Source: Calcarisporiella thermophila CBS 279.70 (lineage: Eukaryota > Fungi > Calcarisporiellomycota). Taken from it: 64,000 nucleotides of DNA. The notes below the pieces were generated by a model, which was not told where the DNA came from, searched no databases, and saw nothing but the letters and a program-made list of their open reading frames with translations. The position numbers and the translations under genes are program-made. This document shows positions 1 through 64,000 of the stretch, piece after piece (positions within the stretch are counted from its first letter, which is position 1; each line of letters starts with the position of its first letter). The stretch covers positions 259,829 through 323,828 of the forward strand of contig NW_027192197.1 in assembly GCF_041956535.1 (NCBI RefSeq). The letters run 5' to 3'.

Positions 1-122
1 ACGAATGGACTGATGGAATATTTTCACACTGGTTCTTTTTTTTATATCTTTTAAGCACCTTGATTGCCGTCCCATATTCTATTCATTGGTGTTAACGAGA
101 GCGTTTGTTTTGATTTGTGCAG

Positions 123-263
123 AGGAACGCCGCGGATGGGGTTGACACACCGAATAAGCGGCAGCTCATCTCGCCTGGGAAAGAAAAAGAACCTCAGCAG
201 GAGGACCCGGAGCCTTCCCCGGATAGACGGACGGAGGCAGTAACGGGCGTTGAGGTTGCATAA
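123..263 (+). CDS. Probable terminal exon of a gene entering from the left edge (RNAADGVDTPNKRQLISPGKEKEPQQEDPEPSPDRRTEAVTGVEVA*)
   Basis: TTGTGCAG acceptor ending at 122, open frame to TAA 261-263, then an AT-rich 3' region. No family recognised. Confidence 0.35.
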   Translation, partial: RNAADGVDTPNKRQLISPGKEKEPQQEDPEPSPDRRTEAVTGVEVA

Positions 264-928
264 CTTAGAGTTAATGTGAGATAATGAATCTTGTTATAAT
301 GATCTCTCGTCGTATTCTCTCGGTATTTCTTCTCTTCTATTCTTGTAGTTTCATTCTAGGTGAGTGAAAAGAAAAAAACACACCCACATAAACGATTCGA
401 GAGAGGGGGAAAGGTTACGTTCTTGCATTTTAACCACCCTGATCTTTCTATTGTTTTTTTCACACTTCATCTAGAGTATTTTGAAAATCGTTTATATATT
501 ATTCTTTTTTAGATGAGTAGTAGGATGCGAATTGAACTCTCCATTTCACATGACTGTTGTCCTTTTTCTTTACTTTTTGTTTATTCCTTCCCTTTTGTAA
601 GGCATTTAGAAGAGTCAAGAAGAAAAAAAACTCGTTTTTAATACTTCGAAAGTAAGAAAAAAGAATATACTCGCTAGATTAGATTGTCGTAAACTAAGAA
701 ACATAATATCAAAAAAGGAAACAAAAAGGAGAAAGCTAATAATATAAAGAAAAAGGAAAAAGAAGGCTAGCATGTTATTTACGTTAGAGAAAAGAGAGAA
801 AGGACGGAGCAAAATAATAGAAGATAAATTTAGAAAATCCTGTTATTATAATAATATATATAAACACTAATAATCCATGAAAATAATACTTGAATTGAGA
901 CAAACCACCCTGCCTCAGATGAATGCGA

Positions 929-3900
929 TCACCTGTGCTTGACGGAGAAGGTTTTGTTCAGCAAATGCAGTAGTTTATTCACATTGAGTTGGACATATTC
1001 AAGATCCAAGATTTGGACGTTATCTTGTTGCTGTATAGAAAGAAGCAGAGCTACTTAATAACCTGCTTAAGCGTTTGAATCCAAAAGCAAAATTACCTTT
1101 TCAAGTAAGTCATCCAATTTCAAATCCAATTCCAAGATAGGCCGCTCTCGGTTCTTATAGTGCAAAGAGATAACAAAGGCTCCAGGCTGAGGAGAGATGA
1201 AGGAGAAATAGACGTTGCTTTGCCTACAATGCAAAACAAGGCAAGATTACATAAAAAAATCAGTCAAAGTTAATGAGGGAAATAAAACCCCACCTATTCT
1301 CAGGTATTCCACTCTCCACAATAATGCCATCTTTCTCCAGTTGTTGATGAGCAAACTTAAAGGGTCCAACCAGCTGCGTTTTCTGCCGAACAGGCTTCTG
1401 CTTCTTTCCCACCGTGACCACACCGAGCCCGGCACTGTTTTTATCTCCTGATGCCTGTAGGCGTGCATTCTGCAAATAAGCCTTATAGGATTCGAGCTGG
1501 CTGCGAAGATACGTGTTGTGTTCGCAGATGGTCGTGTACACAGATTCAAGCGAGCGGAATTCTTCGTCCACTTTCTCACGCAAGCTGCCAAGATGCGTTA
1601 ACTCTTGTTGAATTTCCTCGACCAAGAGACGATATCCGTCATGGGCGTCGACAATCCCGAGCTCTTCCAGCTCCCGCAACATTTCCTTACCCTTAATACC
1701 TTTACGAACAAGCATAGGATCCTTGCAAGTCGCTGCCATTTCGGCAACAACCTGCAGATCTAGAGAGGTAGAGCGATTCTGCAGCTGCGGCATCGAGCGG
1801 ACCAACTGTACAAAGAGAGCCTTGGTTTCCATATAAAGAATATCATTTTGCGTGATATTGTTCTCAGACATTAAGGCGGTAGTCAGATCTAGAAGCGAAA
1901 AAAAAAAATACAAAATTCAGCTTCCTGCATCCTGTACGCAGAAACCAAGGATCCAAGGTATACCTTGGATGGGTGTCTCCCACCGACTAAACAGCGGTAG
2001 CTCAATTGCCTTGTTGCGAGCCTTTGACATTTGAGGTAGCGGTGGACCCATTTCATTTAGAAGAATACGTAGATGATGTTTTTCAGTTGGAGCCAAGGCG
2101 TCTTTGTGCTGTGTAAGTAGTTGATGGGTGTTTGCCATTTCATTCAGCGTAATGTTAATGGTAAGATCTTTGCGGGAGAGCGCAATATATTGGTCCATCT
2201 CGAGCGACTCGTAGAAGTCGCTCACTTCGCACAATTCATTCAGGAAGCGGTTGATACGCGTTTTGTTATCCTCAACGAAACCGTTCAGCGAAAACATGTA
2301 GGCCTCTTTTGAGTAGGTGGGTTTGTTGGCAAGATTTTGGAGCATTTTCGCAATCTAAACATAGAAAAACGAGATGAGCAACTATTTCGGAATTCAAAAG
2401 AACAATAGCACGCATACCAAGGTGAGAGTTCTCATCGGGTGCTTGGAAGGCATTCCATCAATTAACATGTAGGCTTGAGGAGTCACCACAGCAGGGTTGA
2501 CAAAACGTAAAAAGAAGAAACCCCCGATAAGCGAGCAGATGGCGTAGTCGTTAGCCTGAGGGTACTTGCGTTTAGTTAACGATCGAATCTGTTTACAAAT
2601 CCAACGAATTCCGTAAGGGACTTGGTCTGTGGAATTAAGGATGTCATCGAGGAATTGATTTGCGAGCTCCATCAGAAGTTTAACCCGCGGGGCAATGAGC
2701 TTTTGAACCTGCTGGTTTTCGGCCGCAACCTCAGCAGGAACGCCACGAGGCATGTCTGGAGGCAAGGTGCCAACTTCTTCTTCCACTTGTTTCAGCACTT
2801 CCTCATAAACCTAACAAGCAAGTATTAAAACAAAGACAAAATAGTAAAATGAAAAGAGCGCAAAGATTAGCATGAAAAGCTTGAAAAGTGAGAAAAAATC
2901 ATAATTACCTTTAATGGATTTATTTCCAAATTTAAATCTTTTTGCGCAACCAATTTTTCTATCGGCCCCGATAGCACCGCCTTCAAATAACTCTGCCCAG
3001 GTCCTCGCCGCGTGTAAGTTGTCATCATTCGAGAGATGGGTGTGTTCGCACGCAGAAGTGAGCCAAAGTTAGTGGCGGTTTCAAACTGGGCAGCCAGCAC
3101 AGCCTTGACGAGAGATACATTAGTAAAGACCATGTGAAGCGGTGAATTCGCAAGGTTAGCTACCTGGAACATAGTCAAAAGCAGATGCTCTTCACGAGAG
3201 TCGTATTGACTGCCGAACAACGAAAACATCACCGTCTGCAGAAGGGTGTCTATTTCTGAAAGGCTGACCAATTGACAGAGAGCAGCAATGTGGCGTGGCT
3301 CGGTCTGCAAGAGGAAAAATAGGTTGCTGTATTGTTGCAACTTGCGGCTGCCCGGATGGAATTCCTCATCAACAGATTCGGTGTCATCCATGTGCTCGGT
3401 CATTGCATTCTTTAGAAACAGTTTACATCAATCGTTCAATTCCACTCTTATAAAAATAAATAAAAAGTATACCTCATCCTCTAGCGCCATGCGGTTCTGG
3501 ATTAAAAGTGCAATACGCGAGTCGAGATAGCGTACATCCCGCTCTAGAATGAAGTTCTTCTTAGACTGTGATGAAATTTTCGTCTTCAAATCACGGAGTC
3601 GCTTTTGAGCTATTGTATGAGACAGAGGAAAATAGAAATGGTTGAAAATGACATCATAAAAATAGAGACCGGGTATATCTATAATACCTTTTGACAACTC
3701 ATCTTCAACCTCAACATCCTGTTCCGCTACCATGGAATAAAGGGCATTGAAAGAATAGCGACTAGATGACCGATCGCCGGTATTCATCGAAGCTGGTCGT
3801 AGATTCCGCCAGATGTTGGCGTAGTGCTGGTTGGCTGCAGCTGCAGCTGCAACTCTAGAGAGGTTTCCACCGCTTCCGCTTTCGTTTCCGCTCCCTAGAT

Positions 3901-3931
3901 TATTATTGCCCCCTGCAGCATATGAAAGCAT
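929..3931 (-). CDS. gap1: Ras GTPase-activating protein, Gap1/Sar1/GapA family (RasGAP + RasGAP_C), multi-exon
   Basis: N-terminal [28 protein letters not shown], arginine-finger region [42 protein letters not shown]. Last exon [27 protein letters not shown] ends at TGA 929-931. GT-AG introns join the ORF pieces. Confidence 0.92.
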
Positions 3932-4576
3932 CGTTTCGTCTTATAGCAATGTGAAATAGAGTGGCTATTTTAATATAAAGGATATTGATACTATCGAAAT
4001 TTAGCACTAAAACAATCGAGATGAGATTCCTTCTTAATACTATTGATGGATAGGCATCAAGAGGAATATTGTCACTAAGGAAGGAAAATTGATGAAAAAG
4101 TAATAAGATGAAACGAATAAGGAGCAGAATGGAGGAAAGACACTATATAACTACTTTGAGTAGTAGTTTTTTTTTTAAGATGGGAGCAGTTAAAAAAAAT
4201 ACCTGAACTTGATGCTTGCGCTACGTACTATAAAAAAAAAAATCGACTCCCGCTCTTTCAATTTTCGATCTGGTGTTTTTTTTAACCGTGACTGGCAAAC
4301 TCAATGTTCTTCACTTGTTACCAAGTCAGATAACAGTAATAAGATCAAAAAAAGGAGATGCGGCTGCATTAATTGTAATTACCAGACTGTAATAAGCGTT
4401 CAATCTCTCCAAGGTAATATTTGCATGTCATACTACGAGTATAATCGCGTGCTTTACGATCTGCTATATATTTGTTTCATACAAATCAAAATTGAACTAA
4501 AACTAAAAACTTCTAGGAAGCGAGCATTCTTTGATCATCTATTACTTAAACAGCCTATCACCAAGATATAGACTAG

Positions 4577-4852
4577 ATGCGACCTATAACAAATCTACAA
4601 AGACAGCGTATCACACTCACTCTTTTTTTCTCCGTCGCAATTGGTGCCGTAATAACTGTTGCTGCCCCAGCGTTCATGCCCTGTCCTGCTTTTGAGGATA
4701 ATAGAAAAGCAGCGCTGCTTGAGAGAAGGAAAAGACAGAAACAGTCTGAAGGCACTAGCGTACTGGTAATTGAGCGAGATGTTAAAACAAAATTTGCCCA
4801 TCGTATCAGAGATACGGAGAGAGAGTTGAAAGAGCGAAATGATCAAAAATGA
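4577..4852 (+). CDS. COA2: Cytochrome c oxidase assembly factor 2-like small protein
   Basis: 91 aa. Basic N-terminus, hydrophobic segment ending in MPCPA, charged tail. Resembles recalled yeast Coa2 (MRAVTRNKIVNNLYFSTFLIAFASVAIGSVLPCPA). Confidence 0.7.
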   Translation: MRPITNLQRQRITLTLFFSVAIGAVITVAAPAFMPCPAFEDNRKAALLERRKRQKQSEGTSVLVIERDVKTKFAHRIRDTERELKERNDQK

Positions 4853-5199
4853 TGGTGGATATATCTATTTGCTACTATACTTTCTTCATAGATCTTTTTT
4901 TTTGTTTTGAATTCCATTATTTTGGCTGATGTAAATAGTTATGAGAATAGAAATAATAAATATATTGCGTTTTTTAATAGCAATTTTACTGTTATGAAAA
5001 TGAGAACTAGATGAATGAATGAACCGAGAGCAAGCCGAATTGTAGCCGAGGAGTTTTATAGTCTTCACTTTAATATAATAACAGATATAATTTAATTTTC
5101 TTTCATAATTTTAGATATCACCATTAACCAAAAACCGTGATAGAGAGGACAAGTAGAAATAATAGGAAAGGGTAATAATAGCCAGGGGGTGCCTACTCT

Positions 5200-8123
5200 C
5201 TACAACCATTCCTTGAATAAACGGATATAGATAAACTTCATGATCTGGGTAAGGCAGCAATAGCAGAATAAGATTGCCACAAGGAACCCATAGAAGTTTA
5301 TGGGGAGGTGAACCATCTGGAGAATCTCGCCTAGCGGTGTATACGGGAGGGCGATTCCTACTGCTGAGCAAACCATTGATGCTGTCACGAGCTGCCAGCT
5401 GCCAATCGACTGGATGAAGGGGATCTTAGCCGTACGGATCATATGCACAATAAGCAACTGCGAAAGAAGGCCTTCGTTGAACCAGCCGGTCTGGAAGATA
5501 GAACTTTTCTCCTCCGATTGCACGCCATAGTAAAACCACATCAAGCAAAAAGTGACCATATCGAAGATGGAAGAGGTTGGACCGAGGAATAGCATGAATC
5601 GCCCAAGGTTCTTTGCGCTCCAGTGATGCGGCGTAAGGAGATAATCGGCATCCACACTGTCCCATGGAATGGCGACTTGAGAGAAATCTGGAGATAAAAC
5701 AGTCATTTAGTCAACTTTCGTCCGTAGGAATACTCAAATTGCAAGATTGTCATACCATAAATTAGATTTTGCGTAAGAATTTGGATAGGATCCATTGGCA
5801 CCCAAGGAAGCCACGCAGAAGCAACGAGCATGGAAAACACATTGCCGAAATTTGAGGATGCGGCCATATTGATATACTTGAGGGTGTTTGCGTGAGTAAT
5901 GCGACCTCGAATAATTCCCTCGGTGATGATTTGAAGGTTTTTCTCGGTAATGATGATATCGGCAGCGTCCTTGGCAATATTCGTGCCCGTGTCCACAGAT
6001 ATACCCACATCAGACTCACGCAATGCAAGCGCGTCATTAATGCCATCACCCAGAAAGCCCACAATATGACCATTTCGTTTCAGACAAGCTACAACCTCTT
6101 TCTTCTGCAGAGGGGTCAGCTTGGCGAAGAGAGTAGTGCGTTCAACCACAGCCGAGAACTCCTCAGGAGTTTTAATCAAAGCGAGCTCAGGTCCGGTGAT
6201 AACATGCTGCGTGTCCACTTCCACGTCCTGGCAGATTTTCTTTGCCACGGGTAGATTGTCCCCGGTGAGAACTTTGACATTCACAGAATAGTGTTTGAAC
6301 TCCTTAATGGCCGCAGAAGCCGATTCCTTGGGCGGATCGAGAAAAGCGAGAAAGCCGTGAAGAGTCATGTCCGTTTCATCCGCAATAGAATAGGCCCGAT
6401 CTTCTTTAAATTCACGCGTAGCAATCGCCAGAACACGGTACCCTTCCTCGTTCATTGCATTGCACATGTCCGCCAGCTGACCAAGTTTGCTGGAGGTAAG
6501 CGGAACCAGAGTCCCGTCGGCCAGACTCACTTGGTTACAGATATTCATCATTTCCTCTACGGCTCCTTTGGTTACCATAATGACTCGATTTTCCGCCGAA
6601 AGGATGACACTCAACCGTCGTCGAACAAAGTCGAAGGGTAGCTCATCCATCTTGCTGAATTCTGCGAGATGAGCGGCTATTTCCAATCGAAATTCTTGTT
6701 GTCCTCCAAACTCGACAATGGCGGAATCGAGCAGGTTGCGCAAGCCTGTCTGGAAACAAGCGTTCAGATATGCCCAAGTTAGAACCTTGGTGCTCTGCTC
6801 GCCTTCACAATCGACACACTTGACAAGCACGACGTTTTCCTGGGTGAGAGTGCCAGTTTTATCGGAGCAAAGAATATCCATTGCACCTAGATTTTGGACC
6901 GAGTTGAGCTGCTTCACGATCGTCTTCTTCTTTGAGAGTTCAATGGACCCTCGAGCTAAGTTGGCATTCACAACCATTGGCAACATGGCAGGGGTAAGCC
7001 CAACTGCAACCGATAAGCCGAAGAAGAAAGCCTCTCGCCAATTGGACTTGGTCAACCCATTGATCAACACAACAAATGGAACCATTGCTCCCATGAAAGC
7101 GATTAACAAATAGCTTACGCGTCGAACACCCTTTTCGAATGCATTAAGTGGCCGCTTGCTCTCAAGATCGCGAGAAATGGTGGCAATGAATGTGAGGTCA
7201 CCCGTGGTAAGAACAAGCCCTCGTCCATAACCGGAGACCACGTTCGTTCCCATCAGACATATGTTAGGGCACTCAAGAAGACTCGCACTTTTGTCCGGCA
7301 TTTGAGCACATTTCTCCACGGGCATGAACTCTCCAGTGAGGGTGGCCTGAGCAACGAAAAGATCTTTCGAATCGAGCAACAACACATCGCCTGGGAAAAT
7401 GTCACCAGCTGAGATGGAAATGATATCCCCTGGCACCACTTCCTCCATGTCAATCTCCTCGGCAATTCCTTTGATCGAGTCATGAGCGCGGCGCACCACG
7501 TTTACTCGGGTCCGTACCAGATTTTTGAGGGAAATCGCCTTGCGGTTCGATTTCAGCTCCTGCCAGAAACGCAAAATCACAGAGAGAGCCACAATGACCA
7601 TTTCCAGAGTGAACGTCTGAAAATCAAGCTGAGCAGCAGAGATGATCGCCAGCACAGTGATGAGGATATTAAAGGGGTGCCAGCAGGCATTGAGAAAGAT
7701 AACGATCACGCCTGGAGGCTTCGAAGCAGAAAGAATATTGGGACCATGAATATTGAGACGCTCTCTTGCCTCCATTTGGCTCAATCCCTCCCAATCGGTA
7801 TTGTAATGATTGAACACGGTAGCCTGGTCTTCCTCTCTCGCGTAGCAGAGCAGGCGTTCGGTCACTTCTGATTCAGCTTTGGATGGGACGACGCGGCGCT
7901 TGAAGAACCAGGGGAACCACTTGAAACGAGGGGCCAACATTCTGCGCTGCAAAACTGGTGGCATCACTAGCGAAACTCCATCCTGTGCAGGAGGGACGAG
8001 TTGGGAAAACTGATTCGAAGACGAAGTGGAATCAGACCGACTGTTACGGCTAGGGAAAACATGTGGCACTTTTGACTCGGCCTTTTCGCAAACAATATCT
8101 TCGGCCTCCTTTTTGTAGGACAT
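5200..8123 (-). CDS. mgtA: Magnesium-translocating P-type ATPase-like protein, P3B (MgtA/MgtB) family
   Basis: CSDKTGTLT, DELPFDFVRRRLSV, KGAVEE, FLDPPK, LTGDN, FAKLTPLQK, GDGINDA, SSNFGNVFS, QNLIY|DFSQVAIPWD (intron 5755-5688), GPTSSIFD, FQTGWF..LLSQLLIVHMIRTAKIPFIQS. These are MgtA-type motifs. Confidence 0.93.
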
Positions 8124-8144
8124 GATGGTAGAGGTTTATGTTGT

Positions 8145-8278
8145 TTAAATCTTGGTGCAAATTTTCTAGCGAGGCAATATAATAACATGATCGTCGTTAA
8201 TATACACTCTAGTTGTTCTCGCAAGATAATAAGTATCCTATTTCATACCAGATTGGCGAAAGCTTTGGCTTGACACAT
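8145..8278 (-). promoter_or_regulatory. Predicted intron-split uORF (MCQAKAFANL|KICTKI*) in the MgtA 5' leader
   Basis: ATG 8278. Donor CTG|GTATGA at 8248, branch-like ATTAAC, acceptor CGCTAG| at 8166 (83-nt intron). TAA 8147-8145. Main ATG 8123. Confidence 0.55.
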
Positions 8279-8467
8279 AGGTCAGAGAGATTAGGAATAT
8301 TGCGATTTATTGACTCTATGGTGGTTTCTGGGGCACTTGGCCGGGGGATAGTTCAGGGAAAATGGTAGCCAAAGCGAAAGATTTGAAAAGGTTAAGGTGC
8401 GCCAACTTGGTAGTGTTTGGGGGAAAAGGGATAGGAAAAAGTCTGAATAGAGATGAAACTAGGCAGC

Positions 8468-8473
8468 TTTATA
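8468..8473 (-). promoter_or_regulatory. Candidate TATA box (TATAAA) of the MgtA-like gene
   Basis: TATAAAG on the minus strand, followed by pyrimidine-rich leader-like sequence, about 190 nt upstream of the uORF ATG. Confidence 0.4.
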
Positions 8474-9868
8474 TTGCGCTTTTTAAAGTGTACAAAATGT
8501 TTGATCGATTAGGATCAGAGATGGAAATATGTATATATGCCAAACGTTACATTTAATTCAAACTGAGCTTGAGCTTGGCCCATTGGACATCTACATAAAA
8601 CGTGGAAAAATAAAGGTTGGCGGAGTTATTCTTGGCAAATGCGCGATTTTTCATTTCCTTCATCATTAAATGAGGAATCTCTCTCCCAACCCAGAAGTCT
8701 AGGAGGCTTTGAAATAAAATGTAACCGAAGCCGGCCTTCTACATACCAAATAATGGTTTTGTCTGAGTAAAAATGACCCATTTTGGATCTAACTTTTCTC
8801 GAGAGAATATGCGAAAATAGAACGGCTCTGTAGAGAGCATCGATAAAGCCGGCGGCTGTAAGGTGCTGGATGAAATCCACTGTTTGCCGAGAGTTTGTTC
8901 CCTGAGAATATTTTGGTAAGGGGGAACGCGGAATGGACAGGAAGCATATAGCTGGATAGTATGGTTACTAATGCGCAGAGGGATTTTGCGTCCGAGTCTG
9001 TATATGGCATTTATAGAGCATACATTGGTTAGGTTCGGATCACCTTTCTACGCAACTTGGCTTCTACGGTGCTTCTGTCACAGCCATTCCGAATATTGGA
9101 TCGCTGGATACCTGGAGAAGCGCGGATAGCCCACTGCACGCACATTGATACTCTCTCGTACCGCCTTTGTTGAGATTGCGGTAATATTTGGGTTACTTGT
9201 GTTTCCCGGTGGTTCAGCCTTCAGTTTTAAGTTTTCTCACCATGAAATAAAAGAAAATGAATGGAAAATGTCAGGTTGGGGGCTTATACGCACCATAGCA
9301 GGAATCACCCCTGTAATGCATTCGGTGTAATGCGGATTGCCCGAGTTTGGCTTAATGAGGAAGTAATTGATATCATTAAAGCTCGCAAGGTTAATAGAGA
9401 CATTATGACGTGGATTCGCTCATCTTGGTCAACGCTCTCAATTCTCAATATTTCTTTTATATGTTTTCGATCGGCAAGGTTTTAATTATCAATGGAGTGC
9501 AAGCTCGAGCTGATGACTTTAGAGGCTTTTTCATCGGCCCTCAAGTGACTAAAATGCCTAAAGAAAAGTAGTCCCAATTATCCCGGCAAAACAATCACGA
9601 AGTGCCCACAATTGTATAGGGTGGACGAAGCTAAGCCTCTAAATGTTTATTGGCGGGATGACGACCGCTAAACCCTGAAAGCATCTCGTAGTTGCAGACA
9701 ATTAGATTTCTGTGATCGAGTACTCCATAGCGACGCAAAGTGCGATTTCTGCCGCCATTGCAGCTCTCCAACATTTCCTGAGCTTATTCTAATAATTGAT
9801 TGTCTCATCTGGTCTTCTTGTTCCGTCTTGCTTGGGAGGAAGTTATTTCTTTAGGACTGCGAAAGAAA

Positions 9869-11265
9869 ATGTCGAGTAATCCTCCAACCCTTCCATCCAT
9901 TCGCACATTGCTGGCTGAGCCCATCCCTGCGAATCCAGGAGAAGGTAAATCCGACTTGCATATTATCTGATGATCCGCGATCTGAAGAATTCTAACCATG
10001 TTTTCTTTTCCACATTAGAACACCGATCTCATATTCACCATCAACGTCACGCATCGTCTCCATTTTCGGGGTATCCGGGTTCGCATGCCAATCCTAGTGT
10101 ACATCATGGCCGCACTCGTGGCCATATGAGATCAGGAAGTGACGGCTTTGCTCCAAGTTTTACATTTCCCCCACGGAAACCCCAACCTCCACCTGTGCAA
10201 CAGCAGCCGCAACAGCAAATTTATCCATCACTCAATCAAAACTGCCCAGCGCAGGGATCGTCGCCCACCACGCATATTGGCCAACTCGCCAATGCCCTTG
10301 CTGAAACCAACTTACATGACTCGCCCGACGCTTTTGGAAAGAATCCTCCCATGGAGCCCGATTTAACCAAGATGCGAACCCTCGAAATGCCGCTTAATCT
10401 CTCCCCCATCCCTTCGCCGTCTTTTCCCCCGGCCGGATCCTTATCCGCAAGCTCGTCTCCCCGCAGTAAACCCTTCTCCCTGCCTGCTATGCAAATGCAG
10501 CATTTGTGTCCTCCGGGATCTAACCATCAGCATTCCTACTCAGTCCCAAGCCTCTCTCCGTCCTCCACCTTTTCCGACAATTCAAAGCGAGCACGCTCCA
10601 GAACACTCTACACACACCACCGATCGGTATCCGATTTTACGCACCCTTATTCAAACCCCATGCATCGTGAAAGCTCGCAGCCCTCGCCCTTGCCGGCTAC
10701 AGCCGTGGGAGGAAATATTCCCACCCGGGAGGAGTCGACCCCACACACTGTTCGTCAACACCGCCGGGCTGTCTCCCATACAAGCATCGATAGTATTCTT
10801 AATAACGAACCTTCCCCTCTGACGATGGACTCCTTTATGCCAAGAAAACTTGCGCCCCCCTCCTCCATACTCTCGAATGAACCCTCGGGGCCCTCCCGGC
10901 TAGACAGATCGCGCAATTCTCCCTCCAGCCCCCTCTCCTCCGGCTCCAATTCGGCATCCTCAGGCTCGTTTGCTAGTCTCCCCGGATTAAACCATGGGCC
11001 AACCTCCTCGCCCGTTCCTGCGAACAGCAAGTTTCCCCACACCTCTCCCTCCCCTTCCTCCTCTACCGGCTCACAAAACCGCTACCAGTGCCCGTACTGT
11101 AGTAAGCGGTTTTCCCGACCCAGTTCACTCAAGATCCACACGTACTCCCACACTGGGGAGAAACCTTTTGTGTGCACGGAGGAGGGCTGTGGTCGCTCTT
11201 TTTCGGTACAGAGCAACTTGAGGAGGCATATGCGGGTGCATATAAAAAAACCACACAAGGAATGA
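9869..11265 (+). CDS. C2H2 zinc-finger transcription factor (two C-terminal fingers, Nrg1-like arrangement)
   Basis: Exon 1 9869-9944 MSSNPPTLPSIRTLL, intron 9945-10018, long S/P-rich region, then [50 protein letters not shown]. Confidence 0.88.
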
Positions 11266-12644
11266 ATATGTATATTTCCGGGAGAGGTCAGCGCAGTGGT
11301 CCGGTGGCATGCTTATTTATTTCATAATGTTTATTTTGCACTTGTGCAATTGTGTTTACTATGATACCTCTTAGGTGCCGGTGTTAGTTTTTGGTTCAGT
11401 TTTTTTTATTATTTTTTCTCTTGCTTTCTTCCGCTACTACTTCTCTGGTGTTAACTCGGTTATCTTCTTTCATTTTGCCTTTAACTCTTTTTTTTTTCTC
11501 CTCTATTCTTTTTTGTTGTTTTATAGTGTTTTTCTCTTTGTATGTTAGTTCTATTTACTCGACCAAAATTTTCGGATGGACAATAAACTTCGAGATTTCT
11601 AATGTGGCTTGGATGAGTAGTAAACAAACCCTGAGAGTCTCGAGTATAAAATCTCGACCTCCTCTCTAACTTTCTTCTCTCCCCTCTACTCGTTTTCAAG
11701 TAAGTGTTTCCGCTCTTTTTCTATTTTCGTTATTATAATGTCCAAATGATGACTGCGTTGCCGCCCCAGGCGGAACGAATAATGTCGAGATTTTACGCGT
11801 TTACAGCCAAATTAATCCTGATTCAATAACATTTTATTTTCGATTCCCTACCAATGTTTATGGGCTCGATATTGATCACGGATTCTTTTTATCAATAGCA
11901 CGCATTAGCACGGGTCCCTTCCCGGGCGTGATATTTGGGTTAGTATATACACCGTTTTTCTTCCCGACTATTTAAATAAAATGATTATATACAAATTTTC
12001 GGTACTATCAAATACTGAATTCAAATTGTGAAGAATAGTCAGTTTATGATTCTTTATGCATTTTATGATATTAACTTTTAATCGAACCCTTATTCTAACC
12101 TCTTCTCTCCCTTGCTTATAGACATCTTATTGTCCATATATCATTGAGATGGTGAGTAATTTTTTCGCTTTATTTGCTACTTTCAATGGTTTTCTATGAT
12201 GTTTTTTTACCATGCTAATACTGACTTGTGGGTCATGCCCACAAAAATGGTGTCAAAATTCTCATTTTTACTGAGCGATATTGATAATTACTTCACGATT
12301 CATTTTGTAAAAAAGCGGTAATTAACCTTTCTTTTTGCAATGCTTGTAGGGGTTGAGTCTTTGAAAACGGTCCGGGAAAGACGCTGGATCTTATACTTAT
12401 AGATCAATAAAGTTGAAGATAAAATGAATTGGAGATCAGTGTTTGTGGTTCTAACGAATTAGTCAGGTTGAAATTAAAGTTAATACAATGCGTTTGCCAA
12501 TGAAAATTATGGCTGTAAAAAATAAGATTAACCATTGATCCTGGTATTGAGCTTCGAGCGGATATAGGATCCACATCATTCCGACACCATCACTTTCCCC
12601 TCGCGGGATCCTCTCTTTCTTCTTTGATGTTCACTCATTATACC

Positions 12645-14232
12645 ATGTCCCAAAACTATGCGTGGGTGGTGTTATTTTTCGGGTGGGCTTCACTGCTAAT
12701 AATGCCAGTGATTGCTCAGGAGATTTCGGCGAGAGATCGATCCGCTGCAACTGTGATGGGTAAAACGTATGTAATGAGGGGATAAATATTCCTTTTTTTT
12801 TCTCCCCATGGACTGTGAGCCATTGAACCATCTTTTTTTATATCTACAGATTGTATGTGTTTGGTGGCAAAATATCCCCTGGGAATCTTACCGACAATGT
12901 GTTCCCAACAGCAACCAATGACCTCCTCATGCTCAATCTTGCGACCTCTTTCAATACAAGCAACGTCCCGTGGTCGAATTTGCCCAAAATTCTTCCTCAA
13001 AACGCTCCAAACGCACTTAGCGCTGTTATTTTTCAAGCGGACCAGGAAGGAAAACAGCTCGCCATCTTCGGTGGAATGAATTCAAATAAGGCTCTGCTCC
13101 CTGACCGACTCTTCCTCTTCTGGACGACCAACAACACCTGGAGTACTCCTTCCATCCCATCACCGGGGCAACGTATCATGAGCGCGTCGGCAATGGATCC
13201 CGGAGGCGAATACGTGTATTTGTACGGGGGTGCTTACCTTGCCGATAGGCAACTATACGCGAGGAATGACGGAGCAAGATTCAATCTGAAAACGAAGTCG
13301 TGGGAAAACCTCCAGACTTTGTCACCACCCGAGGCCAGAGCGGGGCATACGGCCTCGATGTTAAGTGACGGAAGATACGTGGTACTGGGGGGATACTTGC
13401 AGGCCAAAAATGAAACCGAGTTGAGCACGGCTCTCGTGCTGGATACCGTGGCCAAACGGTGGGATGTAGTGGGGTTGAATGGTCCCTTTCCCCCTTCTCG
13501 AGTAGGGCACAGCGCCGTAGTCCGTAAGTTCTTTAGAACCCCAAGTTCGATTCGTTAATGAAGCGCTAATGCTCCCATGACACTTTTTTTTCCTTCGGAC
13601 TGCTTATGCTAATGATAATGGCAGTGGATAACGATTATATTCTCATCTATGGGGGTGTACAGGCCAATGTGACTACCCTTGATGACATGTGGCTCCTCTC
13701 TCCTCAGAATTGGACATGGAGTCGGATAGCTCTCAAAGAGAATCCAGTGGGCAATCGTGCGTTTCACAATGCGGTGCTCGCCGGCACAAACATGCTCCTG
13801 ATGTTTGGCGCTAGCGATAGCCAAGAGGCTCAGATGAAGCGGGATTTGCACGTATTTGATACGAACAGGATGGAATTTGTTACCCAATACGTTCCAACCA
13901 TATCGATACCATCAGAAACGGCCTCTCAGCAAAAGAGCCCAAGCCCTGGTGCGATTGCTGGTGGCATCATTGGGACATTGGTGGTGGTGGGAGGGGGGTT
14001 GGTCGCCTTCTTTTTGATAAGACGCAGGCGAAAACAACGGGCCATTGGGCAGGGGCAGAAGGAGGAGCCGGTAATGCCTCTCTTTGGCATGGAAGACGTG
14101 GTTAAACCCGACGCCTCTCCGGATTACAAAAGCTTGGTTCCGGACGAAATCCATACATACAAGCCCCATAGTCCGATAGAGAGTTCGAAGCCCAACTTGG
14201 CAGACTTTTCAGACAAACCTCACGAATATTAA
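12645..14232 (+). CDS. Type I membrane protein with extracellular Kelch-repeat beta-propeller
   Basis: Signal peptide MSQNYAWVVLFFGWASLLIMPVIA. Introns 12767-12849 and 13524-13624. Repeated LYVFGG/AIFGG/LYGG/VLGG/IYGG Kelch motifs. TM GAIAGGIIGTLVVVGGGLVAFFLI followed by RRRRK. Confidence 0.85.
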
Positions 14233-14653
14233 CCCCGTAAACTGGCTTTATGGAATCTCTGTATTTATACACCATCTATCATTTCCTGGTTCTCTAATTA
14301 ATCAACCGCTTTTCTTTTCTACTTGATCATTTGCATTTATTTTTTGCCTTCTCTTACGAATAATGGGATGTTGAACGGGTGACTGGGAACATCTACGTTT
14401 CTAGAGCAATAAATAAGGAGAAATAGGGGGTTGAAAAAGGAGCAAAAAAAAAAGCAATAGAAGGGGGAAGTAGGGAAAGGGGAATAGTGTCCATGACAAG
14501 AAATAGATACTCTGATAAAAATAGGGGGGGAGAGGAAACAAAGAGCTAGAGAATAAAAATAACTTAACCATTTAAATTAGGTGCAAAGTAAGATTGTTTT
14601 TTCTGAAGAGCAAATGCAATAAGCCATTCAAGGAGATAATACACAGTGGAAAA

Positions 14654-15789
14654 TTACGAAAGAGTGTAGATGGGGTCCATTTGCAAAACATGACACTGAG
14701 GCGTTTCTGATAATGGCGGGAATGAGTAGTATCCCTGTTTTTCTTCCGCGATGTCTACCGCCAAACCGCCCGGTTTACCCGTTTGATACTCTTGCTTTCC
14801 AGCATTTTGCTTCTGGATCGGAAGGCTGTCGATGCACCGATTGCTATTAGAGCTACAGCCCTCGGAAAGATACTCGACAGAAGAATCGGGAGGCGAAGGT
14901 GGCAAGGAAAAGGGGGTGTGCGCATAAGGCGGTACGTTAAGTGAACCGTCCCAAGTCCTGGCCGTGGTAATCTCAATGACAACTTCTGTTGGACAGAGAA
15001 TAGGCGTAGTGGCCACCTCCGAGGGAGGGGGCGGAGTAGTCGTTTCCGCGACAGATGAAGTACTAGCGATGTCGGAAAAGCTTTGATAGCTTTTGCTGTG
15101 ATGAGATTGCAAGAGCGGATCCGTGCTCGAAATAGAGTTAGGTGCGGGATCAGGCGAAGGAGCGGCTGTGTCAGAATTGGAAGCGAAGGTAAGATCGGCA
15201 ATAAAGGCAAGCAAGCTGAAAAGCCCTGCCCACTCAGAGGCGAATATGCACTCGGCTCCCAAGCTTAACACTGAAATTAAAAGCAGCCCTTCGTGCACTC
15301 TCAATCCCCGCGCTGCGTCAAAATATTTCAACGCTAAGTGAGGTATGACTGAGAATATTCCCAAAAAATACGTCAGACACCATCGTGGCAATGCATCCGA
15401 GATGGGATTTGTAAAATCCACAACCAGCAGTAACCCGCAGGCACAACATAACGAAACCACGAATGAGCGCGTTCGAATGGGAATCTTGGACGTGTTCCAG
15501 ATACCGTAGCTCACAATGAATAAGATGCCCACTACAGAATGCCAAGCAGAATCATGGCGGGGCAGTGGGAAGCTTTGGGGCAAAAGAATCTGTTCATCAG
15601 GTAAGTAAAGGTGTCTTTCTAAATTTTCTCGAAATTAAAACCATATACCCAGCCCGCGCAACATAGTCCGCCCATCCCGAATAATGCGCTTCTCTCTCGC
15701 CTAATTACCGCTCTTAATACAATTGCTAACAGCCCGCATAACATTAAGATGCTCGGTACGGAAATAGAATTAGTGATTGGAGATAACAT
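14654..15789 (-). CDS. Uncharacterised multi-pass membrane protein with S/P-rich C-terminal tail
   Basis: Exon 1 MLSPITNSISVPSILMLCGLLAIVLRA...CCAGW splices in phase 0 (GT...AACAG) to the 309-aa ORF, which has several hydrophobic segments. Confidence 0.65.
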
Positions 15790-16286
15790 TAGAGCTCATG
15801 AAAACGCGAAAAAAAAAATCAAACGAGCGTGCCTAAATGGCTCTAGTAATTTGGATAATTTCCTCGCATAATGACGATAATGAAAAAAAAAAAAATCTAA
15901 GGCAAAAAAAAATAGCGCTGTTCAACAATATTATCCAAGAAAGAAAAAAAAACAATGCACTTCTAGCAAGTATTCAAAGGATAAAGGAATGGAAATGGGT
16001 AGTAAGGAGAGGAATGAAGACCAATGTTGCCCCGCTAATCTCGAGATTTAAAATAAAACTAATAAAAGTTTCCGAGCTTGGACGCGAGATTAACCGAAAA
16101 AATTGAAACGATACGTCAATTTTACACCCCTAACCCCCCATCCACACCCGACTACCGAATCTAAGCCGGGTGTTGGGAACACTCTAAATCTACTTTAAAC
16201 CCCATCCAAAAATTATAGATGACACAAGGTCCCAATTCTATATTCAGTATATTAGAAGTCATTATTCCAAACAATACATTAACCAA

Positions 16287-17900
16287 CTAGTGCATATTAT
16301 CTTCATGCCATAGGGCGTCTATTCTTTTCATGCGATCTTCATGCCCCTTGCTTGTCTTTGCAAAGGCACTCTTTGCCACACGTAGCGGAAATGACTTTCC
16401 AATCAAATAGAGCAGATTTCGATGGTCGTGCAATATGGTATCTTCATTATAGGTGAGCAATTGATGCGCAAAAACGAAGCCTGTCATATAGGAGTCCATA
16501 TGGGCGGAGTGGTATGAGGAGGAGGTAGCGGTGGAAACGAAAGAGGGCATGGGGAGAGTGGTTGGAGATAGCGATGGGCAAGGAGAGACTACTGATTCAA
16601 TTGGAAGTGATTTGGCTTGCTCGCCTAGTAAGATTGGCTCGTGATTGGAAGGGCTCTGCTTTGAGCGTTTCTTATGAGCGCGCTCTTTTTCCTCCTCGTT
16701 GAGGATGAGGTCGAGGTCGTGAGATTTCCCGCACTGGAATCCTTGGCTGCAAAACCCATGATACTACACTTGAATTTAGAATAGGTCATTGAAAAATGGA
16801 AGGGTCTAATTCCAACTCACCGCATATTGCACACAATAAGGTTTATTATTGTCAGGTGGGTTTCTTTTTTTTCGCTTCTTTCCATCCAAGCTGCTCGCTT
16901 CGACTGCGCTCTGGCTCTTTATCTCCACAGGGGGCGCTGTCAATCTCTCACACACCTCCAGATGCAATGTTTTACTCTGCCCTCCCTCCTTGCTTTCGTC
17001 TCTCACATGCACTCTTTCATACTTGCGGAATAAATACGCCAGGAATGAAGCTCGCTCACGTGTCACATAGTCTGCGACGTATTTTGTGTCATAGATGCCA
17101 GCTGGAAACATGTCATTTAGGTCTGCGATAAAGATATTGAGTTCGGTGGGGAGTTCGGCATGAAAGCTGTGATAAAGATAGATAAGGTCGAGGAGGCCAT
17201 TGTGTATAGCGACAGGAATCCGAAGTTTGAGGAGATGCCCAAAGAGCGCACGCATTAGATTATTTGTACTTCCAAAACTAGATAACTGGATAGGCATTGG
17301 GTTGAATTGATCTAGATGGATATGGATTATAGTAACATGGAAGCGGGTTAAAACATACCTTGTCTTCCCCGGGGGTATACATGATTCCCTCTCGATACTG
17401 CCGATTGAAATCGAATCCGCTTTCTGCGAGAAAGCTTAAACTCTTAGAACTCACTTGGTGATCATCCTATGTCAACAGTAGGTTATGCAACCCAGGATTG
17501 GTACCACTAGAGCAAAGAGAAAATGGCCCACCTCTCGCAGCAGCAAAAAGTTAAAGTTATGCACGATATAATTCGTTTGATCTCGACCATTTTCAGAACC
17601 ATGCTCAAACGTGGTAATACCAAGCGCAACGAGCGCGTGAGTTAAAGCGACCTTTCTAAGGCTTTTGTATCGATCTTCAATATTTCTAGGGGCATAATTT
17701 ATCCACTGATCCAATACAACGAAATTTATAAATTCAAAAACTTACCCAGCCCGCGTGTCAAATCCACTTCCTCCCAATCCAGTGAATTCTGTGTCTAGCG
17801 CTACAAACGAAGCCCGAGAGAGAATGTCTTTGATTAATGGGAAGAGCGATGCAAAATTTCCGCGCGTAACCTCCGTATACTTGTTGATGTAGGATGTCAT
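16287..17900 (-). CDS. TOE1: CAF1-family deadenylase with CCCH zinc finger, TOE1 (target of EGR1) orthologue
   Basis: FVALDTEFTGLG (DEDD motif I), HNGLLDLIYLYHSFHAELP, IYDTKYVADY, ASFLAYLF, CVQYA|YHGFCSQGFQCGKSHDLDLIL CCCH finger, HSAHMDSYMTGFVFA, LYLIGKSFPL..KS.F. Confidence 0.88.
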
Positions 17901-18016
17901 TGATGGAACGAATTTCTTGCCACCAATGCTGTTTTCATTTTGGCTCTGGCGGCTTAGATTCTTCAATTTTTCAAAATCCAAAGCAAGTGGTGCTCATTTA
18001 CACTACCAACGCGAAT

Positions 18017-18495
18017 ATGGCGACATCCCAACTGCTACCCCTAGGTAATACACGTGTGCTCTCCTCTAGCTCTCCTTCTGTTTGTGTATTTGCCTTATTA
18101 CCGTACTAACACCTTCTTTCAATGTTTTAGAGCTCATCGATAAATGCATCGGCTCACGGATCTGGGTAATTATGAAAACAGACCGCGAAATCACCGGGAA
18201 ACTACTTGGGTTTGATGACTACGTGAACATGGTGCTTGAGGATGTGACAGAGTAGTAAGTGATTAATTTCTTCTGCATTTGTCTCTGTTTTGAATTCATT
18301 GACCATCTTGCAATCTGCTCTCATTTACAGCGAGAATACTCCCGAGGGCCGAAAATCGACCAAAGTGAGTCAGATTTTGTTGAATGGAAACAACATATGC
18401 ATGGTAAGTTTTGGAGCTACATTGACCAGAAAAGTCCTACCATTGACTCTATATTCTTTCAGCTCATTCCTGGAGGCGAAGGACCTGAAAGCTAA
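18017..18495 (+). CDS. LSM5: U6 snRNA-associated Sm-like protein Lsm5
   Basis: Spliced MATSQLLPL|[41 protein letters not shown]|YENTPEG...[10 protein letters not shown]|[10 protein letters not shown]. Canonical Lsm5 sequence. Confidence 0.96.
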
Positions 18496-20201
18496 ACGAT
18501 TTAAAATAATATTGATTTGGTTTGCGGACTCTCCCTATTGCTGTATTTTCCCTTGCTCCCACTCGTCCTCCATACTTTTTTGTTAATATTCTTTATCTTT
18601 TATCCCTCTTCAATAAACCGGATTTTCGATCATATTGAGGCTGGAGAGAAAGGCCCCTTCGGCCCCTCTTGTCCAAGAGGGGATACCCTCAACAGTTAAA
18701 TAGAAATAGAGCACAATCCATTTCCTAGTTCCATATGAAAGTCATAGAAAAGCCGGAGGAAGAGTCTGTATAGAAATACCCCTGTAAAAGGCAGTCTCAG
18801 TGCTGCAAGTGTGCTGGATAGGTGAGAAATCGACCAAGCTCGACGGAAATTCCAAAATATGTAAAATCCACCCATCTCAAATATCTCCAACCGCGAACGC
18901 TACTTTCATGGGGATATTGAAAATGAGGGCACATGATTTTACATTAGAGTGCTGGTCCGCCCGCAATCCACATTTATTTTTTTTTCCCTCCAGATACGGT
19001 CAGTTATTCGCGTTGGAGGTTGGACACTAGATGATGGTGCGCTTACGAGACGATAAATTAGCCGAACCTGGTAGAGTGAGACGCTCAGCGTGACACTCTG
19101 CCCCGCTGTACAGCAGAGGCTATGGGAGGGCTGGATATTTGCTTGTGCGCTGTCGGCGCTTCATTAAGACGTAAAGCTCAGTCTTGGACTGTATTTTTGT
19201 GGCTTTGAGCCTTCGCAAAAGCTTTGGGTTTCCAGAGCCCATCTTTCGAGAAGGCTGTATAATATTATGCTGCACATAGGTGTGCGTGAATGAGAATCAG
19301 GTCATCGTGGAATGAGCGAGGTATCAGACCAATCACGGCTTATCATCTCGAAATTGATAACCTTAGTTCCAGGTTGTGTGAGAGCGAGTCCTGGGGCTAG
19401 CTTCAAGCCGGTCATCTGTTTCATTCAAAACAGCCATGGGAACTTTTTGAGCGGAGCATTCCAGCAGGTTTGCTGCTGCTGCTTGCCCTCGAAGCACAAA
19501 GTGCTCCCCCTTCTCCCCTCTCCCCTCCCGCATGCAGCTTTACAGCGCAGCTCCCGCCGAGATCAAAGGCGGCGCTACTCAGCGCATGTGACAGTCACTC
19601 TAGAGCATATCCGGCTTCTCCCATTGCGGGCGGATCTTCGCAAGCTCGGTTCCCCAGCCGCGCGGAAAACTTTCCTTTAATTGCTGACGGGGGTTACAAG
19701 CCAGAGGAAAATGGGATGCACCGCTCCATATTAGTCATACAACTTGTTTAAGACATGCCAATTGATTCTTATTTTAATTAAGGAATAGGCACCGCGTGAC
19801 CTTGATTTCTGGGCGGATCCAATTGGGTGATAATGTTAATGATAATTTTTTTACGACATTTTATCTCATCTTATCCTCGTCGTGGTTCCTGCGCTTGGCC
19901 CCTGATATCTGTTTTCCGTGGTTGCTCTGCGTTTCTATTTTTTTGGTCCGGAAGTCCATCCCCCTTTTCTCTCCATCGCTCTCTTGGCCATCTCCCCCCT
20001 CTCTCCCCCTCACTGCTCTGCATTCTTCAGCACTCCAAGTACTGGAACTGCCTCCAACTCTTGGCCCAAAATAAGCTGGCCTCAATGAATTCGTGTCCCT
20101 CTGCAGCTCACAAGAAAACGCCTGCCGCTTCACTCACGCCCACACTCACACTCGCACTTTACCACATCGAATCGCCCACTTGCATCCTCATCTGAAAGCA
20201 C

Positions 20202-20963
20202 ATGGACAGTCGCGGAAAAGAAATTTACCCGTCCCCAACTCTAACCGAGCAGCCCCTCAGCCCTCCTCATCCGGCGCTGTTGCCTGCGTCCAAAGCCGGT
20301 AAACCCGCCACAGTTTGCACCAACTGTGGCACTGATAGCACGCCATTATGGCGTCGTTCCCCGTCGGGCGAAACCATCTGTAACGCCTGCGGGCTGTACT
20401 TCCGAGCACGAAAGAAGCACCGGCCTCCCTGCCTCAAGCGCCACTCCCACCTCCCTGCGCCAGTTGCCGCCTCTGCCAGGCCAAATGATGCAGTGGCGGA
20501 AAGTGAAGCGGCGGCGTCGGAAGAGCTCACGACATGCTCCAACTGCGGAACTAGCACAACCCCACTTTGGAGACGAGATAACCAAGCAAGACTGATCTGC
20601 AATGCTTGTGGCCTCTACTTCAAACTCCATGGCGCTCACCGACCCGTGTCGATGAAGCGAACCGTGATCCGAAGGAGAAAGCGAATCTCTAACTCCTCCA
20701 GCCCCACTCTTCCACTGAAACCCACCACCTTCCAGAGGATCGCCCCGTCCCCCGACATAAAATGCACAAAAAAAGTGAGCATCTCGTCACTCTTAAACCC
20801 CCTGCTAACCACCCCGCCGACTTCGCCTGTGAGCGGTGGAGAAGACATGCATGGGGAGCCGTATGCAAGCCCCGTCGGCTTGATGACGTTGCCTCCGCTG
20901 ATGCCTAATAATAGGCTAATGGGTACCGCGCTGCCATCCCTGCGCAGTTATATAAGAAATTAA
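20202..20963 (+). CDS. Two-finger GATA transcription factor, SreA/Fep1/Urbs1-like fingers, intronless
   Basis: CTNCGTDSTPLWRRSPSGETICNACGLY and CSNCGTSTTPLWRRDNQARLICNACGLYFKLHGAHRPVSMKRTVIRRRKR. Confidence 0.9.
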   Translation: MDSRGKEIYPSPTLTEQPLSPPHPALLPASKAGKPATVCTNCGTDSTPLWRRSPSGETICNACGLYFRARKKHRPPCLKRHSHLPAPVAASARPNDAVAESEAAASEELTTCSNCGTSTTPLWRRDNQARLICNACGLYFKLHGAHRPVSMKRTVIRRRKRISNSSSPTLPLKPTTFQRIAPSPDIKCTKKVSISSLLNPLLTTPPTSPVSGGEDMHGEPYASPVGLMTLPPLMPNNRLMGTALPSLRSYIRN

Positions 20964-21175
20964 GCCTCATGAAGAGGACAAACATGTTTATAAACGCCTG
21001 TATTAAGTTATCCATATATATAATGCCGATAGCTATGGTTTATATCGAAGTATGTTGGTCGAACGCTGTTTTTTTTTTAGCGAATAGATTTGCTTAAGTT
21101 TATAATGTTAAGGAATAACACATGGTATAGTGCAGAAATAAAACACACGGAAGAATCCAAAGGAAGCGCAAGATG

Positions 21176-22060
21176 TTACAAGAAGAGTGCATTTACAATG
21201 AAAAAAATAAATAAAAATGGCATTGTAAAACGAGCCAACCCTGAGTCCATGGCATCGGCCGAGTTACTTTGTAAAACATATCTTCCTGTCGCCTGAGGCA
21301 TCATTGTATTCCTCGAATCCACCACCGTTTGCATTACTACAACGACCGGGTTGGTGTCCTGCATGGGCATGGGGCTCGGAGTCTGCGGGGGAGAAGCTAC
21401 AGTGGTAGTAGCAAACACGACGGGGCGGGATGGAGAGGGTGACGTAGAAGAAATGCTAATGGTGGTTTGTGGAAAAGAGGAGCTTGTGCCCTGAGAGGAG
21501 GTTGAACTTTGGGCAGAGGAAGTATTTGATTTTCGCAGATAATTGATTCTGGCCCTATATTTGTGAGTTTGCACAGGCCATAAGTCCTCCGTGGTTCTAT
21601 TGGGCGCTAGCTCGATGCTGATCCCTTCCGGGTCGATATGCTTCGGTCTTCGATAACTATCCAGCCTAATAGTTTGGGTGTCGTCATAGTCGTCCTCTAT
21701 CTCCTCCTGTAGCGGAGAGTCCATCTCCTCTTGCTGGACTAGCTTAACGTTGAGCGGGTATTGGCTTGTCGTGGGTTTTGGTTCTTGTTTCTCTCGCAGC
21801 TTAACTACGATGCTTGGTTTTGCTAGGGTGGGCATATGGTTGAATATGGAAAACAGACTCTCTTGATCCATCTCAGTTGGAAGTACCCCTATAGATGGCT
21901 CTCGTGCAAGGCCTATCAATGGATTTATTATTCTAGTGCATTATATTCCCACAGTAGCTTGAAATTTACCTCGGAAATCATTTGGACGCTCGGCAAGGAT
22001 AAAGCAGTCGACTCTGATAATGGCATAGAATAGCGCAAGAAAACATAGTTTCTCCCTCAT
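21176..22060 (-). CDS. Putative secreted, S/T-rich, GPI-anchored or C-terminally anchored cell-surface protein
   Basis: Exon 1 MREKLCFLALFYAIIRVDC (signal peptide) splices in phase 1 into the 247-aa ORF. S/T/P-rich stalk. Ends with small residues (NSADA) and a terminal hydrophobic tail (FTMPFLFIFFIVNALFL). Confidence 0.7.
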
Positions 22061-22818
22061 GTCTCGTCTTTTTTCTAGAAGAATAGATATAAAGGGCTGT
22101 GAGAAAAAAGAATACAGAAAAGAAACTGGGGAAATGAGCATGCCAGAGAACTTTTATTAGCAGCGCACGAATATATCAAATGGTTGAAAACAAAAATGAC
22201 CCGAAGGTCCGAATTAAAAACTGGAGTTCCAGAAATTAGACTTTGCATATTTCGATTCTCGGAGGATTAATTTCTTTAATGCCACGGCTAACTATTTCCG
22301 TCCCTCAAGCCATAAATAATCAACAGGTGGTAGAAAATAAAATACAATGATTCCAAATTCATATGACGGATGGGGTGGTTGGGTTAACTCATCCTGGGAA
22401 CTCTTCGGGATCGGAAGTAAAAACCTGACGGCCTGTTGCAAGGCTATTTCGGCAAGGACCAGCAAAGAGACTCTTGGGGAAGGGTTTTTTTTTCATCAAC
22501 TCTGCGTGGTCCTTATATTGCGCTCCTTGTTAAAGAAATTTGCGCTCTAGGATTTCAGTAGCCGCTTGTATTATTATATTCATTGGCAACAATCAATTAG
22601 GGAGCACAAGCTCGGAAAATCCTTTCAGGAAATGGTTGTGCTAAAGAGAGTCGCACTAGTCGACTCATGACACGTTTTTTATCGACTCTATTAATATTTC
22701 CTGGTAAAGCCGATATGGTACGGGGCTTTTTTATAAAAGAAGACAAGAGCCACCCTCTTCAAAACCAATTTTTAACTTTATTTTACGCTTCTCGCTTTTT
22801 CCTTTTGCAACCGTTATA

Positions 22819-23459
22819 ATGCCAGGTCCCATCGATCTCTCTACTCTTCAATGGCTCAATAGCCCTCCTCATTTTCAAACTGAAAACTCTACGGAGATCC
22901 AAGTCATTTCTGCTCCACGCACCGATTTCTGGCGTTCAAGCAGTGCTCATCGTGACACGGGCCACTTTCTATATCAAACTGTAGCGGGCGATTTCTCAGC
23001 AACCCTACGGGTGAAGGGAGAATACACTGCATTATACGATCAGGCAGGTATTATGATCCGAAAGAATGATCAATGCTGGATTAAAGCTGGGATTGAATTG
23101 GAGGATGGTGAGCAATTCGTGAGGTAAAATATTTTCGAATTAAATTAAATTTGAAGCTATGGATTGCATTCAACTAATTGAATAACAATCCTAGCGCCGT
23201 TGTGACAAATCCATTTTCCGATTGGTCGTTGCTCCCAGTCGCGGCAGAAGACCTGGAATCGGAACTACAGATCAAATTGCAACGACAAGGGCCTGTGATG
23301 AAAATTCATTACTCTTTCTCTGGGAAAGAATGGAAGATGTTTAGAAAGGTCACGAATTTCACTGAAGAGAAGGAATTATGTGTTGGTTTAATGCTGTGCT
23401 CACCCCAGAATGACAAAGGGATGAGCGCGAAGTTTTACGACTTTGAAATCCATCAATAA
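22819..23459 (+). CDS. DUF1349 / Ree1-like concanavalin A-fold protein
   Basis: WLNSP, TDFWR, GHFLY, GDFSA, LYDQAGIMIR..WIKAGIE, SAVVTNPFSDWS, VGLMLCSP. One intron at about 23124-23194. Confidence 0.88.
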
Positions 23460-23813
23460 ATCCTCTCATCCCATCTCTCCTGTTTAGTGTCTGAAATTTT
23501 TTGATGACGTCATAAATTATCCAAACTGCACCGGATTAAAGGGCAATCTTCTCGGAAGCTTGATCCTCCTCTTTTGCTAGTTGTTTGTTGCGAAGGTAAT
23601 GACACGATAACAGAGACGAGAAAAGAAGGATAAAGATAGAGCTAATCATCCATCCATCCATCCGTTCAAGCTCATCCTCTTCTCTCGCTTTTTTTTTCTG
23701 TTCTTTTTTTTGTTTCTGATTCCCTCATTGGCTAACCAACATAATCGATCACATTTTTTAGCATCGGTAACGAACAGCGCATTATTTCCTTACCAGAACA
23801 CCAGGAAAAGAAA

Positions 23814-24620
23814 ATGGCAGCTTTGAACCTTCCCGCCGACGTGGTGGCCGAGCACACCGGCGTCCGCCTCTTCAACAAGTGGTCGTTTGAGGAAGTGGAG
23901 ATCAAGGATATCTCCCTCACGGACTATATCCAGATCCGCAACCCCGTGTACCTCCCCCACACCGCTGGTCGTTACTCCGTGAAGCGCTTCCGTAAGGCTC
24001 AGGTTGGTTCCATTCCTGAATCCTTCGGCCCATCGATTTGTTCCTGACTTTATTTTCTCTCCTACCAGTGCCCCATTGTTGAGCGTCTCACCAACTCTCT
24101 CATGATGCACGGTCGCAACAACGGAAAGAAGCTGATGGCCACTCGCATCGTCAAGCACTCTTTCGAGATCATCCATCTCCTTACCGACCAGAACCCCGTT
24201 CAGGTGTTCGTTGACGCCGTCATCAACACTGGACCCCGTGAAGACTCGACCCGCATTGGTTCTGCTGGTACTGTCCGTCGCCAGGCTGTTGATGTGTCCC
24301 CATTGCGCCGTGTGAACCAGGCCATCGCACTTATGACCATTGGTGCTCGCGAGGCCGCATTCCGCAACGTCAAGTCGATCGCCGAGTGCTTGGCTGAAGA
24401 GATCATCAATGCCGCAAAGGTATATTGTTGTGGTGTGGCCGCTTATTTTGAGGGATGTCTAAACTCATTCATTCTCCAATAGGGCTCTTCCAACTCCTAT
24501 GCTATCAAGAAGAAGGACGAGTTGGAGCGTGTTGCTAAATCGTATGTATCCCTGCTGAACTCGTTCCATTTGGATTTATTCCCGGCTAACTGGCTCTTTC
24601 CTTTTCATAGCAACCGTTAA
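23814..24620 (+). CDS. RPS5: 40S ribosomal protein S5 (uS7)
   Basis: RFRKAQ|[47 protein letters not shown], |[22 protein letters not shown]. Four coding exons and a probable 5'UTR intron at about 23596-23761. Confidence 0.98.
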
Positions 24621-25055
24621 GGGGTCGTTCATTGGGGAGTGGTGTATGTCCCGGGGCCGCACACTCTTTGTCCGTTTCAATGCTTTGCTTTCTCTTTTTT
24701 GTGAAAACCTTTTTACCTTTCTCTTTTGCAGAGGTGTAGAGAAAAATAAATTTGTTCTTTATCCGACCCTTGGTTCAATACGAAAATTTCAGTAGACATG
24801 ACGCAGAACGATCTTTGGAACGTATATATCCTTTATCAGAACGAGGTTTCGAGGCTTGTGCAGCAATTCGCAATTTTTTCATACTTACTTATCTCCAGTG
24901 CGGAGTATTTTGGATTTTATCTCTTGGCCACTCTGGTTTCCTGTATTTTTTTTTTGCTCTGGTTTTTACTTTTTGCTTTTTCATTCTTTCACAAGAGTTT
25001 TTCCCTATCTATTCCTCCCCTCTTCTTAACTGTGAATCAACCCGAACTAAAAAAA

Positions 25056-25932
25056 ATGGCCGCATCTCAGACCCAGCCGAAGCAACTCCCCCCCTTTGTC
25101 GCTAATCTCCAGGCCAAACTTAATGAATGTTACAAGCAGCTCGATGTAGAGCTCGAGAAGAGCGCCTTCCTCAAGGACGTCGAAAAGAAGACCAACATCA
25201 ATAAGCGGCACCTTGTCACGGGCGCCGCCGCTGTTGCCGGTATTTTCATTTTCTTCAACATTGCCGGCGCCCTCATCTCCAACCTCATTGGCTATATTTA
25301 TCCTGGTGGAGTATTGCTTTCCATTTTAAGCTAACGTGCAAGGGACTAACGTGAGGTTGCTGTGTATTAGCCTATCGATCCTTCAAGGCTATTGAGTCGA
25401 AAGATTCTGCAGATGACATTCAATGGTATCCACCCTTTTATTCTGCGTCCTTAATACTCCACGCTCTTTCATGAGAACCATCTTATTAATATCGGTCTTT
25501 TATATCTTAGGCTTACCTATTGGACAGTGTTTGGTGTTTGCTCAATCATTGAGCAATTCACCGACACCATCTTGTACTGGCTTCCATTCTACGTATGGAT
25601 GCTGTTGTATTTCCTAGGGATGTAAAGATGTACGCTCACCCCGTCTATTCTCTTTCTATACTAGTTCCTATTCAAGACCATTTTTGTTCTTTGGCTAATC
25701 TTGCCGCAGTTCCGCGTAAGCTTTTAATTTATTGAAAAATTCCGGTTGGGAATTGATTATAAACATAAACAAACGTTCCCATTTTGCCTCTTAGGGAGCC
25801 AATGTTTTGTACACTCGCTTTCTGCGCAAGTTCTTCTTGGAAAACGAGAGCAGGATCGATAATGAGCTGAACAAATTGAGACGCAGTGCAGATCAAGCCC
25901 TCTCCGGCGAGAAGGGTGAGAAAGACAATTGA
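25056..25932 (+). CDS. YOP1: ER-shaping protein Yop1 (DP1/REEP/TB2 family)
   Basis: [35 protein letters not shown]...WLPF-YFLFKTIFVLWLILPQFR|GANVLYTRFL. Confidence 0.93.
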
Positions 25933-26094
25933 GCCGTTTGTCTCCTCAGCGTCTTCTCTCTTTTCTTGGTGTCTTTCGATTTCTTGCAAGTTTACTTTTT
26001 CCTTTGGTTTTGTTAAATATCAAGGTTTTGAGCGTATTTTTTTTAGTGTTCCTTAGTATCGAAAATGAAATCTAAATAATAAAATCATGTTGCA

Positions 26095-29000
26095 ATGGCG
26101 CATAGCCTCTTCCTTCCCCTGACTTGCCTCATCCATGCTCGCGATGTGGTGTTCGGAAATATTTGTCCTAGATTGCTCATTTGCTCTCTTCTTCATCCGC
26201 CGTCCATGCTAATTTTAAATCAATAACCCCCTGCACTTTGATGAAGCATGCAAGAAACAACATAGGCATACCATTTATCTATCCTTTCTCTCCAATCATT
26301 TGATTTGGTTCCTCCATGATTTTCCACTATAGCGACTCTACACTGTAGAACCAATAGGTTGCTGCCAATCTCTCCCCCCAGATATCTTATTAACCTCGAT
26401 GCTAGCATAATGAAATTTATTTTGCCTCGCTAGCCTGGCCATTGCGGCTTTCAAGGAAGTTACTAGCTTCGCTATTTCAAATTCAAGAAGAATTAAGAGC
26501 CTCAAAGGTCGTCTTCATACATTAGCCGTCATTCTAAGAGGAATTTAGGTTTCGTGTAACTCTTTCATTTCTCTCAAAGAGCTGCACTTCTCCATCCTCC
26601 ACTGAATCCCTGCTCATCCTAACAATTTCTCTGGGGAGCTGTGCCACACAATTTCATTCAAACGCGTTTAAATCTACTTCCCTCGCGTCCCTTTGCCCGT
26701 AACGTGCAGGACCAGGCAAATATCCTTCATATGTCCTGATTATCCTTTATTCTGTAAAGGCGAAAGGAATCAGGATGGAAAACACGACAATAGATAACGC
26801 ATCATGGCTAGAAAATATCCTCATTTCCATTAATTCCTCCGATCTCTACCAGGACATCCTCTCAACCGACTTGCTACACCGCCTTTTTCAGTGTATAGTC
26901 CATGATGCACGGCTTAAGATCCTCAATTCCATCGATGTCGAAGAGCTTGCTATGCTGGAGCGCAAGTTTGAAATGTCAATTCAGCGAGCCGAGTATCTGG
27001 ACGTGTTTGAGCTGGGACGCGTTTCAGCGGAGCCCCGACAGGGTTCAGCAAAGAAAAGCAGGAGGTCAAGTACGTCATTGAGTCCGGAGAACAGGGCAAA
27101 ACGGCAACGGTTTGAATCCACTTCCGATGAAAAGATCGAGGAAGTGGGTAGAGAAGGAGAGGAAATTAAGAATGGAACTGAGAGCTTGCCAGAGGAGGAT
27201 ACAGATTTAAAGATCCTGGCCCGGGTCTCCTCGAAGTTGGATCAAGTGCTTAATGGAGTCGAGGCAGCCATTTGTGCTTTTTTCCTGATGACCAGTGAGC
27301 GTTTAAGCAAACAAGTACTTACCTATGTTATTGCTTGAATTTTTAGAGTACATTAATTTATTTCATGCTCCTCGAATGGATCACTAGCTCTATCCAGAAG
27401 ATCTTATTATTGCTTCTCTAAATCTGATGAAATCACAGCTCGAGGGCATTGTATACCCGTTATTTGAATCGTATCCGGGCGTTGGGAGATCAGAAGGTAT
27501 TCACCATTCTTCTAATATCGAATCCTTAGAGTTGCTGATTCTTCGCGAATATCGACTCTAGATAATACTAGCAACACAAGCATCATGCTTAAGGCACTGG
27601 CCAACCCTCAATTAGCGCATTATATTGCACAGTTGACCCAACTGCTCACCATATTACTCCAGAAAGTCTATGATCTCATGCATTTGGAAGAGCTTTCCGA
27701 CCGGGTCATTATTTCAATTGGGTTTATCGCCATCGGCCCCTTTTTCATCGACGATTCAACGTGCGAAAATGGGTTCCTTAAGGAGCAGAAGACCCTGGAA
27801 CACTTGAAGCTGGTGGCCTTAGGACTGCTTCGATCTGTAAGTTTTTGTAGTTGGAGTAAAGTACCTGTGTTGATCTTGTTACGAATTCCTTTTAGATTTT
27901 CATCCGTTACCCAGAACAAAGGACATGGATATTGGAAGAAATCATGTGCTCCTTGATCAAATTGCCCAAAGTGAAGCGTAACCTTAGGAAATATACGTAA
28001 GCTTTACGGCTCCACTCGATTGCTTGTGTAGGGCTTTCTCAACTGATGTGAATCTCTGATGGTTCATTAGGCTTCCTGAGGGGAAATCTATACAAATGGT
28101 CTCGGCGCTTATATTGCAGCTAGTCCAGAGCTGTACGGAGGGTATTATGCGCACCTCGCTTTCACAAACTAGAAAGTCATTTTCTACCCTAAACGCGGAC
28201 GAAGAGGGGGACAAGGCGGGAGCTGAGCATCTTTTGCCTGAACATGCAGAAAAAGTAAAGCTTGAAACCATTAGTTCTACATGAAAAAAGTCGTTATTGA
28301 TGCCTCTGTTCACTATGGATTTAGTATGATCAACTCTGGAAATCTGGACTGGAGGCGGCCACTTCATGTGCTCGCTATGTTTTTCAGTTTTTCTTAACAA
28401 GGTAGCAGGGATATTGCCCTCGCATCTTCTCAAAGTGTACTAAGAATATTTTGCCTCTCCCCTCCCCCTCCCATCTTAAGGTGCTCTAAATCAAGCAAGT
28501 CCATGAATGAAACCGAGTATCGAGCACTGCTGGACAATTTTATAGAGGATGTGATTACGGTATTAAACTATCCGGAGTTTCCTGCGGCAGAGCTCTTCCT
28601 CAATATATTTGGGAAAATCATGGTATGCTCACCCTATTTATTCTTTTGTTCACCTCGATGCATGATTTTTTTTCTCACCCTAATCTCCGACAAAAGGTCA
28701 ACTACATCGATGACAAGAAAATAGATAATACATCCAAGGGAATGGCACTCGATTATCTTGGCACGATATGCAGCCGTATCAAAAAGTTCGATTTCACTGG
28801 ACCGCCTAAGGAGCCTGGCGCCTCTCCCCATCCCTCCGCAGTGAACCCCAGCAATGCTACACCACTTGCTTGGTTAGGCGAGGCTTACGACATCCCAATG
28901 GGAGAAATGACCGTCTCCTCTAATCACACCAAAGTGAAAAATTTGTGGGAGTGCCAGAATATAGTGTTGGATTTTCTGGAGTTTGCGGTCTCCCAAGATT

Positions 29001-32000
29001 CAGCTCTAAACGTACATTATTTATAATCCGACAAGGATTTTCCACCTGCCATTTAATGAAAGAAAATTGATATTTATTATTATGCATTTAGAGCGCTCGT
29101 TTTTTCCTCCTGTGCGAATGGGGTCATCAATACGTCAACGCCTGGAAGTATCTCGGCGAGAGCAAAGAAAATGAAGAGGTGACGGTTGAATCAAGGGAGA
29201 TCAAGAGAATGGTAGAGGGCGGTTTACAAGCCTTATGGAGGCGCTCCTCATACCACGTGTCCTTTAATCCACTAGAGGCGACGTACGCATCTAATATATT
29301 CTCGTACATATTATGTTGACACTGATGGTTGTTTTCCAATGGAAACAGGCGACCCAAATTCGAACGACCAAAAGTCGTGACCGTCGCTGAACTCTTGGCT
29401 GCTCGACAAGCTCTCTTCCAGAGCTTTGATTCCATGCTCTCTCGCATTCTTGTGTGCTTAGAATCAAGTGTGATAAATTTTCGAACAAAGGCCCTGCGCG
29501 CATTGGGCCAGGTAGTAATGTCCATGCCTGCCCTTCTCAACCAGGTAGGCTCAGGAGTGCCAAGAATCTACAAAGTCTATAGCTTTACCCATTGTTTGCT
29601 TCATTTTCACTAGGCCAGTGTTCGACAAGCTATCGGCAAAAGGTTCCAGGATAGCTCGGCAGCCGTGCGCGACGCTGCGATCGAGTTGGTCGGCAGGTAT
29701 CTTTCACAGCGTCGGGAGTTAACCCTTCACTTCTATAAGATCCTTAGCGAACGTATCTTGGTGAGTGGATGGGCTGTAAATAATTTCGTCGATCCTTGGC
29801 TAATGTTTCTTGGTGTCATCAAGGATACTGGCCCGAGTGTGCGGAAAAGAGTGATCAAGCTTCTTCGCGACATTTACATAAAAATCGAGGATCAAAACAT
29901 GATGGTTGATATAGCCTGCAAACTGCTCCCGAGAATAAACGATGAGGATATACACGTGAAGGTTGGTATATGAAGCGATATTTTGGATGCCCGAGTCCAT
30001 GTTTGATCGCCAATAACAAACTTCAACATGCCTTCCCCCCCCCCCCCAACATTAGGAGCTAGCCTTACGGACGTTTCAAGAAATCTGGTTCTCTCGTTTC
30101 TCGCCATCGAGTTTAGTCGAGTTTGGCGCAGAGAGGCGCGATATCGATTACACCGAAATGACGGATGAACGCAAAGAAGAGGTGCTTGAGAGATGCATGG
30201 CCATTGTTGGCGTTGCCGCTTCTCTCGGCCAATCGAGCAGCGAACTACTCTCCACCCTGATACGGCGAGTGCTCGCTAACACCGATGGCCGTCAGCGCGA
30301 CATATTTTTCCATGTGTGCCAATGTATTGTTGACTGTATGATAGATCAACTGGTTGGTGTAGATAGCATAGCAGAAATAGAGGATCCAAACACCAAGGTA
30401 AACGTGGAAATCTGGTTGAAGAGGCAATGGCTAGTCATTAACTTGTTGATCTCTCCACCCATCAAGAGCATCGTCATCAATTGTATCCACACACTCTACC
30501 TATTTTGTAAAGCTTGCCCCCGTTTGCTCTGTTATCCGAAAAACCACTATAAATCGCTCGGCGCGTTTCTCAAGCGATCGAAAGAGGTAATGCGCTTTTG
30601 CGCTCGTCCTTTGATTCTATCTTGGAAGATGGTTCTCATTTCTGTTCTCCCTTTGGTTGTAGCCCGAGGAACAAAAGGCCGTTCTGTGTATCCTAAAGAT
30701 TTACCAACAGGTCCTTGGGTCAATCACTAAACCGGATAGCCAGTTTTTTAAGCGCATCGAACAAGCATTAATTCAACTTCTCAACGATGGGCCGCAGACT
30801 GTAGGGTTTCTTGCTGTGCTTTGTTCTTGTCTTGGATTCTCGATGGCTAACCATGTATTCATTTCCAGATCTTGCTGGCAGCGGTGCACTGTCTCTGTAT
30901 TGTAGCTGATAAATTATTACGAGACTATTCACGTTTGATAAACATTTTCAGATACTGCATCGGTAAACTTCAGGCTTCGCTTGTCTTTTTGCTTGAGCTA
31001 TTTCCATGTTCTGATTCCCTCTTCATCCCCTCCTTCCCCCCTCTAGAGCAATTGGAGAAAGAAAAGCAGGCTCTGGTGGATGGGGAGTATATCAAGTCTC
31101 TGCGAATAGTCATGCGGACCCTCCTCATCGTCAGCTCCATATTCCAGCACTTGGACTTGGATAAATTGCGAGACGAGAATCCGGGTAGGTGTTTGCCTTT
31201 ATCATTGTATAGGTGAGCCCACGGTCACTGAATCTTTAATTGTTTTTTCAGATCAATTTCTTCCGATGGACACTATTCACAAGGTAAATGGGATACTCAT
31301 GTATCTGCTTGGCAATATGACATTGAACTCATGCATCGGTTTCGTGACATGATACCCAGGGGCCCTTGCTACCGAAGCTCTTTGACATCATCATCTCATT
31401 TGCCTCGGCCAATATCCACGAGACTGTCAAGGCAATCGCGATTCAAAGCTTGAGTAATAAGCCGCTTTCTCGACGTAACTGCACCACTCTTGGGTACTAA
31501 TTCTGTCATGTTAGGCTTCCTGTTTCAATCGCATCCAACCCTAATGCTCGAGGATCCGAGTAGAGAATTAATGAATCGAGTGTTCGAGAAAGAGTCTACC
31601 GAGTTGAAAATCCAGCTTCTAAAGGTGTATAACGAATACCTTGTCAGCGAAATGAGAAAAGCAGACCCGGAGAAAAAAGGTGGGGAGCATCTGTGACGGT
31701 GATTATTGGGAGAATTCCCGTTGACTGGGATGAAATATGTAATAGAATCGAAGGAGGACAGCTGGACCGATCTGAGTGTTCTTATGGGCGACGCGGATCA
31801 GATGGTGGAGGCAGGGTAGGTGGCGTTTCTGCCATATTGGCTGTACTCGACTGACTGCATCAAGGATGCTTGCATTCTCTACAGGGTGAGCACGTCGATT
31901 ATGCAGCTCTATCTTGATCAAATACTGGCATGTGTGTCCTCCCCCGACGCGAAACTCAAGGCTGCCGCGTTCGACGTCATGAGCCAAGTTGTGCAGCAGG

Positions 32001-33366
32001 GTCTCGCGCATCCCATTTTGGTGGGGATAAATAACTATTTTAACAGAGGTGCTAAGATGAAAAGCTCACGTGGGCGCTCTTTTTATCATTAGTGCGTTCC
32101 CACCATCACTGCTCTTGAAACAAGCCCCGAGGCCTACTTTAGGGAACAAGCGTTTCGCCTTCACTCCCACCTAAATTCAAAATACGGGGCAGTAATTCAT
32201 GTTCGGAATGTCGAGTGCGTCAAGGCCGCCTACGCCTACCAGAAACAAGTCCGGGACCCGCATCCTGTTTTGGGTGAGTTACAATGCATAACCACGGCTC
32301 TGTCAGCCTCGAGGATGGGCTGACCCCTCTCCCCCCCCCCCCCCTTGATATTTTCAACGACTAGGGTACATATTAAGAAATGGCTCTGCCGAGGCGCTGT
32401 TGAATCCGATATATTCACTCTTTAAAGATAAAAGACAGCGACGGAACGAATTCCTCTCGACCCTCATCAAAATCTTCGATATAGATGTGAAGCGATGCAA
32501 AGAGTCCAACGTAAGTGTTAAAGGGGTTGTTAGAGGCTGGTTGGACATTTGATAGATTGAGTTCGTCACAATTAGATTGACGCGGATTTCTGCCGGTTTG
32601 TGGCGGAAAACTTGGCCTCGCTCGACTATAAGGTCCACGAAGAGGTGCTCCATGTGATTCATGGGGTAACAAGGGTCATTTCCGTGACCGGGATCACCGT
32701 GTTGCAGGCCATTAATCAACGATGTATCTACGCTGGTCCGGCCATGTTGCCTGAAAGGGCCGAGGCTCACGGAGGCTCTCAGGGCTCTGATGGACCTGCA
32801 ATAGCGGAGGCGTCTCAAGTCTCGGCAAATGTGGGTGTTCCCCCCGAGATAAAAGGGCTGCGTGTTGAAGGGCGGGAAAATGGTAAGCAAGCAGACGGCC
32901 TAACTAAAGGGTAGAGATGTAACTTTTCTTTTCTCTTTGCTGTTACACTTGGCAGAACCGGTACTGTCGATCGTCGCTAAGGTCTCGGTTTGCATCACCA
33001 TGTTAGTGTATCTGAGGGAACACCTCAAGGCCCTCTATGGGCTGAATGAAGCGTAAGTAATTGGGCGGATAGCAATGGGATTCTCCTTGGCCTTCTAAAA
33101 CATGTATCCAATAGCAAATGCGAACAATTCAGCTCGGCAACGAGCTCTACCTTCAAAGATAAGCCTATCGCCCGACAGTCGAACACCTCGGCGGTTGTGT
33201 CGTGGGATCGTGCTCCTTATGTCACGAGACCATTGGCCGGCACCTCGGACATGGTCCAGCAGTGCTTTCTGGTACGGGCATGCCCGTCTTAACCTCTCTC
33301 GTCGCATGGATTAACTCGCCTCTATTTCATTGTTAGTTTCGCGAGCTGATGGCCACTTTCATATGA
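26095..33366 (+). CDS. SCC2: Cohesin loader Scc2/Mis4/NIPBL, many exons (start codon approximate)
   Basis: GKSIQMVSALILQLVQS, LNYPEFPAAELFL, FRTKALRALG, DSSAAVRDAAIELVG, DTGPSVRKRVIKLLRDI, QGLAHPIL|CVPTITALETSP, FVAENLASL, LKALYGL. Last exon read as FRELMATFI*. Confidence 0.92.
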
Positions 33367-33906
33367 GCTGCTTTACCCGTCTCGTTTTGGCAAAAACAAT
33401 CGCTTCAATATCCTTTTGGCCCGCCCCGTCAAATTGGGGAGGATTTCAACTGTACTCTTACCAGATCTATTTGCAAGAGATTGTCGCTTTTAATTATTTT
33501 TTTTTCTTTTGGGCTACTTCATATTTGTATTATATTTAATCCTTTGTCTTATAAACAACCCTTCTTTTGCACTCTGCAGCTAATGAAGACTCAGTCTTTG
33601 ATCCCACTTGAATGGGCCCAACGAGCCAAATCAACCTCTGTGCCAGCAACACTCCATAGAGGAACGCTGCTTTATGGCCTTGTTCGTAAGCATTGGCAGC
33701 ATTAAGAGGGCTTGCCGGCACTTTGATGGTTTTAGAGCGACAAAAGTCACATTCCGAAATTAGCAAAAATTGAAGCTATTTGTGGCTGGTGGGGCCCGCG
33801 ACCCCCTCTAATATTACAGTGGCAAACTATATTATCGATATGAAATACATTCTACAACTTTCCCTCGATTTTACACCTGTACTAGAAAAGAAGGGTTGTC
33901 GGAGCC

Positions 33907-36821
33907 TCAAACGTCGTCGAAGATCGAATCGGGGGCCGCTCTATTGTCTCTGCCATGCCGCCGCGAGCTCCGATTCTCCCGACTCCCCCGCCTGACGGTG
34001 GACGACAGCGAGGAGAGATTTTCTGAGGAGGGGTCCCGTCGCACCCGTTGCCAGAGATTCGAAAATGCGCTTTTGGCGCTGTCCAGCCGGTTCTTCGCGT
34101 TGCGCCGCAAAAACCCGCCCTGCTCCGTCTCGTCCTCGAGATCCTCCTCATCCCCGCTGTATCGTCTCCATGGCGATGTGGATCGAGACGATGGGTTGGA
34201 ATTTCCTGCCGGCGTGAAGGTAGGCGACTGATGCTGCGCCCCCGTTCTTGAAGAGAGAAGCTCGGATCGAAGCGAAGCAGCATCGTTGCAGTGCGCCGAG
34301 TTCTCGATGGCTATCCCACTGCGAGACGCCCGCTGATTCCGGCGAAGGCCATATTTTGAGCCGTAGATCTATTGTGGCCAATGGCTTAGTCAAGAGATAA
34401 CCACACTAAAAAAATGGTATCCAACGATGCAAACCTCAAAGTTTCGCTCGCTGCCCCTACTGCGCCGGGTTTGGCCCGTGTCCGCAGCATTCCCAGCTCC
34501 AGTGAGGCGGTGCTGGGCCTCGGCGACAAGGCGGCGCCCCTCCTGCTCCTCAGGGCTAATCCCCGCCTCTGAGGCCGTCGCCTCATCGTCGTCCTCATAG
34601 CTCTTGAGGTAGCCAGTGTCGAAGAATGAGAGGACCTTGGAGTGGATGTTGAAAAGCCGCACCGTGGCGGGCAGGAGTACAATCAATGGCATCCAATTAT
34701 TCAGGGTGGAGCCCAAAAAGGGGACAAGGTCGATGGCGCCCATGAACTAGTAGAAGCGATGGATGAATATGCATGCCACAATAAAAGCGGCTGTTTGATA
34801 TCTACCTTCCAAAAAACGGTTTGCTGGGCCTTTTCATTGATCATATTTAAATAATTATAGCATAAGGGTGCCCTAAAGCAGAAAAGAAAAATAGAGCTAA
34901 GGATGCCACGCCACTATATGCAGATCCTGTGTTTTGGTATCGGGACTTACGTTAACCGGCAAAGATAGGCTCCGCAAAACAGCAAGCTGACGGCATCCGT
35001 GTGATGGTTGGGAACCATCAGGTAGTAATTGAACACGCGGATTTTGAACAGGGCTGTATAGCTAGTGATGCACATGTAGGCAACGAAGATGATCGAAAGA
35101 ATCTATGTGGCGGCTTGAGTATTGGGCCAGATTCTCTTGAAAATGGTCGGCACCAACTCACCTCTACAATCCCGTACGCGAAATTCGCAGAGTTGATAAA
35201 GAGCCGCACGATGGAGAGCGCCGGGTTTAAGTTGAATGTCATTTCGGACCATATCAGCGCAACTGAGAGAAACCCGCAAAAACATGCCAGGCCGCGTTTG
35301 AAGAGTGGATGCAGCCGGATATACCACCACCATTCCAAGGCAGATCGCCACCGCGAAAAATCCGATCGAATAGAAGACACAAACACTCTAGGTATAAGAA
35401 TCTAGTCAGCACCACTCCGATGGGGAGAGAGAGTGAGGAGAAGGAATGCGAACTTTTCAGGATTCTCCGCACTGGACAAAATATCTTGCAAGTGGTAAGC
35501 TCTGTTCAGGAGCCCCGTCCAGAGCCTAGTAGAAAACATCGGTTAGCCCCCACTCTGTATTCACACGTCAAGTGGGAAGGAGCTGCAGTTACGCTTGGCA
35601 ACGGTCACGGATATTCAAGGCGCGTCGCATACGCCGATTTAGATTGGCCAAGTATTTCTCGTTAATCTCGCCGGGAATTTGCTCGCGAGCCACGTCGTCG
35701 TGTATGCGCGAGTCCATCGCCATTGGAAAGTTGCTCATCAAACGGTCGAGATGCAGACGTAGCGGATCTCCGTCATCAAGCTTGTTGGAAACTTGCAGAA
35801 GCTCCTATAAAACCAACCAAACACAAATAAGCACCAAAAGCTGGGAGACACAATCACAAATAAAAAAATTTTACGCTAGCAATATCAATCAGTTCTGCCT
35901 CGGCGTCCTCAAGTTCATCCTTCATCCGTGGTGCACGAATGTAGAGCTGTTTCAATTCGCGCTCAGTATTTGCCGACATCCAGAGCCGGCGAGGGACGTC
36001 TACAAGACCATACCCCATGAAAATGATCACCAAGAGTAAACCCCAGGTATTTGCCATGGCCATGACGAAGGCCAAGAGAGAGCCTCCATTTGCCCTGATA
36101 GTCAAAATAGGTGAATCCATACGGAACTCTAGCGCATAGAGAATGCCAGATTTCAGGAGTCTCTTGCGAAAATAAAAAATATTCTTACACTTTAGTCAAT
36201 GTCTGGGTAACCACAAGATAGATCAAACCGAAGATCCCCAACGCCAACATGGCACCAAAATGGAGGAGTTGATCCTTCAATGAGCGCACTAACCGCGTTA
36301 CAGTATTGAAATCGCCGCGATCGACAAAGGAGAGCGTGACTGGAATAACGAGCCTGAATTTCCCCCATGATTAACAAAGGGTGAATAGGATGCAGAAACG
36401 CTATGGCGTCTGATTTTTTAAAAAGAATAATAGGGATGAAAAATGCTCACCATGTTAAAAAAAATGAAATCCAATAGATAGTGCGCCAAGCAATTAGCAA
36501 AAACCCCTCGGAAACGAATGCAAACGGCTCACGACAAGATTCCATGCCGGATGACAGACATTGCCGATAAAGGCTCTAGAAATTAGAGGAGCGGTTTAAT
36601 CTACTTTTCAAAAACCAGATCGATGTTTTGTGCGCTGAGATGCTTACCGATGTGAGGTCGATGGGCAGCAGGAGACCAATGCTGAAGGGAAAAAAGAATG
36701 CAACAAAGGATATCAGCAGGACATACCACGGAAGCTTTCGCGAGTCGCCGTAATAGAAGATTAATGAAGCGACGAGCGCGACAAGCACAATGGAGCCCAC
36801 AATAAGTGGAACGGAAGACAT
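33907..36821 (-). CDS. LMBR1-domain membrane protein (LMBRD2-like)
   Basis: FFFPFSIGLLLPIDL, MAMANTWGLLLVIIFMGYGLVDVPRRLW, SVALIWSE, MGAIDLVPFLGSTLNNWMP, C-terminal SIFDDV*. Confidence 0.88.
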
Positions 36822-37356
36822 CAAAGATAAAATGGAAAGCTTTTTACAAAGAGGAACAGGATAATGGCGGTCAATGAATCCAACGGGAAAACATAAAAGA
36901 CGAGAGATCAGAATTCGTGTGCGTGAGAGGGATTAAGATCGCGTCGCTCGCTCGAGCGAATTGCTCCTATTTTCTTAGTATCCAAGAAATTTGCAGTGGA
37001 AAAAAATAATCTTTGGAAATTTTATTCGATGAAATGAGACTTATTAACGAGGATTATTAAATAGTATTTATCTTTTTGATCCACAAAAAGATGTAAGCAA
37101 AAAAAAAAAAAAAGAGGAGTGGAAAAAATAACAAACGACACTCAATTAATATAGTCCAAAGCTACGAAATGGGGATCCCATCGTAGGGAGGGAAACATGA
37201 AATATAAACATTTTAAAAAGGAAAAAAAAAAATAATAAAAAAAAAGGGGGGGGTTGAGGGGGGAATAGCGAGATATTGGTCATCAGAGCACAAAATATTG
37301 AAAGTCCCTGCACATTCCAAAGATAAATGGCATTTTAAATAGGGTTATATATCTCC

Positions 37357-40132
37357 TCAATCCAGGTCTTCGTCGGATACAGGGTCTTCAACGGTTTCCA
37401 GTTCTCCGGCTATAAATTCGGATTGCGACGTGTCACCACCTTCTTCTTCACCTTCCTCGTCCCCCTCCTCTTCATCCCCCTCATTATTAGCAAGCGCGCC
37501 CGCCTCGATCACCTCGCCTCCAAGGATGTTTTTGCCCGTCATATCTCCCGTCAAGCCGTCATCCTCCACCTCCTCCTCCAATTCTTTGAGATCTAACTCA
37601 CCTGCCTCGTCCAAAGCATGGGAGGCGGATCCATCCTCATGGGTGGCATCCCTGACGTCCGGCTCCTCGTCATCTCGATGATAATCGATATCGTCAGAGG
37701 ACTTATCGTTGAAGTATGCGCTTGCACCCTCTAGCTGATTGGATGGGCTGTTCTCGCTCCCTCTCTCTACCTCGTCTTCCTCTACCTCATTTTCCGCCAA
37801 TATTGCATCGTTTATCGAATCTTCCAGCTCAGATTCAGTTGTGGAGGTGGTTTTATCAGCCTCCGCATCATCGACACGGTCTATGTGGGCAAAACCTTCG
37901 GAATCGGGGTTCACTTCCTGGCTGATGGGCGCACCCACCCACCCCATCTCCTCTTCCACCGGATCTTCAAGCTCGTCCTCGGCCGTTGAATTCGCTTCTC
38001 CAAGTGAACCCTCCCTAGCGCCGTCGAGGCTCACCGCCTCATCCTTCGTCTCCCACGCAGGGTTGCCGAGTGGTTTCTCTTCAGTCGAGACGGGGTTTGC
38101 CTCATTCACCATTTTATCGCCGGCTGCAGCATCGCCCGTGCCCCCTTGGAGATTGCGGAAGGCAAGCGCATCGCCATAATCCGGCATGCCCCACCTCCGC
38201 ATTGCATTTAACTCCTGCACCGACTTGGCTCCCGCCCAGATGCGCATATCGCGCACAAAACAGCGCAAGCTTCGTTCCTGCGGCCAATCGTCTTGGTACT
38301 GGGTTGTTTCGGGCTCCGCATTGGCGATCCAAAAGCCACTGACGGTGCGATCGCTTTGTAGAGTAGGGAGCGCATCGGTGTGGAGGGAGGACGCCTTAGC
38401 GCCATCCACCACGAGAAGGATCTCCTTTTCCCTCGGATTAATGGTGAGTGCGAAAAAGTGCCACACGCCGTCGTTGACCGTGTCGGATCTAATTGCATAG
38501 AAATACATACAGTTTGACATCAGACGATGGCGTGACATTCTCGCAAAGCGACCAGAGATGAGCCGAGTGCACTTACCTATTACGTGCGACGACCTCGTTC
38601 ATTCCGAGCGGGAATACCGACACGCGGAAGCCCATCCCGCCCTCAGGGTGCTTTTTGCTCTTGCGTGCTTTCCGGCTCTCCAAGGCCAGCTTGAAGCCTT
38701 TGCCTTGGATCATGAACGCAACTCGATTTAACTCGGTGGGCACGTCTGCGGGGATATACATCCACCAGGTTGCGGTGAGCTCACCGCCGTCCAGTTTGAG
38801 GGGGGCGGGCAGGAACGCAAATGACCGCACCCCGTCCAGGTAGAGGGACGAGAGGGGCCGGTCGTCGGGGGCGGCGGCGGGGCAATTCTCGGTCCCGTTG
38901 AGGCGAGGATGGCAGAACTTGCCGTCGCTCGTGAGCCCAACAAGCCGATTCTCCGAAAGGTCGGGGAGATGGGTGATGGGCGGAGTGAGGGCCGCCGAGG
39001 GATTCATGATCTGGGGCGACACCATGGGCCAATGCCCCACTAGGCCGCTGGGATGGCGGGGTTTCTCCAGCAGCTCACAGTCGGCGTCGCGCGGCGCAGC
39101 GCGATCAGGGTATTTGAGGAACCGCCTTGCCTCGCAGAAGAAGCTGGTTGCCACGCTCTCTATCATCGCGGGGGTCATTCCGCGCAGGAGATTCACCCGG
39201 GCCGCGCTCTCCCACATGTGCACGGCGTAGTTGGGCTCGAATCCGTAGCTCTTTTCAAGATACAGCTGGCGCAGCCCATTCTTGTCCCAGAGGGGCCAGT
39301 AGAACGCGTTGTGGGGAAGCACGGTGATCTCGTCGGGGAACTCGCGCGACAAAATCCCCGGCAACTCTGCCGAGTGATAATTCCACCGCGATTGGTCGAA
39401 ATATTTGTAAGTGACGTACCACCGCTGGAGATAGGCGGCGTCCGGCCGGGCCAGGATGACACTATTTCCGAGGCCTCCGCCGTCTCCGGCGGCATCCCGG
39501 CCCATCACAAAGGTATAGTTGAGCAGGTCGTCAAACCCCCGAAGGCTGATCACATCCAGATCAAGGTAAATGCCGCCAAACTCCATGAGCACGCTCAGGC
39601 GCGCAAGGTCGGCACGCTCCGCATAGTGGAGCACGGGGCGGCCAAACACCTCCGTAGGGACGTCGATGTATCTTAGGGTGAGCATATGCCTTGCGCGCTC
39701 GAACCACTCCCCCTTAGGCGGATAGTGGTAGTGCAAATATATCTTGTCCGGGCGAATGCTGTCGCGGGCCGATTTCACCGCGAGATAATACTCCAGCATG
39801 AATGCGGCATCTGGGGATTGCAGTCCGAATATAAAATGGACGATTTTCGGGATGGATGAGGAGCGCGTGGGGCGAATGTCCTTGAGCGCGTGCGCCTCGC
39901 GCACCTCGGGGGGCCAATCTTGCTCCCGGAGCTTGCCAGGACTATATGCGGACGGGGTTTGCGTCTGGAATGTGATCCGCGGCTTTTTGCGAGCCCGATG
40001 ATCGTCCTTGGACACCCCAAAGAGATGCCACAGAATCACAACCGCAATCACCAGCATCAGCAGCGTCCTCTTGGTGCTGCGCCTTGCGGGCGGGAACATG
40101 GCCATCTTGTTTTGGATACTGGGCGACTTCAT
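37357..40132 (-). CDS. Type II membrane glycosyltransferase family 32 (DXD) fused to a LamG/ConA-like domain and a long acidic tail
   Basis: N-terminal TM LLMLVIAVVILWHLFG, IPKIVHFIFG, ADLARLSVLMEFGGIYLDLDVI, HMWE. LamG-like LVGHWP...LYLDG...VNDGVWHFFALT...LVVDG...DMRIW. Intron 38576-38489. Confidence 0.85.
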
Positions 40133-40747
40133 CGCATTCAATCGCCCAGCTTTTTCTCTTGAGGAGAGTGCGAGAGAAAAGCGAGAGTGGAGAAAGGGGG
40201 GGGGGAGAAAGCAGATGGGAAGGATTGGGGGCGGAGGAAGAGATGCAAGGGGGCCAGCGAAAGGCGAAAGCAAAGGAAGGGGAAAGGGCGGGCCCAAACA
40301 AGACACAGCGCAATGCGAAAAAAAGAACAGTTCAATGGAACGGGAGGAATATTGCCTGCCTCAGGGTGAGGAGGAGCTGGGTCAACTTGTATTTAATAAG
40401 GTTTGATAATTGAGCGATGTATTTTGGAAAAATTTTCAGGTAATTTACCTTGTGGCCAGTTGTTTGGCTCGGAACCTGTCCAAACCTAGAGCGGTTGGGA
40501 TGGGCGAGGATTTTCGTGGGAGGGCTGGAAATCAAGATTAGGTCATTCCGCCCGAGAAAGCCGGCGGGCTTCGAGAAGCTCGCAAGCCGCCTTCCTCAAT
40601 TTGCGCTCCCACAAACAAGAAAGATTTGCACAAGGCTAGCCTAGAAGCAGTTAGGCGGCTAGGCAGCCGTTTTATTAAATCCTCCCCCGCCGTCGGACAA
40701 GCTTCATCCCCGGGCCATCCTCCCCCGGAGCGTTTGCCCTGGGTCGC

Positions 40748-43700
40748 CTAGCTCTGCGGCCGTGAAGGCGAGATCCACTGGGCGCTGGCCCGTGCCGCCA
40801 CAAGCCTCACGAGCACATCCATCTCTCCGCTGCGGGCACACAGCTCCCTAAAGCGGCCGCCGGGCCTCCTGATCAGCTCGCACGGCGGCCCTTGCTCCAC
40901 GACCCGCCCTTGGTCCAGCACAAGCACTCGGTCATAGTCGATGACGGTCCGCAGTCGATGGGCCACGCATATCACCGTCACGTCGTGCAGCTCCTCCCGG
41001 ATGGTGCGCTGTATCTTCAGGTCCGCTTCGTGGTCGATGGAGGCGGTCGCTGTCGAACGGGAGCGATTAATATGCATGCATGGCAATAAACGCGCATATG
41101 CACTGTAGAAAAAGCTACCTTCGTCTAATATCACCACATTTCTTCGATGGACTAGGGCCCGCGCCAAACAGAGAAGCTGTCGCTGGCCCACGGAGAGATT
41201 CCTGCCCCCCTCCGTGATGGGATCCTCAAGACTGCGTATCACCTCCGCGCCATCCGATACCGAGGGGGCGGCATCGGGGCCATCATCCAATGGCTCGGAT
41301 GCCACCAGATGGGCACGACGCAGCGCCGCCCACAGGGTCGCGTCGTCATGCACGCCAATTGGATCCAATTGATACCGCACCGAGCCGATGAACAGCACGG
41401 GATCCTGTGGAATGTGGGTAAGCGAGGAGCGCAAATCTCGCAACCCCATCCTCGTGATGTCTAGGCCGTCGATTAGAATCGTGCCCGACTCGAGCTCAAT
41501 CATTCGCAAGAATGAAAGCGTCAGCGTTGTCTTGCCGCTTCCCGTGCGGCCTACTATTCCTATCTTCTCCCTCGGCTTAACATGGAACGATATGCCCTTG
41601 AGCGCGGGCGGATGACTCGGGAGATACCTTACGGTAAGCTCTCGAACCTCCATCTCGCCCTGCTGAGGCCAGTTGGACGGGGGACGAGACTCGGGCACGA
41701 TGGGCGGGGCCTCGGGCTCCAGTTCGGAATACTCCTGAATTCGCTCCATGGTGTTCATGCTGATCTCCAAGTTGGTCACCCACAGCATCAGATACATGAT
41801 TGTGTCTGTGAACGTGAACACGAGCGAAAGTGCCATCCCAGCCCATCCCGCATCCAAATCCTCCCTTATTAGCAAGAAGATGGCCGTTCCAAACGCAATC
41901 AGCCCCCCCAGGGTATAGCATCGCAGCGACAGCCACCGATTGGCCGCCCAGAAGTAGAAGAACATGCGGTTGGACGTGTCTATCCGAGCGAGGTTTTCCG
42001 CGCAGAAGCGCGCCTCGGCTGAAAACGCCCGGATGGTAATGACCCCCGCCAGAGTTTCTCCCAAGTGGGAAAAGATGGGAGAACGCATCGTAGAGTCGAG
42101 TCGCTTAAGCTCACGCGAAGCACTGAGATAAACGTTGCAGATATAAAAATAGCCACATGTGATGATCAATCCGGGAAGGAGGAAGGAGGGCGCCACTATC
42201 GCGATGACCACCACAATCGAGAGACAATAGGACGCCTCGTCGATGAAGACGGAGAACTCCTTCATCATTCTGTCGAGCCCTACATATCAAGAAATAGCTC
42301 AGGGTAAGCGGTTGCCATCAGGGAATTTGTACGTAGAACTTGAGGATGGGAGTATGGAGGTATGCATGGAGACCATCACCTTCAATGTCTTTAGAGAATC
42401 GATTCATTATCCGGCCGATGGGGGTCCTATCAAAAAACTGGGGCGTTGTTCTCATCACGCTCTTCAACATTCGCGCATGCATCGACCTCGAACAGCGCAG
42501 CGATCCCCAAAACATAACTGCGAGTCTAACCATGAACAAGACCACAAATGAGAGCACGAAAACAGCTGTGGATAACAAAGGTTCAGACTGAGTGTCAAAC
42601 TCTCAGAGCAAACGTTCTAAACCAGATACACAATACCATAGATCCCAACATAATAATTGGTATCGACTCGCCCCGTGTCTATCTTATCATAAGCTTTCGC
42701 CCATATCCGCAACCAATAACTCTCGCCAAGACGCATTAATTCAGCTGTGCCCACGTTCAAGAATACAAACGCCCAAAAAATAGTGCCCCCAACCTCCCTT
42801 AAAAACGACGCGTAGACGCGCCAGTCCACCCTCCCCTTGGCTCTCTCCTCGTCTTTGACGAGACGGCCATCAGCCGTGGAGGATGGGATGCCGGCACTAT
42901 TGGAATCAATACTTGCCTCCAAAACTCCACCGGGGTTTGTCATGGAATTTGCCGCAACTGCATGTGGAGACTCACTTTCGATACTTTCGAAAACCTCCTC
43001 CCTTATGAGCTCCTCCCCTAACCACCCCGAACATTTCACATGCTCCGGAGTGCCGTCTGCTACCACGCACCCTTGATTCAACACAACTACCTTGTGGGCG
43101 GCCGAAAGACAAAGCCTCACTGCATGCGTCACCAGAATGCATGTGCGGTCTCGCATCAACTCGCCGGTCAAACATCGTGTGAAGATCCACTTGGCAGTAT
43201 GAGCATCTACTGCAGAGAGACAATCGTCCAAAAGTAGATGGGAAGCACGAGAGTAAATGGCGCGTGCCAGCGCAATACGTTGCTTCTGACCACCAGAGAG
43301 CGTCACGCCCTTTTCGCCAATCTCGGTGAGGTCTCCGGCTTCGAAAATGCTCAGGTCGGGTCCAAGTCCACATACCTCTATCACCCTTTGATATCGCTCT
43401 TCCTCCAGAGCAGACCCAAAGAGAATATTCTCTCTAACAAACAAAAAAGTTGACATTCCACTCTATCGAGACGATCCAACCCAAAAATTGGCTTTTCATT
43501 TACCTAATGGTCGCATTCTGTAGCCATGCGGTTTGTGAAACATATGCGACTACCCTAGGCGGCAAAAACACTTGACCCTCAACCCTATTCATCTCGCCCA
43601 GCAGTGCAAGCAACAGGCTGCTCTTTCCGCTACCTGTCGGCCCAACCACGAGCGACAGCTTTCCAACGGGAAACTCCACACTGAGCTCCCGAAGTATAAA

Positions 43701-46124
43701 TCGTGTTGAATCATGTTCATCAGCGGCTTCTGCTCCACCAGCCCAAGGATGGGGTCCCTTTCGTTTGCCCTTTGGCCCTTTCCAAACAAAGGTTGCGCTT
43801 CTAAATCCTATCTGTGGCCCATCCTCTCTCGTCGGGTCGACACTGCTCGCATATTTTTGCGTCTCTTCCTCTGCCAGAAACGCTTCCACCCTCTCAAGAG
43901 ACACTAGAGTTTCGACCACACTCTGAGCAATCTCGGGCAAATAGTCAATCGGCTTCTTGAGCAAATTCAGAAGAAACAGGGCCGTGAACGCGGTGGAGGC
44001 AGTGAGATCGAAGCTCGCTATCATGGTATAAGTCGCAAAAGTGGCCACCGAGAGGAGCGCAGGGCTGGACCACCACAAGGTTGCAGAAAAAACCAGAAGC
44101 CTTAAATTACGAGCCTAGAAATCGAACATTAAATCCGTAATAAGTGCACTAGTGCCGCCCTCCTCAACATACCCATTGCTGCAGTTCCAGCCTTCGTATC
44201 TCGGTAACGCGCCGCGCGAACTCCTTCTCCCAAGTGAAAATTTTGATGATACGTATGCCTTGCATGATTTCGTTTAAAAGGTTAAGTCGCCGATCGGTCA
44301 ACACCTTTTTGTCGTTCTCGATCTCATAAAACTTGGCAGAAATCCAGAAATTGAGGGGGAGCAGGAGTAAAAGGACCCCGACACTAGCAAGAGCCGGCCA
44401 ACCAAGCAGCACATAGAGTGAGACCAGAACCCCTAGGATTTGGATGGGGAGAAGATAGAGGTGGGAACTGAAGAGAGTCAAGTTGGGGTGTAACATTAGC
44501 GACACTTTCAGTATAAGCAATAGACAAAAAAAGCAATGCGAACATCCTACATGTAGGCAAAAAGCTCACTGATATCCATGACATCCGTATTTATCAAATT
44601 GATGACACGTCCCTGGGTAGCACTCTCACTTCTGTTATTCATGTCTTCCGCCTCATTTGTATTCTCCTCCGCTGAAGCTTCTCTCATATCTCGATGGGCT
44701 TCAGCCATATCTTTGCGTCGCAAGGCTTTGGCATAAATTTCCCCAATCAAGAGTGCGCGCACTCGTAAACAGAGACGTCGCCCAATGTAATAGGTTCGAG
44801 ACTGAGTGACGGTGGTCAATACAGTCGAGACGAGCAAGCCCACTGCGCAGAGGAAAGCTATCTCTCGAGATGTATTGTTGCGGTTTTCCAAGTGTAAGAG
44901 AATTTGTTTGAGAAGGGCGGCTGGAATCAGAGAAAAAAACGCCCAGAGGCAGGCCCAGATAGCCTGGAGAAATATTGGAGTGGAAAAATGTTTAAGTATG
45001 GCCTTGATCAGAGATCGGTTTTGTAGCCTGCCTTAGTCAGATATTCTTAATGAATGCAACAGAGGGAGAGAAAGTGGGGAAAAAAGCCTGACCTGAGTTT
45101 GCAAAAGCGCTCACAATTTGGGATGGATTTATCTGCCTCATCCAGATCCCAGACATCCTCCACCTCTATTGTCTTTGTTTGACCGAGCCAGAGCAGAGGA
45201 CTAATCCAGCCGAGCATTAATATCGAGGTTATCGAAGCGTTTGATTCAGGGCAAGGAATAAGACCCTAAATAGAGCATTAACGGATGTGGTTTGACCAAG
45301 GAAGAGAGGGACAAAAAAAAGACTACCTCCTTATTTTTGGTATCCACTTTGCTCGAATTTGGGGTGATAAGTTCTAAACAACAAAGAATGCATAGTATTA
45401 TGAACCCAACGGTCTCTATCATTGTGGTATTATTTGGATGGATAAAGGCAGATCGAAACTGGAGATAGGATATAGGTACGAATATGAAGAATAGGCCCGA
45501 AAGGGCGAAGGAGAGAAATGGTAAATGCCTGTGGGCCAAACTAAGCAAGCATGCGATCATGGCTGCAAAAAGCTAAAAGTTTGATAAAGCATAGAAGCCA
45601 TTTAAGGGCATTCGGATGATGTGAGAGCAGAGAGCGCAATACACTTTGACCTACCCATAAGCTGCTCCTATAGAGGCTTAAAATCATCCAATATTGATCT
45701 TCGGTTTTATATTTCATGCAAAACTTCACCATATCTAACGTGAATATCAGGGTACAGAGCAACGCTCTTATTACCCGCCGCCAATACTCATACCCAGAAC
45801 TGGTAGGATGCTCAAGATAATTATTGTCATTATGGTTTGGATCCAAATCGTCCACATCACAATCTCTGGCCAGCGGTTGATACCCTGCCGGAGGAGAAGA
45901 AGTCTTTGCAACTATCCGCTTTGATATATAGAACAGCACCATTATTCCAAGGTAAAAAAGAGATAATGCTGCCGAAAGACTTCAAGAAGATAATGCTGTT
46001 CAATATAAGCCCCCCTAATAATATCAGAAATCCAGCTGTCCACATACCTTTCGCGGAAACATGGAGTGAAATCATTTTCGACCCAGATAGGCTCTGCTGG
46101 GCACCAGGGAAATATTGAGTACAT
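40748..46124 (-). CDS. Full-size ABCC (MRP/Ybt1/Bpt1-like) ABC transporter
   Basis: N-terminal DFTPCF. NBD1 GPTGSGKSS, LSGGQKQR, LLLDD. TPIGRIMNRFSKDI. NBD2 GRTGSGKTT, LSVGQRQ, VILDE-ATASID, AHRLRT. The exon junctions I checked keep frame. Confidence 0.93.
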
Positions 46125-46392
46125 TATTTTCAAAATACAACTCTACAAAATCTTATGAAGCCGGAATGCTGAAGCTACGAAATGGTTAAGTAGAATCGAG
46201 ATAAACAGGAAAAAAAAACGGTGTCATCTATTGTAAGAGAGATTCGAGCATCCGGTTAAATATTCTCATAGAAAAGGATCTGCTATGTTATGTTTCGAGA
46301 TCGAGGTACGAGCATGAAAGAAAAAGGGTTTCTTTCACTCAAAGAACGCGAACTTATGAGTCACTATTTAATAAACCTAAACGGGCAAACTA

Positions 46393-48039
46393 AAGTACCT
46401 CCAGAAAAATTTGGCACCTTCATACTTTTAATAAATTGACTATATTTCCTGAAAGTTTACTATTACAAATAAATATTGTTTATATTTTAAAACTAACTGT
46501 GCCTGCTTTCAAGAGGTTCACAATATTGATTAATTTGTTTGCAACTTTGCAGGGATATAGCGATTTATTATGAACAATGAAGAGGGACAATTTTGACCGG
46601 TATAAACCAGGGTTGATTTGTACCCATGTAATTCGACATCTTAAGGTGCCTATGGCTCTAAAGTTGCTCTACATTTTCTGTTAACCATACTCTTATTTAT
46701 TGTACAAAATAAGCCCTATGCCTCGAATCACTCCAAGTAAACTTGCTCGCGCATCCGTCCTCTTCGAAGAGGGTTATTCAACACGCGAAATTGCCGCCCG
46801 AGAAGGCATTGGAAAAAGTAGCGTGGCAAGAATACTCCAGAATAAAGAGAATGCACCAAATAATCCTCCAAGAAAGAGAAGGGGTCGCCCACGCAAATTA
46901 TCCAACCGTGGTGAAAATATATTATACGGAAGCGTGGCGACATGAGAGTGTAAGAACTCAGTCAAGGCACAAGAACTTTGGAACGAGACGACTGAGGAGG
47001 TTATTTCCGTGAACACTGTTCGTGAAGCCTCCATCGTAATGATTTTGTAGCTAGGGTCAAGAGAAAAAAAACCTTTCTATCGATAAGGCATCGCCTTAGG
47101 AGACTGGCATTTGCAAAGAAATACAGTAATTGGACCGTTGAAGATTGGAGCCGTGTCATTTTTTCCGACGAGTGTCAAATACGTATCTTCGGGAATGAAA
47201 GGCGAGAGTGGTTCTGGAAGAAACGTAATGAGCCACAGCAAGTGCGTCATATACAGCCAACCGTCAAAAACGGCGGTGGAAGCATTATGATGTGAGGATG
47301 CAAAACTTCATATGTCATTGGAATGTGGAGCATGTCGTATAATAGAAAATCTTAACGCTGAGTGTTATTCAAGAATCCTCGACACAGAGATGCTAGCCAC
47401 GCTTCAACTGAATAATCTCAGCAAACAAGAAATAGTATTTCAACACGACAATGACCTCAAGCATAAAGCCAAACTCGTTGATCGATGGTTCGATAAAAAT
47501 CAAGTCCAAGTTCTCGATTGGCCTTCACAATCTCCAGATCTCAACCCCATAGAAAATTTATGGGCTGAGATAAAGGGACATCTGAGGAGCAGATTCCCTA
47601 AGATAACGAGCCAGGATGATCTGTGGAAAAAGGTGAATATTTTATGGGAGTCACTCACTCAGGAGGATTGTTTGAAGTTGATCCGCACGATGCCAGAACG
47701 GATCCAAGCCATTATTAAGGCAAAGGGAGGATAACTGAGTGGTAGTCGGAGAGCAGTTTATTTATACAAATTATTGAGTATTCATTATAATGCCCACGTA
47801 AAAGAAAGAGAATAAAATGTTGGCACCATGTAAAATCTCTATATCTGGATTTAAGAAATTTTCCGAAATATATTAATATTTCACTTGAAGAGAATTAGTA
47901 AAGGGTATTCAGATGTATATGAAATGCTAATAGCGTAAGTGGGCTTTTCAAATATTCTATTGTTATTTATACTGGCATTGTTTGTAAAGAAATATTTAAG
48001 TAAAAATTTTAAGGGCCCCAAATTTTTCCGGAGATACTT
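46393..48039 (+). mobile_element. Full-length (about 1.65 kb) Tc1/mariner DD34E DNA transposon
   Basis: Imperfect TIRs: left AAGTACCTCCAGAAAAATTTGGCACCTT, right reverse complement AAGTATCTCCGGAAAAATTTGGGGCCCTT. TA target-site duplication at 46391-46392 and 48040-48041. Confidence 0.92.
46718..47734 (+). pseudogene. Inactivated Tc1-like transposase
   Basis: HTH with GRPRKLS, WTVEDWSRVIFSDE, GGGSIMM*GC, FQHDNDLKH, WPSQSPDLNPIENLW (34 residues between D and E). In-frame stops at 46943-46945 and 47293-47295 and a frameshift near 47030. Confidence 0.9.
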
Positions 48040-48199
48040 TATATACGTCAGAAATTAAAAAAGCTAGTGCTTTGCAAATTGCTAAGAGGAATTTGACGTC
48101 GGTTATTGATTCAAAACCATTTGTGGGCAATTCGATTGTGATTAGTTCACTCATAATAAAAATCGTTCCTGGAAGCGGTTGGATTATGTTTATTATTTA

Positions 48200-49509
48200 A
48201 TGCCTTGCGTATACGGATTTGGCTTTAATGCCTTTGGACAAATCACAGGTGGAAATGAGAGCACAGTTATATCGCCTCCCAAGGAGATGACTGGATTTGA
48301 AAAAGTGCTGTTTGCATCTTGGGAAATGGTTGCAGGCGTGATTAGAGACCAAGGTAGATTTGGCAAACATATCTAATTATTATGTGTAGCTGTATATCTT
48401 AAGACTTGATGAATATCAACGGTAGAAAATGAATCCAAACTCTTCATGTTGGGCTTCGACTATAAGCGCAATTGCCGGTTAAATGAGCCCCGTCCGCTAA
48501 TGGAATTCAAACACATCATTGCCCCCCTTCGCTGCTATGGAGGATCTCATGTGGAAGGAGTTTTGGACGCGTCAGGCTGTGTATGGGAGCTCGCTAATAA
48601 GGAAATGGAGGCTGTCCTGGTCATGGAAAAATGTCGCGATGTCGCATCGACGAGGGAAAACGTTACAGGAATTGATGGTAATTTTTAGAAAAGTGTCGCG
48701 ACAGGATATCCCCGATACTGATGCTAAAAGACTCTATCTTTTGCTAGACAATGGTGAATTGTGGACGTGGAAGCTTGGCAATAGGACGCCGATACGCAAG
48801 AAATTAACCCCATTGGGAGATATTCCTCGGTTTACCCGAATAGAAGCAGGCGACGAACACTTTTTGGCTCTTGCGGAAACGGGTGATGTCTACGTTTGGG
48901 GTTCCAACCGCTTTGGCCAACTTGGAATTGCCCCTGCCGGCCAGGAGCCATATGAGCGCCCCACTCCCCTCGAAGCCCTTCAGGGAATTCCGGTAGATGA
49001 TTTTAGCTGCGGCTCGTTCCACTCGGCTGTGATTGCTCAAGGAGAACTCTATACGTTTGGATGGGGTCAAAAAGGCCAACTGGGGCATGAGGAAACTGGG
49101 GTCCAGGTCGTCCTTCTCGGAGATGAAAATGGGGAAGAAGAGGAAAAGGAGTATGAGGTGAAACAGATTACGTGTGGAAGCGAGCATACCGTTGCCTTAA
49201 CGCGGGACGGCACGGTGTGGGTGGCAGGGTGGAGTATGTGCTGGCAACCTATCTGCATCCTTCAACATTATCATGTAACCATTGGTATACACTAACTTAG
49301 ATAAGTACGGGCAGCTGGGTCTCGCACCAGAATCGGGCGGGGACACGGCTTCGGTCACTGGCAATGAACACTTGACATACTCCGAGGCTGGAGAGAATGA
49401 ATCCTCATATGAAAGAAAATTCAAGCCACTCTCCATAGAACCATTCGTTAGCAGAAGAGTAACTCGGTGTTTTGCTAGCAATTGGAATACTTACATCGAA
49501 ATGGGATAG
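48200..49509 (+). CDS. RCCD1: RCC1-repeat protein, most like RCCD1
   Basis: Starts MPCVYGFGFNAFGQ..FASWE. RCC1 repeats AGDEHFLALAETGDVYVWGSNRFGQLG, CGSFHSAV..LYTFGWGQKGQLG, CGSEHTVAL..WVAGW-NKYGQLG. Ends WNTYI, like the recalled RCCD1 WNTYV. Confidence 0.75.
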
Positions 49510-49978
49510 CCTCAGTTTGGATTCAATAAAATTGGTCATTGTGTAAATTGGCTTTCATTAATCACAAGATTTACACCTTAAAATGTTGTCATTTTCTCAC
49601 GCTGTACCTTGATTTCATCCCCCGGCCAAACGATTTCTGAGATCTACGCCATTTTCTATTTCGCGATTTTGGCCACCATGCTCATTGGTTTTAAATTGAA
49701 TGGATAACTTTTCCTAGACCCGTTCTCTTAGGTTGCTCACCCGAGAGATTCAGGTGAAGACCCAGGACACACAGACCCGGGGGTATTTATTGATTGATTG
49801 CCGAAGAGTGTGTTGAAAAAAAAAATAAGAAAAGCACCACACTAGCCTTTCCCTTCTTTTTCCACATCTTTACCCCTTACACGTTCATACCTCAGCAAAA
49901 GGAGAAATAGAGTGAACTCGCTGGACGAGGGTCGAGACTTCCCATACTTATATTTACTTACATGCTTTGATATCCATA

Positions 49979-50689
49979 ATGTCTACCCCCTACACAACAA
50001 GATGCATCCCCACCGCTCTCATTAGTTTGACCTACTTGGCCATTGGGACCGCGTCTATCGTCGGTCTTGTCTTGCGACGACGTGAGATAGAAATGTGGCT
50101 AGAGATGTTCTCCATTCGATCTTTCGGGTGGTATGTTCTCATCGGCATTGCCTCCGCCATTACGGTGGCCGGCCTAGTCGGCTTTGTGGGGGCCATTATT
50201 GTAAGAAAAAGATGTCAAATGCTTTGACAAAGTTCTAAGGTTCCAACCAACGCTCTAATTTGTATTTGCTTTATTGCTGCTGTTAGAAATCCCCTGCCAT
50301 GGTTCGAGCCTTTGGCTACGTAAACTACATCACTTCGATTCTCTGGCTTGGTATTAATGCCGCCATCGTTGCGTTCCTACTGGTCCATCGTGATGCGGTC
50401 AAGTCAGTATGCACCTCAGGGAACTCTTCGCTTCTGAGCATGGAATCCAACGGGGGCTCCCCTGATAAACTTGGGCAAGCATGTGAGAATAGCGCCAAAA
50501 TCTTGATTGCCATATTTGCGGTGCTTGGGGTGATGGGGTTCTTTACCTTTGTAAGTGCAGTCATGGCGCTATTCCCATACCATAAGAGCTAATCTTGTCT
50601 CGTCATAGATCTTCTTCGCGATCATGGTCCGAGGATGCTATATCCGACTGACCAGGTCAGTGGCCACCAAAGCTCAATCTTTCTTTTGA
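49979..50689 (+). CDS. Tetraspanin-like four-TM membrane protein
   Basis: Four hydrophobic helices, GLVGFVGAII in TM2, two Cys in the large loop (VCT...ACE). Introns at about 50201-50286 and 50551-50608. Confidence 0.65.
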
Positions 50690-51986
50690 TACATTTCTCT
50701 TTTTCCATCCATTCTCTTTCGCTACCCAACCCATTGTATTTACTGCGATGCTTCATTCACCCTCATTTCTTGTTCTCGATACTTCTATTTCTCCACATTC
50801 CCTCATTATTTGCGATACATTTCTTTCACTTCACAATCATTTGCGATTGAAATGATACTCCTGTTTATACGGGGAGAATCCTCTGGTCTCTTTGGGACAT
50901 TTTACTCGATGTGCGCTTACAAATTTTTTGAGCTTCAATACCATAAGATCATTAATTAAAGATAGCCCCACGTCCTGAGATTAAGAGCCTGATTTCAGAT
51001 CTATTAGCATTTTTTTTTTCATATTCAGGTTTATTGGCGAAGAGAAACATTATTCATTTCGGGTCATCATGGCTGGTGGTTCGTGACTCATGATGCAAGT
51101 GATATATACAGCTAGCTTGGTTGAACCCCTTAGTGATCATGCTATGAGATCAAAAGTCAGAGAGTTAATTACCCAACACCCACCGCGGCTCCAATCTCTC
51201 GAAATTATTGCCATCCTTTTCGTTGGTGAATTAAAATGGTGTATTACCAGTCTCCCTATGTCTATTCATCAAAAAGGCTAGCTAACGGCTGACTTGTCAT
51301 CTCCAGCCCTCTTTCCAGGGTAGCGCTATAAGCGATATCAGGAGAATTTTATCATTTTTTTATCTTAATCCGTCCCGAACCATACACAAACTTTGCGAAG
51401 AGGAAGAATTTACTTGGAGATGGCTAGTCTTTTTTTTTCAAAAATCTGCATCAGCCGAAGTGAGTTATCGCAATTCCGTAATATTTAAGGAAAGGATTTC
51501 AACCGAGAAATGAGTGGAGAATAAACTCCTCATCTGCAAATTAGGATATGGTTAATTTGCATAGAGTTTGCGTATTGGGTCACGCATCGAATCTATCGCC
51601 AAAGCAGGTGATGCTTGCCATGATTTGCCCGAGGTGCTCTTTGACGATTCCTGGCCAATATTATTAAAACAAGGGTGTAATTGATTTCCGTCAAGCTTCA
51701 CCATTAAATACCCTTATCCTTATTTTCACGCCTCCCATTCGTATGGGTCGAGAACTCGCTGTAGCTAATTTTATTTTTGCCGTATATTGTTACTAGCCCT
51801 GCTCTTTTCACAATATCTCAATATGGTGGACGCATTTGGATCGAAAGACTGCATATACAAAACTAAGGGAATTCGTACATGACAAATTGTAAAATTCTTT
51901 ATTATCCATTAGCATTAGTAACATCTAAAGATAGTTGTATATATTTCTTGACTTGACGTGGGTTTGGGTGATGCTCCCCTCTCCCC

Positions 51987-52262
51987 TTAGTTTTCAGGAG
52001 CTGTAAATAGTCCGGGGGGATGAATCCTGGGATCAATCTTATCTCCTGCACAAATGCAATGGCAGAACATAAAATGACAATGGGTGAAAGGACCAACTGC
52101 TTTTCCGTGATTTGCACAAGGACGAGTGCACGGAGGGTGACAACCCTTGCCCGTCATACATATCTTCGGTACTAGTATATTACCGAAAAAATATGGCGTG
52201 AGTTGAGCCATGGACAGATTCATAAAGGCAAGTAGGATCATTAATCTAAATAAGGACTCCAT
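51987..52262 (-). CDS. Small secreted cysteine-rich (8 Cys) defensin-like peptide
   Basis: 91 aa. Signal peptide MESLFRLMILLAFMNLSMA. Spacing C-x5-C-x3-C-x3-C-x12-C-x4-C-x-C-x-C. TATAAA at 52332-52327. Confidence 0.7.
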   Translation of the reverse strand: MESLFRLMILLAFMNLSMAQLTPYFFGNILVPKICMTGKGCHPPCTRPCANHGKAVGPFTHCHFMFCHCICAGDKIDPRIHPPGLFTAPEN

Positions 52263-53310
52263 TTGATAAAGAATAAAAAGATGGAATATAATCAACAGCA
52301 AACACAAAATAACCCCCACACCGTTCTTTATAATAATTGAACGTTTGAAAGTTTTGAATCTTGGACCGGGACGTAAGCTGTGCTTGCCCCTTGACGTACA
52401 GACCCTAGACTCGGATTTTTTTTTTCATTTTTCATTCCTATTTCTTCCACAGGATATAAAAGATTTTGAAAGATTATTGCGGTTCTGGGCATTGTATCCC
52501 AGGTATTGTTACTGAAACTCAATCTTGTGTGTAAAAGTGAAAAAAAGGGTAATTTAATTTAGAAGGGGATAAAAGATGAGTTGTGTATATTTCTTTACTT
52601 ATGTGTACGCCACGGCTTGATTATCATTGTAGCTGGCATAGCTCATACTCGACCGTTTGAAGAAATGGTTCTGGTGCATAATAATATACCCCTGGAAGAG
52701 TAAAATGCATTGTTGATAGGTGCAAGAGAGGAAGCAAACAACGCCTTACACTTACCACCCCGAATCTCTCTCCCAGCTTAGCAATACTTCCTCAACCACC
52801 GATTTGCTAAACGTTTTTCCCAGCTTCCTCTGTTTCCTTTCAAGCTTCATCTGCAGTTTATAAATTTCTAATTTTTTTCTTTTCGAGTTCATACCTCATG
52901 TCAATTTCTCGTCTACGTAAACGTAGTGAATCCATAAAAGCCTTTGTGTAGGTGAGCAAGTTGGTAGTTTCACTGCGCCCTATACACCCACCCTTGGAAA
53001 TTTATACCGGATAAGTAATGGGGCTTTGCTTGGAAGCGTTTTCCATATTGGGCACTCTATGAAGGAGATCACCATTGAAAATCAAGATTTGGCAAGGGAA
53101 TCCTAGTCGACAAGATGGGAAAATTAGAGAGAATACCAAAGTTTGGAGGGGGTGTGGGGGAAATCGCAAGAGAGAGGGATAGGCGATATACCAGTAAGAC
53201 GATAAAATACTTAAGATAATTTAACCATCAACAAGATGAGAGTGAATTAAACAGGAGAAAAAAATACATTGAACAATAGAATATGGACGCGCTGGAAGCG
53301 ATTAGTTTTC

Positions 53311-54252
53311 TTATTTTCGTAGGTCCCTTGTGCCCGAGTCCAGAGCACCCCTTGCTGGAGCCTGTTCCCCCAGAGAAGTCTGGCAGAGTTGATGTCTTAG
53401 CAAGGTGATTTCTTGGGTGAGTGAATCTCGTGTCCGCCTCAGTTTATGAATGTAATCGATGGCTAAGAAGCAACGGGGAGTGAGTCCCGGAAGAGGAGGA
53501 AGTAAGACGTTGCTTGCGCAAGCCTACCTTCTTTCAACACTTCCCACTTAGTCGTCTTGGTGCCTTTGTCGATAGGCAAAATCTCCCGAAGATCATCAAA
53601 CATGTCCTTCATCTAAAACCAAAATAGGATTCAGTTACAGAAGCGTTTGCTTTAATGGATATAGGTTCATTATTACTTCTTTTCTCCTCCTTCTTTCCGC
53701 CAACTTGTGCGAAATCCTCAGCTCAGGGGACCGACTGTATGTTTTCTCGCCACCACCCCCTTCTCGACCCCTTGCCTCTTCAGATGGGGGGCTGCTCGGT
53801 GCCGAGAAAAAGTCTCGGTGCTCTGAGTATGAAATTGGTCCCGTTGCTAGCAATTGTCAACCAATTTAGCACTCACCACGGCAAGAAAAGGAATATGGAA
53901 GATGCATTAATTACTTCGCTTGAAAACCGATTCCACTGCAAAAGAGTGTCTCCTCCTATCTTCTCCTACAGTGACCCGATCCCTGTTCTCTGTGCCCCAG
54001 ATTGCAGTTCCATCTGCCGATCCTCGCCTCCTAGGCTCGAGGGGATGCAATTTCTGGCCTTTTCCGCCGTTAACTTAATTGCTTGACAGGAATTCACGAT
54101 GGCTACTGACTATAGCCAGATGTGAACTTACCAGCAGCAAATGGCGGCCGTAGGTGCGAAGTCTGCTTGAGGTCGAAGGTCGACAAGGAGAATGGGGGAT
54201 GGAGAGGAGGCGGTGGATATAGCGGCTGAGATGCTAATTGTCTCGCGTTCAT
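53311..54252 (-). CDS. bHLH transcription factor, S. pombe Esc1-like
   Basis: YSRSPELRISHKLAERRRRKE|MKDMFDDLREILPIDKGTKTTKWEVLKE-AIDYIHKL. An upstream exon carries RRGS and RRHS PKA-type sites. Five exons reconstructed in frame. Confidence 0.85.
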
Positions 54253-55901
54253 GACACTTCGCTACTCAATGTCGGGGAGGAAGGGAAAACAAGAGGGTTC
54301 AGAACAAGAAAGACGCGGGGGCGAGAAGCTAGTCAGAGGAATGAGGAAAAAAACAACCAGAAACAAAAAGAAAAAAAGGCCGCGTGCGCCATGCGAGAAA
54401 GAGGATTCTGCATCTGCACCGGACGCTATGATTAAGGGAAAAAAAAACTCTCAGAAATAAGCTTTGTGCGAGCACACAGATGATCGCGGGGATTGCTCCC
54501 CCTCCCGTGGTGGCCAGCATGCGATTAAGGTTTGCATATGCAAACCCCGCTGCGCCACGGTGGAGAATTGTCAAGAGCTATATCCAAATCCAACGGGATC
54601 AGCCTTTTCCTCAAGCCATGTATTACACTCTCGATGCGCGATCTTCGGTCTTTGCGCCTCCCCCCGGCTGCCTATGGGAAGTGGGCCGGAAGCCTTCTCC
54701 CAGCCATCCTTCGATCTTGACATGCATCTCTGAAAATCCTCGTGTGTCTCGTGTTCAGACGCCCTCCACGAGTTCCTCGGCCAAGGCGCGCAGGTGAAAA
54801 GAGCCGAGTGTGTCGGGCAGTTGCAAGGCACCCGAGCTCTCAAGCCAGAAAGCATCCTCACGGGAAAGGAAGCGGGCTAATCAAGGCACCCGCCTAGTTG
54901 CATGCTCAGTCCGGGTGATGGTTTGGAGGGTTTGCGTTAATTAAACCAGACAGGTCATGGCAGGCGGTAGGCTTCAAGCTGGTCAGGGCTGGAGGGGGCC
55001 TCCAAGCTCCGTGGATGGCCACCGAATGTCCTTGTCAATTTTGGCGTGGCTTGTTTTAGGCAAAAGCTCCACTCATTTAACTTGCAGAGGGCATTGCAAG
55101 TCAAAGGGGCTGAATTCGATCTGTCAGAGATATCGGTGTCATGCCCTGCGCTTGCAGCCGTGTCCCAGTCTCAGTCGATACCAGAGCCATTGGCTTAAGG
55201 GCTCGAGCAGAACGTGCTCGCCTCTCAAGAACCTTAAAAGCTTCGCACGCACAGAGTTGGATGGCCAAATGAGCTGTGCATTAATGTGTAGGGAATCCCT
55301 GGATTTAAATGTAATCTAAATAATTGCCTAAAGCTGGTTCTATCACAGCATAGGTTATATTGGGTTATCCACCCCACTTGCGGCCATACCGTGTCCGTTC
55401 TCCACGTCTCTAGATCGGATGTGCAACTCTAGCGTGCCCAACCTCCACCGGCTCCATTTTCTTTGTTCATCGAGGGGCGAATACACGCATATATGGCACG
55501 TAGTTCTAGCCTTATATCCCTTCTAGCCGCTTCTTCAGGTGTTGTTCTTGCCCTCCCGCCTTCATCGGCATGAGGCAGATTTAGACCATCCCATCCCACT
55601 GGCAATAAGCAGAGTTATTGTGCGGGGAACGTGCGCATATATGACTCTAGGTTAGTTTTGGGTGGTGGCGAAGAGATGAAGCTATTCAAACGGACGGATG
55701 CTAAGCCATGTTAGAAATAGGAAGAAAAAATATGCCCCGGGGCCGGATCCAGGGGCAGAGAGTTGATCCGTTGGCCGCAATGGCCCCAATCTTTCCGGCC
55801 AGATTGATGACAAATCAATCTCGTCTCAGAAATGTTGTTTATTGGCAAATTTAATTAAATAGCACAACCTTTTTGTATCCGTTTTCCCTACCCTATTCGG
55901 C

Positions 55902-57124
55902 ATGACGATCTTCCCTAGACCCACCTTCAACAAAGATTACATCAAGCTTCCCCCTGGAACGGCAGTCGATGGCGCCAAGTCCTCGGCCCATCTCTTCCGA
56001 CCCCTCCAGATCCGAGGATGTCATTTCAAGAACAGGTTGGTTAGCGAATTGCGAAATTGTGGATGCTCTACGCTAACACACACTCTCTTTATAGAATTGT
56101 AGTTAGTCCAATGTGCATGTATAGTGCTAATGACGGTGTCCCTAATGACTTCCACCTTGTCCACCTTGGAGGTTTCGCCCTCCGTGGAGCTGCCCTGGTG
56201 ATTGCAGAGGCAACCGCAGTGCTTCCAGAAGGGCGAATCTCTCCCGATGACACGGGTCTCTGGAACGATGAACAGGCTCATGCATTCAAGCGAATCACCG
56301 ACTTCATCCATTCGCAGGGGGCATTGGCTGGGATCCAGCTTGCCCATGCCGGCCGTAAAGCTTCCATGAATTCGCCCTGGAAGGGATACGAATTAGCGGT
56401 GGAGGAAGAGGGCGGATGGCCAAACGGGGTAAAAGGCCCTGATGGAGAGCGATGGGACCACAGACATGCCGTCCCCTCCGCAATGTCCATTGACGACATT
56501 CACAACGTGATTGACGCCTACGTTGCCGCGGCCCGCCGCGCTGTCAATGCGGGCTTCGATGTGATTGAAATTCACGGAGCTCACGGCTATTTAATCCACG
56601 AATTCTATTCCGGCAACTCCAATTCCCGCACTGACAAATATGGCGGCTCGCTCGATAACCGCCTTCGCCTTGCGCTCGAGATTGCAAGAGCGGTGCGGGC
56701 GGTGGTTCCGGAAGACAAGGCGCTCTTTTTCCGCCTGAGTGCCTCCGATTGGACCGATGAGAATGTCAATGGCGGGTGGGACGTCGCTCAGAGTGTGGAG
56801 CTCTCTCGGCGCTTGAAGGAGGCTGGGGTGGACCTGATAGATGTGTCGAGCGCGGGGAACGTGGCCCGCCAGGCAATCCAGGCTACTCCGGGTTATCAGG
56901 TCCCGTTTGCGGAGGAGATCCGCCGGGAGGCTGACGTCTTGGTGTCGGCGGTAGGGCTGATCACCGAGCCAAGCCAGGCGGAGGAGATTGTCGCTTCGGG
57001 TAAAGCCGATCTGGTTCAGTTGGCTCGCGAATTCCTGCGCGATGCTTCGTGGGTCTTGAGGGCGGCTCGCGACCTAGGGGTCGATGTGAAATGGCCAAAC
57101 CAATATGACCGCGCCAAATTCTAG
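55902..57124 (+). CDS. NADH:flavin oxidoreductase / old yellow enzyme, YqjM/NamA-like subclass
   Basis: LFRPLQIRG..KNR|IVVSPMCMYSA, IQLAHAGRKAS, EIHGAHGYLIHEF, RTDKYGGSLDNR, C-terminal PNQYDRA. One intron at about 56035-56094. Confidence 0.94.
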
Positions 57125-57577
57125 AGACCTTTCACCTTGGTTCATGTACTGTACGCTTTCCGATGTTGCATATATGTTTTTAGACCCGCTGGATCCTTTC
57201 TCCTAGATAAATTAATTTTAAAGCTCAGCGACAGCTCTGGCAATTTTGCCTCCCTCTTATAAATGCGTATTATGGAATGATTGCCATTTTTTTCTTTCGG
57301 TTTGCCGGCATTAAGTTCGATGAATCCAAATACCGCTCGTATTATTAAATCCAAAAGCACTGGGGCCAATCGCGACGCGCAATTTTCGTGTTAGACTTTT
57401 AGGGTTTTTTTCCACTATGAAATTTCAAATGCAAAGTCACAATAACGCGAAAATTTTTCGCGTTTCTCTAGTCTCCCATATAAACCCGACCCATTGCTTC
57501 ACTATATCCTATTCCCTTTCTCTCTCTAACTACTTACTTCCAAGCTACTTTCTTCACCGTCTCTATACTCAACCGCA

Positions 57578-57945
57578 ATGCCTCCCAAAGAAAGCAAGGT
57601 CACTAAGAAATCAGCGGGTACGTATTGTATTGGTATCTCGCCCTCTATCAACGGTGGAGGGGGGAGGGACGGGCAATTTTGAACTTAACCCCGGCCTCCT
57701 CTTCTTAGGCTCTGGCGCCGGCAAAAAGCTTTCGCCGTACAACAAGTTCATGAAGACCGAGCTCGCCAAAGTGAAGTCAGAAAAACCCGACCTCAACCAC
57801 AAGGTATGTTCTGCCACCGCCGTGCTTTATTTCTGTTTGCAATAGGGTGGATCCTAACCTAGTTTTCTGGGGATTGCAGGAGGCTTTCAAGATTGCTGCT
57901 TCTCGATGGAAGGATTCGCCGGAGAATCCCAAAAACAAAAAGTAG
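57578..57945 (+). CDS. Small stand-alone YABBY/HMG-box-like basic protein (about 66 aa)
   Basis: Three exons: MPPKESKVTKKSA-GSGAGKKLSPYNKFMKTELAKVKSEKPDLNHK|EAFKIAASRWKDSPENPKNKK*. Confidence 0.85.
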
Positions 57946-58495
57946 ACCCCAATCCCACTGTGCTATTTTCGCTTTCTTGTCTGTGTGTGTCTTTTACCTA
58001 AGCTCTTTTGCACCATGTTTTTTATCCATGCTATTGTCTAGTATGTTGGTTGGAGTTCTTTTATCTTCTGTACAGTAATATTTTGCTTTATGTGTTTAAT
58101 GTTAGTTTTGTTTTTTTCCCTCTCTCTGAACATCGACGGTCCGTGTTTGAACCAAAGGCCGAAGCAGACCATGCCTCCCCCTCCCCCAACTTGGGCCCGA
58201 CTTTCGAGGAAAGAGCCGAGGGAGGAGGAGGAGGGGGTTTCGGCCGTTTCGGATGAAAGATCTCGGCTGGAGCCGGTACCTCAAACGAGGTGGGAATAAA
58301 AAATAAAATTCCATTGTTACGGAAGTGCTAGCACAGAAAGTGGGGGTGATAAATGCATTTACATGTGGGGCTAAAAAGGCAATGGTAGTCAACGAATTAG
58401 AAAAAGGCGACGATGAATTAAACGGGAATGAAAAACAAAGGATCATATAAATTAAGACAAGCGAACAATAAATAGGGTAGGGAATGGCTTTGCCT

Positions 58496-61400
58496 CTATA
58501 ATGGCGAGTGCATTCCCAGCTTCGTGTTGAAAATCAGCTTGCTCCGCTTTTGGAACCGAATCCACTCCTTGCGATCATGCATTTTGACAAAGTGCTGCAC
58601 TGGGAGGAACACGAGCGGCCACAAGAACGCCAGGACATAGATATACCACGACAGCCCCGCAAACGAAAACGGTAGCCCCTGAAGAGACACCGCGCAGAAC
58701 ACAAATTGCAAGCACAAACAAGTGACGTTGGCTACAATCCACGCGCGATTACGATAGGGGGGGAATTCCCACAGCGGGAGCGTGCGATTCAGGAACGTGC
58801 CCGAGAGGCACACCGAGTACCACACGATCACAACAAGTGCGCAGTTTTGGCTGAACAGAACCGCGAGCTGCTCTTGTTCGCCCCAGTGCAACCAACTTGT
58901 CCAGCCGATATCGCCAAAGATGGACAGCCTGTAGGGCGGGCCAATCTCGGAGAGGACCAGGCCGTACACCACCACACTCATGGCCATGGCCGGGACGAAG
59001 CGCAGCGCCCAGTAGGTGACGAAGCGCCAGCGATCCTTAAGGTGCTCATCGTTTTTGTTTGGCATTTGCGACATAATGTCGGCCTCGTGGGGCGTGAACA
59101 GGAAGGAGCAGCCAAGTAGCGGCAGAATCACAAACATATACCACAACATCTGGTAGCCGGTCAGTAGGGGCGGGAAAAGGAGGCAGTCTGCAACCAGGTA
59201 GACTGCCGAGAGGGAGAAGGAGGCGCCAACCAGAAAGATAAATGCTTGGCGCAGATTGGTGAGGAGACGCCGGGCTTCGCGGATGATCTGCGAGAGCGCA
59301 AATACGCTCGTCTCGTATTGCATGAAGAGCCCGCAGGGGAGGCCGACCAGCGCCGCCCCGAGCACGAGGGGTGGTTGGATTCCATCGAGACGAAGCCTGC
59401 CTTTCGACACGGCGCGAGTCCGTGCGGGCTCCACGGCAACGCTGACGTCCGCCATTGCGAACGACGGCGTATTGGCGGCATTGAGCGCACTCCCGATGCA
59501 GCACACTACCTCCCCATACTCCTGGAACACACGAATCATCTCCTGGGTGGCCTCCGGTGTACACTCGGCGAAGAGCGACACATGGAGTGGAATATCGTCC
59601 ACCTCCTCCAGGTGGGGGCGGATATTCTCGATGCCACGGGGGAGTTTCGCTTTGATATCATGCTCCTGTAGGTAGCCGCTTCCACATTCTTCGTCGTTGG
59701 CAGAGGAGAGCAGTATGCAGCTGTTCCAGTCGGTTTCGAGGCCCAGGCGTTCGGCGTATGCCTTGCTCTCACGCTCCGCCGTTCGCGAGAAATAGACAAA
59801 CCGGATTCCGGCCATGCGTAAATCCTCGATAAAGTCGCACACGTCCGTCTTGGGCTCATGGGCTAGGGATGCCAGACCCAAAAACACCTGATTGCGGATG
59901 ACATTTCGATAGAAGTCCTGCTGGCTCATCTCGGAATCGCTTGAGACATCGTTCTCATTATCGCCTTCAACCCACCACGGGGGATGACGCGGGCGGGTGC
60001 GGGGGATCAACTTCTGGCTAGTGTAGGCGAGAGAGGCATCCGTTTCATCGGTGCCACCATTGGAATCGTTCGATACTAATTTGGGGTCACTCGGGGATGG
60101 CTCTACGTTGGTTAAATCTTCAATCGCGTCCCCGGTGGGCGGCGGCGCATATGGCATTACAACGAATGCAAACCCTCCATCCTCGGTGCGATCCAAAAAT
60201 GGGATGCGCGATTTGTTGGAGCTGATGGGGCGGTAGGAGTACGCGACAATCTGGAGATCGTTGACGACGGCATTCTGGTAAAAATCGTAGATCTTTTTCT
60301 CCACCTATCCGAGACATATTAATTAATCAAGAGTGTTCTAAAAGCGCTTCTCAATGCAAGGTGGTGAGGTCGATTACCGTTGCAGACAGCTGCTTCACTC
60401 CGGCTCCATCCCAATAGTCTGTGCAAAAATCCAGGATAATTTCCAGATGTCCATCTGAGAGAAGATGGTAGCCGTGGGCCCCAGGCTCCTCAAAGATAGA
60501 CGACAGCATGCTAGGGATCTCGTAGTGGTAGAAGGGGATGCGATATTGGAGAGAATCGTGGTATGGAGCGAAAGTGTAGATCTCTTTTCGGCGTTTGAAC
60601 GAAGACAATGCTCGATCAACAAAGCCAATTGCCCGACCGATGCTGCATAGACAAGCTGTAAAGAGAATGATAAACAATCGTCAATTCTTTTTGGATAGGA
60701 GGGCATGTGGTCTGGTCTGACCTTGTCTTGCAGGTTTGGTTCGGCCGTGGACATGCAGCCCAGACTGGCGTTTATGGTGTTCAGTACGCCGTCGTCCATG
60801 CGTCACTCCACAGCTCGTATTCAATAGCAAATTGAGTCCAATCGGCTTCAGGGAGCTATACAAATATTCCATCAATATTGATATAAGGAAAATGTCAGGA
60901 ATAAACAAAATAAAACAAACGGTAAATGTTGATTCCAGTCTTCATCTTCGAAGCGGATTCCAGGTGGCTGTCGGGCATCTTCAACGATATCCAAGGCTGT
61001 AATGTCCTCTTGCCCGTCAAGAAATAATAGCTGCTCAACGCTCGGAAAAGGCTATATTAAAAGATCAGAACGAGCCGTGTGAAGAGGGTGATTTGAGATT
61101 GGACCTACGTTTGAAATGGTTCCCTCTCTGTCGATACAACATATCACGGTGACGGTAGCCAAGGACTCGAAGAGATTCGTCGAGCGGGTCAACGAGACGT
61201 GATCCCATTTGGTCAATAGCGACCACACCTTTCGCAATACGGCCCCTGCAAAGAAAATGGGCTCCGAGTTAGCAAAACGAGCACACGGTTAAAAATAACG
61301 GCGTGCATCCTGACATACCTAAAGTTAACTCCACATTTTTAGTAGGTGGAGGAGCCTCATTATCAAACTCGTCCACGTCTTCATCTTCTTCGTATGCCGT

Positions 61401-63088
61401 TTTGGACGCCTCCAGTGCATCAAATAGAACCAATACCACGGCATTCCCTGCACTGCGTGCGACCATCCAAAGGGTGGGTAAGGAAAGCGGAAGCAGAGGC
61501 AATATTGTAAGCACTGGAAGTAGAGCTAGCAGGTCAAAGGCCTGGTGGGGATCGTGATGCTTCGGGTAATCATTAAGCAGAAATCGCAGCAAGCCAACAA
61601 GAACCGCAATGGCGAGAGCAATCCATATGAGCTTGCCGTATACCAAGTCTTGCATCACCTTGGCTGAATTCTGCACAACGGAGGCTGGGCGCGTGAGAGT
61701 AATGGCTGCACGGAGGCATTTTTCGATTGGTGTTTCAAGCACAAGAAATCGGAAGCGGCCCCGACTGTGAACATACTCTTCCATGATCCAGCGGGGGGGT
61801 GGGTCTCCAAAAAGAGTGGTGCGAAAGGGCTGCTGAGCTTCAAGGATATAGGGTTTATCCTGTTCATCCTCGTCGATATCTACGGTCGGAATAAACTGCA
61901 TACGACAGGGCGCATGGTCACCATAGTGCAGTTCAACCGTGTCTCCCTCCACCAATAGGGTGGTGGGCAAGACGCGGCACAGTCCATCCCGAATCACTTT
62001 GGCCGAGCTGACTGAGGAGACGATCGGAATGCGGATATCCTGACATACCATGGGCTTGTTGCTTAATACAAAAGATCCTTCCGCAGGAAAACGGAATAGA
62101 TTGGTTTACCTGCACGGCGTCTACTCCACTTATTTTCAAACTCTTTATTATGCTCTGGGCTCGGTCGGTAATTTCCCTTGATCCCAGACGCATTTCACGC
62201 TGGTAGAGGTAGCCGTTCCATATAAAAACCAGGAGTATTAGTAGGGATTCGACAAGAGCACCGGTTAGCCTTAGTTGATATGGTGAGCTATTCAAATAGC
62301 CGAAGATATAATATGCAAGCAAAATGAAAATGATGGCAAGGTTGAGAAGCGAAACCGGATGCATCACATAGGCAAGCAGATGAATGTTTTGAGATGAATG
62401 TTTACGTTCTTCATCGATGAGCGCCTGTGCTGCCTCAACCAGTTTTCTATAAAAGAGTATGCGCAGAAGTTACCATGAGAGCTATCTGAGGTAATCTGTA
62501 TTTGAATAGCACGTACTGTAAGGCTTCTTCGCTCGATAATCCCCTTGTTCCATGATGGCTAGAATCTGAGCTAGAATCGTCGTGCTCATCTTCTCCCTCC
62601 GAATGACCAGAAGAATCATCGGAGGAAGTGGAGGAGGAGGAAGAGGAGGAGGAAGAAGAAGAGGCGGCAGCAAGTTCTCTTCCCCAAGCAGGTAGCAGCT
62701 CTTCTACAGGTTCTCCTCCGGTATAACATTTAACATTTGCTTCGCCCCCCTCAATCTCAATTAACGCGTAATCTTCACTCTCCAGCATAGTGGTCATTCG
62801 CATTACAGGTGAGTCTTCTATGCGCACTTGGAACTCACTATAGTCCGCCTCATCGGAATCAGAAGAATCAGAATCAAATTGCTTGCGCACTTTATCCGAG
62901 CTTTCGCTCAGAATACTTGCGGGGCGAACGGGTGGATTGGTAGGGGCGGCATTCTCTTCTGCTTGCACCTGTTCATCGGCGTGCTGGTCAGCAGTTACTT
63001 GAGCGGAGGTGGTGTCTGGTACCTCTCTGGATTGAGGATCGGCGGTTTGATTTGTACTGGAGTCGCCTGACTCATTTTCTCTGCCCAT
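58496..63088 (-). CDS. TMEM94: TMEM94 (KIAA0195 / ERMA) divergent P-type ATPase-like protein
   Basis: GLSSEEAL, LLVEGD, LLPLSLP, LATVTVICCIDREGTIS, AGIRFVYFS, GLETDWNSCILL, AKLPRGIENIRPHLEEVDDIPLHVSLF, EYGEVVCCIGS, C-terminal QKRSKLIFNTKLGMHSPL (recalled human: QKRQKLQFETKLGMNSPF). Confidence 0.92.
62621..62662. repeat. GGA/GAA trinucleotide tract encoding a poly-Ser run in the TMEM94 N-terminus
   Basis: ggaggaagtggaggaggaggaagaggaggaggaagaagaaga, translated on the minus strand as a Ser-rich run. Confidence 0.7.
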
Positions 63089-63273
63089 CGTCTAAGATCG
63101 GGCCTATTCAGAAATTTGAACAAACTATTGTGTCCCGTAATCTTTTCGACTTTAGTTAATTGTGACTGTTTCCAAGTTATCTTATGAGCCAGGATTACAG
63201 AGGTCTTTATCTTTTATTCTTGATCCATTCCCTCACCTATAAAGAGAGGGGATGTTTAGACTAGTTTAAAAAT

Positions 63274-63835
63274 ATGAGCAGCGACAATTATCTTCATTAC
63301 CGCAGAAGCACGTAAGTAGTTGATCCCCTAAGCATCTGGAATAATATTTTTGATGAAATCATTAAAATTATAATCTACGACATTTGATTGCTCTTTCCCT
63401 TCTCAGGCTTGGTGTAGCCTTGATCGACTCACTAGATGAATTGGTCGCCTCTGGTCACATCAATCCACAGTTGGCAAAGCGCGTCGTAGATCAAGTAAAT
63501 ACATCTATTGTCTTTTTTGTAATATTTTTCAAATTTATGCTATGTAACCTCTACCATTCAGTTTGACAAGAGCATTGCAGAGGCTCTCAACGCTAAGGTG
63601 AAAAATAGAGCGACAATCAAAGTATGCATACATTTTTCAAGGATTATTTTTAGTTTGTGATGGATTGACGGCCCATTTTTAACCAATATAGGGTCACCTC
63701 CATACCTATCGCTTTCTCGACGACGTGTGGACTTTTATTATTGAAAACGCCAACTTTAAATTCGAGCAGGATAGTGTCGAGGCAGACCGAGTAAAGATTG
63801 TAGCATGCAACGCAAAGAAACCTGGCGAACAGTAG
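63274..63835 (+). CDS. TOA2: Transcription initiation factor IIA small (gamma) subunit
   Basis: [26 protein letters not shown]..|[10 protein letters not shown]|[27 protein letters not shown]. Confidence 0.96.
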
Positions 63836-64000
63836 AAGCGCTGTGAGGGTGCAGTACCTAGGCTGGTTTTTCTATTTTCTCTCTCTTTCTCCCTCCCTCC
63901 CTCCCCCCCTCCCCTTATTGTAATTTAGTACTATTCGCATAAATTTGGAATTTTTTAAATAAAAAAAAGGCTTGGCGGGCCACTGAAAACCCATCTCACT

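Follow-up and report, generated by a model that had tools for sequence, protein, structure and literature searches.

Does a eukaryotic gene for an MgtA-type (P3B) ATPase carry a leader ORF comparable to mgtL, the leader ORF of bacterial mgtA? The question is raised by a pump gene in a 64,000-nt stretch of the Calcarisporiella thermophila genome (the window), whose leader had been interpreted, in a sequence-only reading, as holding an intron-split AUG uORF that could be a Mg2+-responsive counterpart of mgtL. To our knowledge, both the function and the regulation of P3B pumps in fungi are unstudied, and in the papers that we searched on fungal P3B/MgtA pumps, Mucoromycota uORFs and magnesium uORFs we found no description of such an element. 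A 2023 review states that P3B pumps occur in no eukaryotes besides plants and describes Mg2+ transport by eukaryotic P3B pumps as debated; the uORF described here sits before a pump of the very class that it calls absent from non-plant eukaryotes (PMC10654040). The earlier proposal holds in part: the leader does have a deeply conserved ORF in front of an MgtA-type pump, but it is a different ORF from the one described. The logic of the leader annotation is thereby corrected to a conserved ORF without an AUG. This ORF, which ends in Pro-Pro-stop, is probably a real translational control element, and the AUG mini-ORF at 8278 looks incidental.

The pump gene and its relatives

Exon 1 of the gene alone (806 codons) scores 855 bits against TIGR01524, the equivalog model for Mg-translocating P-type ATPases, compared with a cut-off of 610.75, which places the pump in P3B, and P-type ATPase domains are found in the gene product (Pfam). 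The protein is 100% identical to a public 951-aa C. thermophila protein that starts at the same ATG (8123). Because of in-frame stops and this public start, an N-terminal extension of the ATPase into the leader is rejected. The one confirmed coding intron of the gene opens with GTATGA (Table 1). The nearest orthologue, that of Jimgerdemannia, has just 54% protein identity. A C2H2 zinc-finger gene is the divergent neighbour of the pump, and the two have a common intergenic region of 1.8 kb (window 8474-9944).

The genome has a second MgtA-type gene on contig C6, a divergent, AT-rich paralogue with 40-50% identity and three or more introns, each some 70-100 nt long. It changes frame without an intron at a T-rich run in the C-terminal membrane domain (L002:2788-2836; C6 about 1161720-1161768), which is either the mark of a pseudogene or an assembly error.

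Genes that carry the uORF described below are paraphyletic across the eukaryotic P3B clade in a quick tree of proteins P0001-P0183, from which it follows that the element is old. The Lipomycetaceae P3B genes are nested in Mucoromycota as sister to Apophysomyces (SH-aLRT 98; 64-68% identity), dictyostelid P3B genes are likewise nested within Mucoromycota genes, and those of Basidiobolus cluster with bacteria. These placements suggest several transfers.

Table 1 Features of the pump gene and its leader in the window, followed by the leader uORFs and donor-like sites of the Mucoromycota species compared
Feature	Window position	Strand	Description
MgtA-type (P3B) ATPase gene	5200..8123	(-)	ATG 8123, coding intron 5755-5688, stop TAG 5202-5200
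TATAAA box, ATPase promoter	8468..8473	(-)	68 nt upstream of UUG
Start block TACCAAGTTGGCG	8400..8412	(-)	UUG 8405-8403, A at -3 (8408), G at +4 (8402)
ATG-less uORF, 29 codons plus stop, (M/L)AHLNLFKSFALATIFPELSPGQVPQKPP-stop	8316..8405	(-)	7/7 Mucoromycota orthologues
Pro-Pro-stop end CCA CCA TAG	8316..8324	(-)	Prolines invariant in eight sequences
AUG uORF part 1, MCQAKAFANL	8249..8278	(-)	Weak context; conserved in no orthologue
Candidate 83-nt 5'UTR intron	8166..8248	(-)	GTATGA..ATTAAC..TAG; donor hexamer identical to that of the coding intron
AUG uORF part 2, KICTKI plus TAA, if spliced	8145..8165	(-)	Sequence read
Leader uORF, Calcarisporiella			QKPP-stop, 29 codons, TTG; donor-like site GTATGA 66 nt after stop
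Leader uORF, Jimgerdemannia			LKPP-stop, 33 codons, TTG; donor-like site GTATGT 8 nt after stop
Leader uORF, Apophysomyces			KEPP-stop, 26 codons, TTG; donor-like site GTAAAA 47 nt after stop
Leader uORF, Bifiguratus			QKPP-stop, 29 codons, TTG; donor-like site GTAGGT 6 nt after stop
Leader uORF, Umbelopsis			FEPP-stop, 19 codons, CTG; donor GTATTT 0 nt after stop
Leader uORF, Halteromyces			TKPP-stop (TAA), 23 codons, CTG; donor-like site GTAAGA 17 nt after stop
Leader uORF, Gongronella			KKPP-stop (TAA), 25 codons, CTG; donor-like site GTAAGA 12 nt after stop

A conserved leader frame without an AUG

Two blocks are common to the leaders of Calcarisporiella and Jimgerdemannia, where they are collinear and similarly spaced from the ATG. 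Block 1, TACCAAGTTGGCG (window 8412-8400), is a 13-mer that is identical in Jimgerdemannia (L030:2209-2221); an 11-mer, CCAAGTTGGCG, is also present in Apophysomyces, with similar distances from the ATG (-287, -290 and, in Apophysomyces, -269). Block 2 is GAAACCACC[A/T]TAG..TCAA (window 8328-8308) and was found again in Umbelopsis. The near-palindrome of block 1 is CCAAGTTGG. The two blocks are the opposite ends of a single open frame, which reads ..AAG TTG GCG ... CCA CCA TAG (8405-8316) and contains no ATG. A string at its end had been taken for a near-cognate start, ACCACC-ATA-G, in another frame; the letters are really CCA CCA TAG, the last codons of this uORF read out of frame.

The element is not a repeated or regulon motif. 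The 12-mer ACCAAGTTGGCG has two copies in the 28-Mb genome, the other of which is within a coding exon, and no similar uORF occurs at CorA-family or other P-ATPase loci; since the CorA-family loci of the genome lack a similar ORF, nothing points to a Mg regulon. The exon with the other copy belongs to an M13-type peptidase gene on contig C10 (L036:4300-4830), whose two clear introns (donors GTGAGG and GTATGT, branch sites CTAAC) are bona fide intron examples for this genome.

We examined seven Mucoromycota species and one mRNA for the uORF. In each of the seven species, the 300 nt before the ATG contain exactly one ORF that ends in CCN CCN stop, and it always follows the same pattern, with a YUG start, 19-33 codons and a [K/E]-P-P-stop end (TAG or TAA; Table 1). 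The interiors are unalignable and unequal in length, the proline codons vary synonymously (CCA, CCT, CCC; Jimgerdemannia ends in CCA CCT TAG) and the stop switches between TAG and TAA. At the start, all seven species share the A at -3 and the TG of YTG, a purine stands at +4 and GCG usually comes next, so that as a sequence feature a suboptimal start, namely a near-cognate codon in good context, is present throughout. Four species also have an in-frame AUG in the uORF, always with a pyrimidine at -3; the main AUGs always have a purine there. In five species the YUG is preceded by a TATA box at a distance of 62-70 nt (Calcarisporiella 68, Apophysomyces 70, Umbelopsis 67, Bifiguratus 66-68 and Jimgerdemannia 62, the last as TATAC). 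In Bifiguratus (L031:2430-2500), the 46 nt ahead of the annotated start hold three ATGs, and GTAGGT follows the uORF stop after 6 nt; the annotated start or the leader structure may be wrong in this species.

Chance accounts poorly for this pattern. In Markov simulations, a Pro-Pro-stop in the 400 nt upstream has a probability of 0.012-0.14 per species and a product over the seven species of 10^-8.9, a test that is less affected by the post hoc start rule. The full feature arises by chance with a probability of 0.0006-0.004 per species, figures that are optimistic since the YTG start rule was defined after the data had been seen. On 528 kb of Calcarisporiella strand there are 64 Pro-Pro-stops and only 2 full features; the orthologue loci (157 kb) hold 6 full features, all of which are the uORFs.

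The uORF is absent from Lipomyces, a Lipomycetaceae-like Logan contig, Sorochytrium and the C6 paralogue, whose leader proved unrelated when compared; Limtongia has an SPP-stop, and the start is absent. The exact leader pattern gave no match in metagenomes. Among 80 metagenome loci related to the Umbelopsis protein (up to 50% identity, mostly bacterial-looking, one from a gut metagenome), we used only L041, a dictyostelid-like contig of 4 kb with 34% GC. It has an ..IYIPP-stop (TAA) at 803-811, 153 nt upstream of the P3B ATG. Neither strand of the contig has another CCN CCN stop (P about 0.04), and the stretch upstream is A-rich with no clear start visible. The uORF may thus reach beyond fungi.

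In an Umbelopsis-like relative, the uORF lies within the mRNA and is followed by a 5'UTR intron. The 3058-nt Logan contig L121, whose protein is 87% identical to that of Umbelopsis isabellina, has none of the introns that interrupt the genomic locus L037, one of which (61 nt, L037:2429-2489) comes directly after the uORF TAG; it is therefore most simply a spliced mRNA. Its leader contains the uORF at nt 17-76 (CTG 17-19, TAG 74-76), and only 11 nt separate the stop from the main AUG at 88. L121 and L037 share 93.5% identity in the uORF stretch and 81-88% in the CDS.

An element that acts as RNA is rejected: there is no Rfam family match, and the region folds no better than shuffles (z -1.6 to +1.4).

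Proposed control of translation and competing readings

The explanation that we favour as a whole, with somewhat more confidence than doubt, is that the ATG-less uORF gates translation of the pump in a manner like uCC, HOL1 and TRPM7. Its parts differ in strength: a conserved, translated uORF very probably exists, it is likely to repress the main ORF, and Mg2+ as the effector is a tentative proposal. Transcription would start about 30 nt past the TATA box at 8473, and scanning ribosomes would then reach UUG 8405 in its strong context, where a minority may initiate. These would read 29 codons, of which the interior could drift freely, and arrive at the Pro-Pro-stop end, where peptide bond formation and release would be slow and eIF5A-dependent, as in the AZIN1 PPW and the HOL1 PS-stop. 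A ribosome paused there would obstruct or queue later scanners and boost initiation at the weak start, with fewer reaching AUG 8123. If high free Mg2+ promotes the use of weak starts and low Mg2+ lets ribosomes bypass them, as in TRPM7, the result would be negative feedback on the pump; polyamines, through inhibition of eIF5A, would be an equally possible effector. Given this Mg2+ dependence of weak starts and the polyamine/eIF5A effect, pump synthesis would be lowered when cytosolic cations are plentiful and raised when they are scarce. An intron directly after the uORF would be the ancestral arrangement, to which the AUG uORF at 8278 and the 83-nt intron may be downstream, lineage-specific additions.

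The same uORF could instead sense polyamines or eIF5A activity, or act as a constitutive damper, and not respond to Mg2+, a reading that we think unlikely as a whole. Pro-Pro-stop is the eIF5A-dependent type of motif found in polyamine-sensing uORFs, what eukaryotic P3B pumps transport is uncertain, and the CorA-type Mg transporters of the genome have no matching uORF. Against this, the regulated gene scores as a Mg-translocating ATPase equivalog, and TRPM7 is a precedent for a weak start favoured at high Mg2+.

It is much less probable that the blocks are DNA elements, such as transcription-factor or core-promoter sites (e.g. CCAAGTTGG), and that the open frame is coincidental. The near-palindromic form of CCAAGTTGG, the fixed distance of the block from the TATA box (62-70 nt) and the C2H2 factor gene as divergent neighbour would agree with such a role. 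However, all seven species keep the frame open and in register despite diverged and unequal interiors, Pro-Pro is kept with synonymous codons while the stop changes from TAG to TAA, TTG alternates with CTG only, and the Umbelopsis block is inside an mRNA.

The intron-split AUG uORF (8278-8145) is a highly improbable candidate for a Mg2+-responsive regulator, although its description agrees with the sequence in every letter. The TATAAA is at 8473-8468 on the (-) strand, and the uATG at 8278 has the weak context reported for it (C at -3, T at +4). From 8551 to 8124 the sole ATGs are 8278, 8246 and 8188, the latter two within the candidate intron, whose letters are as described (GTATGA 8248-8243, ATTAAC, TAG to 8166; 83 nt); the ATTAAC stands about 31 nt ahead of the first downstream AG, which is that of the TAG ending at 8166. 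Unspliced, the uORF reads MCQAKAFANLV-stop; the spliced form adds KICTKI and then TAA 8147-8145, with its stop 21 nt before ATG 8123, and is in the frame of the ATPase, shut by two TAA codons. If it is in the leader, a weak AUG with a 21-nt spacer would be mildly repressive.

None of these AUG uORF features is above chance. Base composition predicts 2.6-4 ATGs in the leader stretch, so a single surviving uATG is not unusual, and the ATG-free run of 273 nt has a P of about 0.07. The hexamer GTATGA occurs 105 times per 528 kb of strand (264 kb of genome), 1.03x the expectation, and at this background frequency says little on its own; GTAAGT, GTGAGT and GTATGT are enriched 1.3-1.6x in the same 264 kb. 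We used such hexamer enrichment and a few homology-proven introns in place of de novo intron sets (ORF joining, EM), which had converged on noise.

The uORF exons (10 and 6 codons) were set against the leaders of nine further eukaryotic orthologues, six from Mucoromycota, two from Lipomycetaceae and one from Blastocladiomycota, and of one Logan contig, both by script and by eye. An equivalent uORF is absent from every one of them: its position, its peptide and its very existence are unconserved. The Jimgerdemannia leader has a single uATG, located inside the donor AAG/GTATGT, that of Limtongia has none within 400 nt, that of Lipomyces has one only at -364, and the remaining orthologue leaders have short ORFs unrelated to it. 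The lack of an equivalent uORF in orthologues had been named beforehand as a finding that would count against the AUG uORF model, which accordingly fails. The peptide is also without a stalling-type motif.

Donor-like sites lie past the uORF stop in every species (Table 1), which makes the candidate 83-nt intron of Calcarisporiella plausible by position, as does its positional counterpart L037:2429-2489, which is spliced out in Umbelopsis. The larger distance in this species suggests that 66 nt with AUG 8278 are a lineage-specific insertion between uORF and intron. Use of a donor nearer the conserved uORF stop may even splice the AUG uORF out; the alternative donor GTCAAT at 8314, which would take out AUG 8278, is a poor site.

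That transcription starts farther downstream, leaving no leader ORF in the Calcarisporiella mRNA and the blocks as relics, is scarcely credible: AT-rich TATA-like strings do also occur within the candidate intron, but the start context, frame, Pro-Pro-stop and TATA spacing are all intact in Calcarisporiella and the homologous region is transcribed in Umbelopsis.

Significance and comparison with known systems

Few regulatory uORFs with a non-AUG start have lasted for hundreds of millions of years, and the known ones (AZIN1/ODC, HOL1) exposed feedback loops. The uORF of plant GGP is another that did so. In its boldest form, which we hold to be speculative and somewhat doubtful, gating by the ATG-less uORF would make it an ancient Mg2+ sensor of eukaryotic MgtA-type pumps, a non-AUG Pro-Pro-stop leader peptide that is independent of mgtL and present in Mucoromycota and perhaps Dictyostelia; translation of the leader peptide would then signal the level of free Mg2+ in the cytosol to the mRNA of the pump itself. 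As a compact and mutable element of 90 nt, it allows one to ask whether fungi sense Mg2+ or polyamines at the ribosome, and whether bacteria and fungi have converged on proline-dependent leader peptides for one transporter family.

The uCC of AZIN1/ODC has a near-cognate start in good context, and pausing with ribosome queuing has been proposed for it (PMC11550727). As in the fungal uORF, only its C-terminal proline motif is strongly conserved; this motif is an internal PPW, whereas the fungal uORF has Pro-Pro-stop, is shorter (19-33 codons) and precedes a P-type ATPase. The Pro-Ser-stop of the Saccharomyces cerevisiae HOL1 uORF impairs release when eIF5A is inhibited (PMC11550727). HOL1 resembles the fungal MgtA-type genes in being a cation-transporter gene with a short uORF in which a conserved X-Pro/Ser abuts the stop. 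It differs in its AUG, its PS-stop and its role as a polyamine importer, whereas the fungal uORF begins with YUG, accompanied in some species by a weak AUG, and ends in PP-stop.

At TRPM7, the weak start of uORF2 is favoured at high Mg2+ and skipped at low, which yields feedback (PMC4227784). The likeness lies in a suboptimal upstream start before a protein of Mg2+-transport type, and the weak in-frame AUGs of the four fungal uORFs, with their pyrimidine at -3, have a TRPM7-type context. TRPM7, however, has two AUG uORFs and no proline-stop motif, and its sequence is unrelated to the fungal uORF.

Bacterial mgtL is a leader ORF of mgtA with functionally important proline codons (PMC6460261), and the fungal uORF is likewise a short leader ORF with proline codons before an MgtA-type ATPase. 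In contrast, mgtL has an AUG start and interspersed prolines and works by coupled transcription-translation attenuation, a mechanism that a nucleus does not allow. The alternative RNA structures and termination of an mgtL-type leader have no parallel here: the gene is nuclear, its leader has no stable or conserved structure, and there is no Rfam match. With no homology shown, the resemblance would be convergent, and the fungal uORF would be a functional analogue of mgtL, not its homologue.
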